The translations under genes were made by a program, and so were the position numbers. Under the pieces are notes generated by a model. It was not told where the DNA came from and did no database searches. It was given only the letters and a program-made list of their open reading frames with translations. DNA of 62,817 bases, the filler included, from Nitrospinota bacterium (GTDB lineage Bacteria > JADFOP01): the NCBI GenBank assembly GCA_022562795.1. It is 9 parts of 9 records of this genome, joined end to end, with 100 filler letters (N's around TTAATTAATTAA, not from the genome) between each part and the next. Parts side by side here need not be neighbours in the genome. Positions count along the whole stretch, not along the records: positions 1 to 12,319 come from JADFOP010000052.1; 8 more parts are not named here. One strand, 5' to 3'. Each line of letters begins with the position of its first letter. Position 1 is the first letter of the stretch. Shown here piece after piece: positions 1 to 62,817 of the stretch.

Positions 1-215
1 CTGACTCGATTGAACCTCCAGGGGCAAATTACCCCAGTAATATTAACTTTTCCCCTCTAAGCGAAAGTAACGATTACCTGGGATAATCTTAACTACCGAG
101 TAAGTTCGCACTGCCACGCCGCATAATCCAGGATAAATGACGGTGCATAGCGGATTCGATAATCTCTCGACAGCATGATGGTGGTGGTTCTCGGTTGATA
201 ATCTTATTTGTCCTG

Positions 216-533
216 CTACGAGCCCTCCTGTCTCATCAGCTCAATAGCTTCCGTTGGGGTTAGCATGTTCTCGGGGATACGGTAGAAGCCTGCCTTCCAG
301 TTTTGGGTGTTCTTCGGCACTTCCAGTATCACATAGCTGTAATCGAGGAATTTGGCTGGCAGGATACGCTCTTGAACGAGCCGAGGTGGATGGTTTATCG
401 ATGCTATCCAATGCTCCTGTGCCAGATGAAATTTCTCAATCGCCCTTTCTAGGGATATCTCAAGGGGCGGAAGGGGGGTCGCACCCTTTTCCTCCTCATG
501 GCGAAGGGCTTTGGTTAGCCAGACCTTGACCAT
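216..533 (-). CDS. hypothetical protein (105 aa)
   Basis: ORF with G-rich RBS (GAAAGGGGG) just before ATG; lower-GC accessory region; no recognised motif. Confidence 0.6.
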   Translation of the reverse strand: MVKVWLTKALRHEEEKGATPLPPLEISLERAIEKFHLAQEHWIASINHPPRLVQERILPAKFLDYSYVILEVPKNTQNWKAGFYRIPENMLTPTEAIELMRQEGS

Positions 534-669
534 GATTTCCCCCTTTCATTGATTATATCACCTCCCAGCGTGTCCCCGCTATGGTAGCCTAAGGATAACC
601 CCTGCAATGGAAGCCCGTATTACAAGCCACATCTGGACGATGGAGAAAATCTTGGGAGGAGGATAGGTA

Positions 670-828
670 GTGCCACAGGTCAAACTTTGTAAGTACTGCC
701 AGGAACCCATCGATGAAAGGGACGATGAATTTGTTCTTTTGAACCCTGAGGCAATGGGCGATAATGACAAGCCCCTCCCGGAAGCACTGTGGATTTATGC
801 TCACGTTAGGTGTCATGTCCAGGATTAG
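670..828 (+). CDS. zinc-finger microprotein (52 aa, CxxC...HxxC); not in ORF track
   Basis: Manual translation from GTG after GGAGGAGG: MPQVKLCKYCQEPIDERDDEFVLLNPEAMGDNDKPLPEALWIYAHVRCHVQD; resembles 862..1065. Confidence 0.65.
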   Translation: MPQVKLCKYCQEPIDERDDEFVLLNPEAMGDNDKPLPEALWIYAHVRCHVQD

Positions 829-861
829 GAACGTAGGAAGAAAGGGTAATCTTTAATTCAA

Positions 862-1065
862 ATGGCGATTATGACTAACTTAAACAACGATATTGGCCTA
901 TGCCACTACTGTCGAGAACCCATCTGGGAGAACGATAGCTACGTCCAGAGGGGTAGTCTGGAAGGCAACGAGATAGAACAATACCATGTCCCATGCTTCA
1001 GAGAAGTGGAACCGAAAGGGAAGCATGGATTTATGGGTTCATTTTTTTTAGATGATGCGAAATGA
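862..1065 (+). CDS. zinc-finger microprotein (CxxC...HxxC)
   Basis: LCHYCREPI...YHVPCF motif; similar to the preceding small ORF. Confidence 0.65.
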   Translation: MAIMTNLNNDIGLCHYCREPIWENDSYVQRGSLEGNEIEQYHVPCFREVEPKGKHGFMGSFFLDDAK

Positions 1066-1193
1066 ATGAAACATTGAAATGGGCCATCTACAATTTCTGC
1101 TGACTCAACTACATAATCGCCTTAGGAACTGACCCTTGTTTATCATTAGGTTTGATAAAATAGGGTAGCAGAGACATTGGCGGTGAATATTTC

Positions 1194-1352
1194 TTAAACT
1201 TTCTGTCCCTCTTTATATCCTTCTTTTCGTCTACATCGAGGACAGAGGCGGTTAGCCTTGCCCCAGCTGTCGAAGTAATCGCTACAGCCAAGGCATTTCA
1301 GGCGTACCGTTCCTTGTTTGGGTTTGGGTTGTGGCTTTTTTATGTAATTCAT
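1194..1352 (-). CDS. zinc-ribbon microprotein (52 aa, CxxC-x13-CxxC); not in ORF track
   Basis: Manual translation MNYIKKPQPKPKQGTVRLKCLGCSDYFDSWGKANRLCPRCRRKEGYKEGQKV. Confidence 0.65.
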   Translation of the reverse strand: MNYIKKPQPKPKQGTVRLKCLGCSDYFDSWGKANRLCPRCRRKEGYKEGQKV

Positions 1353-1459
1353 GTCTTCCCAGAACTCTTATTGCTATGGACAGTGACCTGCCCCCATTCA
1401 TTGTACCACCTACAAAGAGGTATTGACTATCTTAAGGATCGCCATACTTAGGTTCTATT

Positions 1460-1603
1460 ACACGATGTAGTCTTAACTCGTGGCCCTAGGGGGCCAGGGG
1501 CAATAACTGTTGAAATATGCCCTCTAAGACGGTCCATGGATGGAGTTTCCTTTTTAGGAAGGAGAAGCCTCGGCATATGGTGTCTGGGTTCCGCCTGAGG
1601 CGG
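1460..1603 (+). repeat. ~140-bp dispersed element, copy 1 (inverted copy at 53920..54062)
   Basis: 56-bp core 1494..1549 is the exact reverse complement of 53973..54028; flanks ACACGATGTAGT and GAAGGAGAAGCCTCGGCA also shared. Confidence 0.85.
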
Positions 1604-1925
1604 GCCTGAGGCGGAGGGCCGGGCGACCCCGACCTACCCGGGATGCGGACAGGGAGTCCGCCTTAAAAGGAGTCGGGGTCAGGGGGTCGCAGGCGACCTT
1701 TGGTCGGCCCGACTACCCGGTGGATGCGGACAGGGACGAGCCCTGTCCCTACAGTGAGGCCCATTGTAGGGACACCCCATGTGGGTGTCCTCTACAGGGT
1801 CTGTCTCAATGTAGGGACGCCCCTTGTGGGTGTCCGCGAACAGGCATGACCCCAACTAAAAGGATGAACCCCTCCGCATACACGGTTCAGCCTCCCAGCC
1901 CACGGACATCCGCCTGTGACGGGCC
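1580..1925. repeat. cluster of GTAG-headed REP-like palindromes and CCGCCTNAGGCGG motifs
   Basis: TGTAGGGACACCCCATGTGGGTGTCC, TGTAGGGACGCCCCTTGTGGGTGTCCG, inverted CGGACAGGGACGAGCCCTGTCCCTACA; 1866..1907 is related to the 52911/53083 duplicate. Confidence 0.85.
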
Positions 1926-1926
1926 C

Positions 1927-2772
1927 CTACATCTCATCGAGCTTGACGAGCTCGGCGCTTGCGTCCCATAGCCGACTGGCGACTTCCTTATTGTATGACT
2001 CCTCGGACGTTTTCACCGGGGTCTTTTCGACGAAGTATTTGCCGGTCACCCCTTCCACGTCGGGAGACGATGCGAGGTAGATGACCGTCTCGGCGCCCTT
2101 TTCAGGGCTTAAGAGCATGGGGCTCATCAGCGGCCAGAGAATACGGAGCCACAGCGCGGCGTCCTTGGCAAGCCTGGTCGCGACAACGCCAGGATGCATG
2201 CAGTTGGCAGCGACCCCCGTCCCTTCCAGCCTTTTTGCGAGCTCGTAGGTGAAGAGGACGTTGGCGAGCTTTGAGTGATCGTAGACGCGCATCCCAGCGT
2301 ATCCTCTCTCCATCTGGAGGTCGTCGAAGTCGATGGTAGCCCCCTTGTGGGCGTTCGAGCTTACGTTGACGATCCGGGAGGGGGCGCTCGCCTTGAGGAC
2401 GTCGAGCAGAAGGTTCGTAAGGAGAAAGTAAGCGAGATGATTGAGGGCGAAGGTCGCCTCGATGCCGTCTTCGGTGAGCCTCCGGGTCCCGATGATGGCC
2501 CCGGCGTTGTTCACCAAAACATCGAGGCGCCGGTGTCGGCGGGCGAACTCCTCGGCGAGACGTCGGATCGCCCCTTGGGAGGAGAGATCGGCTATAAGCA
2601 GCTCCACCGACTCGTTTCCGCTCGTTTCGGCGATCTCCGCCCTCGCAGCCTCGCCACGGCCCCTGTCTCGGCAGACCATCGCCACCGTGGCGCCTCGCGT
2701 CGCCAGGGCCAGGGCGGTCGCCTTTCCGATCCCGGAGTTGGCCCCGGTCACGAGACAGACCTTGGAGCGCAT
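1927..2772 (-). CDS. SDR family oxidoreductase (retinol dehydrogenase-like)
   Basis: TGANSGIG, NNAG, YxxSK (YDHSK), HPGVV; start placed at ATG 2772 overlapping upstream stop (TGATG). Confidence 0.9.
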   Translation of the reverse strand: MRSKVCLVTGANSGIGKATALALATRGATVAMVCRDRGRGEAARAEIAETSGNESVELLIADLSSQGAIRRLAEEFARRHRRLDVLVNNAGAIIGTRRLTEDGIEATFALNHLAYFLLTNLLLDVLKASAPSRIVNVSSNAHKGATIDFDDLQMERGYAGMRVYDHSKLANVLFTYELAKRLEGTGVAANCMHPGVVATRLAKDAALWLRILWPLMSPMLLSPEKGAETVIYLASSPDVEGVTGKYFVEKTPVKTSEESYNKEVASRLWDASAELVKLDEM

Positions 2773-3305
2773 CAGACCGGTTTTGCGGGAAGACCCATGA
2801 GAGAAAACAAGAGGGTGAGGATCAACGCTTGGACTACCCAGCCGATCACGCAAACCCCAACGGCGCGCCACGTGCTCGTATAGTCCAGAGCTTGCCTGAC
2901 CGCGATTATCATCGCGACGAGCATCCAGATCGAGGCGACCATCATTACGATCCCCGCAAGAGGCGGGATGACGCCCAGGATGCGAATCAACCCGGGGGAG
3001 CTCGAAAAGCCGATGGTTCGCAACAGCTCGCCGTGATCGGCTTTCGTCTGCGGCTCGGCAAGGAGTTTCGTCCCGATAAAGTAGGTGAGGTAGGCCCAGA
3101 TATACCACGCGACGAGGGCGACGATTGTGCCCACGACAATCCCGCCGACCCCTCCTCTTCCAAAGGTTCCGACTCCGGCCGCTATGCTGGAGAGAACGAC
3201 AACGCCCGTTGCCTGGCCCATCGCCCCCTTGTCGGCCTCGACCTCCTCGTAGAGGTTGACGTCGAGCTTGGCGGCGCGGATGATACGATCCATAAGAGGA
3301 TTCAT
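2772..3305 (-). CDS. YIP1 family membrane protein
   Basis: Hydrophobic multi-TM ORF with LYEEVEAD, LLRTIGFSSSPG, AVRQALDY motifs. Confidence 0.75.
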   Translation of the reverse strand: MNPLMDRIIRAAKLDVNLYEEVEADKGAMGQATGVVVLSSIAAGVGTFGRGGVGGIVVGTIVALVAWYIWAYLTYFIGTKLLAEPQTKADHGELLRTIGFSSSPGLIRILGVIPPLAGIVMMVASIWMLVAMIIAVRQALDYTSTWRAVGVCVIGWVVQALILTLLFSLMGLPAKPV

Positions 3306-3404
3306 CGTCGTACCCTTGTTACGCTAAAGGATTCAAAGGATCGGGGGGAGACGGGATCCGTCCCGGCGAAGGAGCTTGGACGGTACGGGATCACCCCCGG
3401 CGGC

Positions 3405-3443
3405 GGCCGATTTTCCGCGATTTTCCGCGATTTTCCGAATACG
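3405..3443. repeat. 39-bp element with 10-bp-phased repeats, copy 1
   Basis: GGCCGATTTTCCGCGATTTTCCGCGATTTTCCGAATACG; exact reverse complement at 52789..52827. Confidence 0.85.
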
Positions 3444-3495
3444 GCGCTAATCATAAATGGCTATGGCTTCTCAAAATTATAGACGCAGGGATTTT

Positions 3496-3702
3496 TTAAT
3501 GCGGCTCGCGACCCAACTGGGTCCGGATTTCGTCCACTCACGGGGGGCAGGCCCCGTCGGCTTCCACCCAATCGGGGTTATCCTCCTTGATCGCATCAAT
3601 GATGTGATGGTCCGTGTGTTTAAGAAAGGCCATGAGGTCCCGCTTCATCGTCTCGCCGCAGGTCGGGCAGGTATAGGTTCGATGCGTCTGCTCCTCGCCC
3701 AT
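3496..3702 (-). CDS. putative small selenoprotein (68 aa; CxxC...CxxU), TGA at 3538..3540 read as Sec
   Basis: RBS GGAGG; MGEEQTHRTYTCPTCGETMKRDLMAFLKHTDHHIIDAIKEDNPDWVEADGACPP-TGA-VDEIRTQLGREPH-TAA; hairpin 14 nt after TGA. ORF is well supported, recoding is inferred. Confidence 0.6.
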
Positions 3703-3804
3703 GGCGCGCCCTCCATCTCTCAATTCTAAAACGGATTACGATACAGCCTGCACGGCTCATTCTACCCTACTAGAATCTAGTATCAAATGCCAGCTTTTCC
3801 GGCG

Positions 3805-4494
3805 TCAGCTCGGGGCTTTCTTCGGAGGCGCCCCGACGAGCACCGTCACCTCCCCCTTGACCTCGCGGTCGGCCAGGGCCTCGTTGAGCTCAGCCACACT
3901 CCCCCTGATAAACTCCTCGTAGCGCTTCGAGACCTCCCTGGCCACGACGCAGGGCCTCTCTGGCCCGAAGGTCTCAAGCAATTCGGCAAGGAGCTTCTTG
4001 AGCCTCCGTGGCGACTCGTAGAGGACGACCGTGTGTCCCAGGGCCGCGAGCTCCTCCAGCCGCCTCTTGCGCCGGCCCGATTTCGTCGATAGGAAGCCCT
4101 CGAACGTGAAGGTGTCGGTGGGCAGGCCCGAAGCCGAAAGGGCGGCGATGAGGGCCGTCGGGCCGGGGACAGGCACGACGGCCACGCCCGCCTCAACGGC
4201 GGCACGCACAAGCCGGACGGCGGGGTCGGAGATACCGGGGGTCCCGGCGTCGGTCACGAGCGCCACGGATGCCCCGGCCGCAAGTCTGGCGATGAGCTCG
4301 GCCTGCTTCTTGGCCGGGCTGTGGGCGTGGTAGCTCGTAAGCGGCGTGGAGATGCCGTATGCGCTCAAGAGCTTCCGGGTAACGCGGGTATCTTCGGCGG
4401 CGATGAGGTCGGCGGACCGCAAGACCTCGACGGCACGGTGGGTGATGTCCCCCAGGTTGCCGATGGGGGTGGCGACGATGTAGAGGGCGTCCAT
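3805..4494 (-). CDS. rsmI: 16S rRNA (cytidine(1402)-2'-O)-methyltransferase
   Basis: LYIVATPIGNLGD, AAEDTR, TDAGTPGISDP, FEGFL, YESPRR. Confidence 0.95.
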   Translation of the reverse strand: MDALYIVATPIGNLGDITHRAVEVLRSADLIAAEDTRVTRKLLSAYGISTPLTSYHAHSPAKKQAELIARLAAGASVALVTDAGTPGISDPAVRLVRAAVEAGVAVVPVPGPTALIAALSASGLPTDTFTFEGFLSTKSGRRKRRLEELAALGHTVVLYESPRRLKKLLAELLETFGPERPCVVAREVSKRYEEFIRGSVAELNEALADREVKGEVTVLVGAPPKKAPS

Positions 4495-4627
4495 CTCGAT
4501 CCCATGACGCTTCAGGCCAAGCCATCCAATGCCCCAAGGGAGGGGAACACCTCTTGCAAATTACCAAGCGTAAACACGCCCCTCCTCGGACGAGGGGCGC
4601 TCAAGCGCCGCGGAGGTTATACGCCCG

Positions 4628-4888
4628 ATGCGTCTGGATAAGGCCTGGCCCCTCGTAGTTGTTGACAACACTTATCGTTGCGGCCACTGCCTCTCGCTAA
4701 AGGTAGAGTGGGCGGAGCTAGAGGCTATCCGCTACCGCGACCACATGGGGGGCAAAGTTATCATAGAGCCGGGTTATTTCTGCCTAGAATGCGAACAGAT
4801 ATCCTTGCCCAACAAGGCCGACGAAGCCATGGGAAGGCACCCCAAAAGAAACCTCGAGGGACGCCCTCCGGGCCTCCCTCGAACGTAG
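4628..4888 (+). CDS. small CxxC...CxxC hypothetical protein (86 aa)
   Basis: RBS GGAGG; CGHC and CLEC pairs; fills the gap between rsmI and the dehydrogenase. Confidence 0.55.
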   Translation: MRLDKAWPLVVVDNTYRCGHCLSLKVEWAELEAIRYRDHMGGKVIIEPGYFCLECEQISLPNKADEAMGRHPKRNLEGRPPGLPRT

Positions 4889-4919
4889 CAGGACTCGTAT
4901 CCTCGGAGGCGGGGCCCTT

Positions 4920-6125
4920 TCAGACCACCGCCTTAATGTAGTCGCTCCAGCGCTTCTCGATCTCCGTATCCTGGATCGTCTCCATGATGTAGGCGGCAAA
5001 TTCCCGCCCCGTGCAGCCGGTATCTCTACCCGTGATGGCGAGCCGCTTTTCGTACTGGCCGCAGACGTCGAGAGCCATCTCGAGCTTGTCAGCCAGATCG
5101 ACCAAGCCGATGTGGCGAATAAGCATCGCCCCGGCGCGAATCATGGAGGATGGGTCAGCATACTGGACCCGTCCCTCTTTCACCATGCGCGGGGCGCTTC
5201 CGTGGATGGCCTCGAACATGGAATAGACCCTTCCGATATTAGCGCTTCCGGCCGTCCCCACCCCGCCCTGGAACTCGGCCGCCTCGTCGGTGAGGATGTC
5301 GCCGTAGAGGTTGGGGAGCGCCATGACGCGAAAGTAGGTCCTGCGCTTGGGATCGATGAGCTTGGCCGTCATGATGTCAATGTACCAGTCGTCGCACTCG
5401 ATCTCGGGATACTCCTCAGCGATGCGGTAGCCGATATCGAGGAACTTCCCATCGGTCGTCTTCACCACGTTGGCCTTGGTCACCAGGGTCACCTTGGGGA
5501 TCTCATTCTTCTTGGCGTAGTCGAAGGCCAGCCGGATGAGCCGCTCAGTCCCCTGGCTCGTAACCGCGCAGAAATCTATGGCCAGATCGTCGGTCACGTC
5601 GATCCCGTCGGGGCCGAGGGCGTAGGCCCCCTCGGTGTTCTCACGGAAGAAGACCCAGTCGATCCCCTCGGCGGGCACCTTAACGGGCCGTACGTTGGCA
5701 AAGAGGTCGAGCTCCTTTCGCAAGGCCACGTTGGCGCTTTCAATGTTGGGCCACGGGTCGCCCTTACGCGGGGTGGTGGTCGGCCCCTTGAGGGTAACGT
5801 GACACTTCTTGATATCCTCAAGCACCTCGTCGGGGATGGGTTTACCCACCTCAGCCCGCCGCTCGATGGTCAGGCCTTCGACGTCTCTAAGCTCCACCTT
5901 CCCGTTGGAGATCTCCTCCTTGAGAAGCTCTTCGAGCAACCACCTGGCCTCCTTGGCGATGTAAGGGCCGATCCCGTCGCCGCCGATGATGCCGACGATA
6001 ATCGGCGAGACGGTGGAGAAATCGAGCCAGTCAGGGGCCTGCTTAATCCTATCCACACGCGCAAGCTGAAGCTCCAGAAGCCTTCCGAAATGCTCCTTTG
6101 CCCTCTCGATTACGTCAACGCTCAT
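4920..6125 (-). CDS. isocitrate/isopropylmalate dehydrogenase family protein
   Basis: GDGIGP, LKGPTTTP, RENTEG, NLYGDILTDEAA, FEAIHGSAP. Confidence 0.9.
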   Translation of the reverse strand: MSVDVIERAKEHFGRLLELQLARVDRIKQAPDWLDFSTVSPIIVGIIGGDGIGPYIAKEARWLLEELLKEEISNGKVELRDVEGLTIERRAEVGKPIPDEVLEDIKKCHVTLKGPTTTPRKGDPWPNIESANVALRKELDLFANVRPVKVPAEGIDWVFFRENTEGAYALGPDGIDVTDDLAIDFCAVTSQGTERLIRLAFDYAKKNEIPKVTLVTKANVVKTTDGKFLDIGYRIAEEYPEIECDDWYIDIMTAKLIDPKRRTYFRVMALPNLYGDILTDEAAEFQGGVGTAGSANIGRVYSMFEAIHGSAPRMVKEGRVQYADPSSMIRAGAMLIRHIGLVDLADKLEMALDVCGQYEKRLAITGRDTGCTGREFAAYIMETIQDTEIEKRWSDYIKAVV

Positions 6126-6284
6126 TCCTCTCCCTCCGTCCTCGGAGATACAATCGCATAAGCCACCAGGTAAATTCCTTACAAGCGCAGAACCTGCTAA
6201 GTATGACGGGTCTGCCAGCCGGTGTCAACGTTTCTGGGATGGATAGAGAAGGGCGTGAGGTAACGACAAAAATATGTTACATGC

Positions 6285-7013
6285 TTAGGTTCGCACCAAA
6301 TCCTTAAGCCCCTGCTCGATGGCGTCAATATAATTGCGAGCCGCTTGAAGCGGGTCAGAGGCATAAATAATCGGGCGGCCGACAACCACATAATCTGCTC
6401 CATTTCTAATAGCCATGGCCGGTTCTGAGTGCCTCTTGTGGTCGTCCGTCGTATCCGCCTCCAACCGAATCCCAGGAGTAACTATTATGGTTCTCTCTGG
6501 GACGACCTTCTTAATGGCAGGAGCTTCCAAGGGCGATGTAATGACACCGTCACACCCCATTTTGACCAGGTGCTCGACTCGCTGAAGGACAAATTCTTCC
6601 ATCGGCATATCAACGCCATATACTTCTTTCAGGTCGGATGCGTCCCAGCTGGTAAGGGCCGAGACAGCTAGGAGGCTGAGATCGTGAGAGCCCCTTGCCT
6701 CAATAGCCGCTGCCACATTCCTTGCCGTTCCATGGACAGTTGTAAAGCTGACCCCGCTCTCGGCGATAGCTCGGACGGCGCGGCCGACCGTTTCTGGGAC
6801 ATCGTAAAGCTTTAAATCGAGGAACACCTTCTTGCCAAGGTCCATGAGCCGTCGGGCAAAGTCCAATCCGGTTTGAAGGTGTAGAACGTGTCCTATCTTG
6901 AAAAAGGATACAATCTCATTGAGCTTTTCAACCAGCCCAAACGCCTCATCAGGGTCTGGTATGTCGAGGGCTACGATAAGGCGGTCTTTTGCTCTTAGGT
7001 TATCCCCAGCCAC
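6285..7013 (-). CDS. pyrF: orotidine-5'-phosphate decarboxylase
   Basis: LIVALD, FLDLKLYDVPETV, VTPGIR, VVGRPI. Confidence 0.93.
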   Translation of the reverse strand: MAGDNLRAKDRLIVALDIPDPDEAFGLVEKLNEIVSFFKIGHVLHLQTGLDFARRLMDLGKKVFLDLKLYDVPETVGRAVRAIAESGVSFTTVHGTARNVAAAIEARGSHDLSLLAVSALTSWDASDLKEVYGVDMPMEEFVLQRVEHLVKMGCDGVITSPLEAPAIKKVVPERTIIVTPGIRLEADTTDDHKRHSEPAMAIRNGADYVVVGRPIIYASDPLQAARNYIDAIEQGLKDLVRT

Positions 7014-7181
7014 CTGGATATCTCCTTAATACACCATGCTTTGTGCGGGAATGGAACCAGTCGTCCGTATGTCGTGACTGGTAATATTATACAACCCTCG
7101 CCTTGCGCCTCGTCAACTCCTTTCTGTCCTATCGTTGTGAGGTGAACCAACGGGCACGATTCCGCTCACCCCCTTTGGGGG

Positions 7182-7706
7182 TCATCGGAGCTTCACGACG
7201 AGAGGGCCGATCTTCTCGACACGCTGGCCCGGCGGCAGGGCCGCCAGCATATCCTCGACCGAACGGCCTGTGACCGGATGGACGAAGCTGGGGTTCAGCT
7301 CCCGCAGAGGCTCCAGCACAAACGCCCGCTCGGATAACCTTGGGTGGGGTAGCGTGAGGTCTTCCTCGTCGATGACAATCTCTCCGTAGGTTAGCAGGTC
7401 GAGGTCGATGGGGCGGGGGCCGAAGGGGACCTCCTGGGAGCGGTCCCGGCCCATGGCCTTCTCGATGGCCTGACAGTGGGCCAGGAGCGCCTGGGGGGTA
7501 AGCAGGGTCTCAATGCGGACGACGGAGTTGATGAAATCGGGCTGGTCGGCCACGGGCCCTTCGGGGCTCGTTCGCCAGAGGCTCGAGGCGCCCGGGAGAG
7601 AAACCCGGTCGTGGTCGTCCAGCTGACGAGCCGCCTCCACAAGCTGAGCGATAGGCTCGCCCACGTTCGCCCCCAGAGCGACATAGGCCTCGACCGGCTC
7701 GTTCAC
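7182..7706 (-). CDS. folK: 2-amino-4-hydroxy-6-hydroxymethyldihydropteridine diphosphokinase
   Basis: AYVALGANVG, QPDFIN, GPRPIDLDLL, LPHPRL-ERAFVL; GTG start just after the dapL stop. Confidence 0.93.
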   Translation of the reverse strand: MNEPVEAYVALGANVGEPIAQLVEAARQLDDHDRVSLPGASSLWRTSPEGPVADQPDFINSVVRIETLLTPQALLAHCQAIEKAMGRDRSQEVPFGPRPIDLDLLTYGEIVIDEEDLTLPHPRLSERAFVLEPLRELNPSFVHPVTGRSVEDMLAALPPGQRVEKIGPLVVKLR

Positions 7707-7707
7707 C

Positions 7708-8883
7708 CTAGAACCCGACCTCCTGGATGCGTTGTGTCGCTTCGGCGAGCCTCTCTTCCCCCACGGTGAGCGCGATCCGGCAGTAGCCCTCGCCGGCGGC
7801 ACCGAAGCCCACCCCAGGGGTCACCACGATGCCGGTCTGCCTAAGCAGGTGGGCGGCGCAGTCTGTTGAGGCCAGCCCCGGAGGGCATGCGAACCAGACG
7901 TAGAAGGTGGCCCGAGGCCGCTCGACCTCGAGGCCCGCTTTACGTAGCCCCTCTACAACCACATCTCTTCGACCCTGGTATGTGCGCCGCATCTCGGCTA
8001 CACAATCCTGGGAGCCGCTCAAAGCCGCGATGCCCGCCTCCTGGACGGCCTGGAAAATCCCGCTATCGATGTTGGTCTTAATGCGCCCGAGGCCAGCCAC
8101 GAGCTGAGCGGCGCCGACGGCAAACCCGATCCGCCAGCCCGTCATGTTGTAGGTCTTGGAGAGGGAGTGAAACTCGATAGCTACTTCCTTGGCCCCCTCG
8201 ACTTCGAGGATCGAGGGTGGGCGGAAGCCATCGTAGGCCATCTCGGTATAGGCGGCATCGTGGGCCAGAGCCACGTTGTGCTCGGCCGCCCAGTCCACTA
8301 GCTCCTCGAAGAAGGAGAGCTCACAGCAAGCCGCGGTCGGGTTGTTGGGGTAGTTGAAGAAAAATAGCTTGGCACGCCGGGCAACCTCGGCGGGAATCTC
8401 CTCGAGCGCCGGCAGGAAACCACGGTCTTGCCGAAGAGGGACGGGATGAGGCTCCCCGCCGGCGAATAGGACCGAGGTGCGGTAGACGGGGTAGCCGGGC
8501 TCGGAGTAGAGGACCAGGTCGCCGGGGTTGACGAAGGCCAACGGCAGGTGGGCTATTCCCTCCTTGGAGCCGATGAGGCTTACCACCTCATCCTCCGGCT
8601 CGAGCGCCACATCGAAACGGCCACGGTACCAGTCGGCAACGGCCCGACGAAACTCAATCATCCCTTCGTAGGAGGGGTAGCGGTGGTTGGCCGCCTTCTC
8701 GGCCGCCCCCTGGAGGGCCTCGACTATATGAGCCGGGGTGGGCAGGTCAGGGTCGCCCACGCCGAGGTCGATGATATCGGCCCCCTTGGCTCGCTCCTCG
8801 TCGCGCATCCGGTCGATCTCGGCGAAGAGGTACGGCGGAAGAGCGCTCAAGCGCTGGGCCTGGGAAATCTCCAGGTCTGCCAT
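7708..8883 (-). CDS. dapL: LL-diaminopimelate aminotransferase
   Basis: Class I/II PLP aminotransferase (LPPYLFAEID, NYPNNPT, SLSKTYNMTGWRIG) in a dap/lys operon. Confidence 0.85.
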   Translation of the reverse strand: MADLEISQAQRLSALPPYLFAEIDRMRDEERAKGADIIDLGVGDPDLPTPAHIVEALQGAAEKAANHRYPSYEGMIEFRRAVADWYRGRFDVALEPEDEVVSLIGSKEGIAHLPLAFVNPGDLVLYSEPGYPVYRTSVLFAGGEPHPVPLRQDRGFLPALEEIPAEVARRAKLFFFNYPNNPTAACCELSFFEELVDWAAEHNVALAHDAAYTEMAYDGFRPPSILEVEGAKEVAIEFHSLSKTYNMTGWRIGFAVGAAQLVAGLGRIKTNIDSGIFQAVQEAGIAALSGSQDCVAEMRRTYQGRRDVVVEGLRKAGLEVERPRATFYVWFACPPGLASTDCAAHLLRQTGIVVTPGVGFGAAGEGYCRIALTVGEERLAEATQRIQEVGF

Positions 8884-8945
8884 GAATCTTCCTCACTCAA
8901 TACGGTTGATGCCTCGGCTCAGGGCCGGCAGGAGAACACCGTCGG

Positions 8946-9755
8946 CTACTCTCTGAGGCCCAGGACGTCTTGCATGTCGTAGAGGCCCGGCGGCTGGTCG
9001 ACCACCCAGCGGGCGGCGCGGGCCGCCCCACGGGCGAAGTTGTCCCGGTTGTGCGCCCGGTGGGTAAGCTCCAGCCGCTCGCCGATGCCACCGAACATCA
9101 GGGTGTGGTCACCCGTTATGTCGCCGGCCCGAAGAGTCATAATGGCGATCTCCTCGCCCCGGCGCTCCCCTATGATTCCATGGCGACCGTAAACTCCCAC
9201 CGACTCAAGGTCCCGGCCAAGGGCCTCGGCCACCACCTCGCCGAGGCGGACGGCCGTCCCGCTCGGGGCGTCCTTTTTGAAGCGGTGGTGGGCCTCGACG
9301 ATCTCCACGTCGTAGTCCTCACCAAGGAGACGGGCCAGCTCGGCGGCTACCTTGAACATGACGTTTACGCCGACCGACATGTTGGGGGCCACCACCGAGC
9401 GGGTCGTGGGACCGATCTTCTCTATGGCGGCGCGTTGCTCGTCGGTGAAGCCCGTCGTCCCGATGACCACGGCGCAGCCACCCTCGGCAGCAGCGTTGAG
9501 GTGGGCGATGCTCGCCTCGGGGTGGGTGAAGTCTAGGACCACGTCGGCCCCTCCAAGGGCCTCAGCCAGGCTTCCCACGACGGCCACCCCCTGAGGCTCG
9601 GCCCCGGCCACGACGCCGGCGTCCTGGCCGACGGCGGGGTGGTCTGGCCGCTCAACCGCCCCGGCCAGGGTTAGCTCAGGATGGGCGATGACCTGATGGA
9701 CGACGCGCCCGCCCATCCGACCGGATGCGCCGCAGACCACGGCACGGACCATCAC
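8946..9755 (-). CDS. dapB: 4-hydroxy-tetrahydrodipicolinate reductase
   Basis: GASGRMG, GTTG, APNMSVGVN, EAHHRFKKDAPSGTA. Confidence 0.96.
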   Translation of the reverse strand: MMVRAVVCGASGRMGGRVVHQVIAHPELTLAGAVERPDHPAVGQDAGVVAGAEPQGVAVVGSLAEALGGADVVLDFTHPEASIAHLNAAAEGGCAVVIGTTGFTDEQRAAIEKIGPTTRSVVAPNMSVGVNVMFKVAAELARLLGEDYDVEIVEAHHRFKKDAPSGTAVRLGEVVAEALGRDLESVGVYGRHGIIGERRGEEIAIMTLRAGDITGDHTLMFGGIGERLELTHRAHNRDNFARGAARAARWVVDQPPGLYDMQDVLGLRE

Positions 9756-9794
9756 ATTCTCCTCACTCGACGGTGTCGGCGGACTGAGACGCCG

Positions 9795-10667
9795 CTACAG
9801 GACGCCGGCCTCCTTGAGCACGGAGGCGAGCCGCCCCTCGTTGGCCTCGCTCAAGGGGCTGAGAGGGAGCCGGACCTCCCCTGTGATCCTGCCCATGAGC
9901 TTTAAAGCCGTCTTGACCGGGATGGGGTTCGTCTCCATGAACATCGCCTTGTTGATGGGCCTAAGGTAATAGTGGAGCTCTCTTGCGCGGTCCCACTCAC
10001 CCTTCAGGGCTGCGTCGCAAAGGGCCGCCATCTTGTCGGGAACGATATTGCTCACGACACAGATAACCCCCCTCCCGCCGACGCTGATCAGCGGAAGGAC
10101 CGTGAAATCGTCCCCTGAGACCACCACGAAATCCTCCGGACAGAGGGCGATTACGTCGGCGATCTGGGAGAGGTCGCCCGTCGCTTCCTTGATGCCGACG
10201 ATGTTAGGCAGCTCCGCGGCGCGGGCCACCTCGTCGGGCAGCATGTTGCGCCCCGTCCGGCTGGGCACGTTGTACATTATGATCGGCAAGCTCGTCGCCT
10301 CGGCCACAGCCTTGAAGTGCTCGTAGAGCCCCTGTGGGTTCGGCTTGTTGTAATAAGGGGTGATGACGAGGCAACCGCTGGCCCCGGCCCGCTCAGCATG
10401 CTGAGTCAGATCGATCGACTCGCTGGTGGAGTTGGAGCCGGTCCCGGCGATCACGGGCACACGGCCGGCGGCTTGCTCTATGGCCACTTCCACCACGCGG
10501 TGGTGCTCCTCGTGACTGAGGGTCGCCGACTCCCCCGTCGTCCCGCACGGGACAATGCCGTGTATGCCTCCCTCAATCTGGAAGTCGATGAGCCCCCGGA
10601 ATGCGGCCTCGTCGAACTCGCCGTCCCGGAAGGGTGTGACGATGGCAGTGAAGCAGCCCTGAAACAT
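9795..10667 (-). CDS. dapA: 4-hydroxy-tetrahydrodipicolinate synthase
   Basis: GTTGES, YNVPSRTG, GIKEATG, SGDD, ETNPIPVK. Confidence 0.96.
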   Translation of the reverse strand: MFQGCFTAIVTPFRDGEFDEAAFRGLIDFQIEGGIHGIVPCGTTGESATLSHEEHHRVVEVAIEQAAGRVPVIAGTGSNSTSESIDLTQHAERAGASGCLVITPYYNKPNPQGLYEHFKAVAEATSLPIIMYNVPSRTGRNMLPDEVARAAELPNIVGIKEATGDLSQIADVIALCPEDFVVVSGDDFTVLPLISVGGRGVICVVSNIVPDKMAALCDAALKGEWDRARELHYYLRPINKAMFMETNPIPVKTALKLMGRITGEVRLPLSPLSEANEGRLASVLKEAGVL

Positions 10668-10682
10668 GATGACAACCCCCCC

Positions 10683-11945
10683 TTAGAGCAAAAAGTCGGG
10701 AATGATCTCCCCCCGGACTAAGTCCTCGTAGCTCTCCCGCTGTCGGATGACGTGATAGTCCGAGCCCTCCACGAGGACCTCGGCGACCCGAGGCCGGGAG
10801 TTGTAATTGCTTGACATGGAAAAGCCGTAGGCCCCGGCGCTCATCACGGCCACGAGATCCCCCTGCGCCAGAGGCGGCAGGGGCCGGTCTTTTGCCAAAA
10901 AGTCGCCGCTCTCGCATACGGGCCCCACAACATCGACCGGAGAGCGGGGCGCCTCGGCGTCGGCCTCGGCCACCGGCCAGATGGCCTGGTAGGCCCCGTA
11001 TAGGCTCGGGCGGGCCAAGTCGTTCATGGCCGCGTCCACGACGAGGAACGTCTTCTCCTGGTGCGCCTTGGTATAGAGCACTCGGCTTACCAGCACCCCG
11101 GCGTTGCCCACGATGACCCGGCCGGGCTCGAAGATGAATGTCACCCCCAGGCCGTCCATTGCCGGCAGGAGCGCCTCTGCAAGCTCTTTCACGTCGGGCG
11201 GGTCCTCGTCCTCGTAGGTGATGCCCAGCCCGCCTCCAAGGTTTATGTAGCTGATGGCGATCCCTTCGGCCATGAGCTTCTCCACCAGAACGACGATCCT
11301 CCCCAGAGCGTCCACGAATGGGCTCGCCTGGGTAATCTGGCTTCCAATGTGGCTGTGAAGGCCCACGACCTCGAGGTGGTCCATCTCAGCGGCCCGCCGA
11401 AAAGCCTCCAAGGCCTCGGAGAAGGGGATGCCGAACTTGCTCTCCCTCAGGCCGGTGGCGATGTAAGGGTGGGTGGCCGGGTCGACGTCGGGGTTGACCC
11501 TGAGCGCCACCGGCGCCCTGAGGCCGAGCTCGCCGGCCACTGAGTCAATGACCTCAATCTCCTGGCGGCCCTCTACGTTGAACATGAGAACCCCGGCTCT
11601 GAGCGCCCCAGCGATCTCCTCCCGGGTCTTGCCTACCCCGGCGAAGACGATGCGTTTGGGGTCGGCCCCGGCGAGAATCGCCCGGTAGAGCTCGCCTCCC
11701 GAGACGATGTCCACGCCACCGCCCATATTTATAAAAAGCTTGAGGATGGCCAGGTTGGAGTTGGCTTTCACGGCGAAGCAGATGAGATGGTCCACCGAGT
11801 CGAAGGCCTCTTCAAAGGCCCTCCAGTGGCGCACCAGAGTGGCATGGCTATAGCAGTAGAAGGGCGTCCCGACATCGGCGGCGATCCGCTCGAGGGGCGC
11901 CTCTTCGCAGTGAAGCCATCCATCTATGTATGAAAAGTCGCTCAT
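10683..11945 (-). CDS. lysA: diaminopimelate decarboxylase
   Basis: [35 protein letters not shown]; start set at ATG 11945. Confidence 0.96.
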
Positions 11946-12040
11946 CGACCCAGGGGTCCTTTTCGGGGATGTCCGAAGGTGCGGTACGTAGCTTCTCAAC
12001 TTAGCATCGCCCAAAGGCAGCGTCAAGAAGCAACGGGGCC

Positions 12041-12301
12041 TTAAGGCGGGGGAGGAGGCTTCACAGGGCGGGGCTTCTCGGAGCGGATCGGTTCAGTCTC
12101 CGAAGGAGTCTTTGCCATGGGCGCCGGGGCCTTAAGAGAGCGGGCAGGGGGAGTCGGAGCCCCCTTTTTGCCGCAGCCGCCAGCAGCGGCCAGCCCGACG
12201 GCCAGCCCCAACGCCGCCGCGACCATCGTCCCCCGTCCTAAGCGCCAGATGCCGGCTCTCTCCGCCGGAAAGGCTCCATCCCTACTTTCGCCCCGGTTCA
12301 C
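12041..12301 (-). CDS. small lipoprotein upstream of lysA (LppL/LptM-like)
   Basis: Hydrophobic stretch followed by GGCGKKG-P-PP lipobox pattern; typical position before lysA. Confidence 0.65.
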   Translation of the reverse strand: MNRGESRDGAFPAERAGIWRLGRGTMVAAALGLAVGLAAAGGCGKKGAPTPPARSLKAPAPMAKTPSETEPIRSEKPRPVKPPPPP

Positions 12302-12319
12302 CGCTTCGCCCGACGTAGC

Positions 12320-12419
12320 NNNNNNNNNNNNNNNNNNNNNNNNNNNNNNNNNNNNNNNNNNNNTTAATTAATTAANNNNNNNNNNNNNNNNNNNNNNNNN
12401 NNNNNNNNNNNNNNNNNNN
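12320..12419. other. artificial contig linker (N-TTAATTAATTAA-N); further linkers at 24543..24642, 36550..36649, 39763..39862, 42894..42993, 54088..54187, 56808..56907, 59059..59158
   Basis: Identical 100-nt N runs with an all-frame stop core, eight times. Confidence 0.98.
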
Positions 12420-14423
12420 AGGGAAACCTGTTCGGCCTGATGAGGGCGCTGCTGCGATCTCAGGACGGGGCAGGCTCGCGCCCCTCGCCCTGTTCGTCGG
12501 GGGGATGTAGAAGCCCGTCGGAAGCCCCGAGCCGGAGCGGGCCTCGGCACGAGGCGGTGCGTAACGAGCAGTGAAGCCCGATCGGGTGTACGCCGGAGGC
12601 GGCGCCACGGGGGCGTGAGCCCTCGCTGGGGCCGGAGCGTAGGATCGCCTCGACAGGGTCCGAGTCCTAGACGGCGGTGGGGCAGTAGCCGTAAAGCGTT
12701 GGGGCCGCTGATCTTCAGCCGGGGGCATGAGCATTACTCTGGCTGGACGGCGGCCTCCCATGGCGACCCTCTTAGCGCCATTCGGCTGTGAGGAAAACCC
12801 CCAGCCGTGACGGGTCGGGAAAAGGACGAGGGCGCGCTGCCGGGGGGCAAGCTCCGCCCGCTGAATTTCCTCTGCCTGCTCCTCTTTCTCCATCTCCTCC
12901 AGGATGGACTTGACATCCTCCGGCGGGAGTTCATCTTTCCTGTCCAACAGGTCTGGCGCCTGTGGCTTGTCCTCCATGTGTAGGAGTGTGGAGATCACCG
13001 CCCCGCCGGAACGGTTGTCGACGACCGATCCGACGAAGTCGCCCCGCTTGCCCGTGCCGTAATCGTTGCGGAGCACGTAAAGCGTGGCGTGGGTGACGTT
13101 CTTCAGCTTAACCCCTGTTCTCTCGTCGATGAGCGTCGTCCCCTCGCCCACACCGGTCGTCTCAAGCACGCTAAAGGTGGGCCTGCCGGCGCAAGCACCC
13201 CCCGCGTCGGGGCAGAGCGCGGCCTTGAAGGTCTGATATAGGCGGTCGTCAGTGGAGTCGTTGCCCGGAGATGATGGCTGAAGCATCGGCCTTAGCGTCC
13301 TGACAGCGCCGATGTTCTCGAATTTGGTCACCCGGAGGTGCTTGTCCAGGGCCGGGTCGAGGGTGATGGTGAAGTGCTGTTTGTGGGGATCCAGGCGGCT
13401 GGTCAGCCAGTTGAGGCCGAAGAGCATCATGACGTGTGGCTGGTTCAGGTAATCCCTAAAGTCGAAGTTGCACTTCTGGCCGGGCGCGGTTCGATCGCAG
13501 GTAAGGACGTTCCTATCGCATGAGAGGTTGCCGACGATGCTGGCCCGTCGAAGGGGGTCGCCCCCCATGAAGCCTTCCCGGTAGGTGAAGTGGAACCCCT
13601 CGCCTCGATGCATGCACGCCCAGCTGAGGCGTTGCGCGTTGCCGTACTTATGCTGGTACGGCAAGGCGTCAGTGTTAAAGGTCAACTTGATGGCCTGGGT
13701 AATGGGGTTGATCCGAATCTCATCGCCGGGCTTTTTAATAATGTTGCGAACCACGCAATTGTCCCGGTTCTCATCGCACATCTTGATGCGGACGGGAAAG
13801 GTTGACGACTCGTCAGGCTCGACCCATCCGGCCTTCGCCTCCTTGTTCTTTGCGATGTCCCGTCGGATTTTGTAGACGATCTCCCCGGTGGTCGGGTCCT
13901 TTTTGAATAGGAAAGCGGTGGTCTTCCCGTCTTCGCTGCCTCCGAAGATGAACCGCTTGCCGCTCTCATCGATGTACTCGAAGATGGCCTCGGACGTATA
14001 CTCGGAGAGGTCCTGGTCGGGAAAGAGCGCCCGGTATAGCTGCAAATTGCGGTTGCGGACCCCCGTCTGGTAGGGCTTGAGCTCGAGGAAGCCGTCCGGG
14101 GTAACGCTCGCCTCGACGGAGGAGCCATCGACGGTCACGAGGCCCGCCAGCCCCCCGTCGCGGCCGCCGCTGATGGCGAAGACGCTCCGGCCGTTTTGGA
14201 TGCCGTAGATCAGGGGTGGTTTGCCAGCCAGGTCTTCGGGGGTTAAGACTTCGTCGACCTGGCCACCCTGGCGCTGGAAGTCCGCAAGGGCGTCGACCAG
14301 AGATCCACCGATGGACAGCCGCTTCTGAGGCTGGGGGAACCATGACTGAGCTGAGACAGGGATGGCGGACGTCGTGAAAACCAGGAGAGAGATAACAATA
14401 AGGAAAAAAAACATTCGTCTCAT
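12420..14423 (-). CDS. large secreted hypothetical protein with Pro/Arg/Ala-rich C-terminal region, truncated by contig end
   Basis: Signal peptide MRRMFFFLIVISLLVFTTSAIPVSA; long ORF with several Cys; start could also be 14438. Confidence 0.75.
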
Positions 14424-14713
14424 AGCCAATACCCCCATTCCGAACTCCCAGGTCCGGGAGATTTCGGGTTGACTCTTTGGGCTATGAAGCACGAACGGTT
14501 TCTCGGTACGAAGCGCATTATACACGCAAAGAGACTGTTTGACAAGAGGATGGCTACTATTTTCTCGAAAAATCCTTACCGTCACTTAACATAATATAAT
14601 ACAAACAATTAGTATGCTTCTAGGAAGCAAATAAGGGCCAGGAAGGCTGCTGATTAGCTGAATGAGGGGGCCGCCAGCCCGGCTCAGGGGTGGCAAATGA
14701 CTCGCGTTCCCAA

Positions 14714-15082
14714 TCAGGCTGGTGGCGTGGTACGGGCGAGGAGTTCGCGGATGGCGGCTTTGAGCTGGTGCGTGTCCCCCGACTTGACGATGTAGGCGTC
14801 GGAGGCCCATGTCTTGAAATCCTGCTTGAGCTCCGGGTAGGCCGTGCAAATGACTATAGGGGTGCGGTGGTTTTCGGAGCGGTAGGCCTCGAGGAACTCG
14901 ATGCCATCCATTACGGGCATCTTGAGATCGAGGGTGATGAGGTCCGGGCCAAAAGATGCGCAGGCTGACAGGGCCTCCTGCCCATTAATTGCCCGCTGCA
15001 CCCGGTAGCCGTCATCGGCGAGCTCCTCCTCTAGGAGCCGGGCCACGCCCTCGTCGTCTTCAATTATAAGAATTTTCTTCAT
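14714..15082 (-). CDS. single-domain response regulator receiver protein
   Basis: KKILIIEDD, DLITLDLKMPVMDG, CTAY, YIVK. Confidence 0.9.
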   Translation of the reverse strand: MKKILIIEDDEGVARLLEEELADDGYRVQRAINGQEALSACASFGPDLITLDLKMPVMDGIEFLEAYRSENHRTPIVICTAYPELKQDFKTWASDAYIVKSGDTHQLKAAIRELLARTTPPA

Positions 15083-15461
15083 CGTCGAGCTCCTTCCGGT
15101 GGGTGGTCGCCCGTCCACCCGCCCCTGGGCGTAGCGGTGAGCCGGTCTCGTATGTACGGATGTAGTATTCGAGACACTCCTTGATGAGTTCGTCCTCACG
15201 GTCCTCAAAGAGAATATCCGTCTCCTCCATCATAAATCCTACAACTGCTTAAGGTTCAAGGACTTAAGGCCGAACGCGCGGTCACAAAAAAAGCCTTCAG
15301 GCAATAATGGCGAGCCTTAAAGGCCATTTGAACACCTCCCGACCGTAGAGGGGGAGACTTTCTACCATAAATATACTTCCTCTATCGTCGTCTTCGCAAC
15401 TCGATTCGCCGCCAAGCCACGTCCAGCGTGGCTCAATGGCAGGCTCTGGGCCTATGATTCA

Positions 15462-15579
15462 TTATCCACAGATGTGGACAATCTTGTGGATAACCCCTAA
15501 ATATTGTATCCTCCCCAGATGAGGCCACAGCCCGTTGGGGCCTCATGCCTCCATACTGAGAATCAGAAGTTGTGGGGAA
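15462..15579. promoter_or_regulatory. DnaA-box cluster
   Basis: TTATCCACA 15462..15470; reverse TTGTCCACA 15473..15481; reverse TTATCCACA 15485..15493; degenerate reverse TTCCCCACA 15571..15579. Confidence 0.7.
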
Positions 15580-15602
15580 AATTCGCTCCATGAGCTCAAA
15601 CC

Positions 15603-16526
15603 ATGCCACTTAAGAGACCACCGACCTTACAAAAGGGAGATCGGGTGGCCCTACTCGCCCCCGCAGGGCCCGTCTCGCGCCGTGCCCTGAGCGAAGCCCG
15701 AGCTTCCCTGAGCGCCCTCGATCTGGTCGTTGAGACTAAAGGGGAGCCCACCGCCAAGCTCCGCTACCTTGCGGGGCCAGATGAGGCTCGGGCAGAGGCC
15801 CTCCACGAGGCCTTCGCCGACCCCGCCGTCCGGGCAATTTTTGCTCTGCGGGGCGGCTACGGGACGACCCGTCTGCTGCCGCTGCTCGACCTTGGACTCA
15901 TCCGGGCCAACCCGACCATCTTCGTAGGCTCGAGCGACGTTACAGCGTTGCTCACCGCCCTGGTCCAGCAGGCGGGCCTCGTGGCCTTCCACGGCCCCTC
16001 CGCCACCGAGCCATTCTACCGCGAGTCCGACCCAGAGGTCTTAAAGCGCTTCTGGAGCCTCCTCAGCGTGCCTGAGCCACTGGGGGAGGTCCGCCCTTCG
16101 GGGCTTAGGGTTTTGAGGGGAGGCCGGGCCCGAGGCCGCCTCATGGGCGGATGCCTCTCCCTGCTTGCCGCAACAGCCGGCACACCCTGGCAGCTCAATG
16201 CTCGCGGGGCGGTCTTATTTCTAGAAGACGTGGACGAAGCCGCCTACCGGATTGACCGGATGCTTACCCAGCTATCCCAGGCTGGGGCGCTGGAGGGTGT
16301 CGTGGCCGTCGTTGTGGGAGAGATGGTCCGCTGCCCCGTGCCCCAGGGGGAGGCCTGGAGCCTCGACGACGTCCTCCTCGACCGTCTCGGCCCGCTGGAG
16401 GTGCCCATCCTGGCGGGGTTTCCCGCCGGCCACGGCCGCAATGAGGTGGTCTTGCCCCTGGGGGTTGAGGTAGAGGTCGACGCCGAGGCGGGCCTGCTCA
16501 CCGTCTTAGAGGCCGCTGTCTCATGA
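15603..16526 (+). CDS. ldcA: LD-carboxypeptidase (peptidase S66)
   Basis: RGGYG, GSSDVT, GGCLS, LFLEDV, GHG. Confidence 0.9.
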   Translation: MPLKRPPTLQKGDRVALLAPAGPVSRRALSEARASLSALDLVVETKGEPTAKLRYLAGPDEARAEALHEAFADPAVRAIFALRGGYGTTRLLPLLDLGLIRANPTIFVGSSDVTALLTALVQQAGLVAFHGPSATEPFYRESDPEVLKRFWSLLSVPEPLGEVRPSGLRVLRGGRARGRLMGGCLSLLAATAGTPWQLNARGAVLFLEDVDEAAYRIDRMLTQLSQAGALEGVVAVVVGEMVRCPVPQGEAWSLDDVLLDRLGPLEVPILAGFPAGHGRNEVVLPLGVEVEVDAEAGLLTVLEAAVS

Positions 16527-17659
16527 GGGGTTTTGAAGAGCCCGCCGCCCTGCTCCGCGAGGCCGTAGCAGAAGGGGTCGTCCCCGGAGGGGTGGCGCGG
16601 GTCGGTGTGGGAGAAGAGATCCTCTGGGAGGAGGCCGTCGGCTGGGCGGCAATCGTCCCGGAGCGGCGGGACGCCACACCTGAGACCGTCTACGACGTGG
16701 CGTCGCTCACCAAGGTCGCCGCCACGACCTCGGCCGCCTGTCTCCTGGCCGAACGAGGGGCCCTGGGACTCGACGGCCGGGTAGGGGAACACCTGCCCGG
16801 CTGGCCCCCAGACAAGGCTGCGCTCACCGTCCGGCAGCTGCTTACCCACACGGCTGGTCTGGCAGGATGGAAGGCCTACTGGAGGATGTGGCTAGAGACG
16901 CACGATCTCAAAGGTCATGAGGCAAGTCCCTCGCGGGACTCGAAAGGATGGGTGCTGGAGACCATAGCGAGCGACGATCTCATCTCCGAGCCGGGCGCAG
17001 CCTGCAAATACTCCGACCCGGGCTTCATCGTCCTCTGGGAGCTTTTGGAGCGGGTCGCGGGCGAGCCACTGGGGGCTTTCCTCGCCCGGGAGCTCTTCGG
17101 GCCCCTGGGGATGGACTCCACCTTTTTCGTGGACATTACCACGAACGAGCCCCTACCAGTGGAGCGTGGTCGCATTGCACCGACGGAGGATTGCCCTACC
17201 CGCGGCCGTCTCCTTTGCGGTGAAGTCCACGATCTCAACGCATGGGCCCTGGGCGGGGTAGCCGGCCACGCGGGGCTTTTCACAACAGCGGCCGACCTCC
17301 ACAGGCTGGGGGCCGCCTGGCTCTCGGGAATCAGAGGAGAGTCCCATGGGCCCTTCACCCCGCCGTGGGCGGCGGAGTTTGTTCGCCTCCAGCGGCCCGA
17401 TCTCGAATCCCCTTACGCCCTTGGCTGGGATAGCCCTCAAGGCGAAGGCTCCCTGGCAGGGGGGTTGCTCGGCCCGGGCGCACGCGGCCACTGGGGCTAC
17501 ACCGGCTGTAGCCTCTGGCTCGATCCCGCCAGTGGGCTCGTCATCGTTCTGTTGACGAACCGACCCCATCCCCACGACACCCCTCCCGAGGCGATGGCGG
17601 CCTTCCGGCCCCGCCTCCACGACGCCGTCGTGTCCGCCGCCGAGAAGGCCCTCCGGTGA
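16523..17659 (+). CDS. serine hydrolase, beta-lactamase/AmpC-like family
   Basis: SLTK (SxxK), LLTHTAG, YSD, VHD-NA, GHAGLF, GHWGYTG. Confidence 0.88.
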   Translation: MRGFEEPAALLREAVAEGVVPGGVARVGVGEEILWEEAVGWAAIVPERRDATPETVYDVASLTKVAATTSAACLLAERGALGLDGRVGEHLPGWPPDKAALTVRQLLTHTAGLAGWKAYWRMWLETHDLKGHEASPSRDSKGWVLETIASDDLISEPGAACKYSDPGFIVLWELLERVAGEPLGAFLARELFGPLGMDSTFFVDITTNEPLPVERGRIAPTEDCPTRGRLLCGEVHDLNAWALGGVAGHAGLFTTAADLHRLGAAWLSGIRGESHGPFTPPWAAEFVRLQRPDLESPYALGWDSPQGEGSLAGGLLGPGARGHWGYTGCSLWLDPASGLVIVLLTNRPHPHDTPPEAMAAFRPRLHDAVVSAAEKALR

Positions 17660-19095
17660 GGCGACCTCCCCTGCCTTCGGGCGAGGACGTCGGCCACGTC
17701 CACCTCATCGCAGTAGGTGGCGTCGGCATGGGGGGTCTGGCCGGGCTTTTCGCGCAGTCGGGCCGGCGGGTAACCGGCAGCGACGGGCCCCTATACCCGC
17801 CTATCAGCGATCTCCTCGGCGACCTTAAGATTCCCGTATCCGAGGGCTATCGTCCCGAGAACCTCTCGCCCCTGCCCGACCTCGTTGTGGTCGGCAACGT
17901 CGTTAGCCGCGAGAACCCAGAGGCCCTTTCAGCCGTGGAGATCGGGCTACCCTTGGCCTCCATGCCCGAGGCCCTCGCACACTATTTTATTGGCGAGAGC
18001 CACGCGGTGGTTGTGGCAGGCACCCACGGAAAAACCTTTACGACGAGCCTTCTGGCCTGGATGCTCCAGACTGCGGGCCTCGATCCAGGATTCCTCATCG
18101 GAGGAATCCCGAAAAACTTCGGCGTTAACTTCGCCGGAGGGGGCGGGGAGCTCTTCGTGGTCGAGGGTGACGAGTACGACACGGCATTCTTCGACAAGGG
18201 CCCGAAATTCCTCCACTACCGGCCCCGCACCCTCATTCTAACCTCAATTGAGTTCGACCACGCAGACATCTACCCCGACGTGGGGGCCATAGAGGAAAAT
18301 TTCCGCCGTCTTGTCGACCTCGTCCCAAGCTCCGGCCTGGTCGTGGCCTGCGCCGACGACCAACGTGTGGCCGCGCTGGTGGAGGCAGCCACGTGCCGTG
18401 TCGATACCTATGGCCTGGGGCGGTCGGCCCTCTGGCGGGCTGAGGAGGTCCGGGCGGCCGGGGAGGCCACAAGCTTTCGGGTCGTCTGCGGCGACGAGGC
18501 CTTCAGGCCCTACTGGTGGGGCGCCCTGGGACGCCACAACGTGCAGAACGCGCTCGCCGCCATCGCCGTGGCTCACGAGGTTGGGCTCAGCTACGACCAG
18601 GTGAGCGCGGCCCTCAACAGCTTCGAGGGGGTCCGCCGCCGCATGGAGCCTTTGGGCGAGCCGTCAGGAGTGCTCGTCGTGGAGGACTTCGCCCACCACC
18701 CCACGGCGGTCCGCTCCACCGTGGCGGCTCTCAGGGAGCGTTACCCCGCTCGCCGGCTCTGGGCGGTGTTCGAGCCACGAACCAACACCTCCCGCCGGCG
18801 GGTCTTTCAGGAAGCCTACGCCGGGAGCTTCGAGGGAGCTGACCGGGTGGTCGTGGCCGCCGTCCACCGGGCCGAGGCGGTCCCGGCAGAGGAGCGCTTC
18901 GACCCGGAGCGTCTGGCCCGCGATCTTTCGGCCCTGGGTATTTCGTCCCGCCACATCCCGGAGGTCGAGGATATCGTGGAGACCATCGCCGCCGAGGCAC
19001 AGGAAGAAGATGTGGTCCTCATCATGTCCAACGGCGCCTTCGGCGGCATTTACGGCAAGCTCCTGGCCGCGCTGGAGCGACGGGAGAGGAGATAA
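17656..19095 (+). CDS. mpl: murein peptide ligase
   Basis: GGVGMG, AGTHGKT, EGDEYDTAFFDK, EFDHADIY, DFAHHPT, MSNG. Confidence 0.93.
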   Translation: MRRPPLPSGEDVGHVHLIAVGGVGMGGLAGLFAQSGRRVTGSDGPLYPPISDLLGDLKIPVSEGYRPENLSPLPDLVVVGNVVSRENPEALSAVEIGLPLASMPEALAHYFIGESHAVVVAGTHGKTFTTSLLAWMLQTAGLDPGFLIGGIPKNFGVNFAGGGGELFVVEGDEYDTAFFDKGPKFLHYRPRTLILTSIEFDHADIYPDVGAIEENFRRLVDLVPSSGLVVACADDQRVAALVEAATCRVDTYGLGRSALWRAEEVRAAGEATSFRVVCGDEAFRPYWWGALGRHNVQNALAAIAVAHEVGLSYDQVSAALNSFEGVRRRMEPLGEPSGVLVVEDFAHHPTAVRSTVAALRERYPARRLWAVFEPRTNTSRRRVFQEAYAGSFEGADRVVVAAVHRAEAVPAEERFDPERLARDLSALGISSRHIPEVEDIVETIAAEAQEEDVVLIMSNGAFGGIYGKLLAALERRERR

Positions 19096-19191
19096 GCGAA
19101 GGGAGAGTGCGGAAAGAACAACGCCCCCGGCGGGAGTAGCCATGAACCTTCTCCCGCAGCCGGGGGCGATCGTAGCTAAGGCCTGCTAGGG

Positions 19192-19716
19192 CTACCTTCG
19201 TAGAGAGCCAGGGCGGCTTTTTAGGCCCCGCCCGTGCATCATGCCCCGTAGGCCATGGCGGAACTTCTGCCGGAAGACTACGTATTGAGCGTAGCGGCGG
19301 GTGCCGAGAATATTCCGTTCCTCAGCCAGACGTTCCCTCATGAGCTGGTGGCGGCGGACGTGAAAGCCCTCGAACTCACCCAGGATGGCCTTTAGCTCGT
19401 TCTCCGACGCCTCCCGCTCCAGGGCTGCCTTCAGCTTCGTGACCATGGTCTCATCCTTCTTGCGGAATGTGCTGGCCTGGTCCAGGAAGCGGTCAAAGGA
19501 CTCGGACATCTTATCAAGAGTCGCCTTGTCGAGCTTCAGCTCTTCGCCCAGCCGCTTGAGGAAGACCGAGCGAATCCGTTCCATTCGCTCCTGCTTTATC
19601 TTATTAAAAGTCCGCACATTTTTGCCCTTGTCCGAAGGGACCTGGGCGGCGCCCGGCGTCGGGAGAATGATGATGGCCAGTGCCGCGGCCAATCCCACCA
19701 ACCAGATTCTTCGCAT
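19192..19716 (-). CDS. periplasmic helical protein (Spy/CpxP-like)
   Basis: Signal peptide, charged helical body, third gene of an ECF/anti-sigma operon. Confidence 0.6.
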   Translation of the reverse strand: MRRIWLVGLAAALAIIILPTPGAAQVPSDKGKNVRTFNKIKQERMERIRSVFLKRLGEELKLDKATLDKMSESFDRFLDQASTFRKKDETMVTKLKAALEREASENELKAILGEFEGFHVRRHQLMRERLAEERNILGTRRYAQYVVFRQKFRHGLRGMMHGRGLKSRPGSLRR

Positions 19717-19778
19717 GACTCCCTACCTCCTTCTAAAGCGTCTCCAGACCCGTAACGTTTATGAATCCGTTGACCGTA

Positions 19779-20342
19779 TCATAGCGTCTTGAGAATTCGA
19801 TCCAGCTCTTCGGACGACATCTTTGCGATCTCCCGCATCGTCTCATGGTCAAGGGGCTCAGCCCCTAGCAGGTCCCCATCGCTCGAAATTGAGAGGGCCT
19901 CAGAGAGGGCCTCGATCTCATCGACAGTCAGGGTCGCCAGGGTGCTGGGATTTTGAGGTTCATAGAAATATGGGCCCACGGTTAGAGAGAAGCTCAGGGC
20001 GCAGACGGCCACCAAAAGCGCCCCCGTAGCCAGCGCCGGCTTGAGACGTAGCGGCGTCAAGGCCTGGGCGAGCCACGCCCCGGCCCTGCCCAGGAGGCCG
20101 GGGTCTGCCTTCCTAAGTCGGGCGGTCCTCAAGACGTGCTGGCGCATGGCGGCCCAGTCGGGCTCGACCCTCTCTCCAAGGGCTGCGGAGCTGAAAGCCG
20201 CCCGTGTGGCCTGGAGCAGGTCTGCCTCTGCTAGGCAATCTCCGCAGATCTCTACATGGTGTTCAAGGGTGGCGGCTTCGGCCGAGGCCAACTGCCCGGC
20301 GAGCCACTCTGGCAACCGTTCATGGGTTTCCTGGCAGCTCAT
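19779..20342 (-). CDS. zf-HC2 membrane anti-sigma factor
   Basis: MSC...HVEICGDC (HxxxCxxC) and one TM helix; ATG overlaps sigma stop. Confidence 0.85.
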   Translation of the reverse strand: MSCQETHERLPEWLAGQLASAEAATLEHHVEICGDCLAEADLLQATRAAFSSAALGERVEPDWAAMRQHVLRTARLRKADPGLLGRAGAWLAQALTPLRLKPALATGALLVAVCALSFSLTVGPYFYEPQNPSTLATLTVDEIEALSEALSISSDGDLLGAEPLDHETMREIAKMSSEELDRILKTL

Positions 20343-20887
20343 AGAATTTGACCCTCCTCGGCAAGCACCATGGATCGCAGGTTCTTGACCGCGTGGTGGT
20401 AATTGCTCTTCGCCGTGCCTTCGGAGCACTGCATGACTTCGGCAATCTCATTGAAAGAAAGATCCTCCACCACCCGCAGCAGGAGTGTTTCACGCTGGCG
20501 GGTGTGCAGCCGGTCGATCACCCCCCGGAGGGCATCGAATTCCTCAGCTGACGTGTTGGCAGCCTCCTCGGCTTGCTTAAGGCTCCGTACCTCCGCATAG
20601 CTCTCAAGCTTTTGCCGGGCCCGATCGGCGTCGCGGAGATGGTTCTTGCAGAGGTTAAGCGCTATCCGGTAGAGCCAAGTATGGAGACTCGCCTGGCCGC
20701 GAAAGCGGCCAATGGCCTGGTGGGCCCGAAGAAACGTCTGCTGGGTAATATCGCGGGCGCTCTCCGGATCGGGCATCCACCGCAGGGCCAGGTAATATAT
20801 TCGTTGCTGGTAGAGCTCCATGAAGTCGGCGAAGGCCGCCTCATCGCCGGCCTTGAGCCGCTCCAGGAGGTGAGCTTCGGAATCCAC
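20339..20887 (-). CDS. ECF RNA polymerase sigma-70 factor
   Basis: GDEAAF, DITQQTF, TWLYRIALN, region 4 EIAEVM-GTAKS. Confidence 0.92.
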   Translation of the reverse strand: MDSEAHLLERLKAGDEAAFADFMELYQQRIYYLALRWMPDPESARDITQQTFLRAHQAIGRFRGQASLHTWLYRIALNLCKNHLRDADRARQKLESYAEVRSLKQAEEAANTSAEEFDALRGVIDRLHTRQRETLLLRVVEDLSFNEIAEVMQCSEGTAKSNYHHAVKNLRSMVLAEEGQIL

Positions 20888-20970
20888 GGTTCCCTCCCAC
20901 GGCTTAAGTATTAGACAGCCAGAAGGACAAAGAGGTTGAATCCCGTTTCAGTTTTTGCGCTTACGGCTCA

Positions 20971-22284
20971 TTACCGGTTCAGCAAAATCCGCAGGTAAGA
21001 TAGCTCGCGTGGGATCTCTTGGTCTTCGCAATAGTTGTTGGCCGCCAGGACCTGAAGGTCTTTCATCACCCGCTCGTCGCCCTCGAAGACGACCGTCTCC
21101 GACCCCTTCTCAGCAAGAAGCCAGCCAGCCTCCAGCAGCGCCATGACACTCTTGGCGCTGTACCGCTCCGACCCCACCAGGAGATATACGTCTGTGCCGA
21201 ACTCGTTGACAATTAAGGAGATATAGGTGGCCGGGCGGGCGTGGAAACCCAGAGGCTTTGGCAGGGGCAATTCCACCCGCTCCAGGCGGGCGTAGCTTGT
21301 CAGCAACGCCTCGGCGCACCGGTTGGCTTTCTCAAGGTAGGTGACGGCGGCTTGGTAGAGGTGGTTGATGGCGTGGTTGAGGAGCTCGCTCTTGTCTACG
21401 AAATCGTCCATCCGCTTCTTTACTTGGCTGCTACGAATAGGGTCGAGGTGGCGTTCGTAGAAGTGGACGACCCAGCGAAGAGCCTCCAGCAAGTGGAGGC
21501 TTGTGGCGCACGTGCCCCGCAGGCGGGGAAGAGAGGCGTGCTCGGCCTCCAGAGCGGTGCGGCTCACGTAGGTGTCGTAGTCAGATTGGATGCCTTGAAG
21601 GAGGTTCTTGATTTTCTGGATTTTTTTAACGTCGAGCTTGGTTGGCACAACCTGGATAAGCTCATCGGCCGCGAGGCCGGGCAGGAGCCCGAAATCGCGG
21701 GTCAAGCTGTAGACCTTGCGCACCTTGCGCGCGAGCCCCAGCATCCGGGCATCCCCCTCCTCCACCTCGACTTGCTCGCCGGTTCGAGGCAGCTTGCCCT
21801 CTAGCCGAGCATCGGTGGAATCCGGGGCCAGCGGATCCACCGCAGGCAGAGTCAGACCCAGCTCCTCAGCCTCCCTGCACGCTTCCTGTGCCAGTCGTCG
21901 CAGCGACTCGTTGAGGAACGCCATCGTTATGCCGAGCTCCTTGAGGAACCTGCGATCATCAGCTTCTAGCTCCTCAATATACCGGCGTTCAAAGCGGTCC
22001 AGGATATGTCGGACGTGGAAGGAAGCGATGCCGAGGTTGCGGATCGAGGCTACAAGCTCGGTGTGATATTCCCAGGTGGCGTTTTCTCGGGCGCCGTGGT
22101 CGTCGAGGTAGGTTTCGTAGGCGCGCGCCTCGTTGAGCAGGGTGGAGTACTGGTGTTTGGTGTAGGATGGCGGAGCAGACAGTAGGCCCTGGAGGGCCGC
22201 GAGGAAAGGCCGCGAGGCACCCTCAGCTTGGCTTAGGAACTCGTCGAGGCGGATCCCGACTCCGTCGGCTACAGGTTCGTCCAT
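20971..22284 (-). CDS. large helical protein with C-terminal HPr-like domain
   Basis: C-terminal GFHARPA (His15-like) and SAKSVMALL (Ser46-like); ~340-aa unrecognised N-terminal part. Confidence 0.8.
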   Translation of the reverse strand: MDEPVADGVGIRLDEFLSQAEGASRPFLAALQGLLSAPPSYTKHQYSTLLNEARAYETYLDDHGARENATWEYHTELVASIRNLGIASFHVRHILDRFERRYIEELEADDRRFLKELGITMAFLNESLRRLAQEACREAEELGLTLPAVDPLAPDSTDARLEGKLPRTGEQVEVEEGDARMLGLARKVRKVYSLTRDFGLLPGLAADELIQVVPTKLDVKKIQKIKNLLQGIQSDYDTYVSRTALEAEHASLPRLRGTCATSLHLLEALRWVVHFYERHLDPIRSSQVKKRMDDFVDKSELLNHAINHLYQAAVTYLEKANRCAEALLTSYARLERVELPLPKPLGFHARPATYISLIVNEFGTDVYLLVGSERYSAKSVMALLEAGWLLAEKGSETVVFEGDERVMKDLQVLAANNYCEDQEIPRELSYLRILLNR

Positions 22285-22663
22285 GAGCTGCACCCCCGTC
22301 GGGGACAGGCACGCGCGCACCTTCTGCTTTATTTATAGCCATTTACGGGGAATGTGTCAAGAAGGTAGAAGTGGGCATCGTAAGGGCGGGGCTGGCCGAT
22401 ATAGGGTATTCTAAGACGACACATCTTGAAGCACCTCGGAATAGAAGTCTGAGATTGCGGGTGGGCAGGCTCAAAAGCCGAGATCGACGCAAGGAGACTT
22501 GCCAGGCTTCATTCTACAGCGTTGACTCGAAAGTCTACGATATGCTAGCTTGTTGTTCGAATTGTTCCATTCGTACCTGGATTGGGATTTTAGCCAAAAA
22601 GTGAGCTTCTAAGGCGATTGCGCCCAGCCAGGATTGACCGAGGAACGCGGATATTTATAAGAC

Positions 22664-22738
<75 letters not shown>

Positions 22739-22748
22739 GATTAATCAA

Positions 22749-23894
22749 TTACTTACCGTCCTGTACTTCTTCTAAGGCCCGCTCAAAACCCTCGATTGTG
22801 CCCAATTTTGTGCCCACAGAGGCGTGAAAAGCGTCCAAAGAGCGGGCCGCTTGCTCTAGGTCGGACTCACTCGTGATGTTGTAGCGGTCAAAGATGCTTC
22901 GGCTTTGGTGGCCTGAGATCGCCATAGCAACCCGCTCTGGTACCCCTGAACGGACAAGGTTTCGTATTGCGCTTCGGCGTAGGTCGTGGAACAACAGACC
23001 ACTATATACCACCTTGCCCTCTCGTTTCTCTTTCTTGCCTAATCCGACCTCAACACAGGCGGTCTGCCACGCCTTCTTAAAGCCCTTGATAGGCTGACCA
23101 TCTCGGACAAAGACCTGTTCGACATCGGGCCAATGCCAGTCCCGTTGAGCTTTAATTTCGGCTAGTGCCCTGTAGAGTTCTTCAGCAAGGGGTATCGTCC
23201 TGGCCGTTCGGGTTTTCGTGTCCGACGCTTCGAGACGCACTAGCCGTCCTTGCAAGTCCACCTGTGACCACCTAAGGCCGAGAATCTCACCAAGGCGCAT
23301 CCCTGTAAAGTATCCCATGGTTAAAATTGGCTTCACGTGCGACGGCAAGGCCGCCTTAAGGGCTAGGTATTCTTCACGCTCTATAAAGCCCTCTCTCGCA
23401 TTGTTCTCACGAAGCAAGCGGATGTGGGGGGCCGAAAGTGCCTTCGGCGGGGTAGATGTTTTAGCAAGGCTGTAGGCCCGCTTTAGCAAGGATAGCTCAC
23501 GGTTGATGCTTGCGTCAGAGGGTGGCCCCCCTCGGCGGGTTGTCATGCCCCTTCGCTTCGTTATGTAGGTGTTGACGTGCGCCGTGGTGATTTGCGAGCC
23601 TCTCAGGCCCCCGAAGAAGGCCTTGAGCTTGCTTGCAGAGAGCCTAACCCTCTCTACTGATTTGCCATTCGCCTCATAGTCCGAAATAACATCGTCGAGC
23701 AATTCGGCAACCGAAATGCGCTCAACCCTTAGTGATAGCGGCATACCCGTAGCGACCCGCCCCTCTCGTTCTTTCAGTAATTTCACGGCCTCACCCTTCT
23801 TAGTGCTGCCGCTGCTTTCTCGGTGAGGCCTGCCATGAACATGAAATTTTATCCACCAATACGGTGAGCCTTTTCGTCTGTAAACGCTACCCAA
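22749..23894 (-). CDS. tyrosine recombinase/phage-type integrase
   Basis: TGMRLGE, KT, FHDLRRS, SGH, RY catalytic residues; arm-binding-like N-terminus. Confidence 0.95.
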   Translation of the reverse strand: MGSVYRRKGSPYWWIKFHVHGRPHRESSGSTKKGEAVKLLKEREGRVATGMPLSLRVERISVAELLDDVISDYEANGKSVERVRLSASKLKAFFGGLRGSQITTAHVNTYITKRRGMTTRRGGPPSDASINRELSLLKRAYSLAKTSTPPKALSAPHIRLLRENNAREGFIEREEYLALKAALPSHVKPILTMGYFTGMRLGEILGLRWSQVDLQGRLVRLEASDTKTRTARTIPLAEELYRALAEIKAQRDWHWPDVEQVFVRDGQPIKGFKKAWQTACVEVGLGKKEKREGKVVYSGLLFHDLRRSAIRNLVRSGVPERVAMAISGHQSRSIFDRYNITSESDLEQAARSLDAFHASVGTKLGTIEGFERALEEVQDGK

Positions 23895-23896
23895 AA

Positions 23897-24070
23897 CTAC
23901 TCACCCCCTTTCTCAGGCTTGATGCCTTTTTCTAAGAAATACAGGATAGCCATTCTGATGAGTTCGCTTCTGCTTGCGCCATGCCGCTTGCTCAACCTGT
24001 CAAGACGCTTCAGCATGGCCTCATCCATCCATAGGTGAACGAGCTTTTTTGAAGACTTTCTTGCTACCAT
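23897..24070 (-). CDS. ribbon-helix-helix (CopG-like) protein, 57 aa; not in ORF track
   Basis: MVARKSSKKLVHLWMDEAMLKRLDRLSKRHGASRSELIRMAILYFLEKGIKPEKGGE; G-rich RBS; stop 2 nt before integrase start. Confidence 0.85.
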   Translation of the reverse strand: MVARKSSKKLVHLWMDEAMLKRLDRLSKRHGASRSELIRMAILYFLEKGIKPEKGGE

Positions 24071-24084
24071 AGACACCCCCCTTG

Positions 24085-24132
24085 CATAATAGTTGTATAT
24101 CTAAATATACATCCATTATGTATCATTTGCAA
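24085..24132 (-). promoter_or_regulatory. sigma70-type promoter with overlapping palindromic operator for the RHH-integrase operon
   Basis: Minus strand TTGCAA-17 bp-TATATT; inverted repeat CATAAT-N3-TGTATAT-N4-ATATACA-N3-ATTATG at 24085..24120. Confidence 0.75.
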
Positions 24133-24150
24133 GTGATTTATGGGGGTGCG

Positions 24151-24351
24151 TCATGGGCTTTCTCTAAATTTGTGGCGCTCTATGAAGTCGTCTAGGTCTT
24201 CTCGGTCAAAGTAAATTTTGCGGTTGAATTGAACATAGGGCAGGGTGCCTTTCCATTGAAGCGCTCTCAGCGTCCACGGGGATATGCCCAGAAATTGTGC
24301 TGCCGTCTTTACGTCGAGTAGTCTAGGGTGGTCAACGGATTGTCTATCCAT
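24151..24351 (-). CDS. excisionase-like helix-turn-helix protein (HTH_17/MerR-like)
   Basis: LLDVKTAAQFLGIS...LPYVQFNRKIYFDREDLDDFIE. Confidence 0.85.
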   Translation of the reverse strand: MDRQSVDHPRLLDVKTAAQFLGISPWTLRALQWKGTLPYVQFNRKIYFDREDLDDFIERHKFRESP

Positions 24352-24914
24352 GTCGCTCTAATAGGCCCCGTATTTTTGGGCCTTACTCTGGGTCTGTGCC
24401 CGTAGTGTGCCCACAATCAGGGCCGTTCGGTCTGCTCTTGCTCAAAGTGGGGACTTTAGTTCCAGAATTTACTTATTAGGGGTGAGAATTTTAGTTCTAA
24501 AGCCCCCTCGTACCCATAACCATATTAACTTCAATAAGTTTGNNNNNNNNNNNNNNNNNNNNNNNNNNNNNNNNNNNNNNNNNNNNTTAATTAATTAANN
24601 NNNNNNNNNNNNNNNNNNNNNNNNNNNNNNNNNNNNNNNNNNCTTTCCCGATAGACTGGGCTTTTCGACTACAGAATTTTGCAAGGTTCGTGCCGTACTT
24701 GATCGGAGCCTTCCTCTCTCAGCGCACTGCCATGGTAATAACCCATAATATATTGATAATATTGAAGAATTGGCCATATGCCGGGCGGCGTAGCGCCCCT
24801 CAACACAGAAATGATCCAATTTGGGTTGGAGGTGGGTTTCTACCTTATCGTTATAAGTTTGAGGATTTAATCAAAGGCCTCTACTTGCGAACTCCTAGCT
24901 CTTCAGGCGTTGAG

Positions 24915-25316
24915 CTAACGGACGAGGCTAGAGCTCGCCGTGCCACTGGAAGCTACCTCCATGCCGTCGAGGAACGCCAAGTCGCTTACCGCTTCGTCGT
25001 AATGGACCTGGACCGAACTATTGAGCGTGACCTCCTCTGCCATTATTGACCCATAAAATTCGACGCCGCTGTTATTGACAACATGCGCGTTGGGCGCGTA
25101 GATGACGCCGTAGAAATTGACGCTGCTGTTAAGTTGCACATCACCGGTAGAGGAGATCATAACAACGAGGTCTGCCGGGTTTTGGCCCGTATTCATGATG
25201 CCCGAACTATTAACAGCGAACGTCCCGGTAACGTACATGACGGTCGGTCCCTCCACCCTTAGCGTTGCGCCACTATTAAGTGCAACCGAGGTGAAGTAGT
25301 ATTCGCCTCCAGGCAA
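24915..25316 (-). pseudogene. C-terminal fragment of a beta-rich Tad/PilX-associated (DUF7305-like) protein
   Basis: PGGEYYF, FYGVIYAPNA, FYGSIMAEEV, VHYDE motifs; no credible RBS, start or signal peptide. Confidence 0.5.
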
Positions 25317-25560
25317 TGTGAGGCTGTCGCTATCTGTATCGGAACTTTTGGCCGGGAGTTTAGGAATAATTATGGTAGGAATGAAAAAAATATGGGGTGG
25401 CTCCCTTTTTCACCTTTAATCTCCCTAGCTGGAATGAAGGACAGGCCCTAAGCGCCTTGACTTCATCCACCGTCCGCTGATAGCTTTCACTCGGAAGGCT
25501 ATACGAAGGGTATAGTAGAAATGGCATTGGGCTTTCCAATTAGGCGCATTGATTGAAGCC

Positions 25561-26244
25561 ATGTGTGGACGCTACACGCTCGCCACACCTACCGAGGCCC
25601 TGGCAGAGCTGTTCCAGCTTCAAACGGCCCTCCCCTCTTTGAGACCCCGGTACAACATTGCTCCCACGCAGCCCGTGGCGGTCGTCCGCCGATCCACGGA
25701 GGACGAGCGCGAAATGGTAATTATGCACTGGGGGCTCATCCCCTCATGGGCCAAAGAGCCGGACATAGGCAATCGGCTTATAAACGCACGTTCCGAAACA
25801 GTTTCTGAAAAACCCTCTTTCCGCTCAGCCTTCAAGCGTCGCCGCTGCCTCGTACCAACCGATGGTTTCTACGAATGGCAGCGTCTCAATAAACGAAAGC
25901 AGCCGCATTACATCCGCATGGGCGACGGAGAGCCGTTCGCCTTTGCCGGTTTGTGGGAACGATGGGATGGGCAGGACGAAACGGTGATTGAGTCTTGCAC
26001 GATCCTGACGACTGAGGCCAACGCTTTTGTGCGACCAATTCATAATCGCATGCCCGTGATTGTTGAACCGGGAGATTACGATTTATGGCTTGAGACTGAG
26101 CCCGACAGGACTGGTGCGCTGACCCGGCTGATGCGTCCATATTCGGGAGACAGGCTGACCGCTTTTTCGATCAGCACATGGGTGAACAACCCAAAGAATG
26201 ATGACGCCAGGTGCGTAGAACCCATAGAACAACCTAAAGATTAG
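25561..26244 (+). CDS. SOS response-associated peptidase (SRAP/YedK, abasic-site protection)
   Basis: N-terminal MCGRY, RYNIAPTQ, WGLIP, INARSET, GFYEW, IHNRMPVI. Confidence 0.93.
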   Translation: MCGRYTLATPTEALAELFQLQTALPSLRPRYNIAPTQPVAVVRRSTEDEREMVIMHWGLIPSWAKEPDIGNRLINARSETVSEKPSFRSAFKRRRCLVPTDGFYEWQRLNKRKQPHYIRMGDGEPFAFAGLWERWDGQDETVIESCTILTTEANAFVRPIHNRMPVIVEPGDYDLWLETEPDRTGALTRLMRPYSGDRLTAFSISTWVNNPKNDDARCVEPIEQPKD

Positions 26245-26370
26245 CAACGGCCTCTCCCTGAACCCCGCCTCCTAGACTCAGGCTTGCGCCCCATTCAGAC
26301 CCATGAGATAATACGCCTTCCAATTTCACCGTGAGCCGTTCCACCCGAACGGAAGAGCGGGAGTTGACTC

Positions 26371-27975
26371 ATGGCAGGGGTTGATATCAATCGGAAATTC
26401 GGTCTGGACTACCACGGGATAGAAACCGTAAACCAGGCCTACTGGAACCTCCCGCCCGAGGGCCTATACGAGGAGGCCCTCAAGCGCAACGAAGGAAGGC
26501 TCGCCCAAAACGGCCCTCTCGTGGTCAGCACGGGCCAACACACGGGCCGCTCGCCTAACGATAAGTTCATCGTAAAGGAGCCGTCCAGCGAGGAGAAGAT
26601 TTNNNNNNNNNNCCGGCCCATTGAGGAGGCCCAATTCGACGGCCTGCACCAGCGGATGCTGGCCTACCTTCAGGACAAGGACGTTTTCATCCTGGACTGC
26701 TACGCCGGGGCCGACCCCGCCTACAGGCTGCCCGCCCGCATCATCACCGAGCGGGCATGGCACAACCTGTTTGCCCGCAACATGTTCATTGGGATCGACA
26801 ACCCAGAGGAGCTTGCCGCTCACAAGCCCGAGTACACCATCATCGACTGCCCTCGCTTCCAGGCTATCCCAGACGTTGACGGCACCAACTCCGAGACCTT
26901 CATCATCGTCAACTTCGGGGCAAAGCTCGTCCTCATCGGGGGGACCGACTACGGCGGGGAGATTAAGAAATCCGTCTTCACCTACCTAAACTACATACTG
27001 CCCCAGTCGGGGGTCTTTCCCATGCATTGCTCGGCCAACGTGGGCCGCGAGAGAGGGGATGTGGCCATCTTCTTCGGCCTCTCCGGCACGGGCAAGACGA
27101 GTCTCTCGTCAGACCCCCGCAGAAACCTCATCGGCGACGACGAGCACGGATGGTCCGACAGCGGAGTCTTCAACTTCGAGGGCGGCTGTTACGCCAAGGT
27201 CATCCGCCTCTCTCCGGACGACGAGCCGGAGATCTACTCGTGCACGGAGCGCTTCGGGACGATTCTCGAGAACGTCGTCATGAATCCCGCGACCCGCCGC
27301 ACCGACCTCGACGACGACTCCCTGACGGAGAACACCCGGGCTTCATACCCCATCACACAGATAGATCGGGCCATCATACCCGGTATCGGGGGTCATCCCC
27401 AAAACGTCGTCATGCTCACCTGCGACGCCTTCGGGGTCCTGCCGCCTATCGCCAAGCTCACCCACGAGCAGACCATGTACTATTTCCTTTTGGGCTATAC
27501 GGCCAAGGTGGCCGGCACGGAGAGGGGTATGGGTGATGAGCCGCAGGCAACCTTCTCCACCTGCTTCGGGGCCCCCTTCATGGCGCTCCATCCCTCCGTG
27601 TACGCCAACATGCTCGGCGAGAAGATCTCCACCCACGAAGCGACCTGCTGGCTCGTCAACACGGGTTGGACAGGGGGACCTTACGGGGTGGGGAGCCGAA
27701 TTCACATCGGCCACACCCGGGCCATGGTGGATGAGGCCCTGAGCGGAGGGCTGGCCAGCGCCCCGACCACGGAGGAGCCGATCTTCGGCCTCCACGTCCC
27801 GACAAGCGTAAACGGGGTTCCCCCGGAGCTCCTTTCTCCACGGGCCTCGTGGTCCAACCCCAAGGGCTACGACGAAAAGGCCCGGGAGCTAGCGGGCAGC
27901 ATTCGAGAGAACTTCTCCCAGTACGAAGGCGATGTTTCCGAAGGGGTTCTCGCCGCCGGTCCCAAAGTCAGCTAG
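26371..27975 (+). CDS. pckA: phosphoenolpyruvate carboxykinase (ATP); internal 10-N gap
   Basis: HTGRSPNDK, GEIKKS, HCSAN, FGLSGTGKT, LIGDDEHGW, NFEGGCYAK. Confidence 0.96.
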   Translation: MAGVDINRKFGLDYHGIETVNQAYWNLPPEGLYEEALKRNEGRLAQNGPLVVSTGQHTGRSPNDKFIVKEPSSEEKIXXXXRPIEEAQFDGLHQRMLAYLQDKDVFILDCYAGADPAYRLPARIITERAWHNLFARNMFIGIDNPEELAAHKPEYTIIDCPRFQAIPDVDGTNSETFIIVNFGAKLVLIGGTDYGGEIKKSVFTYLNYILPQSGVFPMHCSANVGRERGDVAIFFGLSGTGKTSLSSDPRRNLIGDDEHGWSDSGVFNFEGGCYAKVIRLSPDDEPEIYSCTERFGTILENVVMNPATRRTDLDDDSLTENTRASYPITQIDRAIIPGIGGHPQNVVMLTCDAFGVLPPIAKLTHEQTMYYFLLGYTAKVAGTERGMGDEPQATFSTCFGAPFMALHPSVYANMLGEKISTHEATCWLVNTGWTGGPYGVGSRIHIGHTRAMVDEALSGGLASAPTTEEPIFGLHVPTSVNGVPPELLSPRASWSNPKGYDEKARELAGSIRENFSQYEGDVSEGVLAAGPKVS

Positions 27976-28087
27976 CCCCGGGCAGAGTTGCTCGCCACAG
28001 GCCTCATTTCCAGCAGGTATTTTCCCAAACGAAAAATACAGGATAGTGGAGCTTGCCACCCGGCTTTTGCCTACTACCGATCGGTCC

Positions 28088-28639
28088 TCAGGCTTTGTCG
28101 CCAGAAGCGATCCCGGCGGCTGCAGATGGCCGAAGAGCCGCCGCCAGACGCTCTTTGAGCCACACGACCGTGGTTGCCCATCGGCTCCCATCGGTTTCCC
28201 GGCAAATTGCCAGGGCTTCCTCCGGTGTCTCGGCCAACAGTAGCTGTGTGCGGACCATGGGCTCGCGCAACAGGACGACCAAACCGTTGAGTAGCCTGAA
28301 GCCGGCACGACGTTTGCCGGGAGGAACGAGGAGGATACAGACGAAGTGGACCAAAGGGCCTGCGGGGCTATCGACGGCGATTCCGGCCGGGGAGCGACCT
28401 AGGGCCAAGCAGGGCCGGTCCACAGCTGGGCTGAAGGCGTGCACGATGGCGGCCTCGCCCTCACCGACCATGCTCGCACGGCGCCCCCTTGCGCCTAGCT
28501 CGGAGAGAAGCGCAGGGAAGTCTGTCACGCCCTCCGCACCAGATAAGGCGTCAGCCAACTCCTCGATGGCCCCGGCGAGGTCGCCGGAACCCAGTTCAAG
28601 CCGGAAGACCGCCTCCGAAAGAACTTTAGAGATCGTCAT
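28088..28639 (-). CDS. divergent PTS EIIA(Ntr/Fru)-like protein
   Basis: AIEELADAL, AIVHA (His retained), ALGRSPAGI, VHFVCILLVP. Confidence 0.7.
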   Translation of the reverse strand: MTISKVLSEAVFRLELGSGDLAGAIEELADALSGAEGVTDFPALLSELGARGRRASMVGEGEAAIVHAFSPAVDRPCLALGRSPAGIAVDSPAGPLVHFVCILLVPPGKRRAGFRLLNGLVVLLREPMVRTQLLLAETPEEALAICRETDGSRWATTVVWLKERLAAALRPSAAAGIASGDKA

Positions 28640-28739
28640 GGTCCCAGTAACAAGGTCAGGAAAGAATAACGACCGGAAATAATATCCCTTTTCTCTTGGG
28701 CATGCACGGGATTTGCCCCATCGCAAACTTGAAGCGGAA

Positions 28740-30068
28740 TTATACCATAATCCCTAAAATGTCGGAGGTATGCTCCGGGCTAGCCGCCAGAAGTACAGCC
28801 CCCGTCACGGCGCGGTGGACCTCCAGGTTGAGGGGGCCCGGCACCAACTCGCCATCCTCTGCCAGGGGAGCGATCGCCTCAGCTGCGGCAATCTTCATGG
28901 CTGAAGTGATGGTCTGGGCTCGGGCCAGGAGCGCCCCTTTGAAGAGACCCGGGAACCCAAGCACGTTATTGACCGACTTGCCGTCGGCGGCGAACCGGGC
29001 CCCGGCGTCCAGGGCCTCGTCGGGCTCGATTTCCGGAACGGGATTGGTCAGGGCCATAATGACCTGACCGGGGCGAATATCGGCGGGCTTAATCAGCCCC
29101 GCCTTCCCTGTGGTAGCGACAACAATCTCGGCCTCGGCCATGACGGCTTCGTAGGTTCGTCCGGCGCCTCCGAGGAGCTCGAATCGCTCTACTGCCGCAG
29201 GTTCAATGTCCGTGCCGATTAGTTTTTTGACCCCGTAAGCTGAAAGAATGGTCGCAATTCCGGTCCCCGCCGCACCAAGACCTATCTGGCCGACGATGGC
29301 CTCGCTCAACTTTATCCCCGTATAACGGCATGCGTTGATTAGGGCTGCCAGCACCACGACGGCCGTGCCGTGCTGGTCGTCGTGCATAACGGGGATGGGC
29401 AGCCGCCGCTGCAGCTCCTCCTCGATGATGAAGCACTCAGGGGCGCGGATGTCCTCCAGGTTGATGGCGCCGAAAGTCGGGGCGATGGCGACGACCGTCT
29501 CAATGACCACCTGGGGGTCGTGGGAATCGACTAGGATGGGCACCCCGGAGAGGCCCACCAGCTTATCGAGAAGGACCGATTTCCCTTCCATGACGGGCAT
29601 GCCCGCTACCGGGCCGATGTCGCCAAGCCCTAGGATGGCCGTCCCGTTGGTCACAATCGCCACGGTCGATGGTATTGTGGTGTAGTCCCGGGCAAGCTCC
29701 GGATCGTCTTTAATCGCCTGGCAGACACGGGCGACCCCCGGGGTATAGATGTCACGAAGGTCCTCGGGGGAGTCCACTGGCACGGTGCTTCTCGTATGAA
29801 TCTTGCCAGCCTGGTGGCGGTCGAAGACCCGGTCTTTTACGGCCAGCAGTTCAACCCCTTCCAGGGTCTGGATCAAAACCAGCAGATCCTTGAGCTGTTC
29901 TTGATCCTTGACGAGCACGGTGATATCTCGTGTAAGGTAGTCTCTCCCCATGCGAAGGACCTTGATGTCGCCGATGAGTCCACCCGCCTCGCCGATTTGC
30001 ACACCCAACTGGCCCAGCAGGCCTGGGATGTTGCGGATCTTTACCGTGATGACTTTATGATGCTCCAT
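28740..30068 (-). CDS. NAD(P)-dependent malic enzyme with N-terminal ACT domain
   Basis: YTPGVA, TNGTAILGLGDIG, PVMEGK, INLEDI, HDDQHGTA, GLGAAG, NNVLGFPG. Confidence 0.93.
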   Translation of the reverse strand: MEHHKVITVKIRNIPGLLGQLGVQIGEAGGLIGDIKVLRMGRDYLTRDITVLVKDQEQLKDLLVLIQTLEGVELLAVKDRVFDRHQAGKIHTRSTVPVDSPEDLRDIYTPGVARVCQAIKDDPELARDYTTIPSTVAIVTNGTAILGLGDIGPVAGMPVMEGKSVLLDKLVGLSGVPILVDSHDPQVVIETVVAIAPTFGAINLEDIRAPECFIIEEELQRRLPIPVMHDDQHGTAVVVLAALINACRYTGIKLSEAIVGQIGLGAAGTGIATILSAYGVKKLIGTDIEPAAVERFELLGGAGRTYEAVMAEAEIVVATTGKAGLIKPADIRPGQVIMALTNPVPEIEPDEALDAGARFAADGKSVNNVLGFPGLFKGALLARAQTITSAMKIAAAEAIAPLAEDGELVPGPLNLEVHRAVTGAVLLAASPEHTSDILGIMV

Positions 30069-30272
30069 AAACGATCCACCCGTTGCTGACCATCCCCGGA
30101 GGGATAGGACCAAACCAAGTCTTTGATATTACCACGAGACGGTCGGTGAAAGCTACATTCTAAAAGACCGATGTGAAAATGGGATGTTATCGTGGAACGA
30201 GAGAGCGGCTTGCTCGGAAGATTTCGTCGAAGAGGGGCGACAGCGTGGATGGCCCCCCTCGCTGGACGAATG

Positions 30273-30797
30273 TCAATTGGAGGAGACTTCTTGGAGTTTA
30301 TCGACTCGGGACTGCCGCATCGACATCTGGAAGACGCTTTGGATTGTCCGTTCTCGGTCGGCCTCCCGGATGTGGGTGAACTCTATGGCAACTGACCAGC
30401 CTGTTTCCTTCTCTTTTACCCGGAGGACGCGGCCGGCGCAATGGATACGGGCCTCCCCTGAATCTGGAAGCTCGAAGGACACCTCCACGAGCGAGGAGAC
30501 CTCAGGGGCTTCGTCGCACGAAAACTTGAGCCCACCGCCGCCGACATCGACGAGGCGACCCTCGATCCCCTTCCAGTCTCTCCTGCCCCTGGAGTTGAGA
30601 CTGCCGCGTTTGGCCTTGTTGAGGGCCCCCCGGTAGTAGAGGGGCATAGGGCGGATGACATCCTCGCGGAGCTCGCCACCCAGCCGGTTGTGCTCACCCT
30701 CGGTGATGACTCGATAGGAGACCGATAGGGAGAGCTCTGCCCTCAGGTACTCCCGCTGATAGTGGACCTCTTGGTCCTGAGAGGGTTGCGCTCCGAT
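30273..30797 (-). CDS. PilZ domain protein; start uncertain (possible ATC at 30797)
   Basis: QREYLR (RxxxR) lies in frame upstream of first ATG (30647); DVGGGG; GRVLRV, VAIEF. Confidence 0.7.
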   Translation of the reverse strand: MGAQPSQDQEVHYQREYLRAELSLSVSYRVITEGEHNRLGGELREDVIRPMPLYYRGALNKAKRGSLNSRGRRDWKGIEGRLVDVGGGGLKFSCDEAPEVSSLVEVSFELPDSGEARIHCAGRVLRVKEKETGWSVAIEFTHIREADRERTIQSVFQMSMRQSRVDKLQEVSSN

Positions 30798-31283
30798 GGC
30801 TCTTCTCCTTCTTGCAATTCACCCCGGCTCCCCCGCTTTCTTATCGAACGGCGACGGATGTCGGAGACGTTTTTGCTACCCACTCGGACAGGCATCCCTC
30901 CTCGCAAGAAGGACCCGCACCGTTGTTGCTTATTCATTAAATCGGGGGGTACGAGCGAGAGTTTAGAAAAATCTCCAACTTAATGAAATGGTTTCAGTAA
31001 CCAGGAACTTTGGAGATTCCCTGGCACCACCATTTTGTAAACAATCCCTGCCTGGTCGGGTGGAATGTTCAACCCGTAGATGCTCCATGCGTAGGAAGAG
31101 CGCTTCCGGGGTAGAGCCTGTCCTGGATGGGGATATGGCGTATGGGCCAGGTGGTGGGGCGCCTGAGCTGATGCCGGTCGATACGCACGCGGGCCCAGGG
31201 CATACGGCTCCCTTGTGCGGAGCCTTTGCGCCTCCGGCCCCCTGCGCTATAATGGGTTCGAAATGCCAAGAGGAGGTCGAACC

Positions 31284-31592
31284 ATGTCAGACTCCGCTTC
31301 GTCGGAGCGCTGGAGCCTGCAATGCCCATGTTGCCAGGCCATGCTGACCATTGACCGGGACACCGGCGCCATCCTCCACACCGAGCCCTTCAAGACGACC
31401 GACGCACCGGAGAGCCTGAGCTCGGCGGTCGAGGCCCTCAAAGCCCAAAAGCAGGCCCGCCGAGAGCGGGTCCGACAGCGGACCGAGGAGGAAAAGCACC
31501 GCAAGGAGATTTTGGCCAAAAAGGTGGAGGAGGCCCGCAAGCAGGTGAAGGACTTGGAAGGGCCTCCGCCCCGGCCCTTTGACTTCGAATAA
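31284..31592 (+). CDS. CPCC-motif plus coiled-coil hypothetical protein
   Basis: RBS AGGAGG; CPCC-x-LTID-TG then charged helix ending RPFDFE. Confidence 0.75.
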   Translation: MSDSASSERWSLQCPCCQAMLTIDRDTGAILHTEPFKTTDAPESLSSAVEALKAQKQARRERVRQRTEEEKHRKEILAKKVEEARKQVKDLEGPPPRPFDFE

Positions 31593-31628
31593 AACCCAGA
31601 TTCCGCTGGCCCGTCCGAGGAAAGAACT

Positions 31629-31817
31629 ATGAACCTACGGAGAGAAATCTTCCGCCTCAATTTCAAGAGGGGGGTGGAGCCAGTCCCAGCAGAGATCACC
31701 GGCCCTATCGTCGGGATGTTTCTCCTCACCCGCTACAGCTACGAGATCATCTGGCTGGAGGAGGAGGAGGCTGAGGCGGCCACCCCGCCGAAGCCTAAGG
31801 CCCGGAAGAGCAAGTAG
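31629..31817 (+). CDS. small hypothetical protein (62 aa)
   Basis: RBS GAGG; co-oriented with previous gene. Confidence 0.5.
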   Translation: MNLRREIFRLNFKRGVEPVPAEITGPIVGMFLLTRYSYEIIWLEEEEAEAATPPKPKARKSK

Positions 31818-31892
31818 CCGAGCGCAAGCCCACAGGATAACACCGTTCCCTCGGGAAAGGACTATCCCTGGTCGGAAGGCTCCCTTTGGCGC

Positions 31893-32864
31893 TCAGGGCA
31901 CCAGAAGCACTTTGCCCGCTGTCTGGCGGCCCTCCAGCGCGCGGTGTGCCTCAGCGGCCTCGCTCAAAGGGTAGGTCCTATCAATCCTGAGCCGCAGCTC
32001 CCCCGTCGCAACCCAGTGGAGCACATCGCCCGCCCGCTCTAGCAGCTCGCCGCGATCGGCCGCGTAGTGCGCCAGGCCCGGCCGCGTGAGGAAGAGCGAT
32101 CCCCCCCCGGCCGCCAGGACCGAAGGGTCGATGGGAGGGACGGGTCCGCTCGACTGCCCGAAGAGCGCAAGGAGGCCTCGCGGCCTGAGGCAGGCGAGGC
32201 TTTGGTCGAAGGTCGCCTGGCCCACCGAGTCGTAGACGACGTGAACACCCCGGCCGTCGGTCAGCCTGAGCGTTTCCTCGGCGAAGTCGCCCTCCGTATA
32301 GAGGATCACGGCGTCGGCCCCTGCCTCGCGCGCCAGGCGGGCCTTCTCCTCCGTCGAGACGGTTCCGATAACCGTGGCGCCGATCCTGGCCGCCATCTGG
32401 ACGAGCAGAAGACCTACCCCTCCGGCCGCCGCGTGGACCAGGGCCGTCTCGCCCCCGGCGAGGGGGTAGGTAGAGCGGGTGAGGTAGTGGGCGGTCATGC
32501 CCTGGAGCATAGCGGCCGCCCCGGCTTCGGCGTCCAGGCTCTCAGGCAGGCGTACGAGCTTCCAGGCGGGCACGACGGCTCTCTCAGCGTATGAGCCCCG
32601 CTCCATTGCGTAGGCCACGCGGTCGCCAACCTCCACCTCGTAGACCCCCGGGCCCACGGCCTCGACCACCCCCGCGGCCTCCATCCCAGGGGTGAAGGGA
32701 AGCGCACCTGGGTAGAGGCCCGTGCGGTGGTAGACGTCGATGAAATTGACGCCTGCGGCCTCAACGGTGACTAGGGCCTCGCCGCCTCCAGGCTCAGGTA
32801 GGGTAACCTCCTCAAGCTTAAATACCTCCGGGCCACCGTATTCGTGGACGCGAATGGCGCGCAT
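31893..32864 (-). CDS. qor: NADPH:quinone oxidoreductase (zeta-crystallin family)
   Basis: [46 protein letters not shown]. Confidence 0.92.
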
Positions 32865-33108
32865 ATACGTTGCCTCCTCCAGGCTAAACCCTCAAAATCG
32901 CTAACCTGACGGATACTACCACATGGATAGAGACGGGGTAAGGATCCTCAGCCTCGTGGCGGAGCGTTGGGCCTCGGAAATTGCCTTTTCCCTCTTCGCT
33001 TTGGCACCGTCTCGGCAATCCCTCCCAGGCCCCGCCCTAATGCCCTCATCTCCATTATCCACTCCCCCTTAGCCGTGGTACAATCGGGCCGGGCTGGAAG
33101 GATTTCTC

Positions 33109-33456
33109 ATGGCGTGGACGTTCACGGTTAGACGGGAAGAAGGCTCTGGCTACGTCCGACTCGAAGGGACGGCGCACGATCCCGTTCGTGATTCCAGGCA
33201 GGGGTGGTGTTTCATCATCGGTCCGACCTGGTGTTCGTTGGACCTCTGGCCGCTCTGGCCGGAGACATACGGCCTCTTTGAGCTCTTCCGCCGTTTCCTT
33301 GGGCCCCCCTCCAGCGGACCGCACCATCAACCAGTCGCAGCCGATCTCATGGACGCTCTAGACGAGGGCCCGATCCTGGCCACCGTCTGGTCGTTCCCCG
33401 CCGAGGAGCGCTCACGGGTACTGGCGGAGCTGGAGGCCTTCGTGGCCGGAGAGTGA
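33109..33456 (+). CDS. hypothetical protein (115 aa)
   Basis: RBS AAGGA; fills the gap between flanking genes. Confidence 0.55.
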   Translation: MAWTFTVRREEGSGYVRLEGTAHDPVRDSRQGWCFIIGPTWCSLDLWPLWPETYGLFELFRRFLGPPSSGPHHQPVAADLMDALDEGPILATVWSFPAEERSRVLAELEAFVAGE

Positions 33457-33467
33457 GGTCGGGGGGC

Positions 33468-34445
33468 TTAAGCCCTCAGGCGAATTGGTCGGCCTTCGGC
33501 GGCGGAGCGGACGCAGGCCAGGGCGATACGGACGGCCCGGAGGCCGTCCTCGCCGGAGACGGGAGGCGGCCGTCGGGTGCGGACGGCGCGGGAGAAATCC
33601 TCCAGCACGGCCACGATCGTCTGGCTTGGGCCTCGTACCGCCAGGGGCCTGATGGCGCGCCCCATCACCTTTGTGAGGGTCCCCTGGAGGAAGTCGGCTA
33701 CGAGCTGGCCGCGTTCGCCTACGACCGTCAGCACACCGGTTCGGCCATCGGAGACTTTGGAGGCCTCCAGGCTACATAGGATCCCGGAGCCACGAAGCGT
33801 CAGGACGGCCGAGGCGACATCTTCGAGGAGGGGGTTTTTCACCCGGCGGGTCTGACACCAAACTCGAGAGACCTCCTCTCCCGTGAGGTATCGGATGGCG
33901 TCGAAGAGGTGGACGCCTATCTGCAGAAGGCAGCCGCCGCCGGCGAGGGTGGGGTCGCTCTTCCAGGTCTGGGGAAGGGGTTCCTGCCTCATGGCGGCGT
34001 GGATGGCCTGAGGCGGGCCGATGGATGCGAGGCGGGCCTTGAGGGTTCGGATGGCGGGGCTGTAGCGAAGCGTTTGGGCCACCATGAGGGTGAGGCCCGT
34101 CAAATTGAACGTGTCGCAGATCGCCCCTGCCGCCCTGGTCGTGGTGGCCAGCGGCTTCTCGACCAGAAGCGGCTTGCCCGCGCGGGCTACAGCCCGGGCA
34201 ATCGGGAGGTGCAGGCCCGGGGGAACGGTCAGGCAGACGGCCTCGACCGCTGGGTCGGCAATCAGGTTGGCCCAGTCGCGGTGGTAGGCGCACCCGAGGC
34301 GGGCCGCCTGGCGGCGGCCTATCTCTTCGTTACGTCGGGATATGGCCGCCAACGAGGCGCCGCGGACGCCGTCGGCCAGATGGCGGGCGTAGCGCTCGCC
34401 GTGGCGGCCGACACCGATTAATCCTATGGCCAGGGATCGTCTCAT
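33468..34445 (-). CDS. Gfo/Idh/MocA family oxidoreductase
   Basis: IGLIGVG, GKPLLVEKP, GGGCLLQIGVHLFD. Confidence 0.88.
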   Translation of the reverse strand: MRRSLAIGLIGVGRHGERYARHLADGVRGASLAAISRRNEEIGRRQAARLGCAYHRDWANLIADPAVEAVCLTVPPGLHLPIARAVARAGKPLLVEKPLATTTRAAGAICDTFNLTGLTLMVAQTLRYSPAIRTLKARLASIGPPQAIHAAMRQEPLPQTWKSDPTLAGGGCLLQIGVHLFDAIRYLTGEEVSRVWCQTRRVKNPLLEDVASAVLTLRGSGILCSLEASKVSDGRTGVLTVVGERGQLVADFLQGTLTKVMGRAIRPLAVRGPSQTIVAVLEDFSRAVRTRRPPPVSGEDGLRAVRIALACVRSAAEGRPIRLRA

Positions 34446-34536
34446 GAGGCCCGTCCTAGAAGGGTTTCCGTTCAACCGCCCGGCCAATTCTATGGTCTAA
34501 CGGTTGAAGTGTCAATCTGTTAGCTGGAGGAGACCC

Positions 34537-35040
34537 ATGGAAGAGCAGCGCGGGCGCCCCCGACGGGTATCGCTAGGACGCCTATTGATCTGGGCGTTGC
34601 TAGCCGCCGTGGCGCTCTGTCTCCCTGCGAGTGAGCTTGTGGGCGCGGGAGAGCGGCTGCTTCGGGTTCTTGATGCCTCGACGGGTCGGCCCAAGACCAC
34701 CTTCACGGTCGAGATCGCCCTTACGGTTAAGGAGCAAATCCGCGGTCTCAAGGGCCGAGACAGCTTGCAGCCTGGAAGCGGGATGCTCTTTCTGTACCCC
34801 GAGGCCGCCCTCCGCGCCTTCTGGATGAAGGACGTCCTCATGCCCCTCGACATCGTTTTTGCCGACGGCCAGGGCCGGATCACCGAGGTCCTGGAGCAAC
34901 TCCCGCCATGCATAGGGCCCGTCGCGCGTTGCCCCTCCTATCGCTCCCGCTCCCCGGCCCGCTACGTGCTGGAGCTCTCGGCCGGCCAGGCGTCCGCCCA
35001 CGGACTTCGGCTCGGCGACCGATTGGAGCTAGCCCCATAA
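34537..35040 (+). CDS. DUF192 domain protein
   Basis: VEIA, GMLF, FWMKD-LMPLDIVF, YVLELSAG. Confidence 0.88.
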   Translation: MEEQRGRPRRVSLGRLLIWALLAAVALCLPASELVGAGERLLRVLDASTGRPKTTFTVEIALTVKEQIRGLKGRDSLQPGSGMLFLYPEAALRAFWMKDVLMPLDIVFADGQGRITEVLEQLPPCIGPVARCPSYRSRSPARYVLELSAGQASAHGLRLGDRLELAP

Positions 35041-35359
35041 TCCCACCTGCCATGACCCTTAGGGTTTTCCTTGTAAGTGCATCCTAGTTGGCGAAGCGGA
35101 ACCCTCTAACAACCCAGATTTGCTACAGTTGGAAGCTTCCTTATCAAAAACCCAACCCTCAAATCCAAATTTACGTTTACTTTATAAAACGTTCCAGCTA
35201 TCCTGCCCAAACGTCTCACCCGCTCCTTGAAGGCCAAAAGGTCGTTGACATGCAACTCCCGAATTCTTTAAGCTAGGTAGACCAGTACACCGGCTGCAGA
35301 GAGGATGGAGCCCAAACGGTTGCATCTACTTGAAAACACATTAGCTGTGGACTCTTATC

Positions 35360-36549
35360 ATGCTAGACCAGAAGTTCCTCATGACCGTGGAGACCGTTCG
35401 GAAGCTTTTGCATCGCCACGCAACGGCCCATATCCAGAATATTTTCTCCAAACTCCATCCGGCCGATATCGCCCGTCTCCTTAGAGGCTTCCCCCTCCCA
35501 GACCAGCAAAGCCTGTTTAATCTAGTCGAAGATTTGAAGCTCGCCGCCCAAATCCTGAGGGAGAGCGACCCCAAAACGGTGGAGGAGATTGTCTCGCCCT
35601 TGGATGTAAAGCGGATCGCCCAGATCGTGCAGGCGATGGATTCAGACGACGCCGCCGACTTCGTTGGCCGTATGGATTCAGATTTTGCCGAGGAGGTTTT
35701 GCAGGCCATGCATCGGGATGAGTCGGCCGAGGTTGAGCAGCTCTTGCTCTACCCGTCGGAATCCGCAGGCGGAATTATGACGACCAGCGTGTTGGCCTTC
35801 CCTGAGGAGATGACAGCTGCGGAGGCTGTCGCCGAGGTGCGCCGGGCCAGCGAGGTGGAGATGGTTTTCTACATCTACGTTGTGGACGACAAGGGCCACT
35901 TGCTAGGTGTGACCTCGTTACGGGAAATCATCTTGGCCCATCCAACGGCTGCCATGAAGTCCTTCATGAACCAGAATGTCCTGAGCGTCTCAGCCTCCAC
36001 AGACCAGGAGGAGGTTGCCAAGCTCGTGAGGCGCTACAACTTGCTGGCCGTTCCCGTGGTGGACGATGAAAACAAGCTGCTGGGGATGGCCACGGTGGAC
36101 GATGTGATAGACGTCATCTATGAGGAGGCCACCGAGGATATGTTGCTGATGGCGGGTGGCTCCCGAGAGGGGATGGAAACCGAATCTCTATTTGGAGTCG
36201 TCCGAGCCCGGCTGCCGTGGCTCTTGGTGAGCTGCATCGGGGGGATCGCGGCAATCCAGATTATCAGCCACTTCCAGGGGACCCTGGACCGGCTCGTCGT
36301 ATTGGCGGCCTTCATCCCCATCATCATGGGGATGGGCGGTAACGTGGGTACGCAATCTGCCGCTATCGTCATACGCGGGCTCGCCTTGGGCCAGATAGAC
36401 AAGAAGGCCATAGGGATGGTCGTCCTACGGGAGGTTCGGATCGGGCTGGTGTTGGGGTTTATATACGGGGTCTTAGTGGGCACTTTGGCCAAGCTGCAGT
36501 ACGCTTCAGTACCCATGCTCGGCTTGACGGTGGGCGGCGCTATCCTTGG
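35360..36549 (+). CDS. mgtE: magnesium transporter, truncated at contig end
   Basis: LHPADIA, SAGGIMT, CBS pair, RLPWL, GMGGNVGTQS. Confidence 0.95.
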
Positions 36550-36685
36550 NNNNNNNNNNNNNNNNNNNNNNNNNNNNNNNNNNNNNNNNNNNNTTAATTA
36601 ATTAANNNNNNNNNNNNNNNNNNNNNNNNNNNNNNNNNNNNNNNNNNNNTAAATCTTCGCCATAAGTAATAAGGAGGTTCAACAG

Positions 36686-36955
36686 ATGCCGAAATACGTA
36701 GTCATCGGGATCTACGCGGAGGATGCCGTAACGAAGAGGGAGCCATACCGGGCCGAGCACCTGGCCCGCCTGCAGGCTCTCAAAGACGAGGGAAAGGTGG
36801 TGACCATCGGGCCGACGAAGGATGTAACGAAGCTCTTCGCCATCCTGGAGGTCGAGGGCGAGGCCGAGGCCCGCCGCCTCATCGAGGAAGACCCATACTG
36901 GACGGGGGGCATCTGGACCGGCTACGAGCTCCACGAGTGGGTTCAGGCGTTTTGA
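36686..36955 (+). CDS. YciI family protein
   Basis: R-PYRAEHL, IGP, EDPYW; RBS AAGGAGG. Confidence 0.88.
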   Translation: MPKYVVIGIYAEDAVTKREPYRAEHLARLQALKDEGKVVTIGPTKDVTKLFAILEVEGEAEARRLIEEDPYWTGGIWTGYELHEWVQAF

Positions 36956-37005
36956 GGAAAGTCTATGGGGCGGGGAAAAGAAGAGGGTGGTATAAGTCTA
37001 CGAGG

Positions 37006-37704
37006 CTACGGGCTCGTGGGAAGGTCCGACCTCACCAACTCGGGGTCGTCGCTCAGACGGGGCGGCCCGGCCCTTTGGTGTTCTGGGAGCTCCACCCCAG
37101 GCGGGCTCCACGTCCCGTCGCCCTTCCTAGGCGGGATGGGCCGCATGGAGCGCTGTTTGGTGCGATCGATGGGCTCCAGGGCGAGGAGCTGATCGATGGT
37201 CAGCAGCAAATCCTCACGCCGGTAGGTTGAAAGCTCCACAATCCCCGTGTCCATTCGGATGGCGTCCTCCGGACAGGCCTCCACACAGAAGCCGCAAAAG
37301 ACGCAGAGGCTGAGATCGATCTCGAACCGAGTGGGGTACTTCTCGATGGTCGGGTCGGGGTGCTCGCCCGCCGTTATGTAGATGCAAAAGGCCGGACATG
37401 CGCTCTCGCACATCATGCAGGCCACGCAACGGGGCGAGCCGTCCTCCCGCTTGGTCAGCCGATGCAGGGTGCGGGTCCGCTCGGGCAGCTCCCGGACCAC
37501 TTCCGGGTATTGAATGGTGACAGCCGGCTGCCGGTCCTTCCCTCGGCCGAAGAGCTGGAGGATGTGTCCCGTCATGTTTGAGAAAAAGTGGCGCGAGGTG
37601 ATCCGCAGGCCCCGGAAAATCTCCGGCAGGTAGATCGCCTCCCACCACGTCATGGGAGCGCCTTTCTCTGTGATGGGGCGCTCCGGTTTGGGTGCGTCAC
37701 TCAT
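37006..37704 (-). CDS. nuoI: NADH-quinone oxidoreductase subunit I
   Basis: VTIQYPE, CVACMMCESACP, CVFCGFCVEACPEDAI. Confidence 0.88.
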   Translation of the reverse strand: MSDAPKPERPITEKGAPMTWWEAIYLPEIFRGLRITSRHFFSNMTGHILQLFGRGKDRQPAVTIQYPEVVRELPERTRTLHRLTKREDGSPRCVACMMCESACPAFCIYITAGEHPDPTIEKYPTRFEIDLSLCVFCGFCVEACPEDAIRMDTGIVELSTYRREDLLLTIDQLLALEPIDRTKQRSMRPIPPRKGDGTWSPPGVELPEHQRAGPPRLSDDPELVRSDLPTSP

Positions 37705-37942
37705 CGGCGACGAGGCTCCTCGAAGAGCCGTGCCCCCGCAGACCTTAACAGGGGATTGGCCGTCCAAAGTTGATATCCTAAGTTTCGCCCCTTCTCGCAC
37801 CGGGGGCTCTTCCGCTTAGTATGCAGTCTGTGATTGGGTTTGTCCAGGGGAGGGGAAGATGCCGGGTGGCGAGCCGCCTGGCAAGCCAGGCTGCTGGCAA
37901 GCCAGGAGGGATTTGGAGGGTCTGTGCTATGATAGCCTATCT

Positions 37943-38416
37943 ATGGAGACTCACGATCAGGCAGCCGTGGCCCGTCTCATCCGGAGCCAGCGCTGGGCCG
38001 CCCTCGCCACACTAAAGCAAGGGGCGCCCTTCGCCTCCCTCGTCGCCTACGCCCCTGAGCCGGATTTTTCCGGGTTTGTGCTCCATCTAAGCCGGCTTGC
38101 GCCCCACACGCAAAATCTCTTGGGCGACCCCCACGCCTCGCTCGCCATCAGCGAGCCGGACACCGGCATCGGCGACCCCCAGACCCTCGCCCGCATCACC
38201 GTGCAGGGCGTCGTCGAAGAGGTGGAGCGCGATACGGCGCGATACGACGCCGCCCGCGGCCTCTACCTGGAGCGCCTCCCGGAAGCGGAGCAGCTCTTCA
38301 GCTTCAGCGACTTCGTCCTCTTCCGGCTCGTCGCCGAAGAAGCCCGCTACATCGGCGGCTTCGCCCGCATCTATTCTCTAAACGCCGCCCAGCTGCGCGC
38401 CGCCGCGGATTGCTAA
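37943..38416 (+). CDS. pyridoxamine 5'-phosphate oxidase-like (HugZ family) protein
   Basis: AALATL, PFASLV, LSRLAPHTQNL, ARIT, DFVLFRL, YIGGFAR. Confidence 0.85.
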   Translation: METHDQAAVARLIRSQRWAALATLKQGAPFASLVAYAPEPDFSGFVLHLSRLAPHTQNLLGDPHASLAISEPDTGIGDPQTLARITVQGVVEEVERDTARYDAARGLYLERLPEAEQLFSFSDFVLFRLVAEEARYIGGFARIYSLNAAQLRAAADC

Positions 38417-38439
38417 ACGAAAAGCCCGCACCCACGGGC

Positions 38440-38680
38440 TGTGTAGGGACAGGGCTTGTCCCTGTCCGCATACGGGGTAGTCGGGGTCGCCCCTGACCCC
38501 GACACGCCTCCTTGTCCTAAAGGCCGGACAGCCATAAAGGCTGTCCCTACATAAGTCGAGAAGATGGTGGGCGATGCAGGACTTGAACCTGCGACCGCTT
38601 GGGGGTGAAGCGCATATCGGGTAGTTCCGCCTCAGGCGGACCCCAGGCGGAACCCCGACACCTTTTTAGGCGGACAGCGG
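38440..38680. repeat. REP-like cluster with inverted GTAG-REP pair and CCGCCTCAGGCGG
   Basis: TGTAGGGACAGGGCTTGTCCCTGTCCG, GTAGTCGGGG...CCCCGAC, CGGACAGCCATAAAGGCTGTCCCTACA. Confidence 0.85.
38565..38609 (-). pseudogene. tRNA 3'-half remnant (Val-like), possible att scar
   Basis: Minus strand TTCACCCCCAAGCGGTCGCAGGTTCAAGTCCTGCATCGCCCACCA: T arm, acceptor 3' strand and CCA present; no D arm or 5' strand. Confidence 0.75.
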
Positions 38681-38741
38681 CTCGTTAATCGGGTGCGCGT
38701 ATCTGCTAAGCCGCAGCCCATATTAGACATACCTAACGACG

Positions 38742-38770
38742 TTGACTTTCGGTGCAGAAAGTAGTATATT
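38742..38770 (+). promoter_or_regulatory. sigma70-type promoter, near-leaderless
   Basis: TTGACT-17 bp-TATATT, ATG 9 nt downstream, no SD. Confidence 0.65.
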
Positions 38771-38779
38771 CATTTTCCG

Positions 38780-39181
38780 ATGGAAATCTGGCGCGACTGG
38801 ATTAAAGAGTGGTTCGAGGTACGATATGACCATGTATTCATTTCCTTTCTTCCCAATAAGGACAAAGATGAAAATGAATTCGACGTTGAACCATGGGAGA
38901 TAAAAGCGCTCGAACTTCAAGGGCGACTCTTTCGAGGGGCGACCTCGTACCCATCGCGGGGGTCTTTTCGTAGGATTGATGACAAAGAGGTTATGACGAC
39001 GGGCGTGATGTTAGAGCAGACACGGATGGTTGTTTCCTTTGTCACGAAAGAGGAGCTAACAGAACAGGCGTTAGAGGAACTTTCAGGGTTCCTCAAAGAA
39101 TTTGGGAGAGAGACGGCTCAACGGAGTGTAGCGTTCGTTCTAGATGGGGAGATGTATTATATTGATATAGAAGAGGGTTAA
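38780..39181 (+). CDS. hypothetical protein with PII-like/DUF3574-like pattern (133 aa)
   Basis: F-G-T-x4-G-x-F...E...Q-x-SV spacing; lower GC; own promoter. Confidence 0.7.
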   Translation: MEIWRDWIKEWFEVRYDHVFISFLPNKDKDENEFDVEPWEIKALELQGRLFRGATSYPSRGSFRRIDDKEVMTTGVMLEQTRMVVSFVTKEELTEQALEELSGFLKEFGRETAQRSVAFVLDGEMYYIDIEEG

Positions 39182-39194
39182 TAGGAGAACGATA

Positions 39195-39542
39195 ATGCCA
39201 AAAAAGCTAGTTACCCCATCAAAGGTTAAGAAAATCACAGGGGCTTCGCGTCATGAATCCGTTCGTATTCCCTTTTACTTTGCGCCACCGTTTTTAGATG
39301 AGCTCCGAGAGTGGCTCAAGTCTCACCTTTCTTCGAGTGGCGGGCGTCCAACCATTGAGAAGTTGGACGTCGTCAGAAAGGTTCGGTTTTCAGAAGAGAG
39401 TTGGAGAGAGTTAGAGTCCATTTCGAAAAGTTGGGACATGGGCGGTGTTTCCGTGAGTCCATCTCAAGTTGCTGCGTCGATTTTGGAGGCCGTTATTTCT
39501 GAGTACAAGTCGAAAAGATTGGAAAACGAATCCGATGAGTAG
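39195..39542 (+). CDS. hypothetical protein with C-terminal RHH-like region (115 aa)
   Basis: RBS AGGAG; GGRP then RKVRFSEESWRELE...SPSQVAASILE. Confidence 0.7.
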   Translation: MPKKLVTPSKVKKITGASRHESVRIPFYFAPPFLDELREWLKSHLSSSGGRPTIEKLDVVRKVRFSEESWRELESISKSWDMGGVSVSPSQVAASILEAVISEYKSKRLENESDE

Positions 39543-40402
39543 GGTCTGCTCAAAATAGGGGCGGGGACAGGTCGGCTCCGCCTAAGGCGGAACCCCGACA
39601 CGACCTGTGGACGCCGGGGCAGAGGGGTCTGGGGCGGGGAAGGAGAGACGCCGGGCCGCCGACCACCTCCTCAGTGGTGCCAGGTGGCCTCACTCGGATC
39701 AAATGTCCGGGAAGCTGGGAACCAGAACCCTTTACGGATATGCGGTAAAGTGAAAAAGAAACNNNNNNNNNNNNNNNNNNNNNNNNNNNNNNNNNNNNNN
39801 NNNNNNTTAATTAATTAANNNNNNNNNNNNNNNNNNNNNNNNNNNNNNNNNNNNNNNNNNNNGGGACAAAACTGCAAAATTGGGGGCTAGGCGAATGCTT
39901 GATAATGGTGAAAGCCAAAAAGAGGCGATCCGGCCAGATTTCAACATGCATATTAGAACGTGTGACCAAAGGTGGGCCGAAGAAGGGATTTAGGTCTTGG
40001 CTAGGAAGCTGCCGCATAATCTGGGCTTAAGAGGCTGCCCTTGCCCCTCGGAACGACCTTCCATGCTGCCTGGCCACTTCGCAAAAGGTCGTATTTCACC
40101 CAGATTTACCCCTATCCCGTTGAAAATGAAAGGGGTAATACCCTGTGATTGGCGCAACTAAAAAATGCTTGTTGTATTTCATCGCCCATGGAGGTATATT
40201 TATTTTACCCCATCCGATTAGTCCGATTTCACGTTGCCAAGAAAAGGCGCGATGCTGCCCCGAGAAGAGAGGGAGTGTTAGTAATCCGTAGCCGTTTCGG
40301 GCAAGCTGCCATATTGGGGGGTTAGCGCGGGGCTTATTTCTTGGTGGAGGGAATAGTTACCCCCGCCTCCCATATTCACAACGCATATCTCGGAAGAGAT
40401 TT

Positions 40403-42057
40403 ATGGGCTCACATGACATTTGGGACTTAATTAAACGCCTCAACACGATTGCCATCGCGTTGACCAGTGAGAGCTCATGGGACCTGCTCCTTGAGCGGAT
40501 TCTCACCGAAGCCCGCTCCTTTACCAACTGTGACGCCGGGACATTCTACCTCCTTGAGGATGGGGCGCTCTCCTTCCGGGTTGTCCAGTGCGACACCCTG
40601 GCCAAACGCCCGCCCGCTGCCTGGCCCCCCTTTCCCGATATGTCTCTGCCTATTGATGCTAATAGCATCGCAGGCTATGTTGCTCTANNNNNNNNNNCCA
40701 CTCGTTGGTGGACGAGCCCTTCGGCTACACCTCGACCTCCATCCTGACCCTACCTCTTCTCAGCCCTAAGCAGGAGATGCTTGGAGTGATCCAGCTAATC
40801 AACGCCCTCGACGACGAAGGCAACGTGGTGTCATTCAGTCCGCAATTGGTAGAGCTATGTAGCTTGTTGGCATCTCAGGCAGCTGTCGCCTTGAACAACT
40901 CCCGGCTCTACGGCAAGCTTCAGGATGCACACGACTTCTACCAAGAGCTGGTCGGAGAGGCGGGGGATGCCATCGTTGCCCTCGACCGGGAAGGGACGAT
41001 TCTCACATGGAACACCGGAGCCGAGCGGATGTTCGGCTGGACGGCCCAGGAAGTCCTAGGCCGCCACTTCCTTGAACTTCAGAAGGCCGACGATTTAGAA
41101 CAGATAACGGAGCATATGAGGCGGGCTTCCGAAGGCGAGATGTTGAGTAACGTTGAGGTGCGTCACAGCAGGAAAGACGGGACGACCTTTGACGCCATCC
41201 TCACGGTCTCACAAGTCCGCGACCAAAAAGGTGAGGTCATCGCCATCCATGGCATCTACAAGGATATCACCGAGCGTAGGAAGGCTGAACAAGAGCTAAG
41301 GAGGGCCCATGAAGAGACTAAGCAGGCTTACAGAGCTCTTGAGCGGACCCAGGCCTCCGCCGTCGCCGCCGAGAAGCTGGCGGCCGTGGGTCTGCTGACC
41401 GCCGGCGTCTCCCACGAGATACTAAACCCCCTGAACATCATAATTCTGCGTCTCCACACGTTGATCGGCAATCCCGACACTCCCCCGGAGGTTACTCGAA
41501 ACCTGCGAATCATGGAGAAGCATGCCAACCGTATTACGAAGATCACCCGCGACCTCCTCTCCTTCTCCCGCCAGCGAGAGCCCGAGCTCCGCCTTATCGA
41601 TCTCAACGAATCGATTAAGCGAACTCTCAGCCTCGTCGAGCATGGTCTACGGATACAAAACATTGAAGTGGAGCCTAAGCTCGCAGATGAACTGCCATCG
41701 GTCTTAGCCGACCAGGACCAGCTCCAGCAGGTGGTCCTCAACCTCCTAACCAACGCGAAGGACGCCATGCCAGACGGGGGCCGTCTCGTTCTTAGCACCG
41801 AGAGTGTCCTGGAGAATGGTGAGCAGTTTGTAGAGTTCCGGGTCGAGGACACAGGCCCGGGTATCACCCCTGAGCACTTGGAGAAGGTCTTTGACCCCTT
41901 CTTTACCACTAAGAGCGAGGGCGAGGGCACAGGCCTGGGGCTTTCCATATGTCAAGGCATTATCGAGACTCATGGGGGAACCATTTGGGCCAAAAATGGC
42001 GCTGACGGCGGAGCGTCTTTTGTCATCAGACTGGCCGCAGAAGGATTAAAGATATGA
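40403..42057 (+). CDS. GAF-PAS sensor histidine kinase, interrupted by N gap 40688..40697
   Basis: GAF (DAGTFYL, SIAGYVA, GVIQLIN), PAS, H box SHEILNPL, NAKDA, DTGPG, FDPFFTTK, GTGLGL. Confidence 0.88.
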
Positions 42058-42893
42058 CGAATAAAATATTAGTGGTAGACGATGAGCCTGATTTCTGCGA
42101 GGCGCTTCGAGACTTGCTAAAGGACAATGGCTTCAGCGTTACTGAGGCCTACGACGGCGAACAAGCCCTGGCGGCCTACAAACGGGAGAGGCCCGATGTG
42201 GTTCTGCTCGACATCAGGATGCCAGGCCAATCCGGGCTTGAGGTCTTGAAGGCGATGGGCCAGCAAAGTCAGGACACTTTGGTCATTATGACGACGGCTG
42301 TCGACGAGGTAGCCACTGCCGTGGAGGCTATGAAGCTTGGAGCGTATGACTATCTGGTCAAACCCATCAGCACTGAGCATCTTAACGCTACATTGGAGAG
42401 GGCCAGGGAGCACTGCGCCCTTAAGCAGGAGGTAGTGCGCCGACGGGCCCTCCAGCGGGACGAGTTTTCCCTGGAGGGGGTCGTGGTGGCCAGTCCCTCG
42501 ATGATGGAGGTTTTCGAGCTCGCTGGAACCCTCGGTCGTGCCGACCGTGCGACGGTGCTTATTACCGGCGAGACGGGGACGGGTAAAGAGTTGGTGGCCC
42601 GCGCCATCCACCGCTCGAGCCCCCGGTTCGATCAGCCGCTCGTGGTGGTCAACTGCGGTGCTATCCCGAAGGATCTGATGGAGGCCGAGCTATTGGGCTA
42701 CGCTAAGGGGGCCTTCACTGGAGCGGTTACGGGCGGCAAGAAGGGCAAGGTGGAGTTGGCCCACCGGGGGACCCTCTTTCTTGATGAGATTTCGGAGCTT
42801 CCTGCTGGGGCCCAGACGGTGCTGCTGCGGATACTCGACGGCCAGCCCTTCTACCCTGTGGGTTCCAACCGGGAGGTGCAAGCCGATGTTCGG
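42054..42893 (+). CDS. sigma-54-dependent response regulator (NtrC family), truncated
   Basis: Receiver domain, GETGTGKE, GAFTGA, LFLDEI. Confidence 0.93.
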
Positions 42894-43084
42894 NNNNNNN
42901 NNNNNNNNNNNNNNNNNNNNNNNNNNNNNNNNNNNNNTTAATTAATTAANNNNNNNNNNNNNNNNNNNNNNNNNNNNNNNNNNNNNNNNNNNNGTTAGAC
43001 GGGCGGGTCGCTGCCCAAAAGGCCGGACACCCACGAGGGGTGTCCCTACACAGGATTAGGCCAAAAAAGGAGGAGGAAGAGAGG

Positions 43085-44812
43085 ATGAAGGGAATGATGG
43101 GAACAGGAAGAATCGCTCGTGGAAGCCTCGTAGCGCTGTCGGCGCTGCTGTCGCTCGCTCTTGCCGCCGGGCCGGCCTTTGGGGCTACGATAGTCGTACC
43201 CAACGATGAGCCCACCATCCAGGACGCGGTGGACGCGGCGAAGAAAGGCGATACTATTGTGGTCAAGAAAGGCGGCGGGCTCGGCCCCAACGGGGAGTAC
43301 CACGAGTCCGTGGATATAGATACTGATGACATCACCATCAAGTGCGAGAGGGGCGCGGTCATCGACGGTGCCATCCCGAGCGACGCCCCGGGCGGCGCCC
43401 GGGTCCTGACCACCGACGGGATCGACGTCGATGCGGACGATGTCACGATTGACGGCTGCACGGTGCAGCACTTCTTCTTCGCAGACGGCATCGATGTGTT
43501 TGGGGACGGCGCCACCATCAAGAACAACACCCTGCTTAACAACCTCGGTGACGGCCTTGAACTGGACGGTGACAATTTCCTGGTAAAGAACAACACGGCC
43601 ATCAACAATGGCTTCACCTTGGAGATTCCGGTTAATGGCGTAATCAATATCCCCCTATTTGGCGACGGCTTCAATATCGGCAGCAGCGACGGGACCATTG
43701 TGGGCAACACCGCCATCGCAAATACAATTGATGGGTTCAACATCGGGTCCAGTGACAGTAAGAATATCAAAATACTGCGCAACAGGGCGTTCCGAAACAA
43801 TAGCGATGGTTTCGATATCGAAGGAGATGACCACTCCATTATCGGCAACAGGGCCGAGGTCAATGAAGGTGACGGCTTCGACCTGGATGACATGGACAGG
43901 GCTATTGTGGCGAATAATCTCGCCCGGGGCAATGACGAAGACGGCTTTGAATTTGATGATACCGATGATTCCACCATCCGAAGGAATGTCGCGATCGAAA
44001 ATGGTGATGACGGCTTCGATCACGACAACTGCAGCAACGACGCCAACAAGTTTGAAAGGAATCTCGCCATCGGGAACGAAAGCGAGGGTTTCGTTAGCTG
44101 CGGCGACCGCAACGAGTTTGTGAACAACCGGGCGATTGAAAACCAGAGCGAAGGGTTCGACCTCGACTGCGATGATGATGGTCTTGCCCCTACTGGTGAA
44201 TGCACCGGCCCGATTATAGGCAACCGCTCCATCCGGAACGCCGACGATGAGGGCTTCCGCCTCCAGGACTTCGAGAAGACCACCATCTCAGGCAACAAGG
44301 CCATAGGAAACAATGAAGAAGGCTTCGAAATCAATAACGTCGATAAAACTCTCTTTGAGAACAACCTCGCCAGAGACAACGGCCAGGAAGGCTTCGGGGT
44401 CTTTAGTGGCAGCGACTCCAACACCTTCAAAAACAACCGGAGCATAGGGAACGCCGAGGACGGCTTTAAGATAAACGACTCCGACACGAATACGTTTATT
44501 AAGAACACCATCACGAAAAACTTCGGGGATGGGTTCGACATCGACGACACAGACTCCGACGACAACATCATCGACGGCAACACCGTGAGAAACAACCGCG
44601 GGACGGGTATCGAGAACAACGGCGGCGCCGGCGGTGATACGATTATCAAGAACAACACGATGAAGGGCAACAGGACCGACCTGGCCGGCAAGGGAGACGA
44701 CGATACCGATTCTGATTGCAGCGGCTTCGGCGGCGGCGTGGATGACGGCTTCGGCAACACCTTCGTCACCGGCGGGTTCGACGTCTGCACCCCCGGCACG
44801 GGGGATGAGTAG
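43085..44812 (+). CDS. secreted acidic right-handed parallel beta-helix repeat protein
   Basis: Signal peptide, PTIQDAVDAA-GDTI, many N-A-x-N-x-x-DGF repeats of ~22-24 aa. Confidence 0.88.
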   Translation: MKGMMGTGRIARGSLVALSALLSLALAAGPAFGATIVVPNDEPTIQDAVDAAKKGDTIVVKKGGGLGPNGEYHESVDIDTDDITIKCERGAVIDGAIPSDAPGGARVLTTDGIDVDADDVTIDGCTVQHFFFADGIDVFGDGATIKNNTLLNNLGDGLELDGDNFLVKNNTAINNGFTLEIPVNGVINIPLFGDGFNIGSSDGTIVGNTAIANTIDGFNIGSSDSKNIKILRNRAFRNNSDGFDIEGDDHSIIGNRAEVNEGDGFDLDDMDRAIVANNLARGNDEDGFEFDDTDDSTIRRNVAIENGDDGFDHDNCSNDANKFERNLAIGNESEGFVSCGDRNEFVNNRAIENQSEGFDLDCDDDGLAPTGECTGPIIGNRSIRNADDEGFRLQDFEKTTISGNKAIGNNEEGFEINNVDKTLFENNLARDNGQEGFGVFSGSDSNTFKNNRSIGNAEDGFKINDSDTNTFIKNTITKNFGDGFDIDDTDSDDNIIDGNTVRNNRGTGIENNGGAGGDTIIKNNTMKGNRTDLAGKGDDDTDSDCSGFGGGVDDGFGNTFVTGGFDVCTPGTGDE

Positions 44813-44822
44813 GATTATTTAG

Positions 44823-45015
44823 TCCGCCTGAGGCGGATTTATGGATGTTCGCTCGGACAGGGGTAAACCCTGTCTCTACACGGGCACAAGACTCGCCATT
44901 CAAGCAGGGCGCCCAAACTGGGCGCCCTGTTTTTTTATGTAGGGACAGCCTTTATGGCTGTCCGGCCTTTAAGGGGTGCGACCCGCCCTTCCAACCCACG
45001 GACATCCGCCTGAGG
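44823..45015. repeat. REP-like cluster (another single REP at 43023..43050)
   Basis: CCGCCTGAGGCGG, CGGACAGGGGTAAACCCTGTCTCTACA, TGTAGGGACAGCCTTTATGGCTGTCCG. Confidence 0.8.
44904..44937 (+). terminator. rho-independent terminator after beta-helix gene
   Basis: GCAGGGCGCCCA-AAC-TGGGCGCCCTGT followed by T run. Confidence 0.8.
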
Positions 45016-45041
45016 CCCTCCCTCAAATCACCGCCGCTCCG

Positions 45042-46901
45042 TCAGCCTCGACGGATTCCCTCGACAATCTCGGCCACCACCTCGTAGCGGCCGAAAGAGG
45101 GCATGAGGTAGGTGCCCTTGACCAGGGGCGCGGCCTCCTCGAGGAACTCCACGGCCAGCTCCACGCCAACCTGACGGGCCTTATCGCCGGCATCCTGAAG
45201 CCGCTTGCGGACATCTTCGGGGATCTCTATCCCCGGGACCTCGTTGTGGAGGAAGGAGGCGTGGCGGAAGCTCATCAGCGGCAGGACTCCGAGCAGGACC
45301 GGGATTGTGAGGCCGAGCTCCTCGCACCGCTCGCGGAACCTCCGCAGGGTGGAGAGCTCGAAGAGGGGCTGGGTCATGGCGAGCTCCGCCCCGGCTTCAA
45401 TTTTCCTCCGGTACCGGCCCATCTCGGCCTCCAGGTCCGGGTCGGCGGGGTTGACGGCGCAGATGACGAAGAAGCGCGCCGGCTCCCCGATCGCGTGGTC
45501 CGAGAGGTCCTTGCCCTCGTTGAGCTTATGAAGAATGTGGATGAGCCCCACGCTATCGACGTCGAAAACGGGTGTTGCGTCCTGACAGTCGCCGATGCGG
45601 GGGGGGTCGCCGGTGAGGGCCAGGATGTTCCGGATGCCGACGGCGTGCGCGCCCAGCAGGTCGCTCTGCAGGCCCATGAGGTTTCTATCCCGCGTGGTGA
45701 AGTGGATAATGGTCTCGATGCCCACCTCCCGCTGAATCAGGTAGGCCATGGCCAGACACCCCATCCGGACCCGCGCCATGGGGCTGTCGGCGACGTTGAT
45801 GAGGTCCGCCCCGGCGGCTTTCAGTATGGCCGCCCCTTCGATGTCTTTTCTGGGGTTCGTCCCCTTGGGTGGGTCGACCTCGACGCTCACCACGAAGTGG
45901 TCCTGCTCCACGAGATGGGCCAGGTGGCTCTTCGCCTCGGCGGGCGGGGCGAATACCTCCTCTTGGCGGCCCACCTCTATCGTCTCCCGGTGGGCGGCGG
46001 CGACCGACTCCACGGGCGGGGCGAGCTCGACCAGGGCCTTCCCCATGGCGCGGACGTGGTCGGGGGTCGTCCCGCAGCATCCGCCGATAATCTGGGCGCC
46101 CGCCTCGGCGAAGGCCGCGGCATACTCAGCCACGTATTCCGGCGAAGAGAGATAGATGTAGCGGTCCTGGACGATCCGGGGCATGCCGGCGTTCGGGTGG
46201 ACGCTGAGGGGCAGGTCGGTGAGCTCGCGCATCCTGGCGATGACGTCGAGCATGCCTTGGGGCCCCACGGAGCAGTTCGCCCCGATGACGGCCACGTCCA
46301 GCGCCGAGAGACCCTCCACGACCTCCTCCACCGTGTGGCCGCGAGAGGTCTTGCCGTCTTCGTTGAAGGTCATCTGGGCGATAATGGGCAGGTCCGTCAG
46401 CTCCTGGATGGCGAGAACGGCCTCGGTCACCTCGTCTAAATCGTAGAAGGTCTCAACGGTGAAGCAGTCGACACCGCCTTCGAGAAGACCTTCGGCCACC
46501 TCGCGGAAGACTTCGCGGGCCTCCTCGCGGGTTATCTTGCCGACGGGCCTCAGGGGTTTCCCCAGGGGACCGACGGAGCCCGCGATGAAGACCGGCTCGC
46601 CCGAGATGTCCCTTGCGTACTTAGCCGTCTTGGCGCCCCACAGGGTGAACTCCCGGACCTTGTCTTCCATACCATAGGAGGCGAGACGGACCCGGTTGGC
46701 CCCGAAGGTATTGGTCTCGATGAGCTCGCTTCCGGCGCGGATGTAGTTAAGATGAACGTCTTGGACAAGCGAGGGGGTCGAACGGTTGAGCTCCTCGAAG
46801 CACCGCTCGAGCGACACCCCCTGAGCGTAGAGCATCGTCCCCATGGCGCCGTCGGAAAGCAGCAGTCCGCGTGAGAGGCGCTCTACAAAGGGATGAGCCA
46901 T
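45042..46901 (-). CDS. bifunctional homocysteine S-methyltransferase / methylenetetrahydrofolate reductase (YitJ-like)
   Basis: DGAMGTML, ETNTFGAN, GANCSVGP, GGCCGTTP; VEVDPPKG, ADSPMAR, TTRDRN, LHNEVPG. Confidence 0.93.
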   Translation of the reverse strand: MAHPFVERLSRGLLLSDGAMGTMLYAQGVSLERCFEELNRSTPSLVQDVHLNYIRAGSELIETNTFGANRVRLASYGMEDKVREFTLWGAKTAKYARDISGEPVFIAGSVGPLGKPLRPVGKITREEAREVFREVAEGLLEGGVDCFTVETFYDLDEVTEAVLAIQELTDLPIIAQMTFNEDGKTSRGHTVEEVVEGLSALDVAVIGANCSVGPQGMLDVIARMRELTDLPLSVHPNAGMPRIVQDRYIYLSSPEYVAEYAAAFAEAGAQIIGGCCGTTPDHVRAMGKALVELAPPVESVAAAHRETIEVGRQEEVFAPPAEAKSHLAHLVEQDHFVVSVEVDPPKGTNPRKDIEGAAILKAAGADLINVADSPMARVRMGCLAMAYLIQREVGIETIIHFTTRDRNLMGLQSDLLGAHAVGIRNILALTGDPPRIGDCQDATPVFDVDSVGLIHILHKLNEGKDLSDHAIGEPARFFVICAVNPADPDLEAEMGRYRRKIEAGAELAMTQPLFELSTLRRFRERCEELGLTIPVLLGVLPLMSFRHASFLHNEVPGIEIPEDVRKRLQDAGDKARQVGVELAVEFLEEAAPLVKGTYLMPSFGRYEVVAEIVEGIRRG

Positions 46902-47153
46902 TTCGCTTTCTCCGCTTATGTCAAACCAGCTTTGGAGGCATCACTATAGGCGAGTAGGCGGAATATGTAAAGATAGCGCATCTAGCTCCGCCTCGATGGG
47001 CTGCCGACCGTCGAAACATCGCGCTCCAAAGAAAATAGGTGGAGATGGAACGCCCCCGGCCTAACGAGAATTCCGACCCCGGCACGGTAAGGCGGGCTCC
47101 CAAGAGGTTGACAGCCATGCCCATAGGTGGCATATAGGAAAATAACCGTAGGT

Positions 47154-47229
47154 GGGCGGATAGCTCAGTTGGGAGAGCGCCGGCCTTACAAGCCGGAGGT
47201 CGTAGGTTCAAATCCTGCTCCGCCTACCA
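47154..47229 (+). tRNA. tRNA-Val(TAC)
   Basis: Cloverleaf, anticodon arm CCGGC-CTTACAA-GCCGG, GGTTCAAATCC, CCA. Confidence 0.95.
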
Positions 47230-47373
47230 TATTATTCGATTGCTTAGCGGAACGGCTCGGGCCACACCCTTCTTGGGTGTGGCCGCTTGGAGGCTTCGGA
47301 CCAACACCATTGTAAACGGGCCTTGCAGCATAACGTTTTTAGAGTAAGTAACTTAGTACGGGGAGGCGTTAGC

Positions 47374-47772
47374 TCAACGGCTCTTGAGGAGTTTGAGGGA
47401 GACAGAATTGATGCAGTAACGCTGGTTCGTCGGCGGGGGACCGTCGTTGAAGATGTGTCCGAGGTGGGCATCGCACACACTGCAGAGCACCTCGACCCTT
47501 CGCATCAAGATGCTATGATCATCTTCGGTTCTGATGTTTTCCGGTGACATAGGAGCCCAGAAGCTCGGCCAACCGGTACCGGAATCAAATTTCGTCTCGG
47601 AGCTGAACAGTTCGTTGCCACAACAGGCGCATTGGTAGCTCCCTTCGTCCTTGCAATCGAAGTACTCCCCTGAGAAGGGTTTTTCCGTTCCTTTATTCCG
47701 ACAGATCTCGAACTGCTCCGGCGTGAGAAGTTGTTTCCACTCCTCTTCTGACTTAACCACCTTGTTTTTCAT
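47374..47772 (-). CDS. msrB: peptide-methionine (R)-S-oxide reductase
   Basis: [33 protein letters not shown]. Confidence 0.96.
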
Positions 47773-48076
47773 CCCTCAACACCCCTTCTCACTGAGCCAT
47801 TAGGCACCGCCCCCCAAAGTATATCAAACCCTATAGTGGCTCAGATGCGGGACCATCTCCTATTTACTCACCTTTCTTTAATAATACCTCAAATACGGTT
47901 GGTCTCGCCATCAATGGTGGCGCATGCGTCTCTTTCGAGTTCCGCCCGACTAAGGCCGGCAAGGATGCCTTCCTTTAGGGGGGACCGCCCAGGGCAGCCC
48001 CGGTTGCATTTATCCCACCCAGCCTGTAGAATCCCGTTGCCGAGAGACCCAAAGTAAGAGCCCGGACGAGGAACCC

Positions 48077-49507
48077 ATGGCCCGGCGAATCACCCCTCGG
48101 AGCGAGGACTACAACCAGTGGTACGTTGACGTAGTCCTTCAGGCGAAGCTCGCCGACTACGCCCCCGTCAAGGGCTGCATGGTTATACGGCCAAACGGTT
48201 ACGCGCTCTGGGAGAACATCCAGCAGGCCCTGGACGCGATGTTCAAGGCCACAGGTCACGTCAACGCCTACTTCCCCCTCCTCATCCCCGAGAGCTACCT
48301 GAAGAAGGAAGAGGAGCACATCGAGGGCTTCAAGCCCGAACTCGCCGTCGTCACCCACGGCGGGGGCAAAAAGCTCGAAGAGCCGCTCGTCATCCGCCCA
48401 ACGAGCGAGACCATCATCTGGCCGATGTTCAAGAAGTGGATTCAGAGCTATCGGGACCTCCCGCTCCTCATAAACCAGTGGGCGAACGTCGTCCGCTGGG
48501 AAATGCGCACCAGGCTTTTTCTTCGCACCCTTGAGTTCCTCTGGCAGGAGGGCCACACGGCACACGCGACCTTCGAGGAGGCCGAAGAGGAGGCGCTGAC
48601 CATCCTAGAGCTTTACCGCAGCTTCGCCGAAGAGTGGATGGCGATGCCGGTTGTAACGGGCCTCAAGACCGAGCGCGAGCGCTTCGCCGGGGCGCTTAAG
48701 ACCTACACCATCGAGGCCATGATGCAGGACCGCCGGGCCCTCCAGGCCGGCACCTCCCACAACCTGGGCCAGAACTTCGCCCGGGCCTTCGACGTCACCT
48801 TCCAGAACGAAAGAGGCGACCTAGAGCACGTCTGGGCCACGAGCTGGGGGGTCTCGACCCGCCTCATCGGCGCCCTCGTGATGGTCCACTCCGACGACCA
48901 GGGGCTCGTGCTGCCCCCGAAGCTCGCCCCCAATCAGGTCGTCGTCGTCCCCATCTTCAAGGGCGAGGCCGAACGGGCCCGTGTGCTGGAGGCGGCTGAG
49001 ACGCTCCGGGCCGCCCTCGGAGGCGACGTCCGATGCCACGTGGACTCCCGCGAGGAGCACACGCCGGGATGGAAGTTCAACGAGTGGGAGCTCTTGGGCG
49101 TGCCCGTGCGGGTGGAGGTCGGCCCCCGCGACCTGGAGCGAAGAGAGGTCGTCCTGGCCCGGCGCGACACGGGGGAGAAGGCCTCTGTTCCTCAGGAAGG
49201 GGCGGCCCAGGCGATCCGGGACCTCTTGGAGGCCGTCCAGGCAAATCTTTTATCTAGCGCCCTGGCCTTTCGTGACCAGCACACGCACGTCCTCGATGAC
49301 TTTGAGAAGCTCAAGGAGATAAACGAGGCCGGCGGCGGGTTCTTCAGCATCCACTGGTGCGGGGCCGAGCCGTGCGAGGATCGCCTCCAGGAAGAGACCA
49401 AGGTCACCATCCGGGCAATCCCGCTCGACGGCGAGGCCGAGGCCGGCCGCTGCATCCTCTGCGGCGGGGATAGCGAAAGACGGGTCGTCGCGGCGAGGGC
49501 GTATTGA
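48077..49507 (+). CDS. proS: proline--tRNA ligase (eukaryote/archaeal-like type)
   Basis: [37 protein letters not shown]-terminal ARAY. Confidence 0.96.
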
Positions 49508-49515
49508 GGAGCCCA

Positions 49516-49950
49516 ATGGCACGGTTGAAAAGGTCAAGAATGCACCTCAACTATTTCCTTGTGATTGTCGGCCTTTTTAGTCTTTGTTTTGCTGGAAGTG
49601 CAAACGGTCGGCAGAAGGTTTTCCATGCGACCACCTCCACCGACGGTGTCCAAAGGATAGAAGTTCTTGGGGGAGATTATTTCTTCGACCCGGATTACAT
49701 CATCGTTAAAGCGAATGTGCCGGTGGAAATCACGATCAAAAAAGATTCTATAATTGTTCCGCATAACATAACAATAGAGGCCCCGGATGCTGGAATTGAG
49801 GTTTCTGAATCCCTGAGCAGAACTCCAAAAGTTATACGGTTCACTCCTACGAAGCCTGGAAAATACGCCTTTTATTGCACTAAGAAACTGTTCTTTTCCA
49901 AAAGCCACAGGAAAAAAGGGATGGAAGGAGTGCTCGAAGTCCGTCCGTGA
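49516..49950 (+). CDS. cupredoxin domain protein
   Basis: Signal peptide, YFFDP, PHN, FYC...H...GMEG ligand pattern; lower GC. Confidence 0.8.
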   Translation: MARLKRSRMHLNYFLVIVGLFSLCFAGSANGRQKVFHATTSTDGVQRIEVLGGDYFFDPDYIIVKANVPVEITIKKDSIIVPHNITIEAPDAGIEVSESLSRTPKVIRFTPTKPGKYAFYCTKKLFFSKSHRKKGMEGVLEVRP

Positions 49951-49997
49951 GCTGCAATGATTCAGATTGCCAGCTACAAATAGGAGCCTCTCCTCCC

Positions 49998-51008
49998 CTA
50001 CCGATCCTGGCTGACTTTATCGAGGAACCAGTGGGGGTAGAGCGTGGGCGGCTGGCTTAGGGCATCGAGGCGGGAGACCTCCTCCGGCGTCATCTCCCAC
50101 TCGGTCGCCTTGAGGTTGTCGGCTAGCTGCTCCGGCGTCCTGGCGCCGATGATGACCGATGTGACACCGGGCCTGCGAAGCAGGTAGTTGAGCGCGGCCT
50201 GGGCGACGCTGGCCTTGCGGCCGGCGGCTACGCGCTCCAGCTCCTCGACGATCGCTAACCCCTTCTCCTCATCTATCGGGATGAACTCCCCCTCAGGGGT
50301 GCTTCGGCGGGCGCCTTCGGGCCTGGCCTGTCCGCCTCGGTATTTGCCCGTCAGAAACCCTCCCGCGAGGGGGCTCCAGGGCAGGATGCCGAGACCCTGG
50401 TCGAGGCAGAGCGGGACGAGCTCTAGCTCCAGCTCGCGGGCGACCAGCGAATAGTAGGCCTGGAGGGTCGCGAACCGCTCGAGGCCGAGATTGTCAGAGA
50501 TCGCCAGGGCCTTCATAAGCTGCCAGCCGGTGAAGTTCGAGCAGCCGAGGTAGCGGACCTTGCCTTGACGGACGAGGTCGTCGAGGGCCCGCAGGGTCTC
50601 TTCCAGCGGGGTTTCGTGGTCGAAGCTGTGGACCTGATAGAGGTCGATGTAGTCGGTCCCGAGCCTTCTCAAGCTCGCGTTGCAGGACTCCATGATGTGG
50701 TGGCGGGAGAGGCCGACCTCGTTCGGCCCCGGTCCCATTCGGCCCCGGACTTTCGTCGCCAGTATCACCTCGCCGCGTCGGTGGCCGAGCGCCTTTCCCA
50801 ACATCTCTTCGGCAAGCCCCTCGGAGTAGACATTCGCGGTGTCGAAAAAGTTGACCCCCGCTTCCAGCGCCATGCCCACGAGCACGTCCGCTTCCTCTTG
50901 AGCGAGGTCGCCGATCGTTTTCCAGTACCCTCGGCCGCCAAAGGTCATATTGCCGAAGCAAAGCTCGGAGACCTTGAGGCCGGTCTTTCCGAGAGACCGC
51001 ATGCGCAT
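49998..51008 (-). CDS. aldo/keto reductase
   Basis: LGKTGLKVSEL, FDTANVYS, SLRRLGTDYIDLYQ, WSPLAGG. Confidence 0.93.
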   Translation of the reverse strand: MRMRSLGKTGLKVSELCFGNMTFGGRGYWKTIGDLAQEEADVLVGMALEAGVNFFDTANVYSEGLAEEMLGKALGHRRGEVILATKVRGRMGPGPNEVGLSRHHIMESCNASLRRLGTDYIDLYQVHSFDHETPLEETLRALDDLVRQGKVRYLGCSNFTGWQLMKALAISDNLGLERFATLQAYYSLVARELELELVPLCLDQGLGILPWSPLAGGFLTGKYRGGQARPEGARRSTPEGEFIPIDEEKGLAIVEELERVAAGRKASVAQAALNYLLRRPGVTSVIIGARTPEQLADNLKATEWEMTPEEVSRLDALSQPPTLYPHWFLDKVSQDR

Positions 51009-51281
51009 AGGCCTGACCTCCTGGTTTAATTGAAACCTGTTTGAATCGCCGATTCCCCCACTGCCTTCTCCAGGGCCGTGGCTTCTTCTGAGCCCCTCGC
51101 CCCCCGAGGCGCTGGGGCCACTATACACAAGGGAGCGCCTGGGGGTAACCCGAAGATACGCCCACCCAGATGCCTTCCTGCACAGGCGAGCGGATTTTCC
51201 CCTTGCCCGTCGCGGCTACGTGTCGTAGAATCTCGTCTGGAGGCTCTAGCCTCTTTGCCATTGCGAAACTCGCATACGGGC

Positions 51282-51360
51282 GGGGCTGTAGTTCAGCATG
51301 GTTTAGAACGCCGGCCTGTCAAGCCGGAGGTCGCGGGTTCAAATCCCGTCAGCCCCGCCA
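51282..51360 (+). tRNA. tRNA-Asp(GTC)
   Basis: Cloverleaf GGGGCTG/CAGCCCC, anticodon arm CCGGC-CTGTCAA-GCCGG, CCA. Confidence 0.95.
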
Positions 51361-51376
51361 ATATAATTAATAAGTT

Positions 51377-51408
51377 AAGGGCTCCATGATTAGGAGCCCT
51401 TGCTTTTC
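51377..51408 (+). terminator. probable terminator after tRNA-Asp
   Basis: AAGGGCTCC-ATGATTA-GGAGCCCTT then GCTTTT. Confidence 0.6.
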
Positions 51409-51630
51409 GGGACAAAATTTCCCTCCATTCATTGCTCGTTAGACCTTTTGAACCGCCAGGGACAACTTCATTCCCAAATCAGAATCGAACGCCGCCATAA
51501 ACACGGATGTTTCTTACCAACCTGGCAGGTGGTATGTTCATATAGCCACTCCCTTCCCGTTGGATTACCATCAACGAGCGGTTTTTGGCTGAGACTGCTA
51601 TTAGGAAGTAAAAAAGGAGGTTTTTTGGCT

Positions 51631-52737
51631 TTGAGGGGTCGTGCCGGGCAGTTGATGGGGATTTTGGTCATCCTAATCCCTTTGGGCTTATGTTGGTTAG
51701 CATTCTCCGGACGCCTACAGACCGAAGGGGCTCCACGGCTGAGCGCTGGGGTGCTTGTAGGCTCAATTCCATTGATCCTGTTGGGTTGTGAGTTCTTTAC
51801 CAACGCAGTCGAGCACGTAGGGAGGATATTCAAGCTATCCCATCATGCCACCGGAGGCGTATTGGCAGCGGTTGGGACTGCTCTTCCTGAGAGCTCCATC
51901 CCCGTAATAGCCGTCATTTTCGGCCCCAAGGGGCACGGGGAGGCAGTGGGCGTGGGTGCTATTTTGGGCGCCCCCTTTATGCTGGCCACATTAGCTTTGG
52001 CTATATTAGGAATTACGGTAATTGTAGAGAGATACCGGGGCAGGCGACAAAACCTGGCATTGTCCATAGACACGAAAGTGCTTCGCTCCGAGCTTGGAGT
52101 TTTCCTCGCGTGTTTCGTTGGGGTTTTGGTAGTTTCACTGATAAACCTCCCATTGCTGAAGTACGTAGGCGCGGCAGTTCTCGTCTGTCTCTATGCCTGG
52201 TACGTAAAATATTCAATAAGCCTAAAAGCCCGAAAGAGCGAAGTCTACACGAAGGTGCTTTATATGGAGCGTTACGCGGGGATGCCTATGGAGGTAAAGA
52301 CGGTAGCGGTGCAACTCGTGGCTGGATTGGCATTCATCTTAGCGGGAGCAACTCTCTTCGTTTCATCCGTCATTTCTTTAGCGCTCTACATGAAAGTGCC
52401 CGCGCTGGTCCTCTCTCTTATCTTGGCCCCTTTGGCGACGGAGCTGCCGGAGAAATACAATTCCGTTACGTGGATTTTGCGGGGCCAAGACACTCTTGCT
52501 GTAAGCAACATAACGGGCGCCATGATATTCCAATCAATGATTCCCGTCGCTTTCGGACTTATCTTCACCAAATGGAGTCTCGGCACGATAGAGCTCATCA
52601 ACATCATCTTAGCACTGGGGGCCGCCGGCCTCGTCTACTTCTCCCTGTTCCGTTCGGGCTCCCTCAAGGCCACGGCCTTGCTCGCGGGCGGGCTTATTTA
52701 CGTGGTTTACCTGGCCGGTGTTATCTTTTTCCGATGA
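51631..52737 (+). CDS. sodium:calcium (CaCA family) antiporter; start uncertain
   Basis: Alpha repeats AAVGTALPE and APLATELPE, GVGAILG, SNITG; SD AGGAGG at 51615..51620. Confidence 0.88.
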   Translation: MRGRAGQLMGILVILIPLGLCWLAFSGRLQTEGAPRLSAGVLVGSIPLILLGCEFFTNAVEHVGRIFKLSHHATGGVLAAVGTALPESSIPVIAVIFGPKGHGEAVGVGAILGAPFMLATLALAILGITVIVERYRGRRQNLALSIDTKVLRSELGVFLACFVGVLVVSLINLPLLKYVGAAVLVCLYAWYVKYSISLKARKSEVYTKVLYMERYAGMPMEVKTVAVQLVAGLAFILAGATLFVSSVISLALYMKVPALVLSLILAPLATELPEKYNSVTWILRGQDTLAVSNITGAMIFQSMIPVAFGLIFTKWSLGTIELINIILALGAAGLVYFSLFRSGSLKATALLAGGLIYVVYLAGVIFFR

Positions 52738-52788
52738 AAGAGATGAACGAGCGGACATTTTTCGTTCAATTTTCGATTGCCCCCCCCT

Positions 52789-52827
52789 CGTATTCGGAAA
52801 ATCGCGGAAAATCGCGGAAAATCGGCC
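52789..52827. repeat. 39-bp element with 10-bp-phased repeats, copy 2
   Basis: Exact reverse complement of 3405..3443. Confidence 0.85.
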
Positions 52828-52894
52828 CGTCGGGAAGCTTGAACGGTCAATGGGGCAAACTTCTCTTTTTGTGAAAAACGTGGGTGTACGATCT

Positions 52895-53200
52895 GCATAG
52901 ACAGGGTTTACCCTGTCCGTGGGCCGGGAGAGTGAACCGTGTATGCGGAGGGGTTCATCCTTGGCGTGGGGGCCTTGCTTGTTCGCGGACAGCCATAAAG
53001 GCTGTCCCTACATAACCAGGTTTCGATGGTTTGGGGACGAATCTCGTGTAGGGACAGGGCCGACCAAAGGTCGCTTGCGACTCCCTGTCCGTGGGCCGGG
53101 AGAGTGAACCGTGTATGCGGAGGGGGTTTACCCCTGTCCACATCCCGGGTAGGTCCGCCTCAGGCGGACCTCAGGCGGGGTCCCTGTCCACACCCCGACG
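52895..53200. repeat. composite REP-like cluster with internal direct duplication
   Basis: CCCTGTCCGTGGGCCGGGAGAGTGAACCGTGTATGCGGAGGGG near 52911 and 53083; several GTAG-REPs. Confidence 0.85.
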
Positions 53201-53387
53201 GGAGGCCGTAACAATAGTCCTCGATTTCAGTAACGATTTGAAAAAAATCGGCCCTCAGCCTGTTGATTGGCTGGAAGAGATTCAATCGTGTAGTCCAACC
53301 TATTGATGAATGGTGGGTCACCAAAACGAAGGGGCTTGACTCGGTCAACTTGCTTGGAGATGTAGGTAGGACAAGAAAACTTGCCCC

Positions 53388-53416
53388 TTGACTTCTTGCC
53401 CCATTGGGGATACATT
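53388..53416 (+). promoter_or_regulatory. sigma70-type promoter with palindrome in spacer; probably leaderless
   Basis: TTGACT-17 bp-TACATT, CCCCATTGGGG in spacer, ATG 6 nt after the -10. Confidence 0.65.
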
Positions 53417-53422
53417 ATAGGT

Positions 53423-53623
53423 ATGGAAATCATTCGTCGAAAGCTAGGGAAGCGTCGGCACTCCAAGGAACTCCGGGCGAGGCTACGCCCCGAACAAGAC
53501 GATCTAATTCGAGAAGCGGCGGGCATAGCTGGCATAACTCTTTCGGATTGGATGAGGGAGCGTCTTACCAAGGCGGCCAGAAGGGAAATAGCCGAAGCCA
53601 GGAGGCTGAGTGGCAAGAGCTAG
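53423..53623 (+). CDS. DUF1778/TacA-like RHH protein (66 aa)
   Basis: LRARLRPEQDDLIREAAGIAGITLSDWMRERLTKAARREI. Confidence 0.75.
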   Translation: MEIIRRKLGKRRHSKELRARLRPEQDDLIREAAGIAGITLSDWMRERLTKAARREIAEARRLSGKS

Positions 53624-53634
53624 GCGGGCCAACT

Positions 53635-53945
53635 CCGCCTGAGGCGGACTTGCGACCCAGCCAAGGCTGCCTGCAGCACCCCGACACAACCAGTGTAGGG
53701 ACAGGGTCGACCAAAGGTCGCTTGCGACTCCCTGTCCGCAAAGAAAACCCGGACAGCCTAAAGGCTGTCCCTACATTTTTAAATATCAAAAAACAGGCGG
53801 GCCTGTCGTCACGCACTTCCCGTACTTCCTCTTCTTCCCGAATGGGGAGCGTTTTTTTGCTATTTTTGTAGGGACAGGGTTTACCCCTGTCCGCATAAAA
53901 CCGGGCAGGTTAGGATCGTCCGCCTAAGGCGGACCCCGACACCAC
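53635..53945. repeat. REP-like cluster
   Basis: TGTAGGGACAGGG...CCCTGTCCG twice, inverted CGGACAGCCTAAAGGCTGTCCCTACA, CCGCCTNAGGCGG twice. Confidence 0.85.
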
Positions 53946-54062
53946 CTGCCGAGGCTTCTCCTTCATAAAAAAGAAACTCCATCCATGGACCGTCTTAGAG
54001 GGCATATTTCAACAGTTATTGCCCCTGGAGGCAGAGGGGCGTGAGGGGCAACTACATCGTGT
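53920..54062 (-). repeat. ~140-bp dispersed element, copy 2
   Basis: Reverse complement of 1460..1603 with identical 56-bp core. Confidence 0.85.
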
Positions 54063-54187
54063 TATATAAACTGGATTCTCCTTAAATNNNNNNNNNNNNN
54101 NNNNNNNNNNNNNNNNNNNNNNNNNNNNNNNTTAATTAATTAANNNNNNNNNNNNNNNNNNNNNNNNNNNNNNNNNNNNNNNNNNNN

Positions 54188-54887
54188 CTCCGGCGTTGGC
54201 GCAGATCAGGCCGTGCTTCGTCTCGCAGATGACGACGCCGTGGTCCATGCGCACGATGCGGGCGCTCTCGCCCAGGACGACCTCCATGGAGAAGAGCGTC
54301 CCGGCCAGGGGTGCGTTGAAGGTCGCGGCGATTCCGGCGGCTGTGCCGCAGCCGACCAGGAGCCTGACCCCACGGTGGCTCATCTTGATGAGCCGGCCCG
54401 CGGTCGAGCCGATCGCCGCCCCGATCTGGACGATGGGCCCCTCGCGCCCGGCGCTGCCCCCGCTGCCTATGGAGATGGCGCTGGCGAGCGCCCTGAGCAA
54501 AATCGTTCGTGGCCTGATGCGCCCGCCCCGAAGCACCGCGCTCTCCATGACCTCGGGCACCCCCAGCCCCTTGGCTTCGGCCGGAAAGAAGAGAACCAGG
54601 GGGCCGATGAGCAAGCCTCCGAGGGCCAGCACAAGGGGCAGAAGCAGGAGCGATAGCCCGCCGGTAATGCCGAGCAGGCCCTTGAGCTCGACGAGGAAGA
54701 GCCAGGAGGTAAGCCGAAGCAGGGCGATGAAGCCTACCGTCGCCAGCCCGGCGGCGAGCCCCACAAGGGCGCCGTAGACGAGAAGGGCGGTGGGCTCGGA
54801 GAAGGGGAGCGAGCCGAGGGCGGCCCACCAGCGGCTCCACCTGGTAGGTGGGGGCGCATCCTTGGCGGGCGACGAGTGGTCTGCCAT
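54188..54887 (-). CDS. ClC chloride channel/transporter, N-terminal part; last ~27 codons look chimeric (CofE-like)
   Basis: [27 protein letters not shown]. Confidence 0.9.
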
Positions 54888-56330
54888 TCAAGATGCGAGC
54901 TTGGAGAGCAGAAGTTCGTTCACGATCTTAGGATTGGCCTGGCCCTTGGTGGCTTTCATCACCTGGCCCACGAGGAACCCTACGATCTGGGTCTTGCCGC
55001 TTCGGTAGCGCTCCACGGCGTCGGGGTTTTCGCTCAAAACCTGTGCCACCAGGGTCTCCAGCTCGCCGGCGTCGGAGATCTGCTCGAGGCCCCGCTCCTC
55101 TACAATGGCCTCCGCGTCCCGACCCGTGGCGTACATCTCCTCGAAGACTTCCTTGGCGATTTTTCCAGATATGGCGCCGTCGGCCATCAGGCGCAAGAGG
55201 CCGGCCAGGTCCCCCGGGTCCACTGGGCTCTCGGAAATCTCCCTGCCATCGCGGTTGAGCAGCCCAAGAAGCTCGCTCATGACCCAGTTGGAGACCATCT
55301 TCGGGTCACCGTCAAAGGCCCCGACGGCGGCCTCGTAGTAGTCGGCCAGGACCCGGGTCGCGGTCAGCACACCCGCATCGTACGCCGGCAGGCCGTAGAC
55401 GCTCTCGAAGCGGGCCCGCTTGGCGTCGGGAAGCTCGGGGAGAGTGGAGCGGACCTCCTCCAGCCAGGCCTCATCGACCACAAGTGGGACGAGATCGGGC
55501 TCTGGGAAGTAGCGGTAGTCTTGGGCCTCCTCCTTGCTCCGCATTGAGATGGTGATGGACTTGGAGGGGTCCCAGAGGCGGGTCTCCTGGACGATGGCCT
55601 CCCCGGCCTCAAGCGCCTCCTGCTGGCGCGCGACCTCGTACTCCAGGGCATGCTTCACGTGCCGGAAGCTGTTCATGTTCTTGAGCTCGGCCTTCGTCCC
55701 AAGCTCCTTGGAGCCCACGGGCCGTATAGAGACGTTGGCGTCGCACCGAAAGCTCCCCTCCTCCATGTTGCCGTCGCAGACCTCGAGGTAGCGTAGCAGC
55801 TGACGTAGCTTTTGGAGGTAGAGGCGGGCCTCCTCGGGGCTTCTTAGATCCGGCTCCGAGACGATCTCCAGCAGCGGTACCCCGCAGCGGTTGAAGTCTA
55901 CGAAGCTCGCCTCCGGGTCCCCGAGGTTCTCGCCGTGGAAGAGCTTGCCCGCGTCTTCTTCCATGTGGATGCGGGTGATGCCGATCTCTTTGGTCTGGCC
56001 GTTGACCTCGAATGCGAGCTTTCCGCCGGTGGCCAGGGGCTGCTCGTATTGGGATATCTGGTAGCCCTTAGGGAGGTCCGGGTAGAAGTAATTCTTGCGG
56101 GCGAACCGGTTTAAGGGGTGGATGGTGGCGCCCACGGTCAGGGCGGTCTTGATGGCGAAGGAGACCGCTTCGCGGTTGATGACCGGCAGCACACCAGGCA
56201 TCCCAGTACATATTGGGCAGGTCTGGGTGTTGGACTCGGCGCCGAAAGCGGCCGAGCAGCGGCAGAAGACCTTCGAGTGGGTAAGGAGCTGGGCGTGGAC
56301 CTCCAGCCCGATGACCGCCTCGTACTCCAT
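54888..56330 (-). CDS. gatB: Asp-tRNA(Asn)/Glu-tRNA(Gln) amidotransferase subunit B
   Basis: [43 protein letters not shown]. Confidence 0.97.
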
Positions 56331-56524
56331 CGAGCCCTCGCCTCAAGGTGGGCCTAGAGGGTTGTTTTTCCTAAACCAAAGCTGATTGTCGCACCGGGAA
56401 GGGCGAAAGTCAAGCCAAAGGGCCCACGGGTGGGGCCTCCAACTTTTCGCATACAAGGATGAATAGCTCTCCCACGGAAGGCAATTTCTCGTTACACGGG
56501 GCTTAAGGTGGAATCGTCACTTAG

Positions 56525-56553
56525 AAAACCCCCGCCGGGATAACCGGCGGGGG
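56525..56553 (-). terminator. rho-independent terminator of cold-shock gene
   Basis: Minus strand ACCCCGCCGG-loop-CCGGCGGGGG-TTTT. Confidence 0.75.
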
Positions 56554-56569
56554 TCTGGTCTCTCAGCTA

Positions 56570-56773
56570 CTAGACCTTAACAACATTGACAGCCTTCAAG
56601 CCCTTATCGTCTTCGATAACCTCGAACTCGACGGAATCTCCTTCGTTAAGAGTCTTATACCCCTCCTGGCCCTGGATGGACGAGAAGTGGACGAAGACGT
56701 CCGGCCCTTCCTCACGTTCTATGAAGCCAAACCCTTTGCCCTCGTTAAACCACTTTACAGTTCCTTTCTCCAT
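56570..56773 (-). CDS. cold-shock protein (CspA family)
   Basis: GTVKWFN-KGFGFI, DVFVHFS; RBS AGGAGG. Confidence 0.96.
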
Positions 56774-56907
56774 TGCGTATCACCTCCTTTCCTTAAGCAT
56801 TTTTGAANNNNNNNNNNNNNNNNNNNNNNNNNNNNNNNNNNNNNNNNNNNNTTAATTAATTAANNNNNNNNNNNNNNNNNNNNNNNNNNNNNNNNNNNNN
56901 NNNNNNN

Positions 56908-57974
56908 TCGTAAGCCCCTGGGAAATAATCTTTTACCTCGCCTTGGGGCTGCTGGGCGGCCTTGTGGCCAGCGGCTTCGTCCGCCTTCTGTACGCCGCTA
57001 AGGACTGGTTTGAGGATTCCATGCCGAGGGTTCCGCCGGTGCTCAAGCCGGCCCTGGGGGGCCTGGCGGTAGGGGGGGCCGCCATCTTGCTGCCCCAGGT
57101 TCTAGGCAACGGCTACCCCGCGCTTGGAGCCGCGCTGCGCGGGGAGCTTCCCTTTTACATTCTGGCGCTCCTGGTCCTGTTCAAAATGGGGGCGACAGCC
57201 ACCACACTTGGAAGCGGCGGCTCGGGGGGGATCATCGCGCCCAGCCTCTTCATCGGGGCGATGATGGGTGGAGCGATGGGCTCGATCCTCCACGGCCTGC
57301 TGCCGTCGCTGACCGCCGCGAAGGGCGCCTACGCCGTCGCCGGGATGGGGGCCGTTCTGGCCGCCGCCATCCACGCCCCCCTGACCGTCATACTGCTCAT
57401 TTTCGAGCTCACCGACGGCGTCAGCCTCATGCTGCCCGCCTCGGCCGCCTGCCTGGTGGCCGTCGCCGTGGCCCGCCGCCTCGATGCCGACTCCGTCTAC
57501 ACCTGGAAGCTGACCCGCCGAGGGGTCAACCTGTCCCGGGGGCGGGAGGCCTCCGTTTTGGGTAGCTTATTTGTCCGGGAAGCCATGGAGACCGGGGTGG
57601 AGCTCGTCCCCCAGGAGATGAGCTATCGCGAAATCCGCCGCCTCATGGACCAATCGGCCGCCCTCGACTTCCCGGTGGTGGACGGCGAGGGACGGTGGGC
57701 CGGCCTGATTTCCCTGGAGGATTTCAGCTCCCTTGCCTTCGAGCCAGAGCTCCACGACACGGTCATCGCCAAGGATATCGCAACGCCCCCCGGCGCGACG
57801 CTTAGGCCCTCCGACACGCTCCAGGCGGCCCTAGAGGCATTCGGCGCAGCCAATTGCGACCGGCTTACCGTGGTCTCCGACGAGGACCCCCGACGGGTTG
57901 TCGGAATGCTGACGCGTCAGGACCTGCTCGCCGCCTACGACCGGGCCGTCATCGTCCGCGGCGCGCTCAAGTGA
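56908..57974 (+). CDS. ClC transporter C-terminal part with CBS pair, 5'-truncated
   Basis: LGNGY, GSGGSGGIIAPSL, GMGA, ELT, SVYT, CBS motifs. Confidence 0.9.
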
Positions 57975-57984
57975 GTATGGAGTC

Positions 57985-59058
57985 GTGAGAGACCAGGCCC
58001 GCCTCTACCTCATTGACGGAACCTCATACATCTTTAGGGCCTACTACGCTATCCGTCAATACCTCTCCACCAAGGCCGGCCTTCCCACCAACGCCATCCT
58101 CGGGTTCGCCAATATGCTCATCAGGCTCCTCGAAGAGGAGCGGCCCGAGCATCTGGCCATAGCATTCGACCCGCCCGGCCCGAGCTTTCGAGTGGACCTC
58201 TATCCCGAATACAAGGCCCATCGGCCCGACCCACCCAACGACCTGGTACCCCAGTTCGAGTGGATATATAGGCTGGTGGAGGCCTTCCGCATCCCCCAGC
58301 TCGTGGTGCCCGGCTACGAGGCCGACGACGCGCTGGCCACGGCCGCCCGATGGGCCGAGGCACAGGGCCTTGCGGTTACCATCATCGGCGGCGATAAGGA
58401 TCTCTTCCAGCTCGTCTCCGACCGAGTCGAGGTCTACGACACGCTCAAGAACGTCCGCTACGGACCGGCGGAGGTGGAGGCGAAGATGGGTGTCGCGCCC
58501 CATAGGATCGTGGAGTTCCTCGGCCTCATGGGCGACAGCGTGGACAACATCCCAGGGGTGCCCGGGGTGGGGGCGAAGACGGCGGCCAAGCTCTTGGGCC
58601 AGTTCGGCTCCCTGGAGGCGGTCCTGGCCGGAGCCGCGGAGGTCTCGGGCGCCAAGCTCAGGGAAAACCTGGACCACTACGCCGACCAGGCGCGGCTCTC
58701 GGCGGAGCTCTGCCGCCTGAAGGACGACGTACCCCTTAAGCTCGACATTACCCTCCTTGAGCGGCAAGAGCCCGACTGGCCCACCCTTACCGCGCTTCTT
58801 AAGGAGCTCGAATTCTCAAGCCTCATCAAGCGCATTGCCCCACATGATGAGGCCCCCTTCGGGGAGACCCCGCCGCCGGGAGCCTATCGGGCCGTGGTGG
58901 ACTGGGAGGACTTCGCCTCGGTGCTCGACTCCCTGAAGCGGGCGGGACGCTTTGCCCTCGATCTGGAGACAACCTCCCTAGACCCTATGCGGGCCGAAGT
59001 TGTGGGCCTTGCTCTGGCCTGGACCGAGGGTGAGGCGGTCTACGTCCCGGTGGCTCAT
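57985..59058 (+). CDS. polA: DNA polymerase I, N-terminal part (truncated)
   Basis: LIDGTSYIFRAYYA, YEADD, DKDL, GDSVDNIPGVPGVG, DLETT. Confidence 0.96.
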
Positions 59059-59274
59059 NNNNNNNNNNNNNNNNNNNNNNNNNNNNNNNNNNNNNNNNNN
59101 NNTTAATTAATTAANNNNNNNNNNNNNNNNNNNNNNNNNNNNNNNNNNNNNNNNNNNNTTCTTTTTCTGCGGCGGATGAATTTAGAGCTGTGAGTGGTGC
59201 TTGAGCCTGTGGGGCAAGGGGAGCTAGACCTTGCAATCTGCTGGACGTATTATCTGGAAACCAGATAATCAATA

Positions 59275-60140
59275 GTTGGGCCGACTTTGGGGAGTGCAAC
59301 AGGATAGGGGGGGACTAGAAATGCGGGTCTTTGCAAGATCAGGGGGAATGCTGGTGCTGCTGACGATCCTTGCAGTCGAAGGCATATGTGCTCAAGACTC
59401 GATCGAGACAGCTCTGGACCGGATTCATCGCGAATACTCTGCGGCTACACAGGATGTCGCACGACTCGTGCTCCTCGATCAGGAACTGAGAGAATTGATT
59501 CCCTACTATGCCTGGAAGGAACGCCCGTGGTTGCCAGCTACCTACCTAAGACCTGATTACGACAACATCGGCATTTTCCCTGATCTGTTCGAGCGGGACG
59601 TCCTTACTTACTCTGGGAAATTGCTGGCTGAGGCTCATGCACACAATCCCAATTCGCCGTTTCGAAATTATACGCTGTATTCGACAATCTTCGGTAAAGC
59701 AGGTGAGACCTCAAACGGTGTACCGTCGCCTGACGCCGCAGAGGCATACGTGCGTGAGTTCCCACAAGGACCATTTATCGTAGACGTTCATCTGGTGGTA
59801 GCGCACTTCTACGACGACCTTTTCAAGGTGATTACACTCGAAGAGGCCGGCCAACGGATAGGCTACAAGTTCGACTGCTACGATACCTATCTGAAAGCGC
59901 AGCCTCTTGCCGAGCAACGGCAAAGGGCTCGCGAATCAGCGATCCGGCACTATGAGCGATTGGTTGATTTGTTGCCCAGGAATGCGGATCAGGCGCGATA
60001 TCTAGCTGATCTCCGGCAGGAAAAGAGTCACGGTTGGTTCTACTGCGGAGACTAGCTTCGGCGGCCCAACAAGCCACTGCACCTGACAGCCGCTCGCGAA
60101 ACTGCTGCGGATGAATTTGGCGCCGTGAGTGGTGGGTAGA
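59275..60140 (+). mobile_element. integron gene-cassette-like unit with incomplete attC
   Basis: GTTGGGCCG (59275..59283) before ORF and complementary CGGCCCAAC (60062..60070) after its stop, followed by AAGCCACTGCACCTGAC. Confidence 0.6.
59321..60055 (+). CDS. secreted hypothetical protein (244 aa)
   Basis: G-rich RBS, signal peptide, helical TPR-like segment (YVREFPQGPF). Confidence 0.7.
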   Translation: MRVFARSGGMLVLLTILAVEGICAQDSIETALDRIHREYSAATQDVARLVLLDQELRELIPYYAWKERPWLPATYLRPDYDNIGIFPDLFERDVLTYSGKLLAEAHAHNPNSPFRNYTLYSTIFGKAGETSNGVPSPDAAEAYVREFPQGPFIVDVHLVVAHFYDDLFKVITLEEAGQRIGYKFDCYDTYLKAQPLAEQRQRARESAIRHYERLVDLLPRNADQARYLADLRQEKSHGWFYCGD

Positions 60141-60620
60141 ATCGTCCCGAAACTTATTTTTTAAATATATGGCTGGGACGGGCTGAAATGTCGTTGGGTT
60201 ATGAGCCTACACGCGTGTTGTCCCGTCTTTCCTGCTCAATCATTTACGTCCTTCTTGTTGCCTGGTGTTTCCTGTTGTTCGGGGAGTTCTGTGGTAGAAA
60301 TGTGGTAGAAATGCTGGGCCTGCTGAGGATTCTCCGAGCCCATAGACACCACGCCAAGCCGTGATATGCGGATCAGTATAACCCTGCCGCTCCGGGCGGC
60401 ATGTTTATTGTAAGTCCTCGCGAGTAAGCGCATTACGGCGGGGTTGTCTCCTATTTTGCTTGCGTCTTATGCGGACAACCGGGTTATTATACTGATCAGC
60501 ATAAACATTGTTAGGCCACGAGGACGGCGGGATTGTAACCGGCAATAACACTGAACCGAGCGCGGGGGCCGTCGCCGACCGTGACGCGTACCTAGCTTTT
60601 TAAACACGAAAGGTGGCTCT

Positions 60621-61358
60621 ATGGCATCTCTCACTGGAAAGGTGGCAGTTGTGACCGGCGGTTCGAGGGGTATCGGGCGTGCGGTTGCCGAACGTTTGGG
60701 CAAAGATGAGGCATCCATTGTGGTGAACTATGTGCGGAACGCTGACAAAGCTGGCGAGGTGGTCTCAGCGATTCAATCGGGAGGGGGAAGTGCGCTCGCC
60801 GTGCAGGCCGACGTGTTCAAGCTGGCCGATATTCACCGCCTGTTCGAGGAAACCGTCGACCACTTCGGCCACCTGGATATCCTTGTACATAGTGCCGGCG
60901 TGTTTCTGTCTAAGGAGGTCTCCGAGGTGACCAAAGAGGATTTCGAGGCTACCTTTGCGCTGCAGGCGAAGGGTACCTTTTTCGTCCTGCAAGAAGCAGC
61001 ACGTCGGATTCGGGACGATGGAAGGATCATCAACATCTCATCCTCAGCTACGGCGCTGATTTTTCCGGGAGCGGCGCTCTATGTCGGGAGCAAGGCCGCG
61101 GGCGAACAATTTACCAAGACTCTGGCCAAAGAACTGGGCGGGCGTGGCATCACTGTGAACTCCGTGTCTCCCGGCTACACCGAGACCGACATGCTGCCCA
61201 AAGACCCCGGCTTTAGAGAGATGGTGGCGAAGCAGTCTGCGTTTGGCCGGCTCGGACAGCCAGTGGACGTTGCCGACGTCGTTGCGTTTCTAGCCAGCGA
61301 CCAGGCGCGCTGGCTCACCGGACAGAATGTCCAAGCCGGCGGCGGGTTAGTCATGTAG
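60621..61358 (+). CDS. SDR family oxidoreductase
   Basis: TGGSRGIG, YVGSK, VSPGYTETD, WLTGQ. Confidence 0.92.
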   Translation: MASLTGKVAVVTGGSRGIGRAVAERLGKDEASIVVNYVRNADKAGEVVSAIQSGGGSALAVQADVFKLADIHRLFEETVDHFGHLDILVHSAGVFLSKEVSEVTKEDFEATFALQAKGTFFVLQEAARRIRDDGRIINISSSATALIFPGAALYVGSKAAGEQFTKTLAKELGGRGITVNSVSPGYTETDMLPKDPGFREMVAKQSAFGRLGQPVDVADVVAFLASDQARWLTGQNVQAGGGLVM

Positions 61359-61475
61359 CCCTAGGCTCGCGCTTAACTTGCCGCTAAGCTGCGGCCGGAC
61401 TATTGCTGTCAGCGGAACTCGCGATGTTCTGTTTCTACTCTTTCCCTGTTGTCCATCACAAGACGCTTCCACCGC

Positions 61476-61943
61476 CTAAAGCTCCAGCGGTGGTCCCACT
61501 ATATCCATGTTGTACTTCTCGGCTAAGGCTTTGGCTTTGGCAACATAAGCTTCTGTGTCCGTAACATCCAGATCAACCGCTTCATCAAAGAACTGCTCAA
61601 ATCCTGCTGGAGAAAAGATGGCGAGTAACTTGGCAGGCTCCTGCCCGATCCGAGAAAAGGCATGAACCGTTCCCCTGGGGATGAGTACGAAAGAACCGGC
61701 TGTCGCTTTAAAAGTGCGTTCTCCCAGCAGGACGTTAATCTCTCCCTCTAAGACATAGAAGGCTTCATCCTCGGTTTTGTGTATGTGTTGTGGCGGTCCG
61801 TCACCGACTAGCTCAACTTCCAACAGTGAATACGCGCCATCAGTGTCTGCACCAACCACCTTATGCGTTATCTTGTGACCTGGCACTGGAATTGTTTGGC
61901 CTTCTCCTGGGCTAAGCACTATATTTTTATCGCTAGTAAACAT
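61476..61943 (-). CDS. cupin domain protein
   Basis: PPQHIH-EDEAFYVLEG, IPRGTVHAF. Confidence 0.9.
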   Translation of the reverse strand: MFTSDKNIVLSPGEGQTIPVPGHKITHKVVGADTDGAYSLLEVELVGDGPPQHIHKTEDEAFYVLEGEINVLLGERTFKATAGSFVLIPRGTVHAFSRIGQEPAKLLAIFSPAGFEQFFDEAVDLDVTDTEAYVAKAKALAEKYNMDIVGPPLEL

Positions 61944-62042
61944 GATTTATTCCCCCCTTGCTTATTGCAACACTTCTCTAACTGTGAATCTTACATAACA
62001 ATTGCGTTGCACTTTATAAAGATTAGGGTATTATCAAGCCAA

Positions 62043-62609
62043 TTAACCAGAGCCAGTCAGCTCCGTGACCTTTGTGTCGCCGAACCGTCGAGTATCGACG
62101 ACCCGCCAGCCCCCCTTTTCAGCGACCTCAATTTCCTCGCTGACCGCATGCTCCCAAAATAGCCTGCCCCCAGCCACGAGCAGGGGGCTCCCCGCGAGCC
62201 TCTTCAGGGCCACCAGGCCCGCCTCGCTCCGATACGGGGGATCGAGGAAAATGAGGTCGAAAGCCTCCCCCTCCTTTTCAAGGTAAGCTACGGCCCTAAC
62301 CAAAGCCATAGGCAGAATGGTCCAGATCCTCCCCTCCTCCTCGGAAAAGCCGGCCAGCCCCAAGTTCTCCTCGATGCACCGACGGGCCCGCCGATCGCTT
62401 TCGACGAAGACGACCCGCGAGGCGCCTCGGCTTAGGGCCTCGATCCCAACGGCGCCGCTTCCCGCAAAGCCGTCGAGAAAGCGCCTGCCCCTGAGGTCGC
62501 CAAGCCTATTAAAGAGGCTTTCGCGCACCTTCTCGGGCGTAGGCCGGATATCGTAGCCAGGCAGGGTCCTCAACCTGCGGCCTTTGGCGACTCCCGCGAT
62601 TATCCGCAC
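62043..62609 (-). CDS. rsmD: 16S rRNA (guanine(966)-N2)-methyltransferase
   Basis: MRIIAG, RPT, FAGSGAVGIEALSRGA, FLDPPY. Confidence 0.95.
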   Translation of the reverse strand: MRIIAGVAKGRRLRTLPGYDIRPTPEKVRESLFNRLGDLRGRRFLDGFAGSGAVGIEALSRGASRVVFVESDRRARRCIEENLGLAGFSEEEGRIWTILPMALVRAVAYLEKEGEAFDLIFLDPPYRSEAGLVALKRLAGSPLLVAGGRLFWEHAVSEEIEVAEKGGWRVVDTRRFGDTKVTELTGSG

Positions 62610-62650
62610 TCCGCATCCTTTCCCTGACCGGAAATACCCACGGATAGATG

Positions 62651-62817
62651 CTAGCTGCCCAGTCCAAGGTGGACAAACTCATCGGGGTCGAGGTCTTCGA
62701 AGTGAACCAGCCGCCGAAAGGCCCTGAAGCGGTCGTGGATTTCATCGTAGGTGACTCCCTTGAGCCGATCGAGGCTGAAGGCCTCAACGTTGAAGCTAGC
62801 CATGACGCTCCCCATGA
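62651..62817 (-). CDS. C-terminus of a PfkB-family carbohydrate kinase (partial)
   Basis: Manual translation MGSVMASFNVEAFSLDRLKGVTYDEIHDRFRAFRRLVHFEDLD... Confidence 0.65.
   Translation of the reverse strand, partial: MGSVMASFNVEAFSLDRLKGVTYDEIHDRFRAFRRLVHFEDLDPDEFVHLGLGS

What the first reader, a model, noticed from the sequence alone, without database searches (positions are those of the whole stretch)
3496..3702. Probable uncharacterised small selenoprotein (CxxU) hidden by an in-frame TGA
Seen: the ORF track stops at ...WVEADGACPP, but the TGA (3538..3540) sits exactly where the second Cys of a CxxC would be, and the frame continues VDEIRTQLGREPH-TAA. A hairpin GACCC-AGTT-GGGTC starts 14 nt after the UGA, with a possible lower stem GUGG/CCGC. 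The N-terminal half has CPTC and HxxHH. Known: bacterial Sec insertion uses UGA plus an immediately downstream SECIS hairpin, and Sec often occurs in CxxU. Inference: a 68-aa Zn-binding/redox selenoprotein of a family I do not recognise.
Basis: partly seen in the sequence, partly recalled or inferred. Interest (0 to 1): 0.8.

Follow-up and report, generated by a model that had tools for sequence, protein, structure and literature searches.

The report
Likely new small CxxU selenoprotein
A 68-residue bacterial gene that annotation cuts short at an in-frame TGA most likely reads that codon as selenocysteine, which would add an unnamed zinc-finger-like protein family to the known selenoproteins.

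Summary
On the minus strand, ATG 3702 opens a frame that meets TGA at 3540-3538 and runs 13 more codons to TAA 3498-3496. The TGA sits where the last Cys of a second CxxC lies in the family: Cys in 99 of 136 aligned rows. The same-genus genome keeps the TGA, the downstream frame (8 identical, 3 synonymous, 2 changed codons) and the second stop, after which similarity drops to 28%. Contigs from three DNA runs of three studies all keep TGA. A hairpin fitting the published bacterial SECIS rules follows the codon, but 15.9% of ordinary TGA stops here also pass. The genome has tRNA-Sec, a selD with its own in-frame TGA, and two thioredoxin-fold genes reading W-U-x-x-C. selA and selB are missing from this assembly but adjacent in the congener. 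No Pfam or NCBIfam family matches, and none of the 119 families in a 2026 review fits. I put about 85% on a real, undescribed selenoprotein family. The function is inferred only: a C2H2-like finger followed by a C-P-P-U motif at a helix start, either redox-active or a metal ligand.

The parts
3496..3702 (-). Coding sequence of the 68-aa protein (M1 ... C52-P-P-U55 ... H68), including the TAA stop
   Evidence: Translation with TGA=U. Ortholog and homologues align over residues 1-68.
3538..3540 (-). In-frame TGA, proposed Sec codon (residue 55)
   Evidence: Aligned with Cys in 99 of 136 family rows. Kept in the same-genus genome. Unchanged in contigs of 3 DNA runs from 3 studies.
3501..3537 (-). 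SECIS-like stem-loop directly after the TGA: lower stem 3537-3534 with 3504-3501, upper stem 3523-3519 with 3514-3510, apical loop AGUU 3518-3515
   Evidence: RNAfold minimum-energy structure, -14.0 kcal/mol. Loop of 4 nt with G second and U after it, 19 nt from the UGA, 5-bp upper stem. Constraints taken from PMC13188914, Fig. 2 legend.
3496..3498 (-). True stop (TAA; TGA in strain variants and in the sister species)
   Evidence: 3497 T>C on the + strand.
3604..3669 (-). C2H2-like finger: C12 (3669-3667), C15 (3660-3658), H29 (3618-3616), H33 (3606-3604)
   Evidence: Spacing C-x2-C-x13-H-x3-H. AF2 gives strands 9-11 and 18-20 and helix 23-41. The family profile hits C2H2 fingers in the PDB.
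3538..3549 (-). C52-P-P-U55 motif at the N-terminus of predicted helix 53-62
   Evidence: Family column counts.
3710..3714 (-). Shine-Dalgarno-like GGAGG, 7 nt before ATG 3702
   Evidence: Read directly from the sequence.
3759..3786 (-). Sigma-70-like promoter match (TTGATA, 16 nt, TAGAAT; 10 of 12)
   Evidence: This is a consensus match only: 2 sites found against 0.5 expected in shuffles.

Best explanation
The TGA at 3540-3538 is a selenocysteine codon. The gene encodes a 68-aa protein of an unnamed but widespread bacterial family of about 60-aa proteins. The family pattern is Y-x-C-P-x-C, then often H-T-x-x-H, then P-x-W, then D-G-x-C-x-x-C-x-x-Y-Y. In this genus Sec has replaced the last Cys, giving C-P-P-U.

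Inferred from the standard bacterial mechanism: SelB carrying Sec-tRNA(Sec) is recruited by the hairpin that starts 14 nt after the UGA, whose AGUU loop lies 19 nt downstream, so the ribosome inserts Sec instead of terminating.

Inferred, not shown: the N-terminal half is a C2H2-like beta-beta-alpha finger that holds a structural zinc through C12, C15, H29 and H33. That leaves the C52-x-x-U55 pair, at the start of the last helix, as the working site.
- About 50%: a redox-active thiol/selenol pair.
- About 35%: a ligand pair for zinc or another thiophilic metal.
For: Sec/Cys pairing
- HMMER against 1.84 billion representatives found 169 relatives at E <= 1e-3.
- I aligned 130 of the 150 listed proteins, dropping the 20 longer than 300 aa. 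The column of the TGA is Cys in 99 of 136 rows (the query's own recoded C included), a gap in 29 and another residue in 8.
- tblastn shows CPKC, CARC, CDPC, CLTC, CQKC and CDRC aligned to CPP-TGA, with matching sequence after it.

Downstream coding signal
- G000 against same-genus G001 over the 13 codons after the TGA: 8 identical, 3 synonymous, 2 changed, with the stop at the same place.
- The 46 codons before the TGA: 22 identical, 10 synonymous, 14 changed.
- The 60 nt after the second stop are 28% identical.

Not an error
- The 90% cluster has 25 members. Of the 15 listed, 14 are 54 aa and end at CPP; they come from many contigs.
- Contigs of 3 DNA runs from 3 studies show no other letter at 3538-3540, while they do vary at 3497, 3528, 3552 and 3560.

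Second lineage
- P0024, P0154, P0200 and P0201 (77-80% identical to P0024 where a figure was given) all end ...DGACPK, one residue before the Cys column.

SECIS
- All four bSECIS constraints are met.
- By my own reading of the 45 nt printed, another TGA-containing gene of this genome (C48) can form a hairpin with loop AGUUA; RNAfold's own fold of that stretch did not give this hairpin.

Sec trait
- tRNA-Sec scores 77.6 bits against Rfam's cut-off of 47.
- selD reads GGGUACK.
- Two AhpC-TSA matches read W-U-P-W-C and W-U-H-Y-C.
- selA and selB are adjacent in G001.
- TGA is otherwise a normal stop here: 926 long frames end in it.

Finger
- Predicted strands 9-11 and 18-20, helices 23-41 and 53-62, mean pLDDT 74.
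- PDB profile hits to C2H2 fingers: Aart 1e-8, consensus finger 2.8e-4.
- The paralogs in G000 and G001 keep C12, C15, H29 and H33 but read S-P-A-V at the CxxU place, so the finger does not need that pair.
Against: - selA and selB are not in this assembly, either by family search or by tblastn with the congener's proteins.
- The hairpin is not unusually stable (z = -0.36), and 15.9% of ordinary TGA stops pass the same rules.
- Between G000 and G001 the two changes in the upper stem (A16>U, U27>C) are not compensatory. A common fold needs a shifted register with a bulge, at -8.7 and -7.1 kcal/mol. No covariation supports the structure.
- Only two distinct DNA sequences of the Sec form were available. 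The stop codon of the second lineage could not be seen.
- There is no selenium-labelling or peptide evidence. RNA support is one 152-nt metatranscriptome contig (3547-3698) that stops before the TGA.
- Function: no conserved gene neighbourhood in 22 loci. 47 of 123 aligned domains lack the His pair and then have only the four Cys as ligands, which favours a Cys4 metal site over a free redox pair. The AF2 model is of middling confidence and I could not read its coordinates.
Confidence: 0.85

Rival explanations
1. The TGA is an ordinary stop. The cell makes a 54-aa protein ending in CPP, and the 39 nt behind it are conserved for another reason, such as a transcript-end or regulatory hairpin.
For: Annotation pipelines- or 51-aa products. 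15.9% of true TGA stops carry a hairpin that passes the bSECIS rules. Members of the family that lack the second CxxC exist: 29 of 123 aligned domains have the His pair only. selA and selB are absent from the assembly.
Against: The changes behind the TGA are mostly synonymous in this frame (3 synonymous, 2 changed). A second stop is kept at the same codon although its letters differ (TAA against TGA). Similarity collapses right after it. The strain variant at 3528 is a conservative Ile>Leu change in this frame. The translated tail (V-D-E-I-R-x-Q-L-G) matches the tail of the Cys homologues and of the paralogs. The stop falls exactly on the Cys column in two lineages.
Confidence: 0.08
2. The gene is a recently inactivated pseudogene, through a TGC/TGT to TGA nonsense mutation.
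For: One base change turns a Cys codon into TGA. A Cys-less paralog in the same genome might cover the function.
Against: The TGA is shared by two species only 69% identical in protein, by strain variants from several studies, and probably by a second lineage. Codons on both sides remain under constraint.
Confidence: 0.03
3. It is a sequencing or assembly error: the true codon is TGC or TGT.
For: None found.
Against: TGA is in the window, in an independent metagenome contig (L040), in G001, and in contigs of three DNA runs from three studies.
Confidence: 0.01
4. This rival concerns the function, given that Sec is real. U55 is one of four ligands (C12, C15, C52, U55) of a single metal site built from two knuckles, as in zinc ribbons and treble-clef fingers. 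It is not a redox pair. The selenolate tunes metal affinity or selectivity, for example for soft metals.
For: The four Cys are the nearly invariant columns of the family alignment. 47 of 123 domains have no His pair. Loss of both pairs is rare, 10 of 123, and 5 of those 10 rows come from two repeat proteins that may be unrelated. The second pair sits at a helix N-terminus, as in treble-clef sites (the treble-clef comparison is recalled, not tested). Zinc-ribbon-type and metal-binding selenoproteins are already predicted, namely FmdB family UxxU and MbdU (PMC13188914, Table 1).
Against: The closest paralogs keep the finger and the His pair but have lost both residues of the CxxU pair, so the fold does not depend on them. 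The title of PMC1794560 states that Sec evolved from redox-active Cys residues (seen in the search listing only).
Confidence: 0.35

Closest known systems
Bacterial selenoproteins with a CxxU motif found by Sec/Cys pairing (SelW-like, AhpD-like, DUF1858, CC/Se motif family NF041239; Table 1 of PMC13188914)
   Same: An in-frame UGA on a conserved Cys of a CxxC pair, many Cys homologues, and a hairpin just downstream. Function is guessed from the motif.
   Different: There is no sequence match to any of their models. The predicted fold is beta-hairpin, helix, helix rather than thioredoxin-like.
FmdB-family putative regulatory protein (TIGR02605 / Pfam Zn_ribbon_8), listed with a UxxU selenoprotein form
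   Same: A very small protein built on two CxxC knuckles, with Sec in a knuckle.
   Different: The query does not hit TIGR02605 or PF09723 at E <= 10. Of 18 homologues scanned, only P0148 gives PF09723, at 20.4 bits against a cut-off of 34.4. Here Sec is the last residue of the second pair only.
[quoted passage not shown]
   Same: A small selenoprotein with two CxxC motifs and no known function.
   Different: NF041197 is not among the hits at E <= 10. Its Sec motif is given as RxU or GxU, not CxxU.
Classical C2H2 (beta-beta-alpha) zinc fingers
   Same: Y-x-C-x2-C ... H-x3-H with a hydrophobic core. The predicted hairpin plus helix, the weak profile hits and the weak fold hits are almost all C2H2 fingers.
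   Different: The spacer is 13 residues, not 12. No Pfam C2H2 model reaches its cut-off. All Foldseek E-values are above 0.8. The family carries an extra P-x-W ... D-G-x-C-x-x-C helix that C2H2 fingers lack. 47 of 123 domains have no His pair.
Redox-sensitive zinc sites such as Hsp33 and the zinc-binding anti-sigma factor RsrA (recalled, not tested here)
   Same: More candidate ligands than one zinc needs, with a Cys pair that could oxidise and release or exchange the metal.
   Different: There is no sequence or fold evidence for a relationship. This is only an analogy for how the protein might work.

Membership tests
Bacterial selenoprotein gene (UGA recoded by SelB/SECIS) | In-frame TGA aligned with Cys in homologues (field criterion in PMC1088965: at least two Cys homologues) | tested here: met
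   Cys in 99 of 136 aligned rows at that column. Explicit tblastn alignments.
Bacterial selenoprotein gene (UGA recoded by SelB/SECIS) | Coding conservation continues past the TGA to a second stop | tested here: met
   13 codons: 8 identical, 3 synonymous, 2 changed. 28% identity after the second stop.
Bacterial selenoprotein gene (UGA recoded by SelB/SECIS) | bSECIS: 3-9 nt apical loop with G in its first two places, 4-16 bp upper stem, 16-37 nt from the UGA, MFE <= -7.5 kcal/mol (PMC13188914, Fig. 2 legend) | tested here: met
   Loop AGUU, 5-bp stem, spacing 19, -14.0 kcal/mol. This is weak evidence: 147 of 926 ordinary TGA stops also pass, and there is no covariation.
Bacterial selenoprotein gene (UGA recoded by SelB/SECIS) | selC (tRNA-Sec) and selD in the genome | tested here: met
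   Rfam tRNA-Sec at 77.6 bits. selD at 307 bits with U in GGGUACK, cut by a contig end.
Bacterial selenoprotein gene (UGA recoded by SelB/SECIS) | selA and selB in the genome | tested here: not met
   Not found in G000 (97.1% complete, 84 contigs) by PF03841, TIGR00474, TIGR00475, PF09107 or tblastn. Both are present and adjacent in same-genus G001. A selD that needs Sec itself argues that they lie in an assembly gap (inference).
Bacterial selenoprotein gene (UGA recoded by SelB/SECIS) | Selenium actually incorporated at the UGA | not testable with these tools
   Needs 75Se labelling or mass spectrometry.
C2H2 zinc finger (Pfam zf-C2H2 clan) | C-x2-4-C-x12-H-x3-5-H spacing and a match to a curated model | tested here: inconclusive
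   The spacing is x13. Query hits are zf_UBZ at 17.3 bits and zf-Di19 at 14.2 bits; homologue P0038 gives zf-C2H2_4 at 18 bits. All are under their cut-offs. The profile against the PDB gives Aart at 1e-8. Foldseek E-values are above 0.8.
FmdB family / Zn_ribbon_8 (TIGR02605, PF09723) | Match to the family model | tested here: not met
   Absent from the hit lists at E <= 10.
Dual CXXC motif small selenoprotein OS_HP3 (NF041197) and CC/Se motif family (NF041239) | Match to the NCBIfam model | tested here: not met
   Absent from the NCBIfam hit list at E <= 10.
Thioredoxin-fold CxxU/UxxC selenoproteins (SelW-like PF10262, Trx, Prx) | Thioredoxin-like fold with the motif after strand 1 | tested here: not met
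   No Pfam hit. The predicted secondary structure is E-E-H-H in 68 residues.

The most novel reading that the evidence does not exclude
This would be the first selenocysteine-bearing zinc finger that works as a switch. The knuckle C12/C15 can complete its zinc site with either the His pair or the C52/U55 pair. Family members lose one pair or the other but rarely both. In this reading the highly reactive selenolate makes the protein flip between the two states on oxidation or on binding a soft metal, so it acts as a fast redox or metal sensor in a lineage that appears rich in selenoproteins.
Probability: 0.12. Interest if true: 0.8.

Novelty: new member of a known kind. Interest (0 to 1): 0.55.

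Why it matters
- The gene is annotated everywhere as a 51-56 aa hypothetical protein, so a residue that is probably its working site is missing from the databases.
- If confirmed, it adds a family to the 119 listed in 2026 (PMC13188914, Table 1, read in full).
- It would place Sec in a zinc-finger-like scaffold rather than the usual thioredoxin fold. That bears on whether Sec can replace metal-binding Cys as well as redox Cys.
- It gives a first functional handle on a widespread, unnamed family: 169 clusters at 50% identity. The Cys pair that Sec replaces is likely the site that matters.
- BSepDB lists records named Nitrospinota, Nitrospinaceae and Nitrospinae, filed under GTDB UBA8248, among the ten most selenoprotein-rich bacteria (PMC13326102, passages). 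The same-genus genome here carries a 'Nitrospinae bacterium' title. I did not test whether it belongs to that group.

Tried and rejected
- Gene neighbourhood: 49 neighbouring ORFs, picked from 77 candidates in 22 loci, gave no recurring partner. Neighbours were rsmI, a Yip1-like protein and an SDR here, and FKBP and TPR proteins in G001. A scan of 44 loci for W-C-x-x-C thioredoxin motifs found them in ORFs only beside the G000 Cys-less paralog (L024) and 1.2 kb away in L067.
- DNA of the second Sec-type lineage (P0024 group): not among 23 metagenome loci, 10 genome loci or the 3 genomes of the phylum held here. Its stop codon is therefore unseen.
- Covariation in the hairpin: only two distinct sequences were available. 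The two stem changes are not compensatory.
- Rfam at gathering thresholds over the locus gave nothing but tRNA-Sec elsewhere.
The natural Cys homologue P0012 returned only 'hypothetical protein' clusters.
- Foldseek against the PDB: no match at E <= 0.001.
- Another genetic code (TGA as a sense codon genome-wide) is rejected, because 926 long frames end in TGA.
- The RNA run X19 gave one short contig inside the CDS. This is too little to claim expression.

Full report
**Observation.** The gene lies on the minus strand.
- ATG 3702 is preceded by GGAGG at 3714-3710.
- A sigma-70-like match lies at 3786-3759.
- The frame reads MGEEQ...DGACPP, meets TGA at 3540-3538, continues VDEIRTQLGREPH and ends at TAA 3498-3496.
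- The product is 68 aa, with CPTC at 12-15, HTDHH at 29-33, and the TGA as residue 55.
- The hairpin GACCC-AGUU-GGGUC starts 14 nt after the TGA, and GUGG/CCGC closes a lower stem. RNAfold returns this whole stem-loop at -14.0 kcal/mol.

**Is the TGA read as Sec? Comparative evidence.**
- A word-indexed search found only three near-identical 54-aa proteins.
- HMMER over 1.84 billion cluster representatives found 169 relatives at E <= 1e-3 and 30 at E <= 1e-10.
- I aligned the 130 of the 150 listed proteins that are no longer than 300 aa. At the TGA column, 99 of 136 rows have Cys (the query's recoded C included), 29 have a gap and 8 have another residue. The partner Cys52 column has Cys in 104 rows.
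- A six-frame search of 61 genomes found the ortholog in the same-genus genome G001 with one TGA at the same place. It also found distant homologues reading C-P-K-C, C-A-R-C, C-D-P-C and similar across the site, with a similar tail.
- Between G000 and G001, the 13 codons after the TGA are 8 identical, 3 synonymous and 2 changed. The second stop is at the same codon (TAA against TGA). The next 60 nt are 28% identical. The 46 codons before the TGA are 22 identical, 10 synonymous and 14 changed. Conservation therefore runs to the second stop and ends there, in this frame.
- A second group of four proteins (P0024, P0154, P0200, P0201) all end ...DGACPK, one residue before the Cys column. P0200 and P0201 are 77% and 80% identical to P0024. 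I could not obtain their DNA, so their stop codon is unknown.

**It is not an error.**
- The 90% cluster of the window's protein has 25 members. Of the 15 listed, 14 are 54 aa and one is an 80-aa frameshift-like reading.
- An independent metagenome contig (L040) carries the same TGA.
- Contigs of three DNA runs from three studies cover 3538-3540 without any other letter. They do vary nearby: 3497 turns TAA into TGA, 3528 gives Ile>Leu in the tail, and 3552 and 3560 give A51T and A48D.

**SECIS.** The review PMC13188914 (Fig. 2 legend, seen in passages) gives four constraints:
- an apical loop of 3-9 nt with G in its first two places;
- an upper stem of 4-16 bp;
- 16-37 nt between the UGA and the loop;
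- a minimum free energy of -7.5 kcal/mol or lower.

The candidate has loop AGUU, a 5-bp stem, spacing 19 and -14.0 kcal/mol. As a control I applied the same rules, in my own implementation, to every stop-to-stop frame of at least 200 codons that ends in TGA in this genome. 147 of 926 pass, and 52 of 926 pass at -14.0 or lower. The hairpin is thus consistent with a SECIS but weak as evidence. The two stem differences between G000 and G001 are not compensatory, and a shared fold needs a shifted register with a one-base bulge. By my reading of the 45 nt printed, another TGA-containing gene of this genome (on C48) can form a 5-bp hairpin with loop AGUUA 16 nt after its TGA. RNAfold's minimum-energy fold of that stretch was a different one.

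**Sec machinery.**
- The genome (97.1% complete, 84 contigs) has a tRNA-Sec that Rfam scores at 77.6 bits against a cut-off of 47.
- It has a selD that reads GGGUACKLG and is cut by a contig end.
- Two AhpC-TSA family matches have one in-frame TGA each, reading W-U-P-W-C and W-U-H-Y-C.
- selA and selB were not found by four family searches or by tblastn with the congener's proteins.
- In G001 they are adjacent on one contig, and its selD also has the TGA.
- A selD that itself needs Sec cannot work without selA and selB, so I infer that they lie in an assembly gap. This remains the one criterion not met in this assembly.

**What the protein is.**
- No Pfam or NCBIfam model reaches its cut-off, either for the query or for the family domain in the 18 homologues scanned. 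Five of those 18 match other, fused domains.
- Sources call the proteins hypothetical.
- The family is mostly stand-alone proteins of about 60 aa. Some members carry a C-terminal extension of about 110 residues that looks membrane-spanning by eye, and a few are fused to subtilase or other domains.
- AlphaFold2 on a 59-sequence alignment gives strands 9-11 and 18-20, with CPTC in the turn, and helices 23-41 and 53-62, at mean pLDDT 74.
- The family profile hits C2H2 fingers in the PDB: Aart at 1e-8 and the consensus finger at 2.8e-4.
- Foldseek returns almost only C2H2 fingers, none with E below 0.8.
- The spacing is C-x2-C-x13-H-x3-H.
- Of 123 aligned domains with the first knuckle, 37 have both the His pair and the second Cys pair, 47 have only the Cys pair, 29 have only the His pair (three of these are the Sec-type truncations), and 10 have neither. 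Five of those 10 rows come from two repeat proteins that may be unrelated.
- The closest paralogs, present in both G000 and G001 and lying directly after a thioredoxin gene in both, keep C12, C15, H29 and H33 but read S-P-A-V in place of C-P-P-U.

**Mechanism.** The recoding step follows the established bacterial pathway and is inferred, not shown. For function, I favour a structural C2H2-like zinc site with the C52-x-x-U55 pair at a helix N-terminus as the working site.
- A redox-active thiol/selenol pair is the likelier reading (about 50%). Sec is said to arise mainly from redox-active Cys (title of PMC1794560, seen in a search listing only), and the paralogs show that the fold does not need the pair.
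- A metal-ligand role (about 35%) is favoured by the many family members that have only the four Cys.
- Gene neighbourhoods give no help.

**Comparison and novelty.** I read Table 1 of PMC13188914 in full (119 families and subfamilies). Each family carries a model identifier, and none of these appears among the query's hits. None is a C2H2-like finger. The nearest in spirit are the FmdB zinc-ribbon family (UxxU) and the dual-CXXC small protein OS_HP3; both membership tests failed. Three literature searches found no description of such a family. I did not look at the supplementary family list of BSepDB (PMC13326102, Table S2), which could bear on this claim. I rate the finding as a new member of a known kind: a candidate new selenoprotein family using the ordinary recoding mechanism.

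**Verdict.** About 85% that this is a real selenoprotein. Interest is 0.55.

Noticed in passing
window 3405-3447 (units at 3409-3438): Three tandem copies of a 10-nt unit (GATTTTCCGC on the + strand) lie just downstream of the gene. Two or more tandem units occur at 14 places in the genome, and there are 53 unit copies in all. Metagenome contig depth over this stretch is 30-100 times that of the flanks, with loose ends on both sides. It looks like a dispersed short intergenic repeat of unknown role.
   Followed up: partly
G000:C81:1210-1830 (L024) and G001:C89 (L023): A paralog of the finding keeps the CxxC...HxxxH finger but reads S-P-A-V where the finding has C-P-P-U. In both species it lies directly downstream of a thioredoxin gene (WCGPC).
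   Followed up: partly
G000:C1:42483-42824 and G000:C48:7533-7901: Two AhpC-TSA family genes each have one in-frame TGA at the first place of the active-site pair (W-U-P-W-C and W-U-H-Y-C). They are probably further selenoproteins of this genome.
   Followed up: partly
G000:C41:1-693 and G001:C147:1-867: selD with an in-frame TGA is cut by a contig end in both assemblies of the genus. selA and selB are missing from G000 but adjacent in G001.
   Followed up: partly
G000:C58:15724-15811 (L074 3725-3812): ARAGORN calls a second tRNA-SeC (anticodon tca, 88 nt), but Rfam does not report it at gathering score. The first one, at C58:1708-1797, is confirmed.
   Followed up: partly
window 3457-3729, + strand: A 90-aa ORF runs antisense over the whole gene. 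The substitution pattern fits the minus-strand frame, so I take it for a shadow ORF.
   Followed up: no
window 12320-62817: Only places 1-12319 of the window map to contig C12 of the genome. The rest is N or lies on other contigs. I did not examine it.
   Followed up: no
L046 1429-2840: A long form of the family (finger plus a C-terminal extension, 198 aa) ends where a gene for an MlaE permease starts.
   Followed up: no
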